This document shows, piece after piece, positions 1-64,000 of a DNA stretch of 64,000 bases. The notes beneath the pieces are model-generated. The model was not told the origin of the DNA and did no database searches. It saw only the letters and a list, made by a program, of their open reading frames with translations. The DNA is from Anolis carolinensis (Eukaryota), in NCBI RefSeq assembly GCF_035594765.1, contig NC_085842.1, forward strand, positions 205,913,747 to 205,977,746. The letters run 5' to 3'. A program made the translations under genes and the position numbers. Position 1 is the first letter of the stretch. Each line of letters starts with the position of its first letter.

Positions 1-1083
1 CATTTATATTCTGCCTGACAAGGTGTCTCACAAAAATATAGCAGAAGAACAAACCATCATTTAAACGGAGTAAAAAGTTGATTAAAAAAACATAACAACT
101 ACAGTGTCTTGTAAAGTACCTTGGTGCATTGGCTCAAAAATATTTCACTAATCTGCCACCCAAAAACATTCATTATGTTAATTGTTGTATTATTGTTGCT
201 TATGAAGGCAGTTTGATGGTTGGATCTGAATCCAATGATTTGGCCCAGTTAGAGTAAACCCATTGAATCAATTAAAGATACATACTTATTAACATATGAA
301 GTTGCTATTGATTCAGTTAATCTTCTCTAATACCTTTGGGATCTACTCTAATAACTTGAATTGGGATCATTGGTCTCATCAGGGCTTGTGCCCCATGCAG
401 AGTGTCTCCAGTTTGTCGACCAGAGCTCCTGCCTCATGCAAAACTTTGTCAGTCCTCACTATATAGCTCCTATGACATACACCATCTCCCAGTCCTGCAC
501 ATTAGAGTTCATTTCACTGCAAAGTCTTTTCCTATCTCTTTGTGGTTGATTACCAATCAGATCCATAAACAGAAGAATAAAGAACTTATAAGTCAAAACT
601 TACCATTCATTATACCAAGATTTGACAATTCGGGCTTTCATAAGTTATGGGCCATGTTAATGTGAACTTGTTTTCCATTTGTTATCCAGTCTCTTCTTCC
701 AACTAATTAATGAAATGAATTGGCTTAAATCAAATTGTTAGGTTCAATTAGCATTGGCCCATTAAGTCAACATAAGTGTCGATTTAACATCCAGTAGTTG
801 ATCAGTAACCTTCTCTACCTGGGATTGGCAACTATTTCCAGGCATAACACATCAGCGAAACTGAAAAATACTTTATAAAGTCTAGTACAGACAAGCTGTG
901 TGTACTTCTTTAGGAATGTAATTCCAAAAATGTGGGATCACCACTAAAAAGGGCCTGTTTCTGATGGACCCTATTTGTGCACCAGAGTGTAGGACCTCTG
1001 AAGTTCATCTGGAGAAAATTCTCCAGGTCCTAGAACATTCCAAGTTTCAAAACATAATTCAACATTGGGCTTAGTAATGGTGT

Positions 1084-1206
1084 AAAGGTTAAGGTTTCCT
1101 CTGACTTTAAGACTAGTCGTGTCCAACTCTGGGGGTTGATGCTCATCTCCATTTCTAAGCCAAAGAGCCGGAGTTGTCCCTAGACACCTTCAAGGTCATG
1201 TGGCCG
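1084..1206 (-). mobile_element. Sauria SINE, 3' fragment
   Basis: Reverse complement matches the 3' part of the full copy at 8193-8520 (CACATGACCTTG...GGCTTAGAAATGGAGATGAGCA... followed by an ACCTTT-type tail). Confidence 0.85.
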
Positions 1207-1749
1207 TAATGGTGTAGAATTATCAAAATGCCTATTCTACACAAGCATCCTACATCCCCTATAAGGTTAAGTTTTAAAATTTTTCTTTAAAGGCAATCCT
1301 GCCCAGAAGACATTAAATAAATCTGGCTTGGATGTATACCTAAGGCTCTACAAAGAGGTCTGCAACTGGAAAACTAGCCTTAGCTAGTAGAACATATTCA
1401 TAGCAATCAACACCTCATGCACCGAGTCCAAGAAATAAGTAATACATTTGCAAATTTACTAACAGAAAGCCAATACTTGAAAACTGTATAGGTTCTTAAT
1501 AGTTTAGTATTTTATGATCTACAGGTTTCTTAAGTGGATGCAAAAATTGGCTCAACTATTTTCCAATTGATACACTCATTTTCAAATCTTATTTCCCAAA
1601 CTCACAACATTCTGTTATACAAAACTTAGTACAAACGATCAACAATATGCTCAAATGGAAAATTATTCTTAATTTTGATTCAATGGAAGATGAATGAGTT
1701 GAAATATGAATGAATATCATGAAAATAACTTTCATAATAGCTTATGTAC

Positions 1750-2000
1750 ACTCAGCTCTCCACATTTACTGGGGTTTGTGTGAAGGACTCCTGCAAAAGT
1801 AGAAAAAAACTGCAATTGGGAAACCCACTATTTTTATTTTATCCAAAAGAACAATCCTTCAAGTATTTTTAGGTCCCGCAGCATGACTCCATGGTCAACC
1901 TTTGTCAGCAGCTGACCACAAAGTTACTTTGGAGGACCTATAGAGTTCTAGAGGTAACATTTTAATCCAATTGGTAAATAATCAAATCCTCAAAAAACAC
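1750..2000. mobile_element. Degraded Tigger/pogo-like MITE
   Basis: Shares the internal palindromic ATGGTCAAC...TGACCA motif and flanking sequence with copies at about 25190-25430 and 31379-31885. Confidence 0.45.
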
Positions 2001-2024
2001 AACACAACCCTCCCCAAAAATGTT

Positions 2025-2301
2025 TTCTTGATGTCTTAGTTTTTAGGCCTGTCCTGGGGTTATTTAGGGTGCTGATTCAGAAAATGGCATTGAATAGACA
2101 TCATCAGCTCTAGCTTCTTAGGTATGGTTATCATGGTTTTCTATGGGTGAGCTGATGGCAATTTGTAGTTCTTTATCCCAAAGCTAATAGGGGAAACTAG
2201 AGCTAATAGGGGAAAACTGGTGTCATTTTTGGAATCAGCAGGTCAAATATACACAGAAACAGGGCTAACAACTGAGGCACCAACTTGTGTGTTGACCAGT
2301 G
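2025..2301. mobile_element. Chapaev3-like (CMC) DNA transposon terminal fragment
   Basis: Ends in GTTGACCAGTG followed by TAA, which fits the CAC...GTG termini and TWA target typical of Chapaev3. Homologous to a segment at 45705-45960. Confidence 0.5.
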
Positions 2302-3085
2302 TAATCAAGTGTAAAGTATGCTTTACATATTGGATTGACCAATTATTGATTAATTATGGATCATAATTCTTGTAAGGCTGCTTACTGATCCATTGCATGT
2401 CTCATGTTTATTGCCCTGTTCGCTATCTTATTGGGAAGGGATGACTGACTTGGAATGCTGTCACATAGAAATCCTGCATGTATTTTTAACAGACATTTTC
2501 TGAACATAAACCAGAATTATGTATACCTGACTTGGACCACTGAAACTGTCTTAAACCCCTTGCTATTTACACAAAGCTTTCAGAGTTATGACTTGAGGCC
2601 TGGCCCCCATCTCTGTTTATATTAGGTTTCATGTCCAGTTGCTTTTCTCTGGGTCTCATCAGTTTGCCTTCTGTGAAATGAACAGAGAGGAAAAGTGTAG
2701 CTTTGAAAGAGTGGTTTTTGTGTTTTGGTGCTCAGTGTTTTGCAGCTCAGACCCTGCCTCTGCTTTGTACTTAACTTCTTGAGTGAATTATTATTTTTTC
2801 TTTTAGCCTTATGAGTTTGCTTTCTGGAAAATGGGTACTGTGCAAAAAGCCACATCCACCATGGCAATCATTTTGTGAATGGGCAAACACTCCCATGGCA
2901 ATCATTTTCAGCAAATGCCTACTCTTTAAATTCCAAATCAGTGAAAAATGTTAAGGAACTCCCATAAGGCAAGATATCAGAATGTATTTTATTAGTATTT
3001 TTATTATTATTTGTAATAGAAAACATAAAAATAAACAAACAAACAACTTGGCTAGTTCTTTGTGTGGCAGGTAAGTCAACTATCA

Positions 3086-3300
3086 TGGGCGAAACGGAGA
3101 AACATTCCAAGAGGAAGGCCCACTGAGCAAACCCTTGTTGGGACCCGCCTTCTCTCTGGAAATGTATGTCCTCCTCACTGTGAAAGATCATGCAGATCCA
3201 GAATAGGTATCCACAGTCACTTACAGACACAATGCCAAGACTCTACCCTTGGAAGACAACTATACTTGGCCACAAGTGATAGCCTATGATGTATGATATG
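3086..3300 (+). mobile_element. RTE-clade LINE 3' end
   Basis: Translation CPPHCERSCRSRIGIHSHLQT matches the C-terminal zinc-finger-like motif of RTE LINEs, followed by a short 3' UTR and a TGA/TAT-type tail. Confidence 0.7.
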
Positions 3301-4576
3301 GAACCTCAATTGCAATCCTACTTTCTGTTATTTTTTTTTTTAAAGAAAGCAATGTCCCATCAGTCCTAAAGGGCTCTATGGCGTACACTACCCCACTTGC
3401 CTCCCTACAAGGCTCCGCTTGTCAGAAAGCAAAGTCAAGCACAGGAGATGCGAAGGGGATTTCCTTTTTCCAGCTGAGCTCCTTGCTCTTTGATTTCCCA
3501 GGCACCATCCTTGGCAGCCTCCACTGATAAACGCCTCCAAGGGAAGCAAGTCAGAAAGATCTATCAGTTTGGGGCCTGTTTGGGCAGATACTTATTCAAG
3601 CGGACAAACTGTGGCTGACAGCTAACATCTTTGCAAGTAAAAAGTTGAGTGGGTGACAAGGGAATGATGGATAAGAAAAGGGACACCGCCCACAGGAATG
3701 GCCACGTCAATTTCTGGATTTAATGCACATATACCGTAGTCCAGTATATTGGTCAGTATACTGAGTCAAAGCCTTAGGGCAAAAAATCCCCACCTTCTTT
3801 CTCTCCCCAGCAGCATGTCTCATTCTGAGACTCCGGAGGAAAATGAAACATCCTATTCTTTATATCACAAGCATGGACGTTTAAGAGGTTACTTCTGATA
3901 CATTTCTTGATCCTGCTGGTAGGCCTGCTTCATAGTTTTGATCTTATTTACTACTGAGTTAACCACCAGCTGTTTCAACAGAACACTATGCAGTAATTTG
4001 AGATACTATAAAATAGCATTTTATGACAAACAGTACTGAATTTCAGAAGATTTGCCTGCAATTTTTGGCACCCAGATGTGCAAAAGCAGCTGTATTATAG
4101 ATTCATGTTCTGGCATTAATGAGTGCTTCAGCTTTCCCTCATGTTAGGCTTGACACTGAAATTTCCTGACAACAGTGGGCAGCAATTTCTGCCTGAACCT
4201 AATTCAATACACAAGCCTGTTCATATTAGAGGACTTAACCACCTGACTCTTGAAATCAAACACCACTAACCTATCCTGCAAAGTGTTACGGGTGAAGAAC
4301 CTATGACTTTGCACATAGGAAAATCAGGGATAAGCTGAACCATTATTTCTTTACATACTAGTTTTTCATGTGCAGGAAGCAAGCTTTTACATGTAATGGG
4401 AATACAAACAAGAAGCAAGCAAATAACGTTGATAGCTTCACTTAGCTTGAATAGATTCATTCCAGGACCATCCATTGGTTTGATAGTGCCAGGTCCATAA
4501 ACCTTTGATCCGTTAGTCTTTTGAGGGTCAACACAGAATTTCCTACACTTGGTATCTGCTGGGATGTTGTTCCAGG

Positions 4577-5379
4577 TGTTGCACCCCAGCTGGAGTTCAA
4601 CTTGCCCTCAACACCAACCAGGAACCAAAAGTAATAGTAAAACAGTTTATTGATAAAAACACATATAAAAAAGAGAAAATCATGATAGAAAATAAGAAAG
4701 GCAAAATCCATAAGGTAATGAGGAAAAATGTCATATAAGCAATAAGCCAGACCAAACTGGCAATAGGAATACAATCCAAAGGTAATAATCCAAACAGTTC
4801 AAAGCTGTTTCGGGAAACAAGGTACAGAAATCTCAAAATCCAGCATGAGAGAAAATCCAGAGAAATAGGACCAAAACATGAACATGAATCCAAAACCCAG
4901 ACTATAAAAACTTCCTATACTATGCATCCAAACTCTGCAGATCTTGAACTAGGACATGAACTGGAAACAAGACGTGAGATCTTCACTTGTTCAGCGACAT
5001 TGCCTGATCTGACTCTAATGAAAACACTCTTTTCATTTAAGGACCACAGGACATGAAATCATGCCATTGGCATCTGCTCTGATGCTTCAAGGTCTTCTCA
5101 CAAATTCAGTTGGACCTCTGGAGTTTTGCTCCCTCCTCCCTAGAATTGAGCTTCAAACTACTACTATCAATAGTAGGTGCGTTCCCAGGGGAAACTTCCC
5201 TCTCATGAGAAGCTTCACTCTCTTGCAGTTTCTTATCTTGCATTGCTAAGGAATGATTAGGGTAAAGGATCATCTCCTTATAATTTGACTCAAAAGCTGT
5301 TTCCCTCTCCGGCCCCCTTTTGCAGGCAGAATCCTGTTCTAAAATCCCTTCATCATCAGCATCTAGCTGAACTACAACA
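4577..5379 (-). mobile_element. Solo LTR (Gypsy/BEL-type), 803 bp
   Basis: TGTTG...CAACA termini, perfect 5-bp TSD CCAGG (4572-4576 and 5380-5384), and AATAAA on the minus strand near 4646. It interrupts a Tigger-like MITE (about 4540-5550). Confidence 0.85.
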
Positions 5380-6033
5380 CCAGGCCCACTTCATGCATAC
5401 CAAGTCTGTGAGTGCTCAAGTTTCATTATCTACAATGGTATAATAAAATGGAATCCCTTATATCAAATGACAAAATTAAGTTTTGTTGGTTTGGAATTTT
5501 TAATATATATATTCAAGCCATAGATACAGAATCCATGCATATGAAGGCGATAGTTGGTGTTTTTGCTGGTGTTTCCTTCCTTAGAAATAGATAGTGCTGT
5601 GGCTTGAATAACCTTTCTTGGCAAGTCCACCTGTGGATTCCTATAATCTGGATTACACAGGCAGACCAGAATAAGGCTATGGGTCTAGCCAATTCCAGCT
5701 CTACATTTCTATGTATGCTAACATTCAAGCTCTCAGTGATTCTTGAGCCTGAAATTTGAGGGAAGTCAGATAGAGACTCAATAGGAGGTAGGAAGTAATG
5801 GCGTGGAGGCCTGGAGCTGCCTGAAGGAAACCTTTGGCAGTATTAAAATCCAGAATTGCGGTGATAGGCTTAATCGCCATTGGTGCTTCTGTGGAATACA
5901 GGAGGGCTGGAGTAGAAAGTGTCAGGACAGGGGGTGGGCATTTTTACTCACCCACCCCTTTGCATTGTCCCCATTCTGCTTTGAAAACATTCTATCAACC
6001 CATAATTAAAGTATTGGGGTATTAGGGTGCAAC

Positions 6034-6769
6034 CAGGACCGGCCCGAGGAAATTTCAAGGGGTACGTAAAAAGTTTTTTTGCGCCCCCTCCCCTGCGCCG
6101 TGGGAGGCGTGGCCAGGACTGGCCCACCTCCCACGCCCTAACCCCACCTCCTGCGCCGGGCGGCCACGCCTCCTGTGGCGTGGGCGGCACGGGAGGCAGG
6201 GCTAGGGCGCGTGCGGGCGGCGCGGGAGGTGGGGCCAGATGTGGCCCCGCCTCCCACAGCGCGCGTCCTGGCTCAGCCAGGCTGCGGCCGGAGTTCTTCC
6301 AGGCCGCAGCCTGAAAGGACTCCCGCCGGAGCGGGCGTGCGCTGTGGGAGGCGTAGCCGGTCCCACCTCCCGTGGGGCGTGCCCTGGCCGGGCAGTCAGG
6401 CTGCGTGCGGCGGGAGTCCTTCCAGGCCACGGCCTTCGTCGCAGCCTGGGTGGATGGCCGCCACATGCAGCCTGGCTGTGCCAGGGTGCGCCCCGCAGGA
6501 GGTGGGGCCAAACCTGGCCACGCCTCCTGCATCGCGTGACCCTGCCTCCCAGCCAGGCTGCGTGCAGCGGGAGGACTGCTGCCACACGCAGCCTGGCTGC
6601 GCCAGGGCGCGCCCCATGGGAGGCGGGGCCAGACCTGGCCTCGTCTCCCGCATCACGCGACCCCGCCTCCGCCAGGTGTGGCCCCGCCTCCCAGGGGCTC
6701 AATAGCGCCCCTGGGAAGGTGGCGCCCAACGCGGCGGCGTGGTCAGCATGCCATGTTGCGCCAGGCCTG
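6034..6769. mobile_element. GC-rich non-autonomous hAT element with internal tandem palindromes
   Basis: Imperfect TIRs CAGGACCGGC...GCCAGGCCTG and an 8-bp TSD GGTGCAAC/GGTGCAAT (6026-6033, 6770-6777). Sharply bounded CpG-rich block. Confidence 0.85.
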
Positions 6770-7480
6770 GGTGCAATCCTACTACACAATTATAGTACAG
6801 GCCTATTCCTGTGGAATCTTTCAGATTCAGAATTTGGGAGAAGATAGTCAGATGCTCTGCCAGAAAGTAGTTCAGAGAAGGACAAACAATATAATTTTGC
6901 AGTATTGATATACCAAACAAATAAGTATAACTGTTCCATAACAGAAATTGGAAGAGCTCACAAGGAAATGCAATAGCAAAATACAGAGCTAAAACAGTAA
7001 AAGCTGCTAACATGGAGAAGCCCAGAATGAAAGACATAACATCAAAAAAAGTTGAATGAATAAAAATAACAAGATAATAAAATAATAAAATAAATTTACT
7101 TGAAACTGAAAATATCTTAAAGATTTTGCCAATTGAGCCTTTCTGAAAAGACCCCTCTCCTGAGGCCACTTTCTCAAATTGTCCCCCTCTGTCCTTCCAC
7201 ATTTTTGTCTGGAGCATTTTTAACAGTTCTTGTGACAGAAATCTTCAGATTCCAAAATTTTCATATGGGATAGGGTAGCCTTTTACATTATTTGTCCCCA
7301 AAGCATCTTTAAAAGAGAAAACTAAGACTTTAATTTAGGCTTGAAAAGTAAATAAATGAATAAATTAACTAATTAAATAAACCATTTTGCATTTGAAGTA
7401 GAGGTTGAGTATCTTTTATCCAAAATGCTTGGGACCAGAAGTGTTTTGGAGTTGTTACTACCATTATTATTATTATTTTA

Positions 7481-7820
7481 TTATGACACAGCAAACAAGA
7501 TAGATATGCTGGATTTCGTATCACAAAATCACAAGTCAAACACTTCCCAAGTGTCTAGGACTGTGTGATGTATTTTCGGATGATGCGTGCAGATCCTAGT
7601 AGGGTGGCCTTTTGCAGTTGGCAGATTGTGATTTTGTCAATGTCTATTATTTCCAAATGCCGGCTGAGATCTTTTGGCACGGCACCCAATGTGCCGATCA
7701 CCACCGGAATCACCTATACTGGTTTCTGCCAGAGTCCTTGAAGTTCAATCTTGAGGTCCTGATAGCGGCTGAGTTTTTCCTGTTGTTTTTCGTCAATGCG
7801 ACTGTCACCTGGGATGGCAT
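7481..7820 (-). mobile_element. R4/Dong-type RLE non-LTR retrotransposon, 3' fragment
   Basis: Near-identical to 49524-49862 and flanked on both sides by (TTA)n. Confidence 0.85.
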
Positions 7821-8085
7821 AATTATTATTATCCCACTCTTCTCAACCTTGCAGGGGACTCAGAGCAGTGTACAAACGGCAATATTCAATGCTGCACATT
7901 CAACAACATAAAATACAATGCATTAATATAATAAACAATTAAAACATATACATATTGTAGAACCATGAAAACAAATATCCAGCCCTGAGGTCTTCATTTG
8001 CATGCTACATTGTGCTGATTTTATATTGCACTATCCAAAAGCCTGGTTGCAGAGCCAGGTCTTCAATTTCTTTTTGAGAGGGGAT
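7821..8085 (-). mobile_element. L2 LINE 3' end
   Basis: ATCCCACTCTTCTC...GGGGACTCAGAGCAG is the L2-type 3' stem-loop seen in other copies in the window, with an (AAT)n tail. Confidence 0.6.
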
Positions 8086-8192
8086 GCTTGAGTACCTGTA
8101 TTGGCATATATGTACATAATGAGATATCAAAGTTGGGACCCATGTCTAAACAAAAAAAATAACTGTCATTTACACCTTATATACATAGTCTG

Positions 8193-8520
8193 GAAGCTCC
8201 CAATGATGCAGCGGGTTCAACTGCTAAGCTGCTAAATTTGCTGACTGAAAGATTGGCAGTTCAAATCCAGGGAGCAGAGTGAGCTCCTGCTGTCAGGTCC
8301 AGCTTCTGCCAACCTAGCAGTTCAAAAACATGTAAATGTGAGTAGATCAATAAGTACTGCTACAATGGGAAGGTTACGGCACTCCATGCAGTCATGTCGG
8401 TCACATGACTTTGGAAGTGTCTACGGACAACACCGGCCCTTTGGCTTAGAAATACAGATGAGCACCAACGCCCAGAATCGGACACTACTAGACTTAATGT
8501 TAGGGGAAAACCTTTACCTT
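8193..8520 (+). mobile_element. Sauria SINE, full length
   Basis: tRNA-like head (B box GTTCAAATCC), central domain, ACCTTT tail, and 11-bp TSD TACATAGTCTG (8182-8192, 8521-8531). Confidence 0.92.
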
Positions 8521-9624
8521 TACATAGTCTGAAAATACCTTTATACTGGATTTTAATAGTTTTGTACGTGAAAAAAGTGTGTGTGCACTGAATGATCAGA
8601 AAGCAGAAGGGTCACTATCTCAGCCAACTATGGGGACAATTTTGGATTTTGAAGTATTTCAAATTTTAGAATTCTAGATTATGCATGGTCCATGTGAACA
8701 TAACAACAGACTCCATCCTTACTTGGTCTGGACTTCTGTCTTTCCTCTGCTCCACTTTCTTTTAAGCTAACAGGAGCCATGCCCTTTTCTTGGACAAAAT
8801 TTGGAAACACAAAGGATCTTATCTTTTATGCTAACTTGAGGAAGACGTGTGCACAATTACAACAAGGAACTGTATTGGTCTGCTTATCTTTTAAAAAAAT
8901 ATTGAGAGGCAAGGGAGCGAATTAAACCTTTTAAAGGAAAAAGAAAGCCAACAAAGAGTTAGTTACAGAAGATAAGTGTGTTGTTCCAGGATGCACAGGA
9001 AGGTCCTGTCCAGCTTATGGGGGTAGAAGAATAATTGTGATGACAAGCTTTCTTATTCTGCTAAAGGAATTATTAGCAAGCTGAGCCTCAGAGTGCGATA
9101 TCATTAATACACTCTCCAGAAGAGGCATCATTCAGCCAGACACTGATCTGTAATCCTGATGGTTCCTGATGATCAAGTTTTGTCATGGGAGTCACTGCTA
9201 TTTTCACCTCTATCTACATCCTGTTGGCTGATTAGAAAGCTTTCAGAGTGATACTGTGTCCATTTAATAACAGAACTAAGGGAGCATAAAAAGAAAAAAT
9301 GAATGAACATAGCAGAGGTATCCAAAATTATGACTAACATAGGGAGAGATCATGAAAAAGGAGAGAATGATCTTTCACTCTTATAGCATTCAAACACCGA
9401 GAAAAGCCAATGAAAATGATTAGGTACAAGTTTAAAACAGACAGAACAAATTTCTTTACATTTGACACTTCCTAGGATGTGATGTTGATCACTAGTCACA
9501 TGTTGAGACCCGCTGCGGTGTCCTTTTTTTAAAAAGGCAACCCTGAAACCCCTAGGGTCTTTATCCAATTAGACACACATGGTGTTACAAAATTGGAATT
9601 ATTACATTACATTATTACATTTCA

Positions 9625-9945
9625 GTGGCTTTTCAGTAATGAAAGTTAAGAATGGAATCCTATATGTGTAGAATTATAGAAGCTCAGATTTGGAAGGGAC
9701 CATAAAATCAATAAAATCTAGACCAACTCAGTTTCATTCAGGAATATACAACAAGACCGCTCCTAAGAGATAGCCATCCAAACTTTACTTGAAGACTTAT
9801 AGATAAGAAGCATCTACAACCCCTGCAAGGCAATCTATTTCACTGCTAAATGAATCTTACCATCAGGAAATTCTTCCTAGTGTTTATGTGAAATCTCTTT
9901 TCTAGCAGTTTGAATCCATCAGTTTGTTTTTTGTCTCTGGAACAA
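9625..9945 (-). mobile_element. CR1 LINE 3' fragment (old)
   Basis: TAGAAT/ATAGAA tail, TTGGAAGGGACC and AGGAAATTCTTCCTAGTGTTTA motifs of CR1 3' ends. Confidence 0.65.
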
Positions 9946-10074
9946 CACAATTCAGCATTATATTTGCTCCCATACTATTTAATGATTTCGTTTTTTTAAA
10001 AAAACTGTTGTGCTATTGATGTCAAACTAACTGTGCAGTGGTTGATTGGACCCCCACCCTTTTTTTTGCCTCCT

Positions 10075-11345
10075 CTAGTTTGTTGGGCTTTGCCTGTTTT
10101 CCAAGAAATCTCCAAGATTGTTGTCAATGGCTCTAAGATTACATCTGCAAATTCCTTCAACATTAATGGATGCAGCTTTATACAGCCTTAAATACTTGAA
10201 TTCATTTATGGTATCCAGTAGGCTTGTGTATTTCGGCTGAACCTTGATCTGTTTCTGCTGGCCAGATACCGGTAGACCCCCGCTCTCAGTTTTTGCACAC
10301 CTCCCAAAAATGAGCAAGTAGTTGGATAGCCGTTTTCATACCGTAGCTGGAAAATACGGCTAGATCCGGCCCATTGGTGGCAATGGGGAGGGGTGGCTCC
10401 CCGAGTTCCCCTTACCGTCATTTAAGACAATGGGGTCATTATAACCTTCATTATGACCTGGATTAAAAAGCATCAGAGTTAAGACACCACTCTTTCTGCA
10501 ATTCTTTCCCTTTAGTCTGTAGAGGAGACCTGGGTTTAATGCTTCATTAAAGTTGTTTCTACTCTAGAGGAGACATGTGCTACAGGTACTGCAGGCATGC
10601 ACGCTCTATCCCTGCATGCAGCTTTGAAAGGCATTTTAAGGAGGCTTCTCACTTCCCAGAGAAGGAAGACTGATGACCTGGAGCTATCCTATCCTGGGCT
10701 TCCTTTAAAAAGCCCTTTCTTTTCTCTTCATTTACACTGCAGGCCCTGCCTGGACTGGTGCCTTTCCCCCCTTACCTTCCTGCTTCAGGTTTAATGCTTC
10801 CTTAAAGCTGTTTCTATTTTCTACTCTAGAGGAGAGGTAACTAGGTGGTGGTAGTTTTCTGAGAATGAGGCTTTTCTTTTTGTTTGCTGGGATTACTATT
10901 ATTAATTAATTAACTAATTATCTTTGAGAAATATTTTCTGAAGGAGAGGAGGGGAGGAGAAAAAGAAGCTAAAAGGATGACTCTCCAAGCCCCCAAATGC
11001 ACACACGTGTGCACCCCACCTACCTGTCCCACATGTTCCCAACTCTCAGTCAGTCCCACTAAATAAAAAGAATCAAGAAAATATAGGAAACTTTTAAAAA
11101 ATCAAGGAAGAGTTCAAGCCAGAAGCCAAGCCAAGAGTTCAAGCCAAAAGCCAGTATGCAACAGAGATGCCAAAAAGGAGAGCAGTAGTCGTGATTGGAC
11201 AGGAAAACATGACGGCTGGGTCCTTAACCTTACGGCCATCCCGCCAAGGCAAACAAGCCGTATCGGCCAACGGGAACTGACCACTCCGAATCTGTGCACA
11301 AGCCTAGTATCCAGGTATTCCTGCATTCTATTTGACAATATCCAG
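10075..11345 (-). mobile_element. CR1 ORF2 fragment interrupted by a hAT element
   Basis: Joined across the insertion, the minus strand reads QEYLDT|INEFK, then a degenerate LHP..LKEFADVI CR1 motif. Confidence 0.6.
10219..11306. mobile_element. Non-autonomous hAT element (TAGG termini)
   Basis: TIRs TAGGCTTGTG...CACAAGCCTA, perfect 8-bp TSD GTATCCAG (10211-10218, 11307-11314), and CpG-rich subterminal regions. Confidence 0.9.
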
Positions 11346-12333
11346 AGAAGGTAGAAGTGGTATCATTGGACAGCTGAGAAGAAATGGAAGATCATACATC
11401 ATATTTGGAGAAATCAGCCATTTTTAATCTAAGAGAGAAAGCAGCCCTCAATAACTCTTTCCTCTGCCTCTTCCCCAGCAAACCACTGCAAATTCCTATT
11501 TTTGGGAGCCTTCAATACTTTTGTGACGGAAACAGCTCTTATGCCAGTCCCCATCTTGATGTCAAATCTATCTCCATTTTTAGCAAACAATATGCTTCAC
11601 ATAAATGCAAAACAACATAGAACTGAATCCAATTGCTATTCCCTACTAGAGCAGACTCACTGAATTTGCATAAGTGTTGTCTAAATCCAACTACTAGTCC
11701 CACTGAATCAAGAGGAAAGTAATGCTGATTCAGTGGGACTAGCAACTGGATTTAGGCAATACATTCCAATGAGAAATAACAAGAGATTGTACCATGAACT
11801 GTAATTCCTATATCTTTAGGGAGACCTACAACTGATAGTCAAGCCCTGAGATTGAGTGTGGCATAAACACTTTACAGCTAGTACAACTATTGTCTAGAAG
11901 CAAAACCAAAAATTTGTGAGGCACTAGAAGAAACAACCCTTCAAGAAATAAAGTGACTTTTTATGGTTTAGGGTGAAGAAAGCATAGAACCAAATTGTGT
12001 TCATTATGACAGGGTTCCCATTTCCTCATGGTTATTTAACCATCATTTGGCATGTAGCTAACATATCTGTTAAATAGGGATCTTGCTAAGTAGGAACAAA
12101 GGGTATGGGAGGAAGCAAATTAATCACATAATAGAGATGATGGGACCAAAAAGTCAAGTCCAACCTCACCATGTAGCATACTGGAGAGTTACTGAGGCCT
12201 TCACACATTGGCATAATTCACTACTGTGAAACTCCTTTGCAGAATATCCTTCCCTTTGAGAACTGTTTGACACCAATGGTAGCTTCATCGCTAAGCCAAA
12301 TTAAAATATGTTTTTTAATTAAAACCTAACTGA

Positions 12334-12494
12334 GGTCCCTTCCGGACAGGCCCTATATTCCAGATATATTCCTATATCTGATCCCAGGTTTTTGCTTTAT
12401 ACTGGATTATATGATTCCGAACTGCCAGATAATCTGGGATAAACAGAAAACCTGGGATCAGATCCTGGGATATAGGGCCTGTCTGGAAGGACCC
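12334..12494. mobile_element. PIF/Harbinger-like palindromic MITE
   Basis: Long inverted arms GGTCCCTTCCGGACAGGCCCTATA...TATAGGGCCTGTCTGGAAGGACCC, flanked by TGA on both sides. Confidence 0.8.
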
Positions 12495-12599
12495 TGATTT
12501 CTTCCAAGCTGTCCATGTACATGGTTTTCAATGCACCTTCAAATGAATAGTTCCAGTTAGATACTTAAATTGTTACAATTATTGCACTTTGTCAATATC

Positions 12600-12907
12600 C
12601 CTCATCCTTGCTGATTTTAATGTTTTAACGAGACTTTCCTGCCTTCCCTGATCGCCCTATATTATTATCCTCAAGCCTAACATAGAGTCTGTACAAGCTC
12701 ACCCCTACACATTTCGTATCATGCCCAAGTTCTAAGGACCTGATATATTCTATGTTGTTATATGCTGTTTTATACTGTTTTTACTGTTTTTATATTGGTT
12801 TTAACTTAAGATTTGTGTTTTAATGTATGTTGATGTTGGGCTTGGCCCCATATAAGCCGTCCTGAATCCCCTTGGGGAGATGGGAGTGGGATATAAAAAT
12901 AAAGTTG

Positions 12908-12951
<44 letters not shown>
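12600..12951 (+). mobile_element. L2-type LINE 3' UTR with (ATT)n tail
   Basis: CCTGAATCCCCTTGGGGAGATGGGAGTGGGATATAAAAATAAAG followed by an (ATT)n microsatellite. Confidence 0.7.
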
Positions 12952-12953
<2 letters not shown>

Positions 12954-13586
12954 ACAAATATATTCTTTTATGCTGTTTCACCTTGTTAAATAGTTTAATA
13001 TTTTAGCCTGTTCAAATTATTCTGGTAGTTTTAAATTTCTTAATTGTTTTAAACTCTTTCAGATGATTTTATTTGTAAGCCTCATTGATTTCCTATTATG
13101 GCATATAAGGTGAGATATAAATAATTAAAGAAACAAAGAAATACTTAAATAGAAACAGATTTTTCCCATCGTGAGGAGGGCTATGCACATTTGTCTGCCT
13201 TACAGGTGGCAAAGATAAAGAGCTTTTCAGAGCAACCCATTTCAGCACACACACAAAACATATACAGGAATCTAAAGTCATGCTTTGAAGGGGTAAATAT
13301 TAAAAGCACAGGGTCTGGCTGTGTGAATCTTTCATTTACAATTTTTCCACATTTTTTAATCTTAGCTTTCCCCCCATTCTGAACAAAATTGGGTAATTTT
13401 TAAATTGTTGTTTATTGTTGTTGTGTACCTTCAAGTCATTTCTGACTCATGGCAACTCCAAGTCAAACATATGATGAGGTTTTCTTGGCAGAATTTGTTC
13501 AGAGAAGGTTTGCATTCAAGAGAGGCAAGTCTGTCTTGCTCAGAGTCACCCAATAGGTTTTCATGGTTAAGATCCAAACCCTAGTC

Positions 13587-14287
13587 CAGGGGTCCTCAAA
13601 CTTTTAAAGCAGAGGGCCGGTCCACAATCCTTCAGATTGTGGAGGGGCCGAATTATCATTTGGAAAAAAAACGAACAAATTCCAATGCACACTGCACATG
13701 TCTTATTTGTAGTGCAAAACAACAACAACAATGAAAGTACAATACAATATTTAAAAATGAAAACAATTGTAACCAACATAAACCTATCAGGATTTCAATG
13801 GGAAGTGTGGGCCTGCTTCTGGCCAATGAGATAGTCAAGTTAATTAGGATTGTTGTTGTTGTGTTCCTTCAAGTCATTTCAGACTTTGGGCAAGCCTAAG
13901 TTTAAAATTATTTATTTATTCATTTACTACATTTATTTATTACATTTATATCCCACCCTTCTCACCCCGAAGGGGACTCAGAGCAGCTGTATGCACATAC
14001 AATGTATTATATTATTAGCATAGCACAATATTAGCATTATATATTACTATATTGAACTATACTGTAATATTATATGTAATATATATATAATATAATTAAT
14101 ATTATTATATGGTGTTATTAGTATTATATTGTATAACATTATATTGTTATCAATATTATATGTATATACAATATATTATATTATTTAAAATGATATAAAA
14201 TATTATATTATAAAACTGAGGGCGGGGCCAAGTAAATTACATTGGAGGGCCGCATCCGGCCCCCAGGCCTTAGTTTGGGGACCCCTG
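13587..14287. mobile_element. hAT/Charlie MITE, OposCharlie1 (OC1)-like
   Basis: TIRs CAGGGGTCCTCAAACT...AGTTTGGGGACCCCTG and perfect 8-bp TSD CCCTAGTC (13579-13586, 14288-14295). Inserted in an older SINE-like element (about 13415-14350). Confidence 0.85.
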
Positions 14288-16630
14288 CCCTAGTCACATT
14301 GTCCTAGTTCAAAATTCAAACCACTATACAGTACTACGTTGGCTCTCTGGGCCCATTCCTAGCAAAACCTGAGATTTCTACTTATCTCTAGAAAAGTGTC
14401 CATATGAACACTATAAATTAGGCTTGCCAAGTTTACCCATTTCATAAAGTCCTTAGTCCTACTGATGTGTGTGTGTGTGGTGGGGGGTGGGGTGGGGGGC
14501 TCACCAGGATACTATACTTATGATATCAGCCCTGGAAGAGGTTGGGAAAGAAAGGGGACAAATTCAGCTTAGAAGGGAAACTGAAACTGCTATCAATTCC
14601 CCTACATTTCTGTCTACATTCTCACTAGGTTTTGTTGATTCTGATGCAGTATCCCTCACCCACACTTTGTAAGTGACAGAGGAGACAATGAATACAGTCA
14701 GCTAGACTGAACAAATGAGTTCTTAGTTACTGATTTTAAGCCGTATGTGTCAACAATTCAGCTTCTGGTGTGTGTAACTGCAGTGCTCAGTTCAACCATG
14801 CTGTCACATTTCCTGCTGAAGGAGACCAAGGCACCTGCACACAAGATTTCAACAGCAGATTTAATAAGGACCTGCCAGGGAATGAGCCCTTTCCATGGAA
14901 GAGATCACATGTCCCCAGTGGTAGTTCTGTGTTGAAACCAATTTAGTTGATACTGAAGACCTCCAGGTCCCTGCTCATAGAAATACACAACAACTGTCAA
15001 TGTTATTCCCATAACAGGGACATCAGAAATAGATGGTTTTCATATTTTCTCTCAAGGAATAAAAAAAATCCAATTTCCTGACTCTACACATGACCAAATT
15101 CTAAAGAATCTATTCCTTTCCCATAGCATCTACACAATGAATATTAAAATCTATCCACATAGATGTGTTGCTGTCCTTGTTTTACATTTTATCTTCTCCA
15201 TTATCCACTGCGCCTCAATCATCCATTTGTAATATTATAGTGGCAATACTTGTTTTACAGCAGGGGTGGAGAAATTTGGGGGTCTCTAAATGTTTCACGA
15301 GACACTTCCTGCAATACCTTATCATTGACCATGCTGGGTGGAACATATAGGATTTATGAGCCAAAACATTCAAAAAGCCAAATATCTCATAGGGTAGTTT
15401 TGTGAACAGTTATGATTCGTAATCCCTGAGGATTTTACTTCAAGGCCAAGTTTGGACCTTGCAGCTGGGCTCCACCTCAGCAGCAAAGCATGATATACTT
15501 TATAGGGCAGGTGTGTTCTTGTAAATTTTCTTTTGCCCTTCCACTCTCAAGTTCTTTTCCCTTCTCATATTGACTCTTTCATGAGCTGGTTTTTATATTT
15601 GATAAAAATCAAATGAGAATACCACCTCAGTCTGTAGAGCAGGATGGGTGGTATTTGTTTGTCTGAAAGCTCCCTATTCTTCTAGTTAAGCCTTATCTTT
15701 GAATTATTGTTTTTGGCACCAATATATACTCCTACATAATTTCATCTGTGCTAATACAGTCATAACCTGTGATTGGGCTGATCATAGAATCTGGCTTTCA
15801 GATTGAGAACTTTAAGCAACACTGTCAGATCATACAATAACAGATTTGGGCACACTTATATCCCAAGAAGCCCAGTCATAGCAACAACCCCCAAATAGTA
15901 CTATATCTATACTCATAGTCAACGCTTCTGGGTCTGTTCAAATGGCAGTTCTGCATTTGGTGCCCATAAACAATGTAAGATAGTATTGCTTAAACACCCA
16001 GATCAAGGTGAGTAATACAATTACTACCTAATGCAATTCACATAGGTTTCCCCACTCTACCGAAGTTCTCAGTTTCATTTCTACGATGCTCTCCTTGGCT
16101 TGAGTATTCAACATGGGGAAAAAGAAAGGCATTCACATTATTTTTTGTTTATCATTACACCTTTTTAGTGTGAGTTTCTAATTCTGTTCTCACCGAGAAT
16201 TGGGCACCCAAAGGTTTTTTCAGGCGACAGAACATGTATATTAGCTTTGGATAGCATAGGGAAAGGTTAACACCCGTGGATAAATTAGTGCAGGTTTTTG
16301 TGGGATTGACTTTTTGACGAAAAACTCTAGACTTATACATGAGTATATAGGATACACCATCTCCCCCTGTGTTTTCTGCAGTTCATCCTCAAATTGCTTT
16401 GCATTTTCCCCATGTATCAAATGACTTCTGGGACTTTCTGTTATTTTCATAGATATATAATGTTCTCATAGCTGTAGATACATAAGGTTTTGACATTTCT
16501 TTTTATAAACCCCTAAACCAACCCCTTCCCCAAAGTAAAATGCTGCTGGCAAAAATAACATGATACCATTGAGGATGGAATGTATGTGACTAAATGCCAT
16601 TTAATCAGTATCCTCATCAACAACAACATC

Positions 16631-17210
16631 AAGCTGGAACATGACTAGAGAAAGGCTACCAAAATGGTAAAAGATCTGGAAGCCAAGCCTAATGAGGAAT
16701 GATTTATGAAGCTGAGTATGTTTACCTTTGAGAAGAGAAGTTAAGAAGGAACGTGATAGTCATGTTTAAATATCTGAAAGGATCCCAACTTGGTGGGACT
16801 TTAGAAGAAGAGATAGCTCTGGAGAAGGGGCGCACGGGGGTGAAATAAAATAAAAGAGGGCAAAATGTATAGTAAATGTCTATATAACTGTAACTTTTAA
16901 AAAATAAAAATGGAAAAAAAATTAAAAATCTGAAAGGATGTTTTGTTCAGAGACCAGTGCATGGAGGAATGGATTCAAATTACATGGAAAGAGATCCCAC
17001 CTAAGCATTAGGAAGACTTTCCTGATAGTAAGAACTGTTCAATAGTGGAATATGTTGTCTCAGAGTGTTGTGGAGTCTCCTTCTCTAGAGATTTTTAAAC
17101 AGAGTCTGCATGACTGTCTGTCAAAAATGTTTAATGGGGAATTCCAGTATAGCAGGCAGCAGACTTGATGGCCCTTGTGGTTTCTTCTAGCTCTGTTTCT
17201 GTGATTCTAT
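16631..17210 (+). mobile_element. CR1 LINE 3' fragment containing a short insertion
   Basis: CR1 RT C-terminus and 3' UTR, ending GTGATTCTAT. Homologous to 27660-28990. Confidence 0.8.
16784..16927 (+). mobile_element. Short 5'-truncated L1-type retroposed insertion
   Basis: AATAAA and an A-rich tail, with 12-bp TSD ATCTGAAAGGAT (16772-16783, 16928-16939) next to a TTT/AAA site. Confidence 0.65.
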
Positions 17211-17254
17211 TATCAACATAAAGAAGGTCTTCTTTATTTGGTTTCCTGCTCCTT

Positions 17255-17390
17255 TTTTATCCTCACCAGAACCCTGTGGGGTAGTTTTAGCTATAGAACC
17301 CTGACTGACCCAAGGTCACCTGTGTGCTTTGTGATTAAGCAGGGATCTGAACCTGTATTACCTTGTTCCAAGTCTAACACTCTTAACTAT
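17255..17390 (-). mobile_element. MIR/CORE-like SINE remnant
   Basis: CCAAGGTCAC...GGATCTGAACC...TCTAACACTCTTAAC pattern of CORE-SINEs. Confidence 0.5.
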
Positions 17391-20300
17391 ATTGCCTTTC
17401 CAATTAGTGCTCATCAATGATGTCAAGGATGAAACACAATGTAACAAGGAATTTCTTTATGGACATTATTCCACTAAATCTTTTACCAGGTAAATCAGGC
17501 ATTCTCCGGAATTGAGAATTGGAGTATAGCAATACTAGCCAGAAAAAGAAATGGAGGGGATGTGGTACTTCATTTAGAAATGAGGAGAATCATGTAGAGA
17601 CAAAGCTCTGTGAGCAGCAGAACATGGTGCAAATCTGCAAATCAGGCTAAAAAAAATGGTGAACTCTTAAAATTAAAAATGTGAATGTTTAGATAGGAGA
17701 TGTAGACAAAGCTCTATGATTCTTAAGTGAAAAGGGGAAGAGCTTTGGATAGGTCCAGAGGAGGAATTATCTGATCAACTTTATATAAGCAACTTTGGGG
17801 TACCAATAAATGACCTCAGTGTCATCACCGGGACAGCAATGTGTGAACTGCACTGGGTGACACCATCAAACGAGTGACACGAAAATTAGTGCCTATAAAA
17901 ATTTTGAGCAGTGTTCTACCAGAATTTGCTTATATAAATAAACATCCCTAAAGTTATATATAACCACACAAACATTTTTGGAAAGTACAGTGTACATCAA
18001 TATGTCCACAATATCAATCTATCTACAAGGCTAACTACTTTTTGAACGAAAAAGAGATTTTTGTTTTAGTAAACTGCAGTCATTTAACAAAAATGTAGCA
18101 CACATTACAATGATTCCTCTTGGTTTCCTCCCTGCTGGCATTAGCCAAGTGGTGTTTTGGATATGGTGACTCACCCATCTGCATGTCGTCTGGACACAGT
18201 GGATAAGTAATATTTAATGTGATGGTTGGGTATAGGTAAGCTCTTCTGCAAGAATTTTATGCAAAATCAAAATCTGCAAAACATTACTATATTTACTCAA
18301 ATCCAATGCTCATCTTTTTTGGATAAATTACACAGCCAAATGTAGGTTGTGCATTAAATTTGATGGTGTGTTAGAATCACGCACGTAAACCTGTTCATAT
18401 CCTTCTGTCAAGCCAAGGCTGGCAAACTCGCCAACCTCAGCCTGACAGAGATGCAAGCTTCCCAACTTTCCTCATTTACAAGGCCTTCAAAACCTCCCCC
18501 TCTGTTTTGAAAGAATATTAAGGCCTTTCAGTTTGCCAGCCATAGCTTGTGGAGGGGCACACCTTCACCTTGCAGACAGGCAAAGGGAAGCCGTGCATTA
18601 CATTTGACAACAATCTTTTTTTGCAATGTGCTCCTTCAAAATTACGGTGTGCAGTACAATCAATGTTTGCATTCCAATCAGAGTTGTCATTATTACCTAC
18701 TTACACTGATGCTTGAATCGTGTGGCTTCATCTACATACACTTCAAGCATATATTATTGTTTCTAGTGCTGCTTTGTATATATAGTTGCTGATTTCACCT
18801 AATCTTCTGGTACTTTAGCTACTGTACTGTGGTCTGGTCTGGGTCCATGAATTACTGCACTGTCTGGCCCCAACTGTAGTGATGCAACAATTTGCCCTTT
18901 CTTTTTTTTTAGCAACTCAGCCCAAATTGAAAAACAGGACAAGAATATGTTTATTCTACTTACTCTTCATTGATTGTCAGCTCTAAGCTTCGCAAGCATG
19001 ACCTATGGATTGAATTCTTAGCCCTATTGAAAAGGATTTTTAACCAGACAAAAATGTACATTTAGCTTAATTCCAGTAGCTAAAGTACCCATTGATTTCT
19101 GTGGTTGTTTGGCTAGACTGTTGGTTCATTGATCTGTATGCTCAACCAATACTGGATAGGGGTGAATTATGGTAAGTCTATACCAAATTTCAGCAGGGAA
19201 TAAAAAGAGATGAAGACTACACCAGGCAAAGTTAGGATGAAGTTGGGACAGATTAAAGAAGTGGAGAATTGCCTACTAAGGTCATGACAAAATATAGCTA
19301 ATGTCCTCGCTTCCACCCCTTATATGATTACACAATCTTTGCAGCCAGAGGTTATAAGCAAGGGCAGAAAATATTTGCTGTACTGGGTTAATCATATACT
19401 AGAATCTGCTTCATTTCCTTAATTTCTTGATAAAAGCCTGAATCACAGGGGTGAGCTATGTGCCAGTTTATTTACATTGTACTGTGGGCAAAGGGGGCAG
19501 ACTCTGAATCCTACAGCATGCAGTTGGCATAACCTAAGGCTTGTTGCTTGAAGGTGCTTGTTCCTCAAGAATATTAAAGTAACATTTCAATGGTAAAGGG
19601 CCTTTGAGATATTGGTCACAGTCTCAGCCTCTGTAAAGCTTTAATAATTCATTCCTATACTAAGCCAGCCTTCCTCAGTGTGGTGCTTTCTGTACTAGAA
19701 ACCACATCATGCTGGCTGGAAATGATTTGAGCAGTATCCCAATATATTTTGGCGGTGCCAAGTTGGGAAAGGGGAGTACACCGCCATGTGAAATGGAGAA
19801 AAATGTCCTCAAGAGCATAATTTTCTTTCTACCTTCATGCTCCTACATTCTTTCAACAGACTAAAGTAAGCAAATAGCCCTCCCATATCAAAGGGAAGGT
19901 CCTTAGCAACACTTTTTGCAGGCTTTTTGGAGAAAAGGTATATGTGTGAAAGAGAGTGTGTCAAAACACAGTTAAAAGCATAGACCTCAAACTGATTTTT
20001 GCACCCTGCCAGTTTAAGAGCTTGAGGCTACAACTTTCACACTTTGCGTGTAATTGGTTGCCAAGAATGCTCAAAAGGCCTGGAAGAAATCCATAATGTA
20101 ATGAAATAATTAGTGGAAAACTCATACAAGGAAAATGCTGAATTGACAGGGCAAAAAAAAATTATAATGTTTCCCAGATTTTGATTTTGCATAAAAACTT
20201 AAGAATTTTTTTGCTTACCCAACCATCACATTAAATGTTACCTATCTGTTGTATCCAGAAGACATGCAGATGGATGGGCCACCATATTCAAAATGCCACT

Positions 20301-20752
20301 TGGCTAATGCCAGCAGGGAGGAAACAAAGAAGGGTCATTGTAATGTGTGTTATTTTGTGTGCGAAATAACTACAATTTTGCTAAACAAATCCCTGTTTTG
20401 GTTTTATAAGACTACATAGAGCCCAGGGCTGCCATAATTCTGCCACTACTTTGGGGCATATCTTCAAGCAAGAGGGATGGAGGTCCCCTACTTCTTGTCC
20501 TTACTTTTTGATGTCAGACTTCCAGCACTTCCACTCCTATTGACTACTCTCCCAACTTTAATAGAAGTTATGGTTCCTTAAATCTCTACAGGGGATTAAT
20601 ATACAATAATCAATGACATCATTATAGGCACAGTTTTGGGAGGCAGGAGATAATTACACCCTTGTTCTCATGTTCCTAATATCAATACTGCTTCAAATCC
20701 CTGCCTAATAAAAATAGCTGCATTGTAATTCCATGCTAATAGATATACATCA

Positions 20753-21042
20753 CTTTTTTCCTGTCAGGAGCAACTTGAGAAACTGCAAGTCACTTCTAGT
20801 GTGAGAGAATTGGATGTCTGCAAGGACATTGCCCAAGAGACGCCTGGATGTTTTGATGATTTTACCATCCTTGTGGGAGGCTTCCCTCATGTTCCCACAT
20901 GGAGCTAGAGCTAATAGAGGGAGCTCATCTGTGCTCTCCCCAAGTTGGATTTGAACCAGCAATCTTCAGATCAGCAACCCAATCTTCAAGTCATCAGTCA
21001 TGCCAGCACAAGGGTTTAACCCACTGTGCCACCAGGGGCTCC
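20753..21042 (-). mobile_element. Anolis SINE2-like element, full length
   Basis: tRNA-like head GGAGCCCCTGGTGGCACAGTGGGTTAAACCC, tail TTCTCAAGTTGCTCCTGACAG followed by A's, and flanking direct repeat ATATACAT. Confidence 0.85.
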
Positions 21043-21715
21043 TATATACATTAATGAATATTTACATACATAAATCTATTCGTACGTTATGATTGATCCT
21101 TTGTTTATTCTGGGAAACAATATATTAGATATACTTCCTAGTTCCCATTTTGTCTATAGTAAATGCTGCACTTTCTTCAAGATGTCAAAATACACTGTAA
21201 CATTAACTGATGACAATTTGATGACAACCAACTGATAAAAGATAACACTTGTAACTCACTTTTCTGATTATAAAAATTATTCAGTGTGGCTAACAAGAGT
21301 CACATCATTATATGCTGGCTCAAGCTGTCACTGATGACAGGTTCCCATTATCTCCTCCAGAAAAAAGACTAGTAGTTCCTGTGCTTTTTTGTCTTTTTTG
21401 GACACCCTTTTATTTACTTCTATTATTCACTCATGCTACCATTAAGCCTCTTAGTTTTGCCACCTTCTGATAGCTTGAAGTCTCTCTGAACAATGCAGGC
21501 AAGAGGACAACCATAGAGTCAAAATTGTCGTTTTAAAAATGCTACTGTACTTGGGTAGCACTAGTATTTCATGAAAGACTTCTGTTCTCAGGACTATAGG
21601 TCATTTTACAACAATGGAAGGTACTACAGCAGGGATTTCAATCCTCATCTCATGTTTTAGACAAATTCACAGGAAGAAGTGAATTTATATACACCTATAT
21701 ATTATTGTCCTGGGC

Positions 21716-21850
21716 CAGTGGTTTTTAACCTGTGGGTCCCCAGGTGTTTTGGCCTACAATTCCCAGAAATCCCAGCCAGTTTACCAACTGTTAGGATTTC
21801 TGGGAGTTGAAGGCCAAAATATCTGGAGACCCACCGGTTGAGAACCACTG
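21716..21850. mobile_element. Short hAT MITE with SPIN/URR1-like termini
   Basis: CAGTGGTTTTTAACCTGTGGGTC...GGTTGAGAACCACTG, degenerate 8-bp TSD TCCTGGGC/TCCTAAGC, fully palindromic. Confidence 0.85.
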
Positions 21851-22316
21851 TCCTAAGCCATTTTGGACTTAAACACTGTAATCCCTTCGACTCAGAAGAA
21901 TACACCATTACACTCAATGGGACTTATTCTCAGATACATTTGAATAGGATTGCATCTTTAAGATCATTGTGTACTATTCCCAGAAACTATCAGAATGGAC
22001 TCCATTACATGCAATAAAATCAGTGTTTCTACACATTTAAGAAATGGGTACCAATAGAGCCCATCACATGAGGCAAGCTTATACAGTGGGTTCCAGATAT
22101 TTCACCATTTCTAAAGTGTGTTTTTTCGCTATACTTCTTAAGTGGATTGGCAATTGACTTCTTCTTCAATTCTCTGCATAGAAACGTATAAAAATGCCCA
22201 ATTTACCTTGTGATGGGAATTCCCCCTTGTCCACCTGTAAACATAATGATGACATCATCATGGAGGAAGGAGCCAAGATGGGCATTGCTGTTTCCTTTCT
22301 TCCGCCATTACTGCTT

Positions 22317-22778
22317 CCTGTAGTTTGAAACCATTGTTCCGCATCCTAGTCTCCAGGGCACCAGAAAACAAGCTTGCTCCTTCCTCCCTATGACTTCCCC
22401 TCACAAATTATACATGGCCCTCATGTCTCCTCTCAGCCTTCTCTTCTGCAGGCTAAACATGCCCGGCTCTTCAAGCCTCTCCTCACAGGCCTTGTTCACC
22501 AGACCCTTGATCATTTTAGTTGCCCTCCTCTGGACACATTCCAGCTTGTCAACATCTCCCTTCAATTGCAGTGCCCAGAATTGGACACATTTTTCCAGGT
22601 GTGGTCTGACCAAGGCGGAATAGAGGGGTAGCATGACTTCCCTGGCTCTAGATACTATACTCCTATTTATGCAGGCCAAAATCCCCTTGGCTTTTTTAGC
22701 TGCTGCATCACATTGTGGGCTCATGTTTAACTTGTTGTCCACAAGGACTCCAAGATCTTTTTCACACATACTGCTGTC
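22317..22778 (-). mobile_element. CR1 LINE ORF2 (RT C-terminal) fragment
   Basis: [15 protein letters not shown]...[16 protein letters not shown]...[12 protein letters not shown]...KRRLRGDM is the canonical CR1 ORF2 end. Confidence 0.92.
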
Positions 22779-23100
22779 GTGCCTAAGAACTGCATTTTCC
22801 CTATCCCTATGTTCTAGAATTTTAAAAAGACCCACTTTAAAATGTACCCCCATTTCCAGCCAGTTGCAAACTATCTTCAAAGGTAGAGTCCTTTACCCAA
22901 TTCTGTCCTAGCCAAGGCTAGGTCTGCATTCTTTAGGAAAGAGGGCAACCAGTATATTATTGGGAGAAGATACTTCCAGCAACCACAACTATCTGTCCAG
23001 TTCTGAATCCAGTTACATTCCCCAGCTACTAATCTGATTCTTAGGGAGGAGTGCACGCACTGGAAATAGAGTAATTGTTTATTTCCAGGTTACTGGAACC

Positions 23101-23308
23101 CAGGAGTGTCTCAAGCCATATGCAAACTACGCAAGTGCGGAAGGCACCATGAATTCGATTTGTTGTAAAACATGGTGTTTTGGTGCTTAATTTGTAAAAT
23201 TATAATGTAATTTGATATTTAATAAGCTTTTCCTGAATCCCTCCTTATTATTCAACATTTTCCAATGTTCTGCCAGCCCATTTATGTTGGATAACTGAGA
23301 CTCTACTG

Positions 23309-23344
<36 letters not shown>

Positions 23345-23502
23345 AACACATATGCAGGGACCATATGTGCCTCTCTCATACACTTATCTGTTCATCTCTA
23401 CTTTCTACCTTTTATTTTTCAGTGATTGGTTTTGGGTGGGGGGGGGGGGGGCGCCAAAAATACTGTTTGCTTACACTTGAACATTATCTAGGGCTGGCCC
23501 TG
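23101..23502. mobile_element. hAT element containing a Tc1/mariner MITE half and (CA)n
   Basis: 8-bp TSD CTGGAACC (23093-23100, 23503-23510) and right end GGGCTGGCCCTG. The internal part 23160-23308 ends in GAGACTCTACTG followed by TA. Confidence 0.7.
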
Positions 23503-24653
23503 CTGGAACCCCAAACAACTGACACTTTTATTCTGTATGGATAAAGTTTAAATTCATAGAGACTGTGGACTTCATCCCATCAGCCTGTTGTCTCATCACA
23601 ATTATGTTCTTTAAGCAAATAGAAGCATATTGGAACAATTACTTTTACATCTGACCGTAATTGTGCAATGTCTGCATTTTGTTGATGTGATTTCCCAAGA
23701 TCACGTTTTTTTGTACAGCACATATGAGCTAAGTTTTTTTCTGTTTTCTCTCAACCCCCCTTTTTTTTTTTGCAATTGCACAGCCATTCAATTGTGACTT
23801 TCTTGCAAGACCATCCCCAACTTTGTGATATTGGGATTGCAGCAGAAGAAAATTATCTGACAAGGATAACAGTGATATTGGATTCATGTTTTTTTTTTTT
23901 GCCAAAGAGAAGATCCAAACATGATTCAAGCACAATGTGACCATGGAAGAGACAAGATGTTGTGTAATAAGCTCTCCACAAAGGTACTTTTTATCATATT
24001 GCAATTGATCTGTATTAGCCATATGTGATAAAATCTTCACTTGCTGTTTCCAAGTGTGAATAATTTAATTTGTAAGGAGGCACTGTCATTCACATTTGGC
24101 AAGTTACATTAGAGTATACACAGTGAATACAATTGCTGACAGCGGGTGAAGTGAGCCAGCACTCTAGTTCATGAATAACATATTTGGAAAAAAGAAATAA
24201 AATAGGGCCCAGCACCACAAATCAGAATGAAAAGTCTCTGTCCAACCAACATTCAATAACATCCTTCAGGACTTCAGTGCTCTGTCCCAAAATCTCATAT
24301 GATCAGACCTGAATGCTCTCTACAAACTTTTCGCTCAAGCAGACACCAAGAATTATTGGTAAGATTTTAGCAAGTGCTCTATTCAGGGTGGAATAAATCT
24401 GAGACAATCAGATTCTATTTGGGAACAATTCATCAAAAAGAAGACAGATGAATTGTGCAGAACAAATTCCTCTTCTGCTGTCGCAAAGATTGGTCACCCA
24501 CAAGGACCTCAGGAGAGAAGAAACTAAACATAGACCATGTGAGAAACAGATTGCAGGAGTCCACACATTCCCATTAAGTAAGAATTTTGTTCTTTTCTTA
24601 TTATTTCCTCTTTAGTATAATTTCCTGCTATGGCATCAGAATTTAGAATCTTA

Positions 24654-24920
24654 GGCTGTGTTTATACTGTCATATAATGCAGTTTCAGAATGCAGATTAT
24701 CTACATTGAACTGGTTTATATGAGTCTGCACTGCCTTTGGCCCCATCTACACTGCCATGTAATGCAATTTGAATTGCATTAGATGCTCAGTGTAGACTCA
24801 TATAATAAAGGCTGAACTGTAGTAAACTGGATTATTTAAGTCTACACTGACATATAATCCAGTTCAATGCAGTTAATCTGCATTCTAAAACTGCATTATA
24901 TGGCAGTGTAGATGAGGCCT
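24654..24920. mobile_element. Harbinger-like palindromic MITE(s)
   Basis: Inverted arms CTGTCATATAATGCAGTTT...AAACTGCATTATATGGCAG. Same family as 26043-26190 and 29056-29201. Confidence 0.7.
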
Positions 24921-26042
24921 TAGATTTCTTTTTTGTTTCAGATACACTGAGATATTTTCATTTTATTCATTTATATTTTAGGATTACCGCATTTTCTTCA
25001 TTTTTACTGCAGAAATCAAACGTTTAATTTTAAACAGGATATATTATTTGGCTTCAGAGGAAAATATACTTTGTGCCTTGATTTCTCAGTCTGCCTCCCG
25101 AGTAGAAGATCACATGTGTAGTGCAGTAACTCAGAGAGGAAAGCAATGCACAAATAAAATTTTAGTCATACTTGATACAGAATATATAGTGTGACCCTTG
25201 TATCCATGAGACTGGTACCCATATATTCACTTATCCAGATCTGAAAAAATAGCTTCTCTCTAGGCATTTTCTAAGTCTTCCAGCATGATTCTATGGTATG
25301 CTTCTTCTGGAAGTTGGCCACAGAGTTGTGCTGAAGGACTTAACAATGCCTAGAGAGGTGTGATCTCCAGACATTTTCTAGTCTTCCAGCACAACTCTAT
25401 AGAATGTTTCCTTGAGAAGTCATTTATTTCAAAATTGTTTGTTAATAGCAATTATTCCTTTTTTTCCATCCCTACTACAGAAAGCAACAAGAAGACAAAG
25501 CCAGAGAAGTAAACCATTAAGAAAGACTGCACAGACCTACCACTGTGTATCAAGAGAGAAGCTGTAGACCATTGTAGGGGACTGAGAGAGCCTAACTGTA
25601 CTTCTCGTCCTCCATGTTGTGATGGTCTCCTATTATGATGCAGGTCCTTCCTATCCACCAATTTGTGCTGTAATGTCACCATCGCATGCTGTGACAGGGT
25701 GCCAAGGGACAGGGAAGAGGCCTGGATAGGGATGTCCTGTATTGCTATTTGAAAAATCTGGCAACCCTCAATCAATCAATCAAAACTTTATTTGTATCCT
25801 GCCCCATCTCCCCGTGGGGACTCAGGGCGGCTAATAACATGAACTAATAAACAAAAGAAACAGAGATTATAAACAATCAATCGTAAAATAAATCATCATA
25901 AAAACTCAATAAAACACCATTACACACACAACATTAAAACAATAAACTTATTTTTCCACCGAGGCCCAAGACAGCACTCTATGGCCAAAGGCTAGCTCAG
26001 TAGGTTGTCTCCCAGGTATCCTTGGCTGCTCAGCTACTTTAT

Positions 26043-26190
26043 GGCCCCCTCTACACTGCCATTCAAAATCCAGAATATCTGCTTTGAACAGGATTATTTG
26101 GCAGTATAGACTCATATAATCCAGTTCAAAGCAAATAATGTGGATTATCTGCTTTGATAATCTGGATTATATGGCAGTGTAGAAGAAGCC
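26043..26190. mobile_element. Harbinger-like palindromic MITE
   Basis: GGCCCCCTCTACACTGCCAT...ATGGCAGTGTAGAAGAAGCC inverted ends. Confidence 0.75.
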
Positions 26191-27320
26191 TATGACATCC
26201 TGACCACAAAGCCCCTATGAGCAAAGTCTTGTAAATGGATTCATCCCTGAAATAAAACGATGTCATGCAATAGAACTAAATTTGTTTCCATAGTGGCCAC
26301 AACCTACTCTCAGCAAGGAGGATCTACATTGTACCAAATGAACAAAATCAACAAATGTGACAAGGATCAAAAGAGAGAGAAACAAAGATGACATTTCTGG
26401 GAAAGAATGCTAAGCAACCTTTATTGCCAGCTTCATCCAAGCGACCTCTTGCTTCAAATCAGCATTGTTTGTTTAAACCCACAGGCGACTGCTGGTTCAG
26501 TGCAAATCTAATGTAACTTTTCCAAGCGCTCATGGAAACTTCCCCGCAAAGGTCAGTGCCTCTTTGTCTCAGAGAAGCCTTTAAACAGGAGGGACTGGCG
26601 CTGGGCTGAAAGCCGCTTTCAGCAGGGGATGAATGGCATATTGACCTCCCCGATGCAAAGGTGAGTAGAGTTCATGTCTGGGCTTTGGCAAACCGAGACC
26701 CAGCTAACCTTTACATAATGCAATCTATTGCTCAGCATTTAATTGAATGTTTGGGGTGTTTTGAAACTAGGTGCACATCCATTTGGACAAAGAAACAATA
26801 CAATTGATGCCATTATCAACAGCAATTTGAGATAAGAGGAGAAAAGAAGAGGCTAAGGTAATTCCTCGAAAGGTGTGCAGTAATACACTTAAATCCTGAC
26901 ACTTTTGATAAAAGCTAATTTATGAAGAGGCAAGGAGCAATCTGCTTGTACTGCCTGGCATGAGATTTTGTCAGTAATGTAATCTGCCTTTCACATACTG
27001 TTGCAGCTGGCTTTTGAATGGTAAATGTGTCCTCCAAACAGCTAGATTGTAAAAATAGACAACCTCTTTTGGAAAGATTCGGCACAATCCTAAACAAATT
27101 TGCTGGGACACAAACTAGGAAAAAAATACTTTTTTTGGACTACATTTTAAAAATTTAGCCAGTGTAAGATTTTATCATATTCAGGGAGTTATAATCTAAA
27201 AAGCATCTTTCCCTAGCTCTACCAGAATGTAATCTGTAATAAAACCAAATATTCCTGTCATCCCTGGGAGAACTCTAAATATCAGGCTTTGCAGGTTTTT
27301 GCAAAGCTATTGTGAATATT

Positions 27321-28990
27321 CAGAGACTGGACAAAAGCAAAATGAGTTTGAACAGGAAAAAATGCAAGATGCTCCTCTTAGGCAGAAAAAAATGAAATGC
27401 AAAGATACAGAATGGGGGTGCCTGGCTTAACAGCAGTACGTGTGAAAAAGATATTGGAGTCCTTGTGGACATCCAGTTAAAAATGAGCCAACAATGACAT
27501 GCAGCAGCAAAAAAAGCAAGCGGGAATTTGTCCTGCATAAATAGGAACATAATGTCTAGATCCAGGGAAGTCATGCTACTCCTCTATTCCGCCTTGGCCA
27601 GATCACACTTGGAATACTGTATCCAATTCTGGGCACCACAGTTGAAGGGAGATGTTGACAAGCTGGAATGTGTCCAGACGACGGCAACTAAAATGATCAA
27701 GGTTCATTTTGAGGAGCAGCTTAAAGAGTTGGGCATTTTAGCATGCAAAAGAGAAGGCTGAGAGGAGACATGATAGCCATATGTGAGGGGAAATCATAGG
27801 GACGAGGGAGCAAGCTTGTTTTCTGCTGCCTTGGAGACTAGAACAACAGCTTCACACTACAGGAAAGGAGATTCCACCTGAACATTACAAAGAACTTCCT
27901 CACTGTGAGAGCTGTTCACCAATGGAGCTCTCTGCCCCGGACACCACACTGGTGGAAGCTCCTTCTTTGGAGGCTTTTAAGCAGAGGCTGGATGGCCATC
28001 TGTCGAGGGTATTTTGAATGCAATTGTGATGTCCCAGAGTCCCTCAGGTCACAATCCTGTATTCATTGCGGACCTGAGCGACGAGGATATAGGGTTTATG
28101 CCGACTCAGCAAGAGTCCGTTCCCTTCCAGATGCTCCCTGTTGACAGTTCAAGCCCAAAGCTCATTAAAAAAGGCCTTGAGGCCGAGCCTGTTCCCAGCG
28201 GTTCCCCTCCCTTTGATAGGAGGGTGTTTTGGGAATCAAGTCACTCAGAGAAGGCTAACTTACGGAGGAGCGCGAGATTAGCAGCCAGAGAAGCTGCTGA
28301 CTAACCCGTTTCCCTTGAGAGTTTCCAGGGAGGCTTGCATCTGGCGAAGATGTTGTCTCTAGCCAGTTTTTCCCTTGGGAAAAGTGTTGGACACCTGTTT
28401 TGAAGGGAGATTTGAAGTCCCTTAAAAGTTCTGTGCGCTGGCTAGCCAGCGCAGTGTCAAAGTGTCAGTTGGAGGATTAACTTTGCTTCTAGTTCCTTGT
28501 GGCGTGCTACTCTCAAGTAGACCGGGCGATGCGCCTCGCCTTCTAGTCAAGTCTGGACCACATTTGGATCCACTATCTTCAGCCTTGCCTTGCCTTGTTT
28601 CCTTGCCTTGCCTTGAACTCCTTTGCCTTGGACTAGCCTCCTGAGACTCTTGCAAAAGACCTGGATTATTCCCCACTCAAACTGCTTGGAAGTTTGAGTG
28701 TGTTTCAGTTAATTGGATTATCATCTTTAAACTCTAATACTTGACATTGGATTTATAATACTGGACTATATTTGACCTTTCCCAGAAGGTCTATTGTTGG
28801 ACATATATTCTGCTTATTTTTGTTTTATTTCTTCAATTCTTTAATAAAGATATTAGATTGTTTATTGGCTCGGTGTCTGGTTTCCAGTGCTCACGCAGCC
28901 TAGAGTATCACAGTGATTTTCCTGCTTCTTGGCAGTGGGTTGGACTGGATGGCCCACAAGGACTCTTCCAACTCTATGATTCTATGATTC
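27321..28990 (+). mobile_element. CR1 LINE 3' portion split by a solo LTR
   Basis: CR1 ORF2 end (LYSALARSHLEYCIQFWAP). The 3' UTR resumes after the LTR and ends in (CTATGATT)n. Confidence 0.92.
28025..28912 (+). mobile_element. Solo LTR, 888 bp
   Basis: TGTGAT...ATCACA termini, 5-bp TSD GCAAT/GTGAT (each one CpG transition away from GCGAT), and AATAAA at 28843. Confidence 0.88.
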
Positions 28991-29055
28991 AGTCACCGGA
29001 AAACACATCACATAAAGACCCCAGAAAGGACCTTTTCTGGAACATCATGACATAG

Positions 29056-29201
29056 GCCCCTTCCACACAGATGAATAAAATCCTACATTATTTGCTTTGA
29101 ACTTGGATATATGACAGTGTGGACTCAGATAACCCAGTTCAAAGCAGATACTGCGGGTTATTCTGCCTTAATATTCTGGGTTATATGGCTGTGTGGAAGG
29201 G
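29056..29201. mobile_element. Harbinger-like palindromic MITE
   Basis: CCCTTCCACACAG...CTGTGTGGAAGGG inverted ends. Confidence 0.75.
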
Positions 29202-29603
29202 AGCATAGTTTACTACACTCTATTGCAGATTCTGTGGCAGCAATTTTATGTAATACAACTAGGTATTTCACATTAGCAACCTGTTCCAGTCCAATTCCAT
29301 TTTATCTTTCAGACAATGAAATACTGACAGTAGCTATTAGGTATGAGTTTTAACTTCCCCCTGCACCTTTTAAGTATTTTTTTTGTTAATTTTTGAATGC
29401 TGTCTATATATATTTTGAATGCTCAATGTTGACAGCTGCTGTACACAGCTGCCAGACACTGGTATTTTGGCATCTTCTGCTGTCAAAAGCAAATAAAGAA
29501 CAGTGTGCATATACATGTCCAAACAGCAGGTGGTGTGGTGGCAGAAAAGGCCAATTGACTTCAGGTACACATTGCACCATTGCTCAAACTTAGTCTCTTT
29601 TTT

Positions 29604-31038
29604 GGGAGGTTTAAAATGAGTTTATTTTTCTTTATTTTAGACAGCCTACATGACAAGCTTTTAAAAACCAGTGCCTCTGCTCCAAATATTTCAGGGTCAA
29701 AATAAATCAAATTAAGCTCAAGACAGCATCAGTCCAGTTTTTAGACATCACTGAGTCATGATGTTTTGTTGATGAATATAGAGCAGCAGCCAATTATGAT
29801 GAGGATGGGTGATCCTGAAGAGCTGATCTTTTGTTAACATTTCTCCATCTCTAATCCATGGTTAAAGAAAATCATAGATGGGGTCACGCCTTCCTCACGG
29901 AAATCCAACAAGGCCACCATGCCATCTGGATTCATGTTCTCGCCTACAAAAAACTGGTAATTTTTGAAGTTGGCAATGATATATTTGACTTGTTCAGCTG
30001 CCTCTGTCATGAACAGCTTTATTTGCTCTGGCTTTGTTTCCTTAAGTCTGGTTTTGATTGCTTTCATGTAGTCCTTGATGTACTTCTTGTAAGACTCTTT
30101 AGTGAAACTTGTCTCCTGGAGGTGATGGTTCATGACAGTGTCAATGCCAGTGATAACTGTGGCTTCTGCCCTTTCACATTCTAGACCAGGCATGGGCAAA
30201 CTTTTTTTACCTTGGGGCTATATTGTGGGCCTAGCTGGGTAGGCCGGACCAGGAGACAGGGTGGCTGTCTCTGTGCTGAGTGGGGTAGGCCTGTAAGGGG
30301 TAAGCCCCAGGAGGGGGCAGGGCAGGGCCTAGATCATCATCAGTTTGCCCTCCCAGCATAACAACGGGGTTGCTTTTCCCATCCTTATGCCAGGAGGAAG
30401 GCAGGATATACAGTGACTGCCCCAATCCTCCTCCCCTGATCTTCAGGCTGTCCTCTTCACATTATGCTGGGAGGAGGGCAAGGCACGTGGTGGCTGAGAG
30501 TGCTCTGGGGGGCTCTCAGCTACCTCGTGCCTTCCTTGAGCTGTCCTCCCAGCATAAGGATGGGGCTCTCACACCATCCTTATGTCGTGAGGAGGGTGAG
30601 ACACGTGGTGGCTGGGCGTGCTCTAGCGGCACAGGGGAGACGTGTCTGCCTCTCCTGTCCTGCTGTGTCCTTATGCCAAGAGGACAGGGAAAATTAGGAG
30701 GGCCTGAGATAAGTGCCCAGGGAGCTGCATCTGGCCCCTGGGCCTTAGTTTGTTCATGCCTGTCCTAGACCTTCAGAAGACGCTTTTCCATCAATTAAGG
30801 CATCATCTATTTTGCCTTCTTTCCTGCTCACCATCTTTCCCTCCAATTCCAGGCAGAGTCCGTTGGCCACTTCTTTAATCTTTTAGATGTTTGAGAACAT
30901 CTCATCTTCACTGATACAGCCGTGGTAGATAATCATGGCTGATGCATCAGGCAAATTTGGGCCAAGGTGGCAGGTGGTCTGTGACAGAGGAGCGGCTCGG
31001 CAGCGGCCCCCATCGCCAACAAGGAGAAAGGCGGAAAT
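29604..31038 (-). pseudogene. TPT1: Processed pseudogene of translationally controlled tumour protein (TCTP)
   Basis: Intronless. ATG at 30936 reads [37 protein letters not shown], then after the hAT insertion [33 protein letters not shown]...[22 protein letters not shown]...GLEMEKC* (stop at 29834). TPT1-like 3' UTR with AATAAA, pyrimidine-rich 5' end, and a roughly 19-bp degenerate TSD. Confidence 0.96.
30187..30762. mobile_element. hAT/Charlie MITE inserted into the TPT1 pseudogene
   Basis: TIRs CAGGCATGGGCAAACT...AGTTTGTTCATGCCTG and TSD TTCTAGAC/TCCTAGAC (30179-30186, 30763-30770), matching the NTCTAGAN Charlie target. Confidence 0.9.
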
Positions 31039-31488
31039 TCAGACATGGTCTCTTTTTGAGGAATTCCACTCTAGGCCAGCTTCCCTCACCAGATTGAGAG
31101 CTTAACCCATGTCTTGGTCTGTAACAGAGTCTTAGTTCTGGTTCAGGGGTTCCATTACAGGATTTGAACTGCAATCTGTGACCACATGGTTGCTAAGTAC
31201 ATGGGTGTAAAGCTTCACCACATCTATGTAGAGCATAACCAGGTAGGTAGGCTTTGTGTTTTCTCTTCTGAACCACCTACATGGTTCCTCTCTTGCAGTC
31301 AATAACAGGTAGTTGATACATCTTCCGCAATGAATATAAGGTCTTTTTCTCCTTAATTGAAGGATTGGAAGATCTTATACAGCCAGTCCTCCACATTTTC
31401 AGGTTTATATTTTGCAGTTTTGATTATTTGCAGATTTGATAAATATGTTCTCTTTAGGGATTTCCTGATTATCCAAGTACGTCTATAG

Positions 31489-31623
31489 CAGTGTTTCTCA
31501 ACCTGTGGGTCACCAGATGTTTTAGTCTTCAACTCCCAAAAATCCTAACAGCTGGTAAACTAGCTGGGATTTCTGGGAGCTGTAAGCCAAAACACCTAGG
31601 GATCCACAGGTTGAAAAAAACTG
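31489..31623. mobile_element. SPIN/URR1-like hAT MITE nested in a Tigger-like MITE (31379-31885)
   Basis: Same family as 21716-21850 and 47018-47151, in the opposite orientation. Confidence 0.8.
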
Positions 31624-32739
31624 CTCTGTTGCCAACATCGTCCAAAAGCTAACCATAGTCACTCTGGAGGACTCAGGCGTTCCTAGGAAACTGCTTTCTT
31701 GAAGACTTCCAGCACCATTATATGGTCACCTTCTGACATAAGTTGACTATAGAGTTTCCCCAGAGAAACTAGATGTTCCTAGAGAAGTTTTCTCTCCAGT
31801 TAAAAAAAGTTTATTTTCTATTCATTTTTCCCCAGTTCACAGGGGTCCTCAGCCCCAGTGCCTTCAAAAGTAGATAGTCTACTGCACAAGGAAACAATGA
31901 AGCCTCTGCACAATTCGATCAAATAAATGAGCAACTAACAACAAGGTGAACTCATTTTATTATATCTGCAGTTGGCTCTCAGACAGAGAATTAAACCTGA
32001 ATGAGCTCTTTCTCAACAGATTTTCAGAAGCTCCCAACTCTCTTGGCATGCTGAAAAATCACTCTAATAAGTTTGTCCAATTTTATATTGGAAATGCTGC
32101 TGAGAAAGTGAATCTTCTGGATAACAAACTAAACCAAAACAGTTAAATGCCTGCTAGCTTAACCAGGAGTTAATTAATGAAGGATGGAAATCCAATCCCT
32201 GACAGATGAATTTGTTTATTTTCAATTTTGGAATAGAATTAGAAAGGCAATAGCAAATCAACCTAGCTTAGCAACCAATTCATTGCATTGATTATTGTAT
32301 TCCAGTTCCTGAATATTCACATAGCATTTCCAAGGATAGGAACATCCACTATAGTAGAGATGGTAAGTTGGGGTCTGTTACATCAGAAAATGTTTCTATC
32401 TCTTAATGACATAACTTTAGCAATATCAAAAGACTCATCTCGACACATACAGAAGAATCCTCCCCATACATATACCTCTTTTTTTTTTTTTTTTTAAATG
32501 ATCTTTATTAAAGAATTTCCAGATAACACTTATCGTCTAAGGGAAAAGGTGGGTGGAGAGGTAGGTTATGGGACAGGGAATTAAGGGAGGGGAGGGGAAG
32601 GGGTGGGTAGTGCGTGGGGAGACCAGACCTGTGGGGAGGGAAAGGGAAAATAATAGGTAAAGGGCCCTTAGAGTGGGGTGGGGAAGGGGAGGGGGATGGA
32701 CCTCCGCTCTACTATCTTCTGTTAGTCTTCCTGTTTGAT

Positions 32740-35700
32740 TCATCTTCTTAGCTCTTCTTCTACATAGTCTTCAAATAGTGTCCAGTCCGTTTCTTTCATT
32801 ATTCCTCCTGTATTTTTTTTAATCAAAAAAGTTAACTTGTCCATGTTCTTAATATCCATGACTTTGTTTAGCCACATCTCTCTCGTAGGGGTTTCTGCAT
32901 TCTTCCAATCTTTGGCAATTACCAGTCTCGCAGCCGTTATTAAATAAGTATAAATTTTATCTAAATTCTCCTTGTTTTTCGCTTCTACTTTATTCTCATT
33001 TTCGAAGATATTGTATAGCCCTAATAAATAGTATTCGGGTTTGCATTCCAAATTTATTTTCAGAATTTTCCTACTTTCCACGTTAATTATAGACCAGAAC
33101 TTTTTAACTTTTTTACAGCTCCACCACATGTGGAAGTAAGACCCCACCTGCTCTTTACACCTCCAACATTTGTTATCAATATTGTTATACATTAAGGCAA
33201 TTTTTTTAGGTGTCAGGTACCACCTATGAATGATTTTAATCCAGTTTTCCTTGAGGTCAGTGGCCCGGCAGTATTTGATTTTCTTATTCCAAATCGCCTC
33301 CCATTCATTTAGTAGAATTGGCCTGTTTATATCTCTTGACCATTTTAGCATTGATTCCTTTATTACTTCCTTTTCCGTGTTCCACTCCACTAATTTATTG
33401 TATAAAATAGTTAATACCTTTTTCTCTCTTTGTAAAATAATATCCCAAAACTCATCAGATGGACTAAAACCTTGTTTTTTATCAGCCCTAAAACAATCTC
33501 TTAATTGGTAATAGTGTAGCCATGATATATTCTTATATTTGATTTGAATTTCTTCTAACTTCTTTATCTCTGGTAATCCATTCCTGTTTGACCAGTTTAA
33601 CACCTCCTTATACGTTGGCCAGGATATCCACCCTAATTCTCGTCTCTGATATGCTTCTAACGGCGAGAGCCACAGCGGAGTCTTTTCATAGAAAAATCTT
33701 TTATACTTAGTCCAAGTTTTTAGTAGCGCCGATCTCACAAAATGATTACCAAAATTCCTTTCAATTTTATGTTTACCATACCATAAATACCCATGCCAGC
33801 CCCTTCTTAAATTATAGCCTTCTAATGATAAAATTTTCGCTTTTTTTAAGTTCGCCCAATCTCTAATCCAATCTAAAGCACAGGCCTCGTGGTATAATTT
33901 GAGGTCTGGCAAATCAAGTCCCCCTCTTTCTTTGGGAGTTAGCATCGTCGAGAGCTTGATCCTGGGTCTTTTATTGTTCCACACAAATTTTCTTATGTCT
34001 TTATTCCAATTATTGAATATTTGATTGTTCCTTATTATGGGAATGTTCCTGAATATGTACAGCATCTTTGGAAGGACTGACATTTTTACTGTCGCTATTC
34101 TGCCTAACAGAGATATTTTTAAATTTTTCCATTCCTCCAGATCTTTTTTTATTTCTTTCCATTTCCTCACGTAATTAAGTTCCAGCAAGCGATTATTTTT
34201 TGACGCAATCCAGATGCCTAAATATTTAATTTTGTTTGCAAATTGGAGTCCCGTTTCTTTCTTTATTATTTCCAAGTCCTGTGATGTCAGATTCTTTGTC
34301 AACATTACTGATTTGTCTTTATTAATTTTGAACCCTGCCAATTTTCCAAATTCTTCAATTTTATTTAGCCAAATTCTTGTATTATCCCTAGGGTTTTCTA
34401 TTATGCAGATTACATCATCCGCGAATGCTCTGGCTTTTATTTCCTGACTATCTACTTTAATTCCTACTAACTTGCTATCTTCCCTTATGGAACGCAATAA
34501 AATTTCTAGGGTCATTATGAAAATCAACGGCGAGAGTGGACAGCCCTGTCTAGCTCCTCTATTAATATTGAATTTTCCCGACGTCTGACCGTTTACTCTA
34601 ATGATAGCTTCTTGCTGGGTATATATAGCATTTATAGTATTTTGAAACTGTGCCCCCATATCTAATTCTCGTAATAGCAATTTTATGAAATCCCAATTCA
34701 ACTGGTCAAAAGCTTTCTCAGCATCTAGTGCGAGAAAGCCTACTGTCTTTTGGTGATTATACTCGTAATATTCAATTGCGTCAATTATTATCCTGATGTT
34801 ATCTTTTGTGCTGCGGTTTGGTAAGAAGCCTGACTGGTCGTCTGCGATCCAATTGTTTAAAAATTTTGATAATCTTTTTGCCATAATTTTAGTAAAGAGT
34901 TTGTAATCCGTATTTAGCAGCGCTATTGGTCGATAATTTTTAACATCACTTTGATCTTTCCCTTCCTTATGGATCATTATTATCTCCGCTTCACTCCACG
35001 TTTTTGGGATAATACTTTCTGTTAAGACCAAATTCATTATTTGCACCAAATGTGCAATAACCTCCTCCTGTTCAATTTTGTAAAACCCAGCTATAAACCC
35101 GTCTAATCCGGGCGCTTTGTTTGCTTCTGTTTCTTTTATCGCTTCTTTCACTTCTTCGGGTGTTATTGCTTTATTTAAGTCTAATCGTTGCTCATCTGTT
35201 ATCTTTTGCAATTTTTGCTTACATAGATATTTTACTATTTCCTCCTGGCTGATCCCTTCCTTTTCGTACAGTTGCTCATAATACTTTTTAAATTCTTCCT
35301 TTATTTCCTCATCAGTATACACTGTTCTCCCTTGCGAATTAATTTTTAGTACTTGTTGACTATACCTTTTCTTCCTTAATAATCTAGCAAGCCACTTTCC
35401 AGGCTTGTTAGCGTTTTCAAATGAATATTGCTTTGCCCACTTTATCTGGTTTGCTAAGTTATCTAATTCGAGGTTTTTTTTCTGGTTCCTAAAAATGGTC
35501 AACTGCTGGTTTATTTTATTGTTACCCGGATTCGCTTTAAGTGCTTTTTCCTTTTGCTCTATTTGAATTTGTAATCTTTTTAAATTCTCCTTTTTCGTTC
35601 TCGTTTTCAACTTCTTTTGCTGAATAAAGAACCCTCTGGCCACTGCCTTGTATGCGTCCCATATAATTAGTGGGTCAGACTCTTGAATATTATTAAATTT

Positions 35701-36519
35701 AAAATATTCTTTCGTCATTTGCCTAATTTTAACGATGTCCTCTTCTCTTTTAATTAAATTATCGTCTAATCTCCATTTCAAATTTATTTTTTTCTTATTG
35801 ATTTCCATTAACATAGCACCGTGATCAGATAAATCTCTAGCCATAATTTCTACCTTATTTATTTTAGTGGTTAACAATTTAGACACCCAAATCATGTCGA
35901 TTCTTGACCACGAGTTGTGACGACTTGAATAGAATGTATAATCTAATTGGGTGGGGTTTCTCAATCTCCATGAATCGTGGAGGTCGTATTCATTCTTTAG
36001 ATCTATAAAATTCTGTGGTAACATGTTGTTTGTTATGGTCTTTTTATATGCTTTTTTATCTCTGTTTTTTTCCAATATACCATTGAAATCCCCCATTATA
36101 ATAATGTGATTAAAATCACTCTCCCTAATATGGTTTCTTAAATTTTTGACAAACTTTCTTTTTGGCCCGTTAGGTGCATAAATATTACAAATTAAAATTG
36201 TTTCTGAATTTGATTCAATTTTCGCTGCTACTATTCTACCCTCATTATCTTTAAATTCTAAAGATGGATTTAATTTATTGTTAATATACAGGGCCACTCC
36301 TTTTTTCTTCTTCTCCCGGTCTAGAGAGTGGTATAACTTTCCCAGGTTGTCCTTAAACAAATATTTGGCCTGGCTTTGTTTGATGTGCACTTCTTGTAAA
36401 GCAATTACATCAAAGTTATTCTTTTTTAGATAATTATATACCCTTTTTCTCTTTGTGGGCGCATTCAGACCGTTGATGTTGTTTGAGAAAACCTTTATTG
36501 ATTGGTTAAAATCATTCAT
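32740..36519 (-). CDS. L1 ORF2p: APE endonuclease, reverse transcriptase and C-terminal CCHC, 1259 aa
   Basis: EN motifs NINGL, LQE, NIYAPN, GDFN, SRID and SDH. RT motifs YRPIALLN, LDAEKAFD, RQGCPLSP, FADD and KYLG. CWRC...HMWWSC knuckle. No stops or frameshifts. Confidence 0.97.
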   Translation of the reverse strand: MNDFNQSIKVFSNNINGLNAPTKRKRVYNYLKKNNFDVIALQEVHIKQSQAKYLFKDNLGKLYHSLDREKKKKGVALYINNKLNPSLEFKDNEGRIVAAKIESNSETILICNIYAPNGPKRKFVKNLRNHIRESDFNHIIIMGDFNGILEKNRDKKAYKKTITNNMLPQNFIDLKNEYDLHDSWRLRNPTQLDYTFYSSRHNSWSRIDMIWVSKLLTTKINKVEIMARDLSDHGAMLMEINKKKINLKWRLDDNLIKREEDIVKIRQMTKEYFKFNNIQESDPLIIWDAYKAVARGFFIQQKKLKTRTKKENLKRLQIQIEQKEKALKANPGNNKINQQLTIFRNQKKNLELDNLANQIKWAKQYSFENANKPGKWLARLLRKKRYSQQVLKINSQGRTVYTDEEIKEEFKKYYEQLYEKEGISQEEIVKYLCKQKLQKITDEQRLDLNKAITPEEVKEAIKETEANKAPGLDGFIAGFYKIEQEEVIAHLVQIMNLVLTESIIPKTWSEAEIIMIHKEGKDQSDVKNYRPIALLNTDYKLFTKIMAKRLSKFLNNWIADDQSGFLPNRSTKDNIRIIIDAIEYYEYNHQKTVGFLALDAEKAFDQLNWDFIKLLLRELDMGAQFQNTINAIYTQQEAIIRVNGQTSGKFNINRGARQGCPLSPLIFIMTLEILLRSIREDSKLVGIKVDSQEIKARAFADDVICIIENPRDNTRIWLNKIEEFGKLAGFKINKDKSVMLTKNLTSQDLEIIKKETGLQFANKIKYLGIWIASKNNRLLELNYVRKWKEIKKDLEEWKNLKISLLGRIATVKMSVLPKMLYIFRNIPIIRNNQIFNNWNKDIRKFVWNNKRPRIKLSTMLTPKERGGLDLPDLKLYHEACALDWIRDWANLKKAKILSLEGYNLRRGWHGYLWYGKHKIERNFGNHFVRSALLKTWTKYKRFFYEKTPLWLSPLEAYQRRELGWISWPTYKEVLNWSNRNGLPEIKKLEEIQIKYKNISWLHYYQLRDCFRADKKQGFSPSDEFWDIILQREKKVLTILYNKLVEWNTEKEVIKESMLKWSRDINRPILLNEWEAIWNKKIKYCRATDLKENWIKIIHRWYLTPKKIALMYNNIDNKCWRCKEQVGSYFHMWWSCKKVKKFWSIINVESRKILKINLECKPEYYLLGLYNIFENENKVEAKNKENLDKIYTYLITAARLVIAKDWKNAETPTREMWLNKVMDIKNMDKLTFLIKKNTGGIMKETDWTLFEDYVEEELRR

Positions 36520-37579
36520 TTGCCGCTATCTCCTCTTCTACTTCCTCCACGCTATCCGATAAGTCCTCAGTCTCTTTGTCCTTTGAAAACTGGATCAATA
36601 GCTCCTCAGCTTCTTTGGGAGAGTCGAATCTTCTTTTTTTTGTGTCCTTGGGATTTTTTTCCTTTTCTGCCGATTCCAGTTGTTTCTTTTGGGATAAATC
36701 TTTCTTCAATTTTCGGTAAAACTCGTCTGCCTTCTCTTCAGAAGTAATCCAATTTTTTTCACCATTGTAGGTCACCATAATCCCCTCGTATTTCTCCCAC
36801 CGGAATTTTATTTGCAGTCTCTTTAATTCGTCCGTAAGAAAGAAGTAGTTCCTACGTCTGTTTAATATAGATAGTGGAAACTCTTTTAATACCGCAACTC
36901 TTCGGTCTTTGTGGATAATTGGATTGCTTTTATTATTCCTCAGTAATTCGTCTCTATAGTTTTTTCTTGCGAAATGGACAATTACATCCCTAGCCACTTT
37001 ATTTTTTTTTGCATAATTCGTGTTTATTCTATATGCTCTATCAATCTGAGCACTGGTTTCCTGTTCGCTGCTGTTCATAGCTTTTGCTACTAGACTAATT
37101 ATGGTGCTTCTGATATTCTCCTTAGCCTCTTCCTGGACATTCCTAAATCTCAGTTGGAATTCCGTTTCGTTTAATTCCATCTTTTCCTGTAATTTTTCTA
37201 ATTTACTATTCTTAGCTTCAATCCCTTCTACTCTCCTTTGTAGTTTACTTCGTGTTCTTTCCTCTTTTACTTTCTCATCTCTCAGTTCAAGAATGTCCTT
37301 TGAGTTTTTTTGCACCTCACTTTTGATTGTGTACATCTCCTCTCTCAGCTCTTTTTTTAACTCAGTCAGTTCTTCTTGAAATAATTTTTGTTGCAAGTCT
37401 TGTTTACTGGCAATGGCTTGAATGTCCTTCTGTAGCAGGTCTTGTTTCTCCGAGACCCGTTGGATCTCTCTCAAAAGATCTTTCAAGTTTACTTCATCCG
37501 GGGTCGGGATCGAGTTCCTTCTTTGACCTGTTTTCAGCTCTTTCCAATCTTTATCCAGCTTTCCCTTGAAAGTTGCCAT
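36512..37579 (-). CDS. L1 ORF1p: coiled coil, RRM and CTD RNA-binding protein, 355 aa
   Basis: Heptad-rich N-terminal half, then LRFRNVQE, IDRAYRI, RDVIVHF and a basic CTD typical of vertebrate L1 ORF1p. Lies directly upstream of ORF2. Confidence 0.92.
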   Translation of the reverse strand: MATFKGKLDKDWKELKTGQRRNSIPTPDEVNLKDLLREIQRVSEKQDLLQKDIQAIASKQDLQQKLFQEELTELKKELREEMYTIKSEVQKNSKDILELRDEKVKEERTRSKLQRRVEGIEAKNSKLEKLQEKMELNETEFQLRFRNVQEEAKENIRSTIISLVAKAMNSSEQETSAQIDRAYRINTNYAKKNKVARDVIVHFARKNYRDELLRNNKSNPIIHKDRRVAVLKEFPLSILNRRRNYFFLTDELKRLQIKFRWEKYEGIMVTYNGEKNWITSEEKADEFYRKLKKDLSQKKQLESAEKEKNPKDTKKRRFDSPKEAEELLIQFSKDKETEDLSDSVEEVEEEIAANE

Positions 37580-38699
37580 ACTCCTCTCTTACGTGCTATT
37601 ATTTGTTCCTTGCTATGTTGTTTTATTGTTATATTGTAATTATGAATCAAACTCTCCGCCAGTATATGGCTCAGGTGCTCTGGGTCCAATCCGTCACACT
37701 TTTCCAGGTCACCACGACCTCCGACTGGCTCAGACTATATCCTCGGTACCACACTATATATATTGGTTGCTTCCTCCGGCTCAGGTTTCAATACCAAGAA
37801 GAAGCTCCTCTTCTCTTGCTTAGATGCCTACTTTACTCAATTCCCTGCAATAAAGACACGGCCTGAGGTATACTCAATAATATAATAATACATTACTGAA
37901 AAAAGGAAAACACCATAGAGACCGTACACCCTTTCTTCAGGTACTGCTCCTCCCGGAACCAGGCTTCCCCTTATTGTTGGGTCACTCCCGCCTCTGTTGT
38001 CGATATGTCAATATGCTCCGCAACTCCAGCCTGACTCCACCAGGGGCCTGTTATCCGGGGTACCCTTATTTTACTTACACAACCCCTCTTCTCTACGAAT
38101 TGATGCTCCTGCGGTGGTCTGCTGGAGTCTTTACTAGTCTTTGCTGGTCATGGACAGGTTTAAGCGTGTTTGTTTCCCACCGGAAGATCAACAGCGTCCC
38201 TCTGCGTAATTCCTCCTCGTAGTGTGTGTCGCTTAAGGCTTTCCCTCCGTGTTCCTTCCGTTCTCTTCAGCAGTTCTCGCCAGGGCTGTAGGCTCCCCCA
38301 CAGCTCTCGCGAGCCTCTGCTTATCTCCTGAGGGCTGCCGCAGACACAACAGCTTGCTCCAAGGTCAGTGGATTTCCAATCTCACCCTCTTCCTTGGGTC
38401 CGTTCGAAAAAAAAAGGAGATTTTGTTGAAACGCTGCCTTTCTCTTTTGGATCTGCCGTCCATAAACCACCTCCAAGCACGCTTACACAGTCTCTTTTTC
38501 TCGTGTCCCGGTCCGTTTCTTCCCAGTTCTAGCACTACCCGAACCCTTCCTAACACTTGAATTCCAACTGGGTATATGCTATGTTACACCAGAACAATAC
38601 AGTGGGTGCAGGGTACGTCTTCCTCATAATCTCATCATCTCATAAACTCCGGACACCATACTCTTATAACCAACTCGTTGCAGCCATATTCCTCCACAG

Positions 38700-39070
38700 C
38701 CGATAGTGAGCCCAATCAATGTTTGAACTTACGTTTCTATCTCCGGCTTCCCCACGCCGGAGTCTCGCTGCACTGGAACAATTTATTCCTTCTTGATGCG
38801 AGCGCGGCATACAGCTTGTAGAGAGATAGCTCTCTCTAGCGCACGAGCCGCTCCATGCTTGTCCCAATCCTCCGGACCCGCTCAATCCTCCACCCTTGAG
38901 GGGTGGCTGATTTTTGGGGCCATCGGTGGACGATGCGGACTTTGCTATCCCTCGCCGTATCGATCCGCGGGGAGGGCTGAGCCAAAGGCTCAAATTGGAC
39001 GCGATCTCGTGTGTACCATCAGGAGCCCCGGTGGTGCACGTCTGTCGCCATTCAGCGCTCACCGGAAGTC
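38700..39070 (-). promoter_or_regulatory. L1 internal promoter (CpG-rich 5' end)
   Basis: The element starts GACTTCCGGTGAGCGCTGAATGGCG (ETS-type CTTCCGG and YY1-type ATGGCG cores) and has high CpG density. Confidence 0.6.
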
Positions 39071-40870
39071 CCCCATACATATACCTCTTGTGTTAGGCTG
39101 CCAAAATGAGGAGAATCTGGGTTAAGACAAGAACGGATGTGTGCAAGCTGCTATTCGGAATGGAAAATAAATTCTTGGGCTGAGCATGTACACAGTGGCA
39201 ATTTGTTCTTCAGTTCATCTATGGCTTACCTTCCTGAACTATTATTTTGCTCCTGGCTTTGATTAATGGACCTCAAGAGTTTGGTGAAAAGCAACATAGA
39301 TTTCATGTGCTCAGAGCCTCCCAACTACTGCTGCTTTGCAGATTCAGGTCATCATATCAGTGACTAAAGATCCTGAAAACCTTGATGAGATGCGAAGACA
39401 AGGGTGAATCGCTACTTGACTCTACCTCTATGGCATCTTAACAGCTCACTAATTTATTACAGTATTAGCTTTTGTATTCTATAGTTCCCTTCACTGGATG
39501 GGTGGAATGTTATCCAAAATGTCAGGTGTGTATGATTGAGATCGTTATTGAATCCCGGCACCCCAAAAGACCTCAAAATCCATAGCCAAGAACAACACCA
39601 TGAAGGGTTCTACTATCTGATGTCTAGAATGACCTTTCCCACAGAAACATTGTCCAGTTAACATCTGAACATAAAATTTTCCCCATAGTTGCACAAGTAC
39701 ACATGTGCTAATCCTATTACTTCTCTGGTTGCTTGGCATAATTGCCTGGTGATCATTCTTCCTCGCCAACAATAAAACTCTCCACCCAACAATAAATTAA
39801 TCCCTGGCCAGCCATAAGGGTCTCCAAGTCACCCAATATCTTGCCACTGTGTCTCCCTGGAAACCCATCAAGGTGTTCTGGTATCCATTCTTTCCCCACC
39901 CAGACCCGTTGTCACATCCTAGCTGGTAGGAATCAAATCAGCCCTGAACCCTGCCCATATTCCTTCCCGCATGCACCCAAGGAAGGAGGACTCAGGAAAC
40001 AGCCAGAAGCTTCAAACAGAGCATTTGTAGTTTATTAACATTCCTGCCAGATAAGGAAACCAATCAGATGCAGCAGGAGACAGCATGCCTCCTCCAATCA
40101 GCATTTGGATCATAACTTGCACTAATCAGTTCCCAGAGCAGCCAAAGTCCATTGTTTGAATAGCTGTCAAATCTCTATAAATGTTTCTGTATGTATCCAT
40201 TGCTTTATGTCTGATTTGAGAATGCTGACTCTCTGATATCCACTTTTGGCCAAAGTGAATAAAGCATCTGATCCTTGACTTCGACCTACTTGAATCTAAT
40301 TTGATTTTTTGGACCCTAGGCATGTCGGGAACCAGAACATGCAATGCTTGCAAAGCTGAAATCACATATAAAAATGGAAGGGAGTTCAGAGGGAAATTAT
40401 ATGTACAAAGTTGGTGACCATTAGGTGAAGATATATGAATGATCTCTACTTTGGCATTGTATATTACATATTGAATGAAGAAATGTTCCAGGAGAAAACC
40501 AAAAGACTTTTTCTCCATTTGAGAAAAAGAACACCTAACTTTGGTCCTGTCTGAGACACTGGGAGGTCATTAGAGTGTACTGTTGCTGAGAAGGGATGGG
40601 AATGTGTCTCCAGGATAAGCAGTTCCTGTCTATATGCATTCTTCCTATGTCCTGCTTAACAGATACATATATAAGTAATCAGATATTATTAAATATGCCA
40701 AAGATGTTATCACAGGAACCCACTATTCCACTTCAAGTGCATTATCATTGACAGTGGATATTACTGGGCTGAGAACCTTTGATATTGCACTCAATCATGC
40801 CATTTGCCAGTATGCCAATCCATGATGCCATGACTGTATTTCTGTATACTGTCATAATTCTGCCATCCTG

Positions 40871-40946
<76 letters not shown>
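40871..40946. repeat. (TCTA)n microsatellite
   Basis: About 19 perfect tetranucleotide units. Confidence 0.97.
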
Positions 40947-40947
<1 letters not shown>

Positions 40948-41797
40948 GCAATTTCCAAACATTGGGAAATTTAACTATAAACCTGGGAATAGCAGGGGGT
41001 GGGGAGTAGGGGAATCTCACCCCTTTACTTCTGGCATGTCAGCAAAAGGGAATCACACCAAAGCAGGTGATGGAAATATTTCAAGATTGTGAGCTATTGA
41101 CAGGTTTTACCTGTCAATAGTGAGGGACAAGGAAATCATGGGGAAAGGGCTTGCCCATAGCATTTATTCCAGTTTACTTGCCTTGAGAGATAAAGTTCTA
41201 GGTTTCCAGCAGTGCCTTCTCACAGGGACCCTCACCTTGAAACCAACATGGGAAGCTTGAAGTAGAAGTTTCAAGCTTGGTAAGCAGAGAACACAAATAT
41301 TATAATCATAAATAAATAAATAAATAAATAAAATTATTGGTGGATCTCAGGCTTTTAGTGGCATTCAAAACTTGCCAGATGGTAAATCCAGTCATGATAT
41401 CAGACACCAAAAATTAAACCACTACAGCAAACTGCCTCACTGAATAGACAGACTTTGTAAAAAGCCAACAAAGCTGCAGTTAATAGTCTTGATGAAGATG
41501 CACCATAACATCCCAAATGGCCTTGGGTCACTCATCATATCATTTTGCACATTGCTCACACCACAGTGCAAAGCACAAACTGAATGTGTGTCGCCTTTTG
41601 ACTTCTGTCTGCAGATATTCTCTTCTTTTCTAGCATTTGAATCTCATTATGAAACTCAGACTCTTCTCCACAGATGGGTATCAAGGCAGGTGGTTATTCT
41701 CATATGAACAGTTCCCATATTATTCAAGAAAAAAATGTAAGAAGATTTTCAGCTAGACCAGTCTGGAATCAAATACAGACTGGTTATACATACACAT

Positions 41798-42111
41798 AGG
41801 TAAAGGTAAAGGCTTCCCCTGACGTTAAGTCCAGTCATGTCTGACTCTGGGGTGTGGTGCACATCTCCATTTCTAAGCTGAAGAGCCAGCGTTGTCCATA
41901 GACACCTCCAAGGTCATGTGGCCGGCATGACTGCATGGAGCGCTGTTACCTTCCCGCCAGAGCGGTACCTATTGATCTACTCACATTGGCATGTTTTCGA
42001 ACTGCTAGGTTGGCAGGAACTGGAGCTAACAGCAGCCGCTCCCGCAGCTCCCGGGGCTTGAACCTGGGACCTTTCGGTCTGCAGCTCAGTGCTTTAACGC
42101 ACTTTGCCACC
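41798..42111 (-). mobile_element. Sauria SINE, near full length
   Basis: AGGTAAAGGTAAAGG tail and body complementary to 8193-8520. Confidence 0.9.
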
Positions 42112-42117
42112 TATACA

Positions 42118-42154
<37 letters not shown>

Positions 42155-42250
42155 AAAACAATAACAAAAACCCTATTATAAACTCTATTATATATAACCA
42201 TATATTTATCTTAAACATGTATACAAAGATCCATATTATATGCCATTATA

Positions 42251-42281
<31 letters not shown>

Positions 42282-43207
42282 GCATCTCGAGCTCTGAGGA
42301 TTAACTGGGAAGGAATCCCACTGGAGCATTGCAGCACACCAAAATACCTGGGAGTTACTCTAGACCGTACTCTGACTAATAAGAAACACTGCTTGAATAT
42401 CAGGCAAAAAGTGGGTGCTAGAAATAACATCATATGAAAGCTGACTGGCACAACCTGGGGATCACAATCAGACTCAGTGAAGACATCTGCCCTTGCACTT
42501 TGCTACTCTGCTGCTGAATATGTATGCCCAGTTTGGAATTCATCTCACCATGTTAAAACAGTGGCTATGGCTCTTAAGACATGTCGCATTATCTATACCC
42601 CACACCACTGGAGAAATTATACTGTTTAGCCAGTATTGCACCACCTGACACCCATCGGAAAGTAGCAGCCTGTAATGAAAGGACCAAGGCATTGACATCT
42701 CTGGCCCATCCTCTGTTCGGATATAAGCCACCAAGCCAATGGATTAAATCAAGAAATAGCTTCCTAAGATCTACAGAGACACTTGCAGGAACACCTCAGC
42801 AAGCAAGAGTCCAAAAGTGACAAGTTAAAACCTAGAACCTCAATCAGTGGCTGATACCAGATGAGAAACTCCTTCCTGGACACACAGAAGACTGAACAAC
42901 TTAGAAGGAGCTGAACAGACTATAGTCTGGCATCACAAGATGAAGAGCTAACCTTAAGAAATGGGGCTACAAAGTGGAGTCTGCGACATGCAAGTGTGAA
43001 GAAGAGCAAACCACAGACCACTTACTATAATGCAGCCTGAGCCCTGCCACATGCACAATGGAGGACTTTTTTATAGTAACACCAGAGGCACCCAAAGTGG
43101 TCAGCTTCTGGTCAAAGCTAATTTAGCATAATGCCAAGTTTTTAACTTTGTTTGTGGTTTTTATACATTATAACTGTATTCTCAATTCGCTTCTGACACA
43201 ATAAATA
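42282..43207 (+). mobile_element. Vingi (ingi-clade) LINE, 5'-truncated and decayed
   Basis: PKYLGVTLDRTL, RNNII.KL.GTTWG, LCYSAAEY.CPVW and a C-terminal CKC.EEQTTDHL motif. The 3' end is CTCAATTCGCTTCTGACAC followed by ATAAATA, and the copy sits in (TAAA)n. Confidence 0.8.
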
Positions 43208-43859
43208 CATATAAATAAGTGCAACAACATATGAAGTGCAACAGTTGTGAAGCCAGTCATACGTAGTAGTATTTAATATCCTGCTTTTTCTCTCCTAAAG
43301 AAGACTCAAAGTGGCTGATACTAAAAATAAGAACAATGAATAAATTAAAAACTCAAGCATATAAACATTAAAACAGAATCAAATATATGACTATCAAAAA
43401 TACATCGTTAAATCCAATAAAACCATTTAAAATATATTAAACAACATAAAACACAGTTCCCTCAAACTCAGTCTTTAAAACTTTATTCTTTAAAAGCATT
43501 CCTGAAAAGAAAATTTGCTATGAAAGGAGCTTCAATATATTTATTTCCACATATAACTTTTAGACAAATTATTTTTAACAGTTTTGTCATGACAATGTCA
43601 ACCATGTATGCTCATGTACAAGTTAACCTGATGTATAAGTCAATTGCAGGTATGGAGGTCAAAATTATGGATTTTGATCTGGCTCATGGATAAGTCGAGG
43701 GAGAGATAAAAACATCAATGTGATCTCGGGAGGCCAGTTGCCCCTCACTTCTATTGCTACCATTTTCATATCCAGATATTAAAAAAGGCCAAAAGCAGCA
43801 CTATAGCAGAGAGATGCCCCTTTTTGGGTTTTCTTCGATGAACTTAGGTCCCATTGATT

Positions 43860-43975
43860 TCAGAAGGCTTTAGTGGATCTTTTATAGAAATATGTTAAAT
43901 TTTTGCTATGTTCGTGTTTTTAAATTGTTTTGTAACCCGCCTTGAGCCTTGAGTCACAGGGAAAGGCCGGTAAGA

Positions 43976-44019
<44 letters not shown>
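43860..44019 (+). mobile_element. L2-type 3' tail with (TAA)n microsatellite
   Basis: TGTAACCCGCCTTGAGCC...AAGGCCGGTAAGAAAT followed by (AAT)n. Confidence 0.65.
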
Positions 44020-44020
<1 letters not shown>

Positions 44021-45147
44021 TAAATGTATGCTAAGTACTTAGCCTTAATTTAGTAGGATGAGATGCATAATAGGCATTTACTTCACAAGCACTGTTGTTT
44101 ACTCAACTGTTGTGCATGTTGTATTTTAAATTGATTTGCTTTTTTGGAAGCTTCACAACACACTTTTTGATCCAAGTGCTTTATTTGGACTTTTTTTTTC
44201 ATGAAAGCCTTTTTCACTGAAACCTCTTTTATAGTGACCAGTACTCAAAGCTCTCTGCTTTTTAAAGCGTCGTCCCTCCTGCCACCCATGAAAATTGTCT
44301 CTTCATAGCACTGATTTAGTACCATGCTGAGGAGATAAAGAGGCAACTGTGCAAGTGTTTCCTATCAGGCAAGTTAATGTAGAAAGGGTTTCTAGTGTGT
44401 GACAGATAGTTGACTGACAGATGAATAGTAAGTACATCCAACTTCCAAGTGTGTGGTTTACAGAGGTCTTCAGGTTCAGATCAGGAAACCTGTAACACAG
44501 TCACCAATGTTCAGATCCTCCTGCATCCAAGGAGAGCAGCATTCTTTTTCTTCCCTTACAAGACATTTTCTCATGGTTTCTCATTGGAATATAACATGTG
44601 TTCCCCCTCCCCCACTGTCATCTTGACAGTGGCTGTCACACTTAAAAGAGAATACTGCTGATGTTGCAGGTACTGGCAGAAGGGCTCCTCTCTCACTCCC
44701 ATCAAAATAATTAAACAGTTTCAAGCTTTACCAAGTTTCTTTTCTTCTTCTTCTTAAGATTCTGACACTTATTGATTTCTTTCTATAGAATCATATCCTT
44801 TAATTCTGTCAATGACAGGGTCTATAGTAAATCTGCTTACATTTTACTGGCAGTATTTACTTATTGGATTATTCAAGCAGTATTTAGTTATTTATTATGG
44901 AGTGTTGCTTCAAGGGAATGCTTGTGTGCTAGATGTTGTTTTTCTTTCCTCTCTATATCTTCAAATGTTTGTCTGTTCCAATATTGTCAAAGCTTGAATT
45001 GAATTTCTAAAGTAGTTGCTTGGCTTCTCAAAGCCGACTCATTAACAGATCAAAAAAAAAAAAGATAACTCAAGGAAATGGGATTTTGTTTTATTAGCTT
45101 GTTGGTTGCGTGTTGCAAAGGAGGGGAAGTATGCGTGTGCACAAATA

Positions 45148-45459
45148 CAGTAGAGTCTCACTTATCCAATGTAAATGGGCTGGCAGAACATTGGATAAGC
45201 GAATATGTTGGATAATAAGGAGAGATTAAGGAGAAGCCTATTAAACATCAAATTAGGTTATGATTTTACAAATTGAGCACCAAAACATCATGTTATACAA
45301 CAAATTTGACAGAAAAAGTATGTAATGCTATGTAGTAATTACTGTATTTACGAATTTAGCATCAAAATATCATGATGTATTGAAAACATTGACTACAAAA
45401 ATGTGTTGGATAATCCAGAACATTGGATAAGGGAGTGTTGGATAAGTGAGACTCTACTG
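45148..45459. mobile_element. Tc1/mariner-superfamily MITE
   Basis: TA|CAGTAGAGTCTCACTTATCCAA...TTGGATAAGTGAGACTCTACTG|TA. Confidence 0.92.
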
Positions 45460-45474
45460 TACATGAGTATAGAA

Positions 45475-46055
45475 CAGTGGTCCCCAATAACTAAAATATA
45501 GTCCGCAACCTCACTGTTACTACACCGTTGCAACGAGGACGACTAGTCTCATGAAATCCTCTTATAGTGCCGAGGCAACTGAGATGTCGGGATGGGACAG
45601 TACCTACGAAAGGCACGACAACAAGCCTGCTGATTGCTGCCTCTCCTCCTCCTCCCTCCCCTTAAGCGGAGCCGTTCCATGTGGTGCCTGGAAGTGGGGG
45701 TGCCTTGTTGTCTTCATTTTTAGGCCTGTTCCTGCGGTTATTTGGAGTGTTGGTTCAGAAGATTGCACTGGAGAGACCACATCAGCTCTAGATTATTAAA
45801 TACGGTTTTCTGTGGGTGAGCAGATGACGACTACTGGATGGCATATGCTCTGTATCAGAAACTAGAGCTGATGTGGTCTATCCAATAAAGTTTTCTGAAT
45901 CAGTACCCTAAATAACCAAACTGAATCTAAAGTTCACCAAAAACTGATTTTTAACCCTTTTGGGACTAATATTGGAGAGTGGTCCCTGGTCAAAATGGTC
46001 CCTGGTCAAGTGCCCCCTGATCAAAAAAAAAAAAAAAAAAGGTTGGGAACCACTG
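45475..46055. mobile_element. hAT/Charlie MITE carrying a Chapaev-like internal segment
   Basis: CAGTGGTCCCCAA...TTGGGAACCACTG with perfect 8-bp TSD GTATAGAA (45467-45474, 46056-46063). Confidence 0.88.
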
Positions 46056-47017
46056 GTATAGAACTATTATCCCACTATGAAACCATAATCTAATGATGAG
46101 AATTCAGGCAGTAGCTTAAACATATTTTTGGATGTCTGCAAGAGGCAGGAATATCAGTTTGCCAGTTGTTTTCTATTCCTACTGTAAAGATTTTATCAAG
46201 GTTGCCCTGTTCCCATGGCCCTGTTCTAGGTATCAGTATTTTCAAAACTGAAAGGCAGCAAACAATTCTGGAAACTCTATTTTAAAGTCTCTCATGAAAA
46301 TGTACTCTACCTGTTTAAAACATAAGAGAGAAATAATGTGACATACTATGAATTCCTCCATCCTCTATTTTGTACCACATGATCCATACTGAATGTGGAA
46401 CTATTGGCTTGAAATAATATGGAGATAGCTTTATACCATCATATCTATATCTCTGGTGTGCTGAATGCAATGTATGGGCAGCCACCAGAACAAACAATAT
46501 TTTCCTGTATTATGTTTAGTTCTAGAAAGTGAACAGAATTCGGTCCTGAAGCTCCTCTACTCCAGTCAGTTATGTCTTCTTATAAGCTATCCTCTGTATG
46601 TTTCTGTATACTCTGATGAAGAGGACTATAAACCTGGTGCCATCTTACACTACCTGGCTTTTAACATTAATAAGAAAAACCTAATTCTAAATCAGAACCT
46701 TTACCAAAATCTAACTGAGGACTTCATCACATGCAGTAAGACAGATAGACAGACAGAAAGACATGGACTAAAATACTTATTTTCTTCCATCCCACTCACT
46801 TTCTTTCTTTCTGATTTATCTGCAAGTCTCTAATTTTTAATTAATAACCAGCCATGAGATGCTCTTGCATTATCTTGAAAAATCTGTTGTTTCTTGATTA
46901 AGTTCTCACATATACACCATGTGCCTCTCACTTTACTCTGGGATAAGTGTACTGATTTATACACAGCAACTTTGGCCATGGACTCTTCTCTTGATGTTTG
47001 CATTTTTCCAGCTACAG

Positions 47018-47151
47018 CTGTGGTTCTTAACCTGTGGGTCCCAGATGTTTTGGCCCACAACTCCCAGAAATCCCAACCAGTTTACCAGCTGTTAGGATTT
47101 CTGAGAGTTGAAGGCCAAAACATCTGGGGACCCACAGGTTGAGAATCACTG
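47018..47151. mobile_element. SPIN/URR1-like short hAT MITE
   Basis: Perfect 8-bp TSD AGCTACAG (47010-47017, 47152-47159) and palindromic body. Confidence 0.88.
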
Positions 47152-47542
47152 AGCTACAGATATATCTCAAAATATTTGCTTGTGTTTTCTCACACATCAG
47201 GTACACCTCTATCCTCCCGTACCTTCTACAAAGCATACATACAGCACTGTCATCAGATCCTTATGTTACATTCCAGTTTCTCTATATCCTACTTCCATGT
47301 CTTATCAGCATAGGTTTGTGGTAATAATGGAAATGATGCAGAACAATACAGTGCTTGAAAAAGTTATGATTATTCTTTAGAATCTCTCAGTCAACATAAT
47401 CAGCTGTAATCTGAAAAGGATTCCCTCTTAGGTTCTGCAATTATATCACTATTCTATCCATTATTGGCAGGCAAAGAGTTATAAAGGCTTTTCTTTTTAA
47501 TGCAAATGTTCCCAGTTTGCTGATCCTACCTGATTTGGTGTA

Positions 47543-47881
47543 CAGTGTTCCCTCACTTATCGTGGGGGTTAGGTTCCAGGACCACCCGCAATAACTGAAA
47601 ATCCACGAAGTAGGGACACTATATTTATTTTAATTTTTATACATTATTTTAGTTATACGCTATGTTAAGTCTTTATCAACCAATGGTGTGTTGATAATTC
47701 ACCTCTTTCTCCTCCCGTTGCCACTTGGGCTCCTTTTCTTGACCTTTGGCTTCTCCTTCCTCCCTTCCTCAGGCTGTAAATTGCAATTTTTATGATTTAT
47801 AATATTCTTTTAGAGTTTATTGAAAAACAGCAAAACAGCAAATCTGTGAAAAGTGAACTGCGAAGTAGTGAGGGAACACTG
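47543..47881. mobile_element. Tigger/pogo-like MITE
   Basis: TA|CAGTGTTCCCTCACT...AGTGAGGGAACACTG|TA. Confidence 0.9.
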
Positions 47882-48659
47882 TATCATGCTGTTTAACGAA
47901 GAGGGATTAATGGATAGCGTATTGACTACACCATGAATCATGTAACAGTTATGTTGTAAGCAAACACAACATCTCCTTTTCTGTCCCTTCAGAATCTGTA
48001 CCCAGAAACCCCTCAAGCTATTTTTTAAGATCTAGCAAGTCACATGCAAAGCATTTTCCTCAAATCCACAAGAGATATTTTCTTCCTAAGAAGTAAAATC
48101 CACTGGAGAATATTCCTATTCATATTTTTAACTTCACTAGGTCATTAGTAGACGCGTATGACAAATTCATCTAGTGAGCAATCTCAGATGTCCCAAGAAG
48201 GGTTTGCTCTCCACTGAGTTAGCGGCATCTTGTTCTCCCCAGCCTTTTCTGTAATCTCCAGAGATGCAAATAATGAGTTTTTCCCCAGTGGTGATCTTCT
48301 GTTTCCCAGTGTGACTCCACACACAGAGACACATATTTCTCATAGTCAAAATGCATGCACAATTTTTAAAAAATGTCTCATATTATAATGATGTACCTAC
48401 TCATGTTCTTTCTCAGAAATTTCCCTTTGTTCCAACAATATATAGCTGCCAGTCTTTCATGTGCTCATTTAGTTGTTTCTATCTTTCAAAACAGGAGTAG
48501 TTAGGAGCATGAATAATCCTGTGTAATGGTCCTGTGGATGTGCCACTTACTAAAATTGTCTTTTCCTTCCCCTCATTTCTACTCTATGTTGCCTCCTATA
48601 TCACTGTCTAGAGATTCCTCCACCCTGAGAAATAAAAAGATATGGGTTTTCCCTTGCGC

Positions 48660-49510
48660 GCCAGCTGGCCATGGGAGTTCATGCCTCAGTCACATCTCAT
48701 TTGGACTTTTGCAATGCTTTCTACATGGGGCTGCCTTTGAAGATAGTTCAGAAGCTTCAAATGGTCTAGAGATCAGCAGCCAGGGTACTAACTGGAGCGC
48801 TGTTCAGGGAGAGAACCACTTCCATGCTGCTGCAGCTCTGCTGGCTGCTGGTCTGCTTCTGGGCTAAATACAAAGTTCTGGTTCTTACCTTTAAAGTCCT
48901 AAATGGCTTGGGTCCAGACTATTTGATGATCCGGATCCCCCACTATAGATTAACTCAGACACTGTGGTCATTGGAGGAGGCCTGTTCTCAGTCTCATCCC
49001 TGTCCCAAGCACGGTTGATGGGAACAAGAGAAAGGGCCTTCTCCATGGCGGCCTCCCACCTCTGGAACTCCCTTCCTACGAAATTAAAGATGGCCCCTTC
49101 CCTCCCCATCTTCAAGAAACAGTTGAAGACACACCTTTGCTCACTGGCTTACAAGGAGGAGGAGGTATAGATTATAATACTACCATTGTTCCTCGGATTA
49201 ATAGCTACCATCAGTATCCATGCCCTGTTTGCCCCATCAGCTCAGTAGACATCTTGATCAATCTATTTGCCCCCAAGGAACTGGGAAGGCTTCTGTTTGA
49301 TGTTTTGATGTTTTGCTTTTTGTCCAATATAACAGGTTGCATTTTTAATTTAATTTTAGTTGTTAAGTCATAATTTGTTTTTATATGATAGGTTGTCAAG
49401 TTTTGTTATTATGGGTGTGTTGTGTTCAGGCACTGAATGTTTGCTTTTTATTTTTGAAATCCACCCTGAGTCCCTCCAGGAAGACAGGGCAGAATATAAA
49501 TAAAGTTTAT
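48660..49510 (+). mobile_element. L2 LINE 3' portion (RT C-terminus and 3' UTR)
   Basis: Degenerate VHA.VTS.LD.CNA.YMGLPLK.VQKLQMV.RSAAR and RAFSMAASHLWNSLP...FKKQLKTHL, with an L2 stem-loop and (ATT)n tail. Confidence 0.85.
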
Positions 49511-49523
49511 TATTATTATTATT

Positions 49524-50350
49524 GTATGACACAGCAAACAAGATAGATATGCTGGATTTCGTTTCACAAAATCACAAGTCGAACACTTCCCAAGTGTCTA
49601 GGACTGTGTGATGTATTTTTGGATGATGCGTGCAGATCCCAGCAGGGTGGCCTTTTGCAGTTGGCAGATCGTAATTTTGTCAATGTCTATTGTTTCCAAA
49701 TGCCGGCTGAGATCTTTTGGCACGGCACCCAATGTGCCCATCACCACCGGGACCACCTGCACTGGTTTCTGCCAGAGTCTTTGAAGTTCAATCTTGAGGT
49801 CCTGATAGCAGTTGAGTTTTTCCTGTTGTTTTTCGTCAATGCGACTGTCACCTGGGATGGCAACATCAATGACCCAAGCCTTTTTCTTTTCCACAACTGT
49901 GATGTCTGGTGTGTTGTGTTCCAGAACTTTGTCAGTCTGGATTCGGAAGTCCCACAGTATTTTTGCGTGCTCATTTTCCAATACTTTTGCAGGTTTGTGA
50001 TCCCACCAGTTCTTTGCTGCTGGCAGGTGGTACTTGAGGCATAAGTTCCAATGAATCATTTGGGCCACATAGTTGTGCCTCTGTTTGTAGTCTGTCTGTG
50101 CGATTTTCTTACAGCAGCTGAGGATATGATCAATGGTTTCGTTGGTTTCCTTGCACAGTCTGCGTTTTGGGTCATCAGCTGATTTTTCGATCTTGGCCTT
50201 AATTGCATTTGTTCTGATGACTTGCTCCTGGGCTGCAAGGATCAGGCCTTCTGTCTCCTTCTTCAGGGTCCCATTTGTGAGCCATAGCCAGGTCTTCTCC
50301 TTGTCAGTTTTTCCTTCAATTTTGTCAAGGAAGTTTCCATGCAATGTTTT
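49524..50350 (-). mobile_element. R4/Dong (Rex6-like) RLE retrotransposon, 5'-truncated
   Basis: Open frame with a CCHC knuckle (RRLCKETNETIDHILSCC, first Cys lost), RHN motif and PD-(D/E)xK nuclease (PDITVVEKKKAWVIDVAIP...K..Y). Flanked by (TTA)n/(TTG)n. Confidence 0.92.
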
Positions 50351-50429
50351 GTTGTTGTTGTTGTTGTTGTCGTTGTTGTCGTTGTTGTCATTGTTGTTGT
50401 TGTTGTTGTTGTTATTATTATTATTATTT
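50349..50429. repeat. (TTG)n/(TTA)n compound microsatellite
   Basis: Directly visible. It produces the poly-Asn stretch in the ORF track. Confidence 0.95.
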
Positions 50430-51694
50430 CCTGTCATGTGGTGAGATACCTCCTGAAAAAAAAAACTCACACTCTTTTTCCTGCCATAGCACTAAAGGCA
50501 ATGCACATCCATAGGCACTGTTGCTCACCTCCCTATTCTGCCTTCTAGAAACCAACTAGACACCTCAACCCCTCCCTATAAGGATGGCTCTCACGGAAGA
50601 TTACCATGGGGCGGGAAAACACTTTATCTCCAGGTAACTAGTGAAGCAAGTAGGGAAATAGACGCAGAAGGGATCACAAGTTCAACCTCCTGCCAGGCAG
50701 AAATACACAGCTAAAGAACTTCAGAAAGAGACGGCACACACACACAGTAAGATGCTTCCTTTCAGGCCTCTGCAAGAATTATCAGGAGTTTAAAATGTGA
50801 TGCCCAGATAGGGCACTCACATAGTCAGTGTTGCCCTTCTATGTTGCTCCTCTCAGCACAAACATCAAGGCATCCACTCTTCCATGTGAGAAACACAAAA
50901 ACAAAGTATCCTGTAATAAGCTCCAAAGCACAGCACCTTGCCCTACTATCTGCCCCCTTCCTACACTGCAAACAAATAGAGATTATGCCCATAGATTAAG
51001 CAAAACTTTTTCTTTAGAAGCAAATGTACCTCTTTCTAAAACACACACACTCACATGTATGCAAACTCATCTCATAAACCTACACTCTCCTGGATTCATG
51101 AGAGGTCACTTGGATGAAAGAGACTACACACACTCTCCTGAGACCCCAAAATCTTGTGTTCATGGTTATATACTGTGAATAATTTCTGGACATAGTATAT
51201 GAAAGAAAATTATTGGGTCCCATTATGTTTCAGGATGACCTAACTACATGAGGAAATAAGCCATGGAGGGAAAGAAATTAAAGCGATAAGAGGGTGAAAA
51301 ATCAAAACAAAGGTGGCCTTTTTTAAAGCTTCATTTTGATTATGCAGGTTTTTCATTTAAATGGTGATTCTGTGGTAGGGGCACATGCAATTTGTATTAG
51401 CCAAAGACTTGCCATATATATTGTTGTATAAGTCGACTTCATGTGTACAAGTCAAGGGCAGGCTGGGGGCCAAAATTTGGACTTTTGCTGTGATCTCATA
51501 ATGTCTACATCTGTGAAATACAGAGAGGGGATAGAATATAAATGGGGGAAAAGAATGAGAATGCAGCCAGAAAAAAGGGGAGGGGAGAATAGCAAGAAAA
51601 GCAACCTGCCTCTATTACAGACCCAGCACAAGGTCAGTGGCAGGAGGCAGAGATGAGAAGTGTTCCCACTCTATTATGTCCCTTTGGGAAGGGG

Positions 51695-52390
51695 GGTTTG
51701 CTGCTAGCACAGCGGATTAAACTGCCAACTACAGAAGATCTTGCTGACCGGTAGGTCGGCAGTTCAAGCCACATGTCAGGGTGAGCTAACGCCGTCAGCC
51801 CCAGCTTCTGCTTACCTAACAGTTCGAAAACAACAACGTGAGTAGATAAATAGGAACCACTTTGGCAGGGAGGTAAAAGGCACCCTGAAAAACATTTATT
51901 TATTTATTTATTTACAGCATTTATATTCCGCCCTTCTCAACCCGAAGGGGACTCAGGGCGGATCACATTATACATATAGGCAAACATTCAATGCCTTTTA
52001 ACATAGAACAAAGACAGACAAACATAGGCTCCGAGCGGGCCTCGAACTCATGACCTCCTGGTCAGAGTGATTCATTGCAGTGATTCATTGCAGCTGCTCT
52101 CCAGCCTGCGCCGCAGCCCAAGCCCAACATGCCAGCAAATCCAATCAGGAAGACGTCCATGGACAACAGGCTCCTCAACATGGAAAAAAGAAACAAAAGC
52201 ACCCGTATTGGCCGAGTCGAGCACAGCCTCCAGATGCCAGAGATGAAAAAGAGGGAAGCCTTGCTTCTATTTATGTATTGTTCTGTCTTTGTCAATTGTA
52301 TAATGGCATTGAATGTTTGCCATATATGTATCTGTAATCCACTCTGAGTCCCCTCGGGGAGATAGAGCAGAATATAAAGTATATTATTAT
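51695..52390 (+). mobile_element. Composite SINE (Sauria-like head with L2 tail), interrupted by an inverted SINE
   Basis: Head and centre 51695-51890 resemble Sauria SINE. It resumes at 52127 and ends in the L2 tail CTGAGTCCCCTCGGGGAGATAGAGCAGAATATAAA. A second copy lies at 56547-57080. Confidence 0.7.
51896..52126 (-). mobile_element. Short tRNA-derived SINE with L2 tail
   Basis: B-box GAGTTCGAGGCC on the minus strand, L2 stem-loop tail, (AAAT)n, and flanking direct repeat AACAT. Confidence 0.7.
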
Positions 52391-52772
52391 AGACCAAGCC
52401 AGAGAAAGAAAAATAGCACTCCTTTTCTTTTCTTCTACTTTGGCCCAAGTGTCATTCAGCAGCAATGTTTTCTAGAGCGGGAGGAGGGAGAATATGGCAC
52501 ACCTGCAGTTTTGGGTGCTTGAGGCAGAGTGTAGTGGTCCTGGCCATTTTGAATAGGAACTTACTGCATAAACCTCACCTCATAAGGGCAGATATTTTAA
52601 TATGGCCTTAATCTCTGTGCTCCCTGCTGCTATAAGTGCTTGAATTGAAGAGGAATAGCTACTACCAAGCCTCACAAGGGTTGGACAGCAAGCGCCTATC
52701 AAAAATGGCCACCACAACTGCTCCACTTTAAGTACCCAAAATGTCAGGGAGTACAGAGTATTTCCTGATTTT

Positions 52773-52930
52773 CTTTTTGTGTCAGGAGCGACTTGAGAAA
52801 CTGCTAGTCACTTCTGGTGTGAGAGAATTGGCCATCTGCAAGGACGTTGCCCAGCGGAAACCCTGATGTTTTACCATCCTGTGGGAGGCTTCTGTCATGT
52901 CTCCACCCCGCTCCCTGGATTCAAACCGCT
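52773..52930 (-). mobile_element. Anolis SINE2-like fragment
   Basis: Homologous to 20753-21042. Confidence 0.8.
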
Positions 52931-53629
52931 AATGTGAATTGATCCATAACTAACTCTACTCAGGTTTTTTTGGTGCATTTTGGTCAGGGATTTTTCCATT
53001 TATAGATGTGTATATAAAATATCATGATAAGTAGGAATTAATGCCATAAACACCCATAGCTTTGAGGATGGATCTATTGCAGTAGCACAGATATCATCCA
53101 CAACCTGCAACAAAAAGATGGTCAGAAAATATGGTTTAAAATGAAAGAAGTCAAGGCTTTGGTAATGAAACCAAACTGCACCTAGTATGAAAGGGGATCA
53201 AAAGCAGCAATGCAGTCAAAGCACCTCAAAATTAACTTGACACCTTTCTCTCATAAAAGAAAAAGTGCTTCCAATAACAGAAATGTGTGGAATAGAGATT
53301 ACTTTGTATGTGGGTGGGTATCCATCACTTGAATAAAGGTTTAAATTGTGGGAACAACTGTAGGCTTCCAGGCACAGTTAGCATTACATTCACCCTGTAT
53401 GAATTTGCCCTCTGTCTCCTGCTCTGAAATGCCAAGGATGATCCATGCCACAGACATGAAAGGTGAAACATAAATTGCTACCTGGACATCTCACATAGTT
53501 TAGCTAGTAAATTAATGGGGTTTCTTCTCCTTTCTTTAGCAGACAGCTGCAGATGTTTCTGTCTTACACTAACTTAAATAAATTGGTTATTTAAACTTCA
53601 TCTCTGAAAGTTGATTTTCTCTTTCATGA

Positions 53630-53946
53630 CACTATGTAATATGACTTTTGTTCCTCGGTTATAAATGCTTTTTTCCTAATTGGTTCTATCATGAAAAACA
53701 TGGAAAAATGTTTAATAAATTTCAAAAAAAAATTTTTTTCCGGCATATCCTGTAGCACATTTTGCCATAGATTTTCAATGAATATCTCATAGAGTCTTAA
53801 CCAATTCAACACAGTTTGTGGCAGACACAAAAACAAAGTTACTGGACTATAACAACAACTTTCAAAGTAAATAACACAAAATTAAACAGAAAATAACACT
53901 TTCAAACAGGAACATAATTTTTTTTGAAAAAAATTGTTACATAGTG
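53630..53946. mobile_element. Chapaev3-like MITE
   Basis: TIRs CACTATGTAA...TTACATAGTG, flanked by TGA/TAA. Confidence 0.65.
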
Positions 53947-54326
53947 TAATCACAAGAGCTACTTTATATATTCTAACTTAGCCATCTTGCTAACACTAAA
54001 TATTTTTAAAGAGAATAATAGAAGTCCGAGGAAAAAGTCTCACCTTGCATAATGCAAGCCTGAATTGACTGTATTTTCAATATATGATATCAAAACAGGG
54101 AGCACTCTATTATTGCTGTGTGCCTTCAAGTCACGTCTGGCCTATGACAGCCCTAAGACAGAGCTATCACAGGCTTTTGTCTTGGTAAGGTTATTTAGAG
54201 ATGGCCTGCCATTCCCTTCCTCTGAGGCTGAAAGAATATGGGTTGCCCAAGGAATTTGAATCATGGTCTCCAGAGTTGTCACCAAACTACTATACTGACT
54301 CTATAGTAGTGCTATTTATTATTAAA

Positions 54327-54845
54327 CTAGCTTGGGGATCCAGTGGTGCCCGGGTTATTTTTAAAAGGCATTGTTTGGTTTTGGATGTTAGGTAATATCA
54401 GTATGGTAATTTGTTACGCTATTTCTTAGAAGAACTCAGTCTTTGCTTTTGTTTTTTTATGAATGCTCCCATTAGAAAATGCATAAGGATGTGGGTGAAC
54501 TACAATTTCCAAAAAAGGTGGGTCAATCACTCCAAACCATGCCAGTATTTAAAGTTGGCCATGTTGGGTTTGTGTGCTGAGATTTGTTGTCAGATGAGTT
54601 CAGTGCTCTCTGGATGCAGAGTGAATTATAAGTCCCGGGTTCCAAGGTCAGCTCCTGCCCCCAAACCCCTCCAGTATGTTTTATTGGTCACCAGGTCTCT
54701 ATGTGCCACGTTTGGTCCAGATTGTTCATTGGTGGGGTTCAGAATGCTCTCTGAATTCAGGGTGAACGACAACTCCCGCACAGGTGGGTCAGTCCCCCCA
54801 AAACCCCTCCAGTATGTTCTGTTGGTCATCAGGGTTCTTTGTGAA
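54327..54845 (-). mobile_element. Non-autonomous Helitron 3' end with internal tandem repeats
   Basis: Minus strand ends with a decayed hairpin CCCGGGCACCACTGG, then ATCCCCAAG-CTAG|T. About three internal units of roughly 135 bp (GGTGAAC.ACAA...CCAAACCCCTCCAGTATGTT). Confidence 0.65.
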
Positions 54846-54967
54846 TCATGGAAATAGAAACACATCATCATCACAAATACACTGTCCAGTGCTAGCATCT
54901 TTCCATTTCTAATTACAGGGTTTTTTCTATTTATTTTCAATTTTTACCATGAAATACTAGTTCACCA

Positions 54968-55190
54968 GAGATGTATCTACATTGTAGAATTAATGCAGTT
55001 TGGCACCACTTTAGCTGCCATGGCTCAATGCTATGGAGTCATAGAAGTTGTAGGTTTACAAGGTCTTTAGCCTTCTCTGCCAAAGTATGCTGGTGTTTCA
55101 GCAAACTACAACTCCTAGGTTTCCCTAGCATTGAGCCATGTCAGTTAAAGGAGCATCAAACTGCATTAATTCTACAGTGGGCATGCACCC
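54968..55190. mobile_element. Palindromic MITE (Harbinger-like)
   Basis: TGTAGAATTAATGCAGTTTG...CAAACTGCATTAATTCTACA and GGCTCAATGCTA...TAGCATTGAGCC inverted arms. Confidence 0.75.
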
Positions 55191-55844
55191 ATTAAAAAGG
55201 ATTACAGCCAATTGTATTGTGTACTACACATGCCCATTGCAGGAACATAAAATGACTGAATAATCAAGAATAATCAAGACCAGCTATTTAGTGGGATAAT
55301 TAAAAGGTGGTTCATCAACTTCCATTTAGATTTGTGGAACTTTGGATTTAATTCCACTTCTATGTAATTATGAAAAGGCTGTGCTTATGTATTGCATTTG
55401 GGGTCTAGCAAAGAAGCAACCAATATATGCATACTCATCTTTCAGCTCCATTCTTTGTAGTTGAGAACTAGTTCTTTGAAAACTACAATTCTATTATTCT
55501 TGTTCTCAAAACAAACAAACAAACTATCCACAACTCAGCTGAGCTATCTATTATGTGAATCAAGTCTATCTCCACTTCCCTCCCTGCCCATCCTTTTGCT
55601 ACAGCAATGGCAGTAGATTTACAGTGTGGTTTGTTCTAGTGAATCACAAGGAACTACAAAGGGTAGCTCAAACAAGTTATTTGTTTAGATCCATGGATCT
55701 TTGAATATGCACACTTATGCAGAAACACAATTCGTAAACATCAACATTCATGGATATAAACTTTAAATTATAAACATTCAGAGAAACTGTTTGCTATGGA
55801 GACTATTTCCATAGGAAAGGTGTGGGCAAACCACATTCTTTTGG

Positions 55845-56050
55845 AAGGTTGCTGGTTCAAATCCAACCCAGGGAGAGCGCAGACGAGCTCCGTCTATCAG
55901 TGGGCACATGAGAGAAGCCTCTCACAAGGATGGTAAAAACATCAAAAACATCCGGGCATCCCCTGGGCAGCATCTTTGCAGATGACCAATGCTCTCACAC
56001 CAGAAGCAACTTGCAGTTTCTCAAGTCGCTCCTGACACACACAAAAAAAC
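55845..56050 (+). mobile_element. Anolis SINE2-like element, 5'-truncated
   Basis: ACATGAGAGAAGCCTC...TTTCTCAAGTCGCTCCTGACAC followed by an A-tail. Confidence 0.82.
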
Positions 56051-56546
56051 CACTGCTTTATTCAATTTCAGCCTTGTAGGTCATTTCATTTTTTCCCAAA
56101 AAAAATCTTGCCAAGTGTATGGAACTCCTTGTCACTGTATCTCCTCACTTCTTCCCCTAATTTTTCAAAGCTTTCTGGTAATACAGAGCTTTAAGATTGG
56201 GTATGTCAAGTAAAGGGAAGCTATGTCTTCCAGATGTTGCTGTACTGCAGCTCCTAACATTCCATCCTTACCAATGCTGTACTGTACACACAATTCCATC
56301 TCCGGCCTAAAAAATTAACCTCACACCTTTATTAAATAAATAATATTTGACATAACAGACTATTTCCAATTATTGTTCTTTTTAAAAATAAATAGAGATG
56401 CTTAGTGGCAGTTTCCAAAGGTGCCTAATGAACTAGAATGTCACAAACCTCTCAAGGACTTTTCACTTCAGCCAAATAGACTAAATTTATTCCAACCAAA
56501 TCCCAATATCCTTAGGACTTTCAACACATTTTAATTATCACATATA

Positions 56547-56547
56547 T

Positions 56548-56594
<47 letters not shown>

Positions 56595-57080
56595 TTTGCA
56601 GTATTTATATTCCACCCTTCTCACTCCGAAGGGGCCTCAGGATGGATCCCAGAACACATATACGGCAAACATTCAATGCCATTATACACAGACAGGACAG
56701 ATAACAGGACAGATAGAGGTATATAGGCATTTCCCATCTTTGGCATCCTGGAGGTTGTGCTCGATTTCAGTCACAGAAAATGGGGGGTGCTGTCGCTCCA
56801 TCCTCTATGTCGAAGAACCCTGTTCACAGACTTCCTCCTTCTTTGATTGCCGGCATTTTTCTGGAATTTCCTTATGGAGCCATTAAAATACCCCCCCCCC
56901 CCCCCCCCCGCTTAAGCGGAACCTATTTATGTACTCACTGCTATTTTCAATCTGTTATGTGGGCAGTGAACTGGGCTGAAGGTCGGGTGCTCACCCCTGA
57001 CCCAGGCTTCAAACTGCCAACCTTTCAGTTGGTAAGATGTATTTCATCTGGTGGCTAATCTGCTGTGCTAAAGCTTGGCC
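56547..57080 (-). mobile_element. Composite SINE (Sauria-like head with L2 tail) and (AAAT)n
   Basis: Colinear with the reconstructed 51695-52390 element. Confidence 0.7.
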
Positions 57081-58173
57081 CATTTCTCTCAAAGTTTTGT
57101 GTCCAACCTTGTCTCACACAACTAAATCCAGCCCATCCTAACTCTTCACCTGGAGGTTTCATTTTACCCTTCTCTATCTGCCACATCCAAACAGACATCC
57201 TCAGACAATCTGGATTTGATATTTCTCAAAATACTTAAAATAATTCAACTCATGTAACTGTCTTTAAATGAGTGTCAGTGTACAGTTATAACCATTAGAT
57301 GTCACTTTAAAAGTCAGAGCTCTGTCCTGTGGAATCCTGGGATTTGTAATTGGTGAAGCACTTTGCATTCCGTGCTAGGCAGTTCAAACATACACTCCCC
57401 TGAAGTACAGCTCTGAGAATTTTACAGCTCACCAAAATTGTAACTGCTAGGATTACTTAGGGTGGAGCCATAGTAGGAGTGGATAAAACTGCTATGATTG
57501 TGTCATGTATTGGAGACAAGTCACAAACTAGACAATTGTAGCACTATGATTCAACTTTAATTTCCATGATTCTGACCCATAGAATAGAATAAAAATAGAC
57601 AATCCTCTATGGTTGTTTGGATTGTGTGTGCGTTCAAGCCAGTGAAGAAAGATTATGCCCAACGTTGTTTTTGATCCAAGGGTTTTCCTTGGCTTCACCA
57701 AGAATGCAACCAACCACCTTCTTTCATGGGTCAAGAGAAACAGTTTATTGATTGGTGGTCACAAATTCATAGGTTCACATGGTGACATGTTAATGGCAAT
57801 CACAGCATGTGTTTAGTTTAGTTCTCACAGTAAAACTTAAGAGTGTTATCAAAAGAGAAAAATAAAGGACTATGGTTCAGCCTTACAGTCTTGGGTTGCA
57901 ATGCAGGGTGATTCTTTACCGTCCTTCAGTGGTGACTTTGCATGTGTAAAGGCGGGTGAGAACTGAGATAGGTTGCTGAGGTGTTAACACAGACCTCAGA
58001 GCATTCCCTTTCTCTTCTCCTCTAAAAAGGGGTGAGATTTAAATTAAAGTTTTACAAGAAAGTTCCTTTTAACTCTATATTCCATAGGACACAGTACTAA
58101 GTAAAAAGTTCTCAAAAACAAAATTAGTTAAGCACCAGGCACTCTTTATGGTATTGCAACCAGTGTTAGGAAA

Positions 58174-58969
58174 TAGAGGTGTGCAATTCAGCCAAAAGGC
58201 ATGCCATTTTGGGGTCCATTTTTGGCCAATCCCTCATTATGTTTACCGGGAGGTCACTCAAATCAGGATGGGTATTGCCATTTTTATTTGACAATGGGAA
58301 ACTTTGAAAGGCTCAATTCTCAATCATTTTAAAGCCTATCTGCATGAAACCTACCTCATTTTTAGATTCCATTTAAAACTACAGGTCTGCCAAGCTTCAA
58401 AACAATTCACCAATCTACTGATTTTTAGGATTCTTTTAAGTTTTTTACCATATTTTTTTTTTTAAAAATTAGACAAACCACAAGAGAGGGTTCTGAATTG
58501 TAATCGCCCGTTGTGTCCATTCTCAGCCAATCAGAGCATGGACACAACCAGGTTTTTTATTGGCTGACAAACAGAGAGAGAAAAACTTCAACTCCCATCA
58601 TGCTTCAAGAGGAACTCAGAGACTTTTCAATTCCCGCCCCATGCAAGAGCTGCTGGGAAAGTGAGTTCCCAGCAAAGCCCTCTCTGGAAGAAGAGACTAG
58701 GAAATTTTCCAAATGGATGGACGCTGCTGCTGCTCCTGGGGGAGGGAGAAAAAGATGCTTCTCCAGGAGCCCCCGTGGCAGACCCCTGCCTCAAGTATTT
58801 TCAAAACTTAACTGTTTACTGTCCAGTAACTGATAAAATCTGGCACCCTTAATCCGTTTTGGTCAGCTTTTGAGTACCCTCCCCCATATTCTGTTTTTGG
58901 GGATTAAACAAAACGGACCACAGAATATTACAAATCATTTTCATTCAAACCTATTTGGGCCCAAGCCTA
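58174..58969. mobile_element. Non-autonomous hAT element (TAG...CTA termini)
   Basis: Perfect 8-bp TSD TTAGGAAA (58166-58173, 58970-58977). The right end CAAGCCTA matches that of 10219-11306. Confidence 0.8.
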
Positions 58970-59875
58970 TTAGGAAAGTCTGTTTTCAAAAGTACACTTT
59001 ATTCCTTACAGAAGCAGTTTAGGGATGAGCACTTAGAATTATCTGCCAGAGAGCTCTAGTGCCTCCCCAACAATGAACACTAGGATTCGATAGGATGTTG
59101 CCATGGCAGTTAAATTCAGGAGAGCCTTATAATTTATCTTTTTCTCTCAAGACTTATGGTGCCATTAGAACTGTAAACTGTCAAGAGGTGACATAAATAA
59201 TCTGTTCTATATGCAGCTTTTCTCCACACAAGTTCTAAGGGCATGTGATACAGCCACTTCACTCAATCTAAGCAGATCTGCATCTGGTCACTGCCTGGAG
59301 AGAAGATTGCTTGGGAACCCATATATGCTGATTTCAGTCGCATGGTGGAAGATAGGCAAGATATAAATGTTATTTGATATGTTAACACGTTAAGTGCCCA
59401 TGTTAGGTTTCTCCTCATGGGTGTGTGTCTAGAAGTATTTGGGATGGCCACAATTGAAAGGAAAAAAGTATTGAGTAGACCGCCTCTAACCAAACCTTTT
59501 AAGCATGATTGCATTCTCATGTTTACAGTTACATGATATAAGGATAAAGAGCAATAAATGGATTGAGGGGAATTTATTTCTTATGACACAAGAAGTGATT
59601 CTGACCTTTCCTGCAAATCCTTGACCTTCTTTGTTGATGTTGTGTTGATGTTGTCACTCTTCTAGTGATGAAAAGGTCTGGTATTGAGTGACAGCTTCAT
59701 TTAGAAAGTTAAAGAGCAAAAAGAGAGATGAAGTGAGTGTAATGTCAAGAGAAGAAACTCTTTTCACATAGTCTAGGCTGCTGACCGTACAATGATGGGA
59801 TTGTCTCCTCCCTCCATCAAGTGTTTCCTTTTGTGGTTCTAACATATCCTTGACAGTGTCATTCAGATCTATGTA

Positions 59876-60278
59876 CAGGCAGTCACCAAGTTACAAACAA
59901 GAAAGGTTCTGTAGGTTTGTTTTTAAGTTGAATTTGTCTGGAAGTCAGAATAGGTACATTTTAAGTGTAACTCCAGCCAAAATATATATGTCTTAGCTTT
60001 GGATAGCATGGGAAAGGGCTAACACCCCTTTTGTGCCCCTGTTCAAAAGATTTCACCGCACGTTCTGTCCCTGTGATAACTGGATTTTGAAAAATTTGAC
60101 TTGTTGTAGAAACAAGGATTGATGAGAAAGCTTCAGTGGAGACACCTCTTCTCCATGACTCTTTCAGGAGTGAACTTCCTTTCCTAGGGGTAGATTTCTC
60201 TCACTTCCTGTTGTCTTATCCCCGTTATTAACTATGAGTAATTTGCAAGTTGGATGTTTGTAATTCAGGGACCGCCTA
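59876..60278. mobile_element. Tigger/pogo-like MITE
   Basis: TA|CAGGCAGTCACCAAGTTACAAACA...TGTTTGTAATTCAGGGACCGCCT.|TA. Confidence 0.8.
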
Positions 60279-61192
60279 TATTTGGCAAAATCTTCTTTCT
60301 ACTTTCTTTCTTTATTCCTGGCAAAAAATTTTTTTACCATGGTTACCATCCATTCCTAACCTGATCACGACATTCTTGGATGACCTGAGGTTACAGATGG
60401 CCAGGATTGTTAGAGATGGTGGAAATGTTAGTCCAGCACATCTAGAAGGCAATGGAGAATCTGGAACAGATAGCATCATGATAGCATGTAGAGATTTACA
60501 TTCATTTGCCCTTCATAATCAGTACGTGTGGTATGATGAATAGGGAAACAACAGAGGAGGGAGGAAGTTTTGGGTCTAGCAGGTCATATACCAAGGGCAA
60601 CTTCTATGGATGTCTCTGAGAAATGGACATTGATGAAAGACAATTGTGGTTTCAAGTTTCCTTAAAAGCAGCAGGACTCCATTTTGAGTGCTTCTGAAGT
60701 GGTAAAATACCTGGCTTGGGTGATTGTTTCTATAGAAAGATATCTTGATGTTACACCATTGCTGTAAGGCTCATTGAGAAGTTAGGCTGAACATCAATCC
60801 TTTCTTAATGAGATTTCAGGTTTCAGATCCTTTTTATTTCCATGATGAAAAGACAAAGTGTTTTTCATGTCCATCTCATTTGAGCAGAGAAACGTGTCTG
60901 CTTAATAATTATCTATGTTCTGGAGATAGGTTCCTTGATACAGAGGAGATGGAAAGAGGAGAGCACTTTCTATTCACCTGAAAGAAAGGCTATCCCTCTT
61001 AGCAATATGCTTTCAGAAGCCACTTCTCCAAGGACAAAGCTTTTAAATTGCAAGGAGCATCCCTTTACAAAGTCAAAGTAATTGGGATAATTGCATCTTA
61101 TAAGTGATGATACAAGGTGTATGTGCTGTAGGCAGTGCTGCATCTAATGGGAGTGGAGAAAATGGTGAATCATCTGCCTCTTACACACAGAT

Positions 61193-61228
<36 letters not shown>

Positions 61229-61826
61229 CAAGAATAGTAAATACTTTGTGATTGTATTGCTATTCCTAAAACTATTGTGTAGTAGGCGGGGAAAACATAA
61301 TAATCTTTTCTCCAATATAGTGCATTCTAATGAATAGTGATCAACATTTCAATTGGCTAGGACTAGATGAAAGTGTCATAGAATGGCCTTGGGAATGAGA
61401 CGGTTCTCTTTACCCGAGATATATGGCTGGTTGCTGGCCCCTATGGCAAATACATAGCAGAGGTAAAATTGAAATAGTTTGAAAATTTCCAGGAAAAATG
61501 ACAGCTCTCAGAATCTCCCATATGGTGTGGTTATTTGCATGTTGAATAGGTAATTGTAGGAGCTATAGTAAAAAGAAAGCAATTTCCCCAACTTCAGCAA
61601 AGTAGAGGAAAGCCTGTTTGTTTTTTGGTTTTCTTTCAATATCCAGCAGAGAAAATGTTGCATGTGCATGCTCCACTGAATGTTTTCCTAGTCAGACATT
61701 ATTTTCTGTTCTTTTTGAAATATTTTTTCTTCAAGAAAGAATCAAAATAAACACATGAACAGGAATTTTAGATATATAAACTCATTCAAATTACACTGCT
61801 ACATACTGTACACTACAATTAAAGTA

Positions 61827-62145
61827 CAGTAGAGTCTCACTTATCCAAGGTTCTGTATTATCCAAGGCAGGCTGCCTTTTAGTAGTCATTGTTTTTGTAG
61901 TAAATGTTGCAATGTTTTGGTGCTAAATTCGTAAATACAGTAATTACTACATAACATTACTGTGCATTGAACTGCTTTTTCTGTCAATTTCTTGTAAAAC
62001 ATGATGTTTTGGTGCTTAATTTGTAAAATCATAATGTAATTTTATTTTAAATAGGCTTTTTTCTTAATCCCTCCTTATTATCCAAGATTTTCACTTATCC
62101 AATGTTCTGCCAGCCCATTTATCTTGGATAAGTGAGACTCTTCTG
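61827..62145. mobile_element. Tc1/mariner-superfamily MITE (same family as 45148-45459)
   Basis: TA-flanked CAGTAGAGTCTCACTTATCCAA TIRs. Confidence 0.9.
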
Positions 62146-62279
62146 TACAACTAAATGACAATTAAAAAAAAACCTAGAAATTTCCCACTTTTTATCTAGT
62201 GGTTGTTATTCCTTATTGGTCTATGCTCTTTAAACTACCTCTACTTTAGACAATACTCTATTAACTCATGAATCCCACG

Positions 62280-62613
62280 GGTGATAAATGCTCCCATCAT
62301 TGTTGTGAAAAAACTATGAGCAGGTCTCAATCTTTCTTAAAGTTAGTCAAGGATTTCTATTTAACTAGTAACTATTTAACATAGTAACTCAATTTCAGCT
62401 ATTTCACAGATCATCATCAACTATTCTTGCTTTGAGACAACTGGTTGGTGATAAATGCTCCCATCATTGTTGTGAAAAAACTATGAGCAGGTCTCAATCT
62501 TTCTTAAAGTTAGTCAAGGATTTCTATTTAACTAGTAACTATTTAACATAGTAACTCAATTTCAGCTATTTCACAGATCATCATCAACTATTCTTGCTTT
62601 GAGACAACTGGTT
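62280..62613. repeat. Perfect 2 x 167-bp tandem duplication
   Basis: 62280-62446 is repeated at 62447-62613, with no mismatch that I could see. Confidence 0.92.
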
Positions 62614-62720
62614 TCCTCCACCTTTAAGCATGCATGTCTCAAACTCAAGTCCTGTGGGCCAAATCCAGCCCACCCTGTCATTTTATATGGCCCTCCAGAT
62701 GCTGCACTACAACTCGTGTA

Positions 62721-63041
62721 CAGTAAAGTCTCACTTATCCAACCTTTGCTCATCTAACATTCTGTATTATCCAACGTAGTCTGCCTCCTGCCCGGATCCA
62801 CAGCTGTTTCTCTAGGCAGCAACGCGCAGTGGGCCAACTCGCCCAACAACACAAGTGCAGTCACGCTCCCAAATAAGTGGTAGACTTGTTGCAAAACATG
62901 ATGTTTTGGTGCTTAATTTGTAAAATCATAACGTAATTTGACGTTTAATAGGCTTTTCCTTAATCCCTTCTTATTATCCAACATTTTTGCTTATCCAACA
63001 TTGTGCTGGACCATTTATGTTGGATAAGCGAGACTCTACTG
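62721..63041. mobile_element. Tc1/mariner-superfamily MITE nested in an older hAT element (about 62628-63395)
   Basis: TA-flanked TIRs. The host has GTCTCAAACTC...GAATTTGACATCC Charlie-type ends. Confidence 0.85.
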
Positions 63042-64000
63042 TATTCTTCATCATATTAGAGCTGATGGGAGTTGTGATACAGTAACATCTGTTAAGCTGC
63101 AGTTTGTTCGGTATAGTCAGGACAGTGGGGTTTGAACTGAGATACAAGGCTTGAGAATATGAGATCTGACTTTAAAATTTCCTTTAACATTTCCCCAACC
63201 TCAGAGCCACAAGTGCTGTTGGGTTGCAATTCCCATTATCCCCAGCCCACATGGCAGATAATCAAACGTAATCACGTGAAAAAATTATAGTTGACCTTCT
63301 CTATCCATATATTCCCTGTCCATGAATTCAACAGCCCTTTGAAGGCAACCATAAGGCTGATGTGGCCCCTGATGAAAAGGAATTTGACATCCTTATCTAA
63401 GCACATACAATTCTTGGGGTAGTTATAAAATATATTGTAGCAGTCTCCCCAATTTCCTTTCTATATGACTAGCAGTTTCAACAAACAAAATTCTCATCTC
63501 AAGTTTAATCTTAACAATATTTTATAACATCAAATTCATTTGAGTCCAATATTTCTGGGCCTTTCCACAAGACAACAATATATGGAGATACAAAGGTATC
63601 CTGCAACTTGTTTAAGGACCTCATCAGACGGGATGAATTCAGCATCCTAGGACACTTTCACCCCATCTAGAGGATGGAGCCCCACGTCTCGGCATTGTGT
63701 GAGTTCCAGTGGAACCCCCCCCCCCAACTCCAACTATGGTGAAAGCATTGTCAGGCACTTTCCCCCCTAACATGGAAGGTTTCTTGTGTTGTGCTGGCTC
63801 CAGTGAAGCCAGCATGGTGCCTTGCCAGAAGGCAATGCTTTCACCATGTGATGGAGAAAGTGTCCCGGAGAGGGAGCTGCATGCGGGGCCACAGATTCCT
63901 TCCAAGACATCCAGTGTGTCTTCGGAACTTCAGAAACTGGCTTCCTACTTGGAGACATTTTTGGTTAGTCCTAATCAAAATTATGCCTAACTGTGGATTT

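What the first reader, a model, noticed from the sequence alone, without database searches (positions are those of the whole stretch)
32462..39089. Potentially retrotransposition-competent L1
Both ORFs are open with all EN and RT catalytic motifs. The 5' UTR is complete, CpGs are retained, poly(A) is present and the 19-bp TSD is perfect. This points to a very recent, possibly polymorphic insertion, and a candidate for a functional non-mammalian L1. The target (AC/AAGAGG on the element strand) departs from the mammalian TT/AAAA consensus.
Basis: partly seen in the sequence, partly recalled or inferred. Interest (0 to 1): 0.7.

Follow-up and report, generated by a model that had tools for sequence, protein, structure and literature searches.

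The report
Intact polymorphic lizard LINE-1 insertion
This is a complete, undamaged LINE-1 jumping gene that is missing from the same spot in most other sequenced individuals checked, so it is a recent insertion and likely still able to jump; that is ordinary for anole lizards, though its family may choose landing sites more loosely than neighbouring families.

Summary
Observation confirmed: a 6,590-nt minus-strand L1 (39070-32481) with a perfect 19-bp TSD, 15-17 A tail, CpG-rich 1,491-nt 5'UTR, ORF1 (355 aa, predicted human ORF1p fold) overlapping ORF2 (1,259 aa, all EN/RT/CCHC residues). It fits published lizard 'clade 1' L1s; the host is likely the green anole. It is polymorphic: 6 of 8 public runs hold one contig across the empty site; one run appears to carry the insertion. 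Two 5'-truncated siblings are 99.1% and 99.5% identical but are not its daughters. Its 11 private coding changes are mostly silent (3 nonsynonymous vs 7.6 expected, p=0.004), the mark of a replicating lineage rather than decay. Competence is likely but untested. It is not rare: 13 of 81 L1 loci fetched have both ORFs open, and about 1,000 polymorphic full-length anole L1s are published. AC/AAGAGG is normal for its family (AC at 4 of 21 sites). All 41 lizard sites show a purine run, L1-style; T at -1 is 9/21 in this family vs 16/20 in sister families (post hoc p=0.025) despite a near-identical endonuclease hairpin. Verdict: new member of a known kind, with a modest lead on target choice.

The parts
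39071..39089 (-). Target-site duplication, 5' copy (19 bp)
   Evidence: single copy in empty-site contigs
37580..39070 (-). 5'UTR, 1,491 nt, CpG-rich, likely internal promoter; 15 upstream ATGs (siblings have 10-16)
   Evidence: promoter role inferred from L1 biology
39046..39070 (-). Lizard clade-1 5' terminal motif GACTTCCGGTG-N8-ATGGCG
   Evidence: motif as published in PMC5381506
36512..37579 (-). ORF1, 355 aa: coiled coil (aa 32-140), RRM, CTD, acidic disordered tail
32740..36519 (-). ORF2, 1,259 aa; starts 8 nt inside the end of ORF1
35821..36480 (-). APE-type endonuclease domain (aa 14-233), hairpin T195-S205
   Evidence: Pfam PF03372 E 6e-14
34207..34974 (-). Reverse transcriptase domain (aa 516-771, FADD at 699-702)
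   Evidence: Pfam PF00078 E 2e-39
33115..33168 (-). C-terminal CCHC motif (aa 1118-1135)
32496..32739 (-). 3'UTR, C-rich on the sense strand, AATAAA at 32509-32504
32481..32495 (-). Poly(A) tail, 15 A (17 counting two A shared with the TSD)
32462..32480 (-). Target-site duplication, 3' copy (19 bp)

Best explanation
This is a full-length, both-ORF-intact lizard clade-1 LINE-1 that is absent from this site in most other individuals examined, was likely inserted recently by target-primed reverse transcription, and is likely still able to retrotranspose. Shown: anatomy, motifs, empty alleles, near-identical siblings, mostly silent private changes. Inferred from L1 biology: the 5'UTR drives a bicistronic RNA; ORF1p coats it; ORF2p nicks the bottom strand at 5'-CTCTT/GT-3', primes cDNA from the poly(A) on the freed T/C-rich end and nicks the top strand about 19 nt away. 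Inferred from sequence: its source was another, likely also polymorphic, full-length copy that is not in this assembly. Competence itself I put at about 0.6.
For: Empty site joined in one contig, 32461 to 39071, in X5, X15, X18 and X2, X16, X19. X1 has a contig running from the flank through the TSD 27 nt into the element. Siblings L061 99.1% and L062 99.5%. Private coding changes: 3 of 11 nonsynonymous vs 7.57 expected, P=0.0035, whereas L061 has 3 of 5 plus a 27-nt deletion and L062 1 of 3 plus a 1-nt insertion. Only one ORF2 residue (I822 for L) and no ORF1 residue is unique among 13 aligned copies each. pN/pS 0.06-0.13 against six family members. Runs with the empty site hold 5'UTR contigs about 99% identical to it (e.g. 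X15 38608-38825, 2 differences; X16 37466-37776, 2 differences), whereas the nearest 5' ends in the assembly are 92%.
Against: No activity or RNA data: no RNA run was laid. No daughter copy carrying its private variants was found among the best 40 scored hits per search, and L061/L062 lack the 7 private changes in the stretch all three share. The first 1,395 nt have no close sibling in the assembly, so a private promoter lesion cannot be excluded. Fewer than half of both-ORF-intact human L1s are active in culture (PMC5203782, passage). X1's 27 nt inside the element fall short of the tool's 31-nt bridging rule, and X1 need not be independent of the assembly; X7's second piece is not listed.
Confidence: 0.8

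Rival explanations
1. Recent, polymorphic but dead-on-arrival or silenced copy: open ORFs, yet no transcription or no jumping.
For: No daughters found; 15 upstream ATGs and 25 sense AATAAA signals; about half of intact human L1s are inactive.
Against: Upstream ATGs (10-16) are a family trait and 14-33 poly(A) signals per ORF2 are normal for lizard consensuses (PMC5381506 supplement 2); private changes are mostly silent; low copy number and fast turnover explain a lack of daughters (PMC5389967).
Confidence: 0.35
2. The copy is the master element that produced the two 99% siblings.
For: It is the only full-length member of the 99% trio in this assembly.
Against: Seven changes in the shared 2.8 kb are private to it and both siblings carry the outgroup base; tails of both siblings run straight into their TSDs with no transduced flank.
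Confidence: 0.05
3. The AC/AAGAGG site reflects an unusual or endonuclease-independent insertion.
For: Three mismatches to TT/AAAA in the six core positions by direct reading; family mean is 2.05.
Against: Perfect 19-bp TSD, intact 3' end and tail, no target deletion; AC/ at 4 of 21 family sites; +1 to +3 purines at all 20 family sites tallied.
Confidence: 0.04
4. Assembly artefact or old fixed insertion.
For: None found.
Against: Unique flanks on both sides, clean empty alleles in 6 of 8 runs, a filled-type junction in X1, CpG retention.
Confidence: 0.02

Closest known systems
Anolis carolinensis clade-1 L1 families (L1AC1-15; Boissinot and Sookdeo 2016, PMC5381506)
   Same: 6.15-6.7 kb length, long CpG-rich 5'UTR, the 5' motif, ORF1 about 1,066 nt, ORF1/ORF2 overlap, A-rich sense strand. 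Sister copies L113-L117 match short L1_AC1 motifs with 0-3 mismatches.
   Different: Its 5' start is not in the first 400 nt shown for any of the lizard consensuses in that supplement, and six published internal primers do not match within 3 mismatches. It may be one of the 8 of 20 families not in that file, or a Repbase family; I could not check. GC 38.9% and 5'UTR 1,491 nt are just above the published ranges. It has one RhxxhE trimer motif (aa 116), said to be rare in lizard.
Polymorphic full-length anole L1 loci (Tollis and Boissinot 2013, PMC3787681; Ruggiero 2017, PMC5389967)
   Same: Young full-length copies under 1% diverged, at low to moderate frequency; 1,089 full-length polymorphic L1 calls reported.
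   Different: Not the similar-sized chr2 locus L1AC11_2:10: its two flanking primers are absent from the window. Whether it is among the 2017 MELT calls was not checked.
Human L1 (L1Hs ORF1p/ORF2p)
   Same: ORF2p domain order and catalytic residues; ORF1 model's ten best fold matches are human ORF1p, E 4e-7 to 5e-6; poly(A), TSD, purine-run target.
   Different: Hairpin has R200 where human has P197; ORFs overlap; ORF1 has a long acidic tail and 16-20% identity; sites fit TT/AAAA loosely; TSDs are long (36 of 41 are 15-20 bp, hand count; 13-15 bp is the quoted mammal/zebrafish mode).

Membership tests
L1 clade non-LTR retrotransposon | ORF2 with N-terminal APE endonuclease, RT and C-terminal CCHC, closest to L1 ORF2p | tested here: met
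L1 clade non-LTR retrotransposon | ORF1 of coiled coil-RRM-CTD type | tested here: met
   Single-sequence Pfam and PDB searches gave nothing relevant; profile hit human ORF1p E 1.6e-4; model matches human ORF1p (pTM 0.39, pLDDT 72)
L1 clade non-LTR retrotransposon | 3' poly(A) tail and variable-length TSD, no LTRs | tested here: met
   empty alleles
L1 clade non-LTR retrotransposon | Insertion at Y/purine-run (TT/AAAA-like) sites | tested here: met
   +1..+4 all purine in 33 of 40 sites, pyrimidine at -1 in 33 of 40, exact TT/AAAA 4 of 40; +1/+2 are partly forced by extending the TSD into the tail
Lizard clade-1 L1 | 5' motif GACTTCCGGTG-N8-ATGGCG, long 5'UTR, no intergenic spacer | tested here: met
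A named L1AC family | Under about 2% divergence from a published family consensus | tested here: inconclusive
   No match to the 5' starts shown or to primers; only 400 nt of each of 12 of 20 consensuses visible; Repbase not available
Retrotransposition-competent L1 | Full length, both ORFs open, catalytic residues intact | tested here: met
Retrotransposition-competent L1 | Transcribed from its own promoter | not tested
   The one run search and both read-laying runs went to DNA presence/absence
Retrotransposition-competent L1 | Jumps in a reporter assay or has daughters | not testable with these tools
   No daughter found in silico

The most novel reading that the evidence does not exclude
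This copy is a live member of a lizard L1 family whose integration has lost the preference for T just before the cut (9 of 21 T, 8 of 21 C, no different from background) while sister families in the same genome keep it (16 of 20 T), with essentially the same endonuclease hairpin. Target choice would then be tuned outside the hairpin and differ between coexisting L1 families, and this natural intact copy would be a ready non-mammalian L1 to test it.
Probability: 0.3. Interest if true: 0.55.

Novelty: new member of a known kind. Interest (0 to 1): 0.3.

Why it matters
As a locus it is one more young anole L1, a class already well documented. Its value is as a reagent: my searches of the held library surfaced no retrotransposition assay of a lizard L1 (lizard work used human L1 and zebrafish L2; the anole element used in engineering is Vingi-1), and none showed a lizard L1 target logo. 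A copy with population evidence of recency and a selection signature on its own branch is a better assay candidate than open ORFs alone. If family-specific target relaxation holds, it would bear on what sets L1 site choice beyond the hairpin loop, an open point in PMC1950540 and PMC8565326.

Tried and rejected
1) Identity with published locus L1AC11_2:10 (chr2, 6,599 bp): rejected, 0 primer matches at up to 2 mismatches. 2) Assignment to a named family: no match; inconclusive. 3) Master of L061/L062: rejected. 4) Hairpin difference as the cause of the -1 difference: rejected, YTFYS[S/N]RHNSWSRID is shared by this family and the L095/L101 families that favour T. 5) Spliced 5'UTR copies: the internal deletions in L103 and L087 do not have GT..AG ends. 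6) Host gene at the site: 139 of 165 open stretches of 68 aa or more outside the element gave no Pfam hit above cut-off; short exons would be missed, so genic context is unknown. 7) Human position weights for comparison: the paper I sought was not held, so no quantitative human comparison was made. 8) Earlier scan notes: none near or similar. 9) Contig depth was not used as copy number.
Full report
Observation. The element lies on the minus strand from 39070 to 32481 (6,590 nt). The only exact repeat of 10 or more nt linking its ends is 19 bp, at 32462-32480 and 39071-39089; a 17-T run at 32479-32495 gives a 15-17 A tail. ORF1 (355 aa) and ORF2 (1,259 aa) are open and overlap by 8 nt. ORF2 has Pfam endonuclease and RT domains, aligns with human ORF2p over residues 4-1230 (E 4e-162), and keeps every catalytic residue checked across 13 aligned copies. 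ORF1 alone gave no relevant Pfam or PDB hit, but a 13-copy profile hit human ORF1p (E 1.6e-4) and the predicted model (pLDDT 72, pTM 0.39) has human ORF1p as its ten best fold matches. CpG observed/expected is 0.71-0.92 in the 5'UTR and ORFs against 0.22 in the rest of the window.

What it is. The 5' end matches the lizard clade-1 motif GACTTCCGGTG-N8-ATGGCG, and length, long UTR and ORF overlap fit that clade (PMC5381506, passages and supplement). Other L1 copies in this 1.85-Gb genome match short motifs of the published L1_AC1 consensus with 0-3 mismatches, so the host is likely the green anole (inference). The element's own start is not in the visible 400 nt of the lizard consensuses in that supplement (the file holds 12 of 20 families and sequences are cut), six internal primers do not match, and it is not locus L1AC11_2:10. 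The family name stays open.

Is it recent? Eight of 24 listed runs were laid, two from each of four studies. In 6 of 8 (X2, X5, X15, X16, X18, X19) a single contig runs from 32461 directly into 39071: an empty site with one TSD copy and no loss of target DNA. In X7 the left piece stops at 32461 with 67 further letters whose place is not listed. In X1 a contig runs from the right flank through the TSD 27 nt into the element, as a filled allele would, but short of the tool's 31-nt rule, and X1 need not be independent of the assembly. Contigs show presence, not absence, so no frequency is claimed. The insertion is polymorphic.

Relatives. Searches of the own genome (best 40 candidates scored each) found two close siblings, both 5'-truncated: L061 (99.1%, from element position 1396, 27-nt in-frame deletion) and L062 (99.5%, from 3747). 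The next are 95% (L063, L064) and the family grades down to 80%. The nearest 5' ends are only 92% identical, yet runs with the empty site hold 5'UTR contigs about 99% identical, so close full-length relatives likely segregate elsewhere in the population. Of 81 L1 loci fetched, 40 have the 5' motif and 13 have both ORFs open: intact copies are common here, in line with 170 full-length and 1,089 polymorphic full-length L1s reported (PMC5389967, passages; PMC3787681, abstract, Results part 1 and primer file).

Is it likely competent? Polarising differences with five outgroup copies: in the 2.8 kb shared by all three, 7 changes are private to the window copy, so it is not the siblings' parent. Its 11 private coding changes include 3 nonsynonymous against 7.57 expected from the same mutation types (P=0.0035); one is a CpG transition. 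The truncated siblings look like neutral decay (L061 3 of 5 nonsynonymous plus a deletion; L062 1 of 3 plus a 1-nt insertion). Its branch therefore likely accumulated changes while replicating, not while sitting here. Only I822 (L elsewhere) is unique in ORF2 and nothing in ORF1; pN/pS against six relatives is 0.06-0.13. Against: no RNA or assay data, no daughter found, the first 1,395 nt cannot be polarised, and under half of intact human L1s jump in culture (PMC5203782, passage quoting Brouha 2003, which I did not see). I put competence at about 0.6.

Target site. I examined 83 loci for TSDs: 41 kept, 13 dropped as ambiguous (L077, L081, L091, L108, L114, L115, L120, L181, L185, L190, L194, L195, L196), 29 with none found. 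Across the 40 tallied, +1..+4 are all purines in 33, -1 is a pyrimidine in 33, and exact TT/AAAA occurs in 4. This is a loose L1-type site. Because TSDs are extended into the tail, -1 cannot be A and +1/+2 are biased. In the window's family (21 sites with the copy added) -1 is T 9, C 8, G 4, no different from background (T 0.30, p=0.23); in sister families (20 sites) T 16, C 1, G 3 (p=5e-6 vs background; Fisher 0.025 between groups; 0.03 with TSDs of 15 bp or more only). AC/ occurs at 4 of 21, TT/ at 5 of 21. The family contrast is post hoc, small, hand-curated and uncorrected. The hairpin that probes the minor groove (human 193-202; PMC8565326 and PMC1950540, passages) is nearly the same in both groups, so it would not explain a real difference.

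Mechanism. Shown: structure, empty alleles, sequence constraint. Inferred from established L1 biology: internal promoter, bicistronic RNA, ORF1p RNP, ORF2p nick at 5'-CTCTT/GT-3', poly(A)-primed cDNA, second nick about 19 nt away.

Literature. Besides those cited, passages only were read in PMC4476161, PMC3747384, PMC13708176, PMC12129022, PMC3880073, PMC6007223, PMC5322556, PMC13295347 and bioRxiv 2025.02.02.635956 (its supplements are closed). Novick 2009, Ichiyanagi and Okada 2008 and Flasch 2019 were not seen; the first two are cited through other papers, the last is recalled. Searches (listings) showed no assay of a lizard L1; searches (listings, with passages from four of the hits) showed no lizard L1 target logo. 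The library lacks most subscription papers, patents and Repbase, so this is weak evidence of absence. One supplementary file of PMC3787681 was not searchable.

Verdict. A real, intact, polymorphic lizard L1: a new member of a known kind. Interest 0.3; the family-specific target relaxation is the part worth following.

Noticed in passing
window 29370-30190 (- strand): Intronless, 5'-truncated TCTP/TPT1 retrocopy (Pfam PF00838 E 1e-45), 88-95% identical to exon pieces of an intron-containing parent at G000:C3:156.83 Mb: a processed pseudogene, likely L1-made, 2.3 kb from the element. Three more diverged copies sit 20 kb apart at C1:254.43-254.47 Mb.
   Followed up: partly
window about 38727-38732; same place in L063-L074, L092: A splice-donor-like GTAAGT at 5'UTR position 331-342 is kept in all 9 family copies checked and in L092, with further GTAAG motifs near 600 and 1000-1170; an acceptor-like tract at position 1175 is seen only in the window copy, L063 and L064. 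Could be an intron or U1 binding that guards an A-rich transcript; no spliced genomic copy found.
   Followed up: partly
L062 (G000:C5:151.02 Mb): The 99.5% sibling is inserted antisense inside an L1 of another family (66% identical pieces on both sides).
   Followed up: partly
L061:1458-2768: The 99.1% sibling interrupts an element with a 437-aa Cys/His-rich ORF that looks DIRS gag-like (label recalled; no Pfam hit).
   Followed up: no
L063, L066, L086, L090, L092, L096, L099 5' junctions: Many full-length copies carry one or two extra G between TSD and element, as expected from copying the RNA cap; the window copy has none beyond the G-ending TSD.
   Followed up: no
41 TSD sites: 36 of 41 TSDs are 15-20 bp (hand count), longer than the 13-15 bp mode quoted for mammal and zebrafish L1; the five short ones are all truncated copies. 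Search bias toward long matches is possible.
   Followed up: partly
L119:3500-7237: A truncated family copy is fused in frame behind an upstream ORF start from another element, giving a 1,246-aa chimeric ORF.
   Followed up: no
window 39342-39403 (+): A 62-nt stretch between AG and GT with one open frame, 250 nt from the element's 5' end, could be a short host exon; unverified.
   Followed up: no
window 49598-50437 (-) and 22401-22853 (-): Fragments that look like an R4-type and a CR1-type LINE 3' end (labels recalled; no Pfam hit).
   Followed up: no
window 62280-62613: Perfect 167-bp tandem duplication.
   Followed up: no
L095, L097, L100, L107, L111; L089, L090, L093, L094: Two sister families have several copies 99-99.9% identical, so they look younger and more prolific in this genome than the window's family.
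   Followed up: partly
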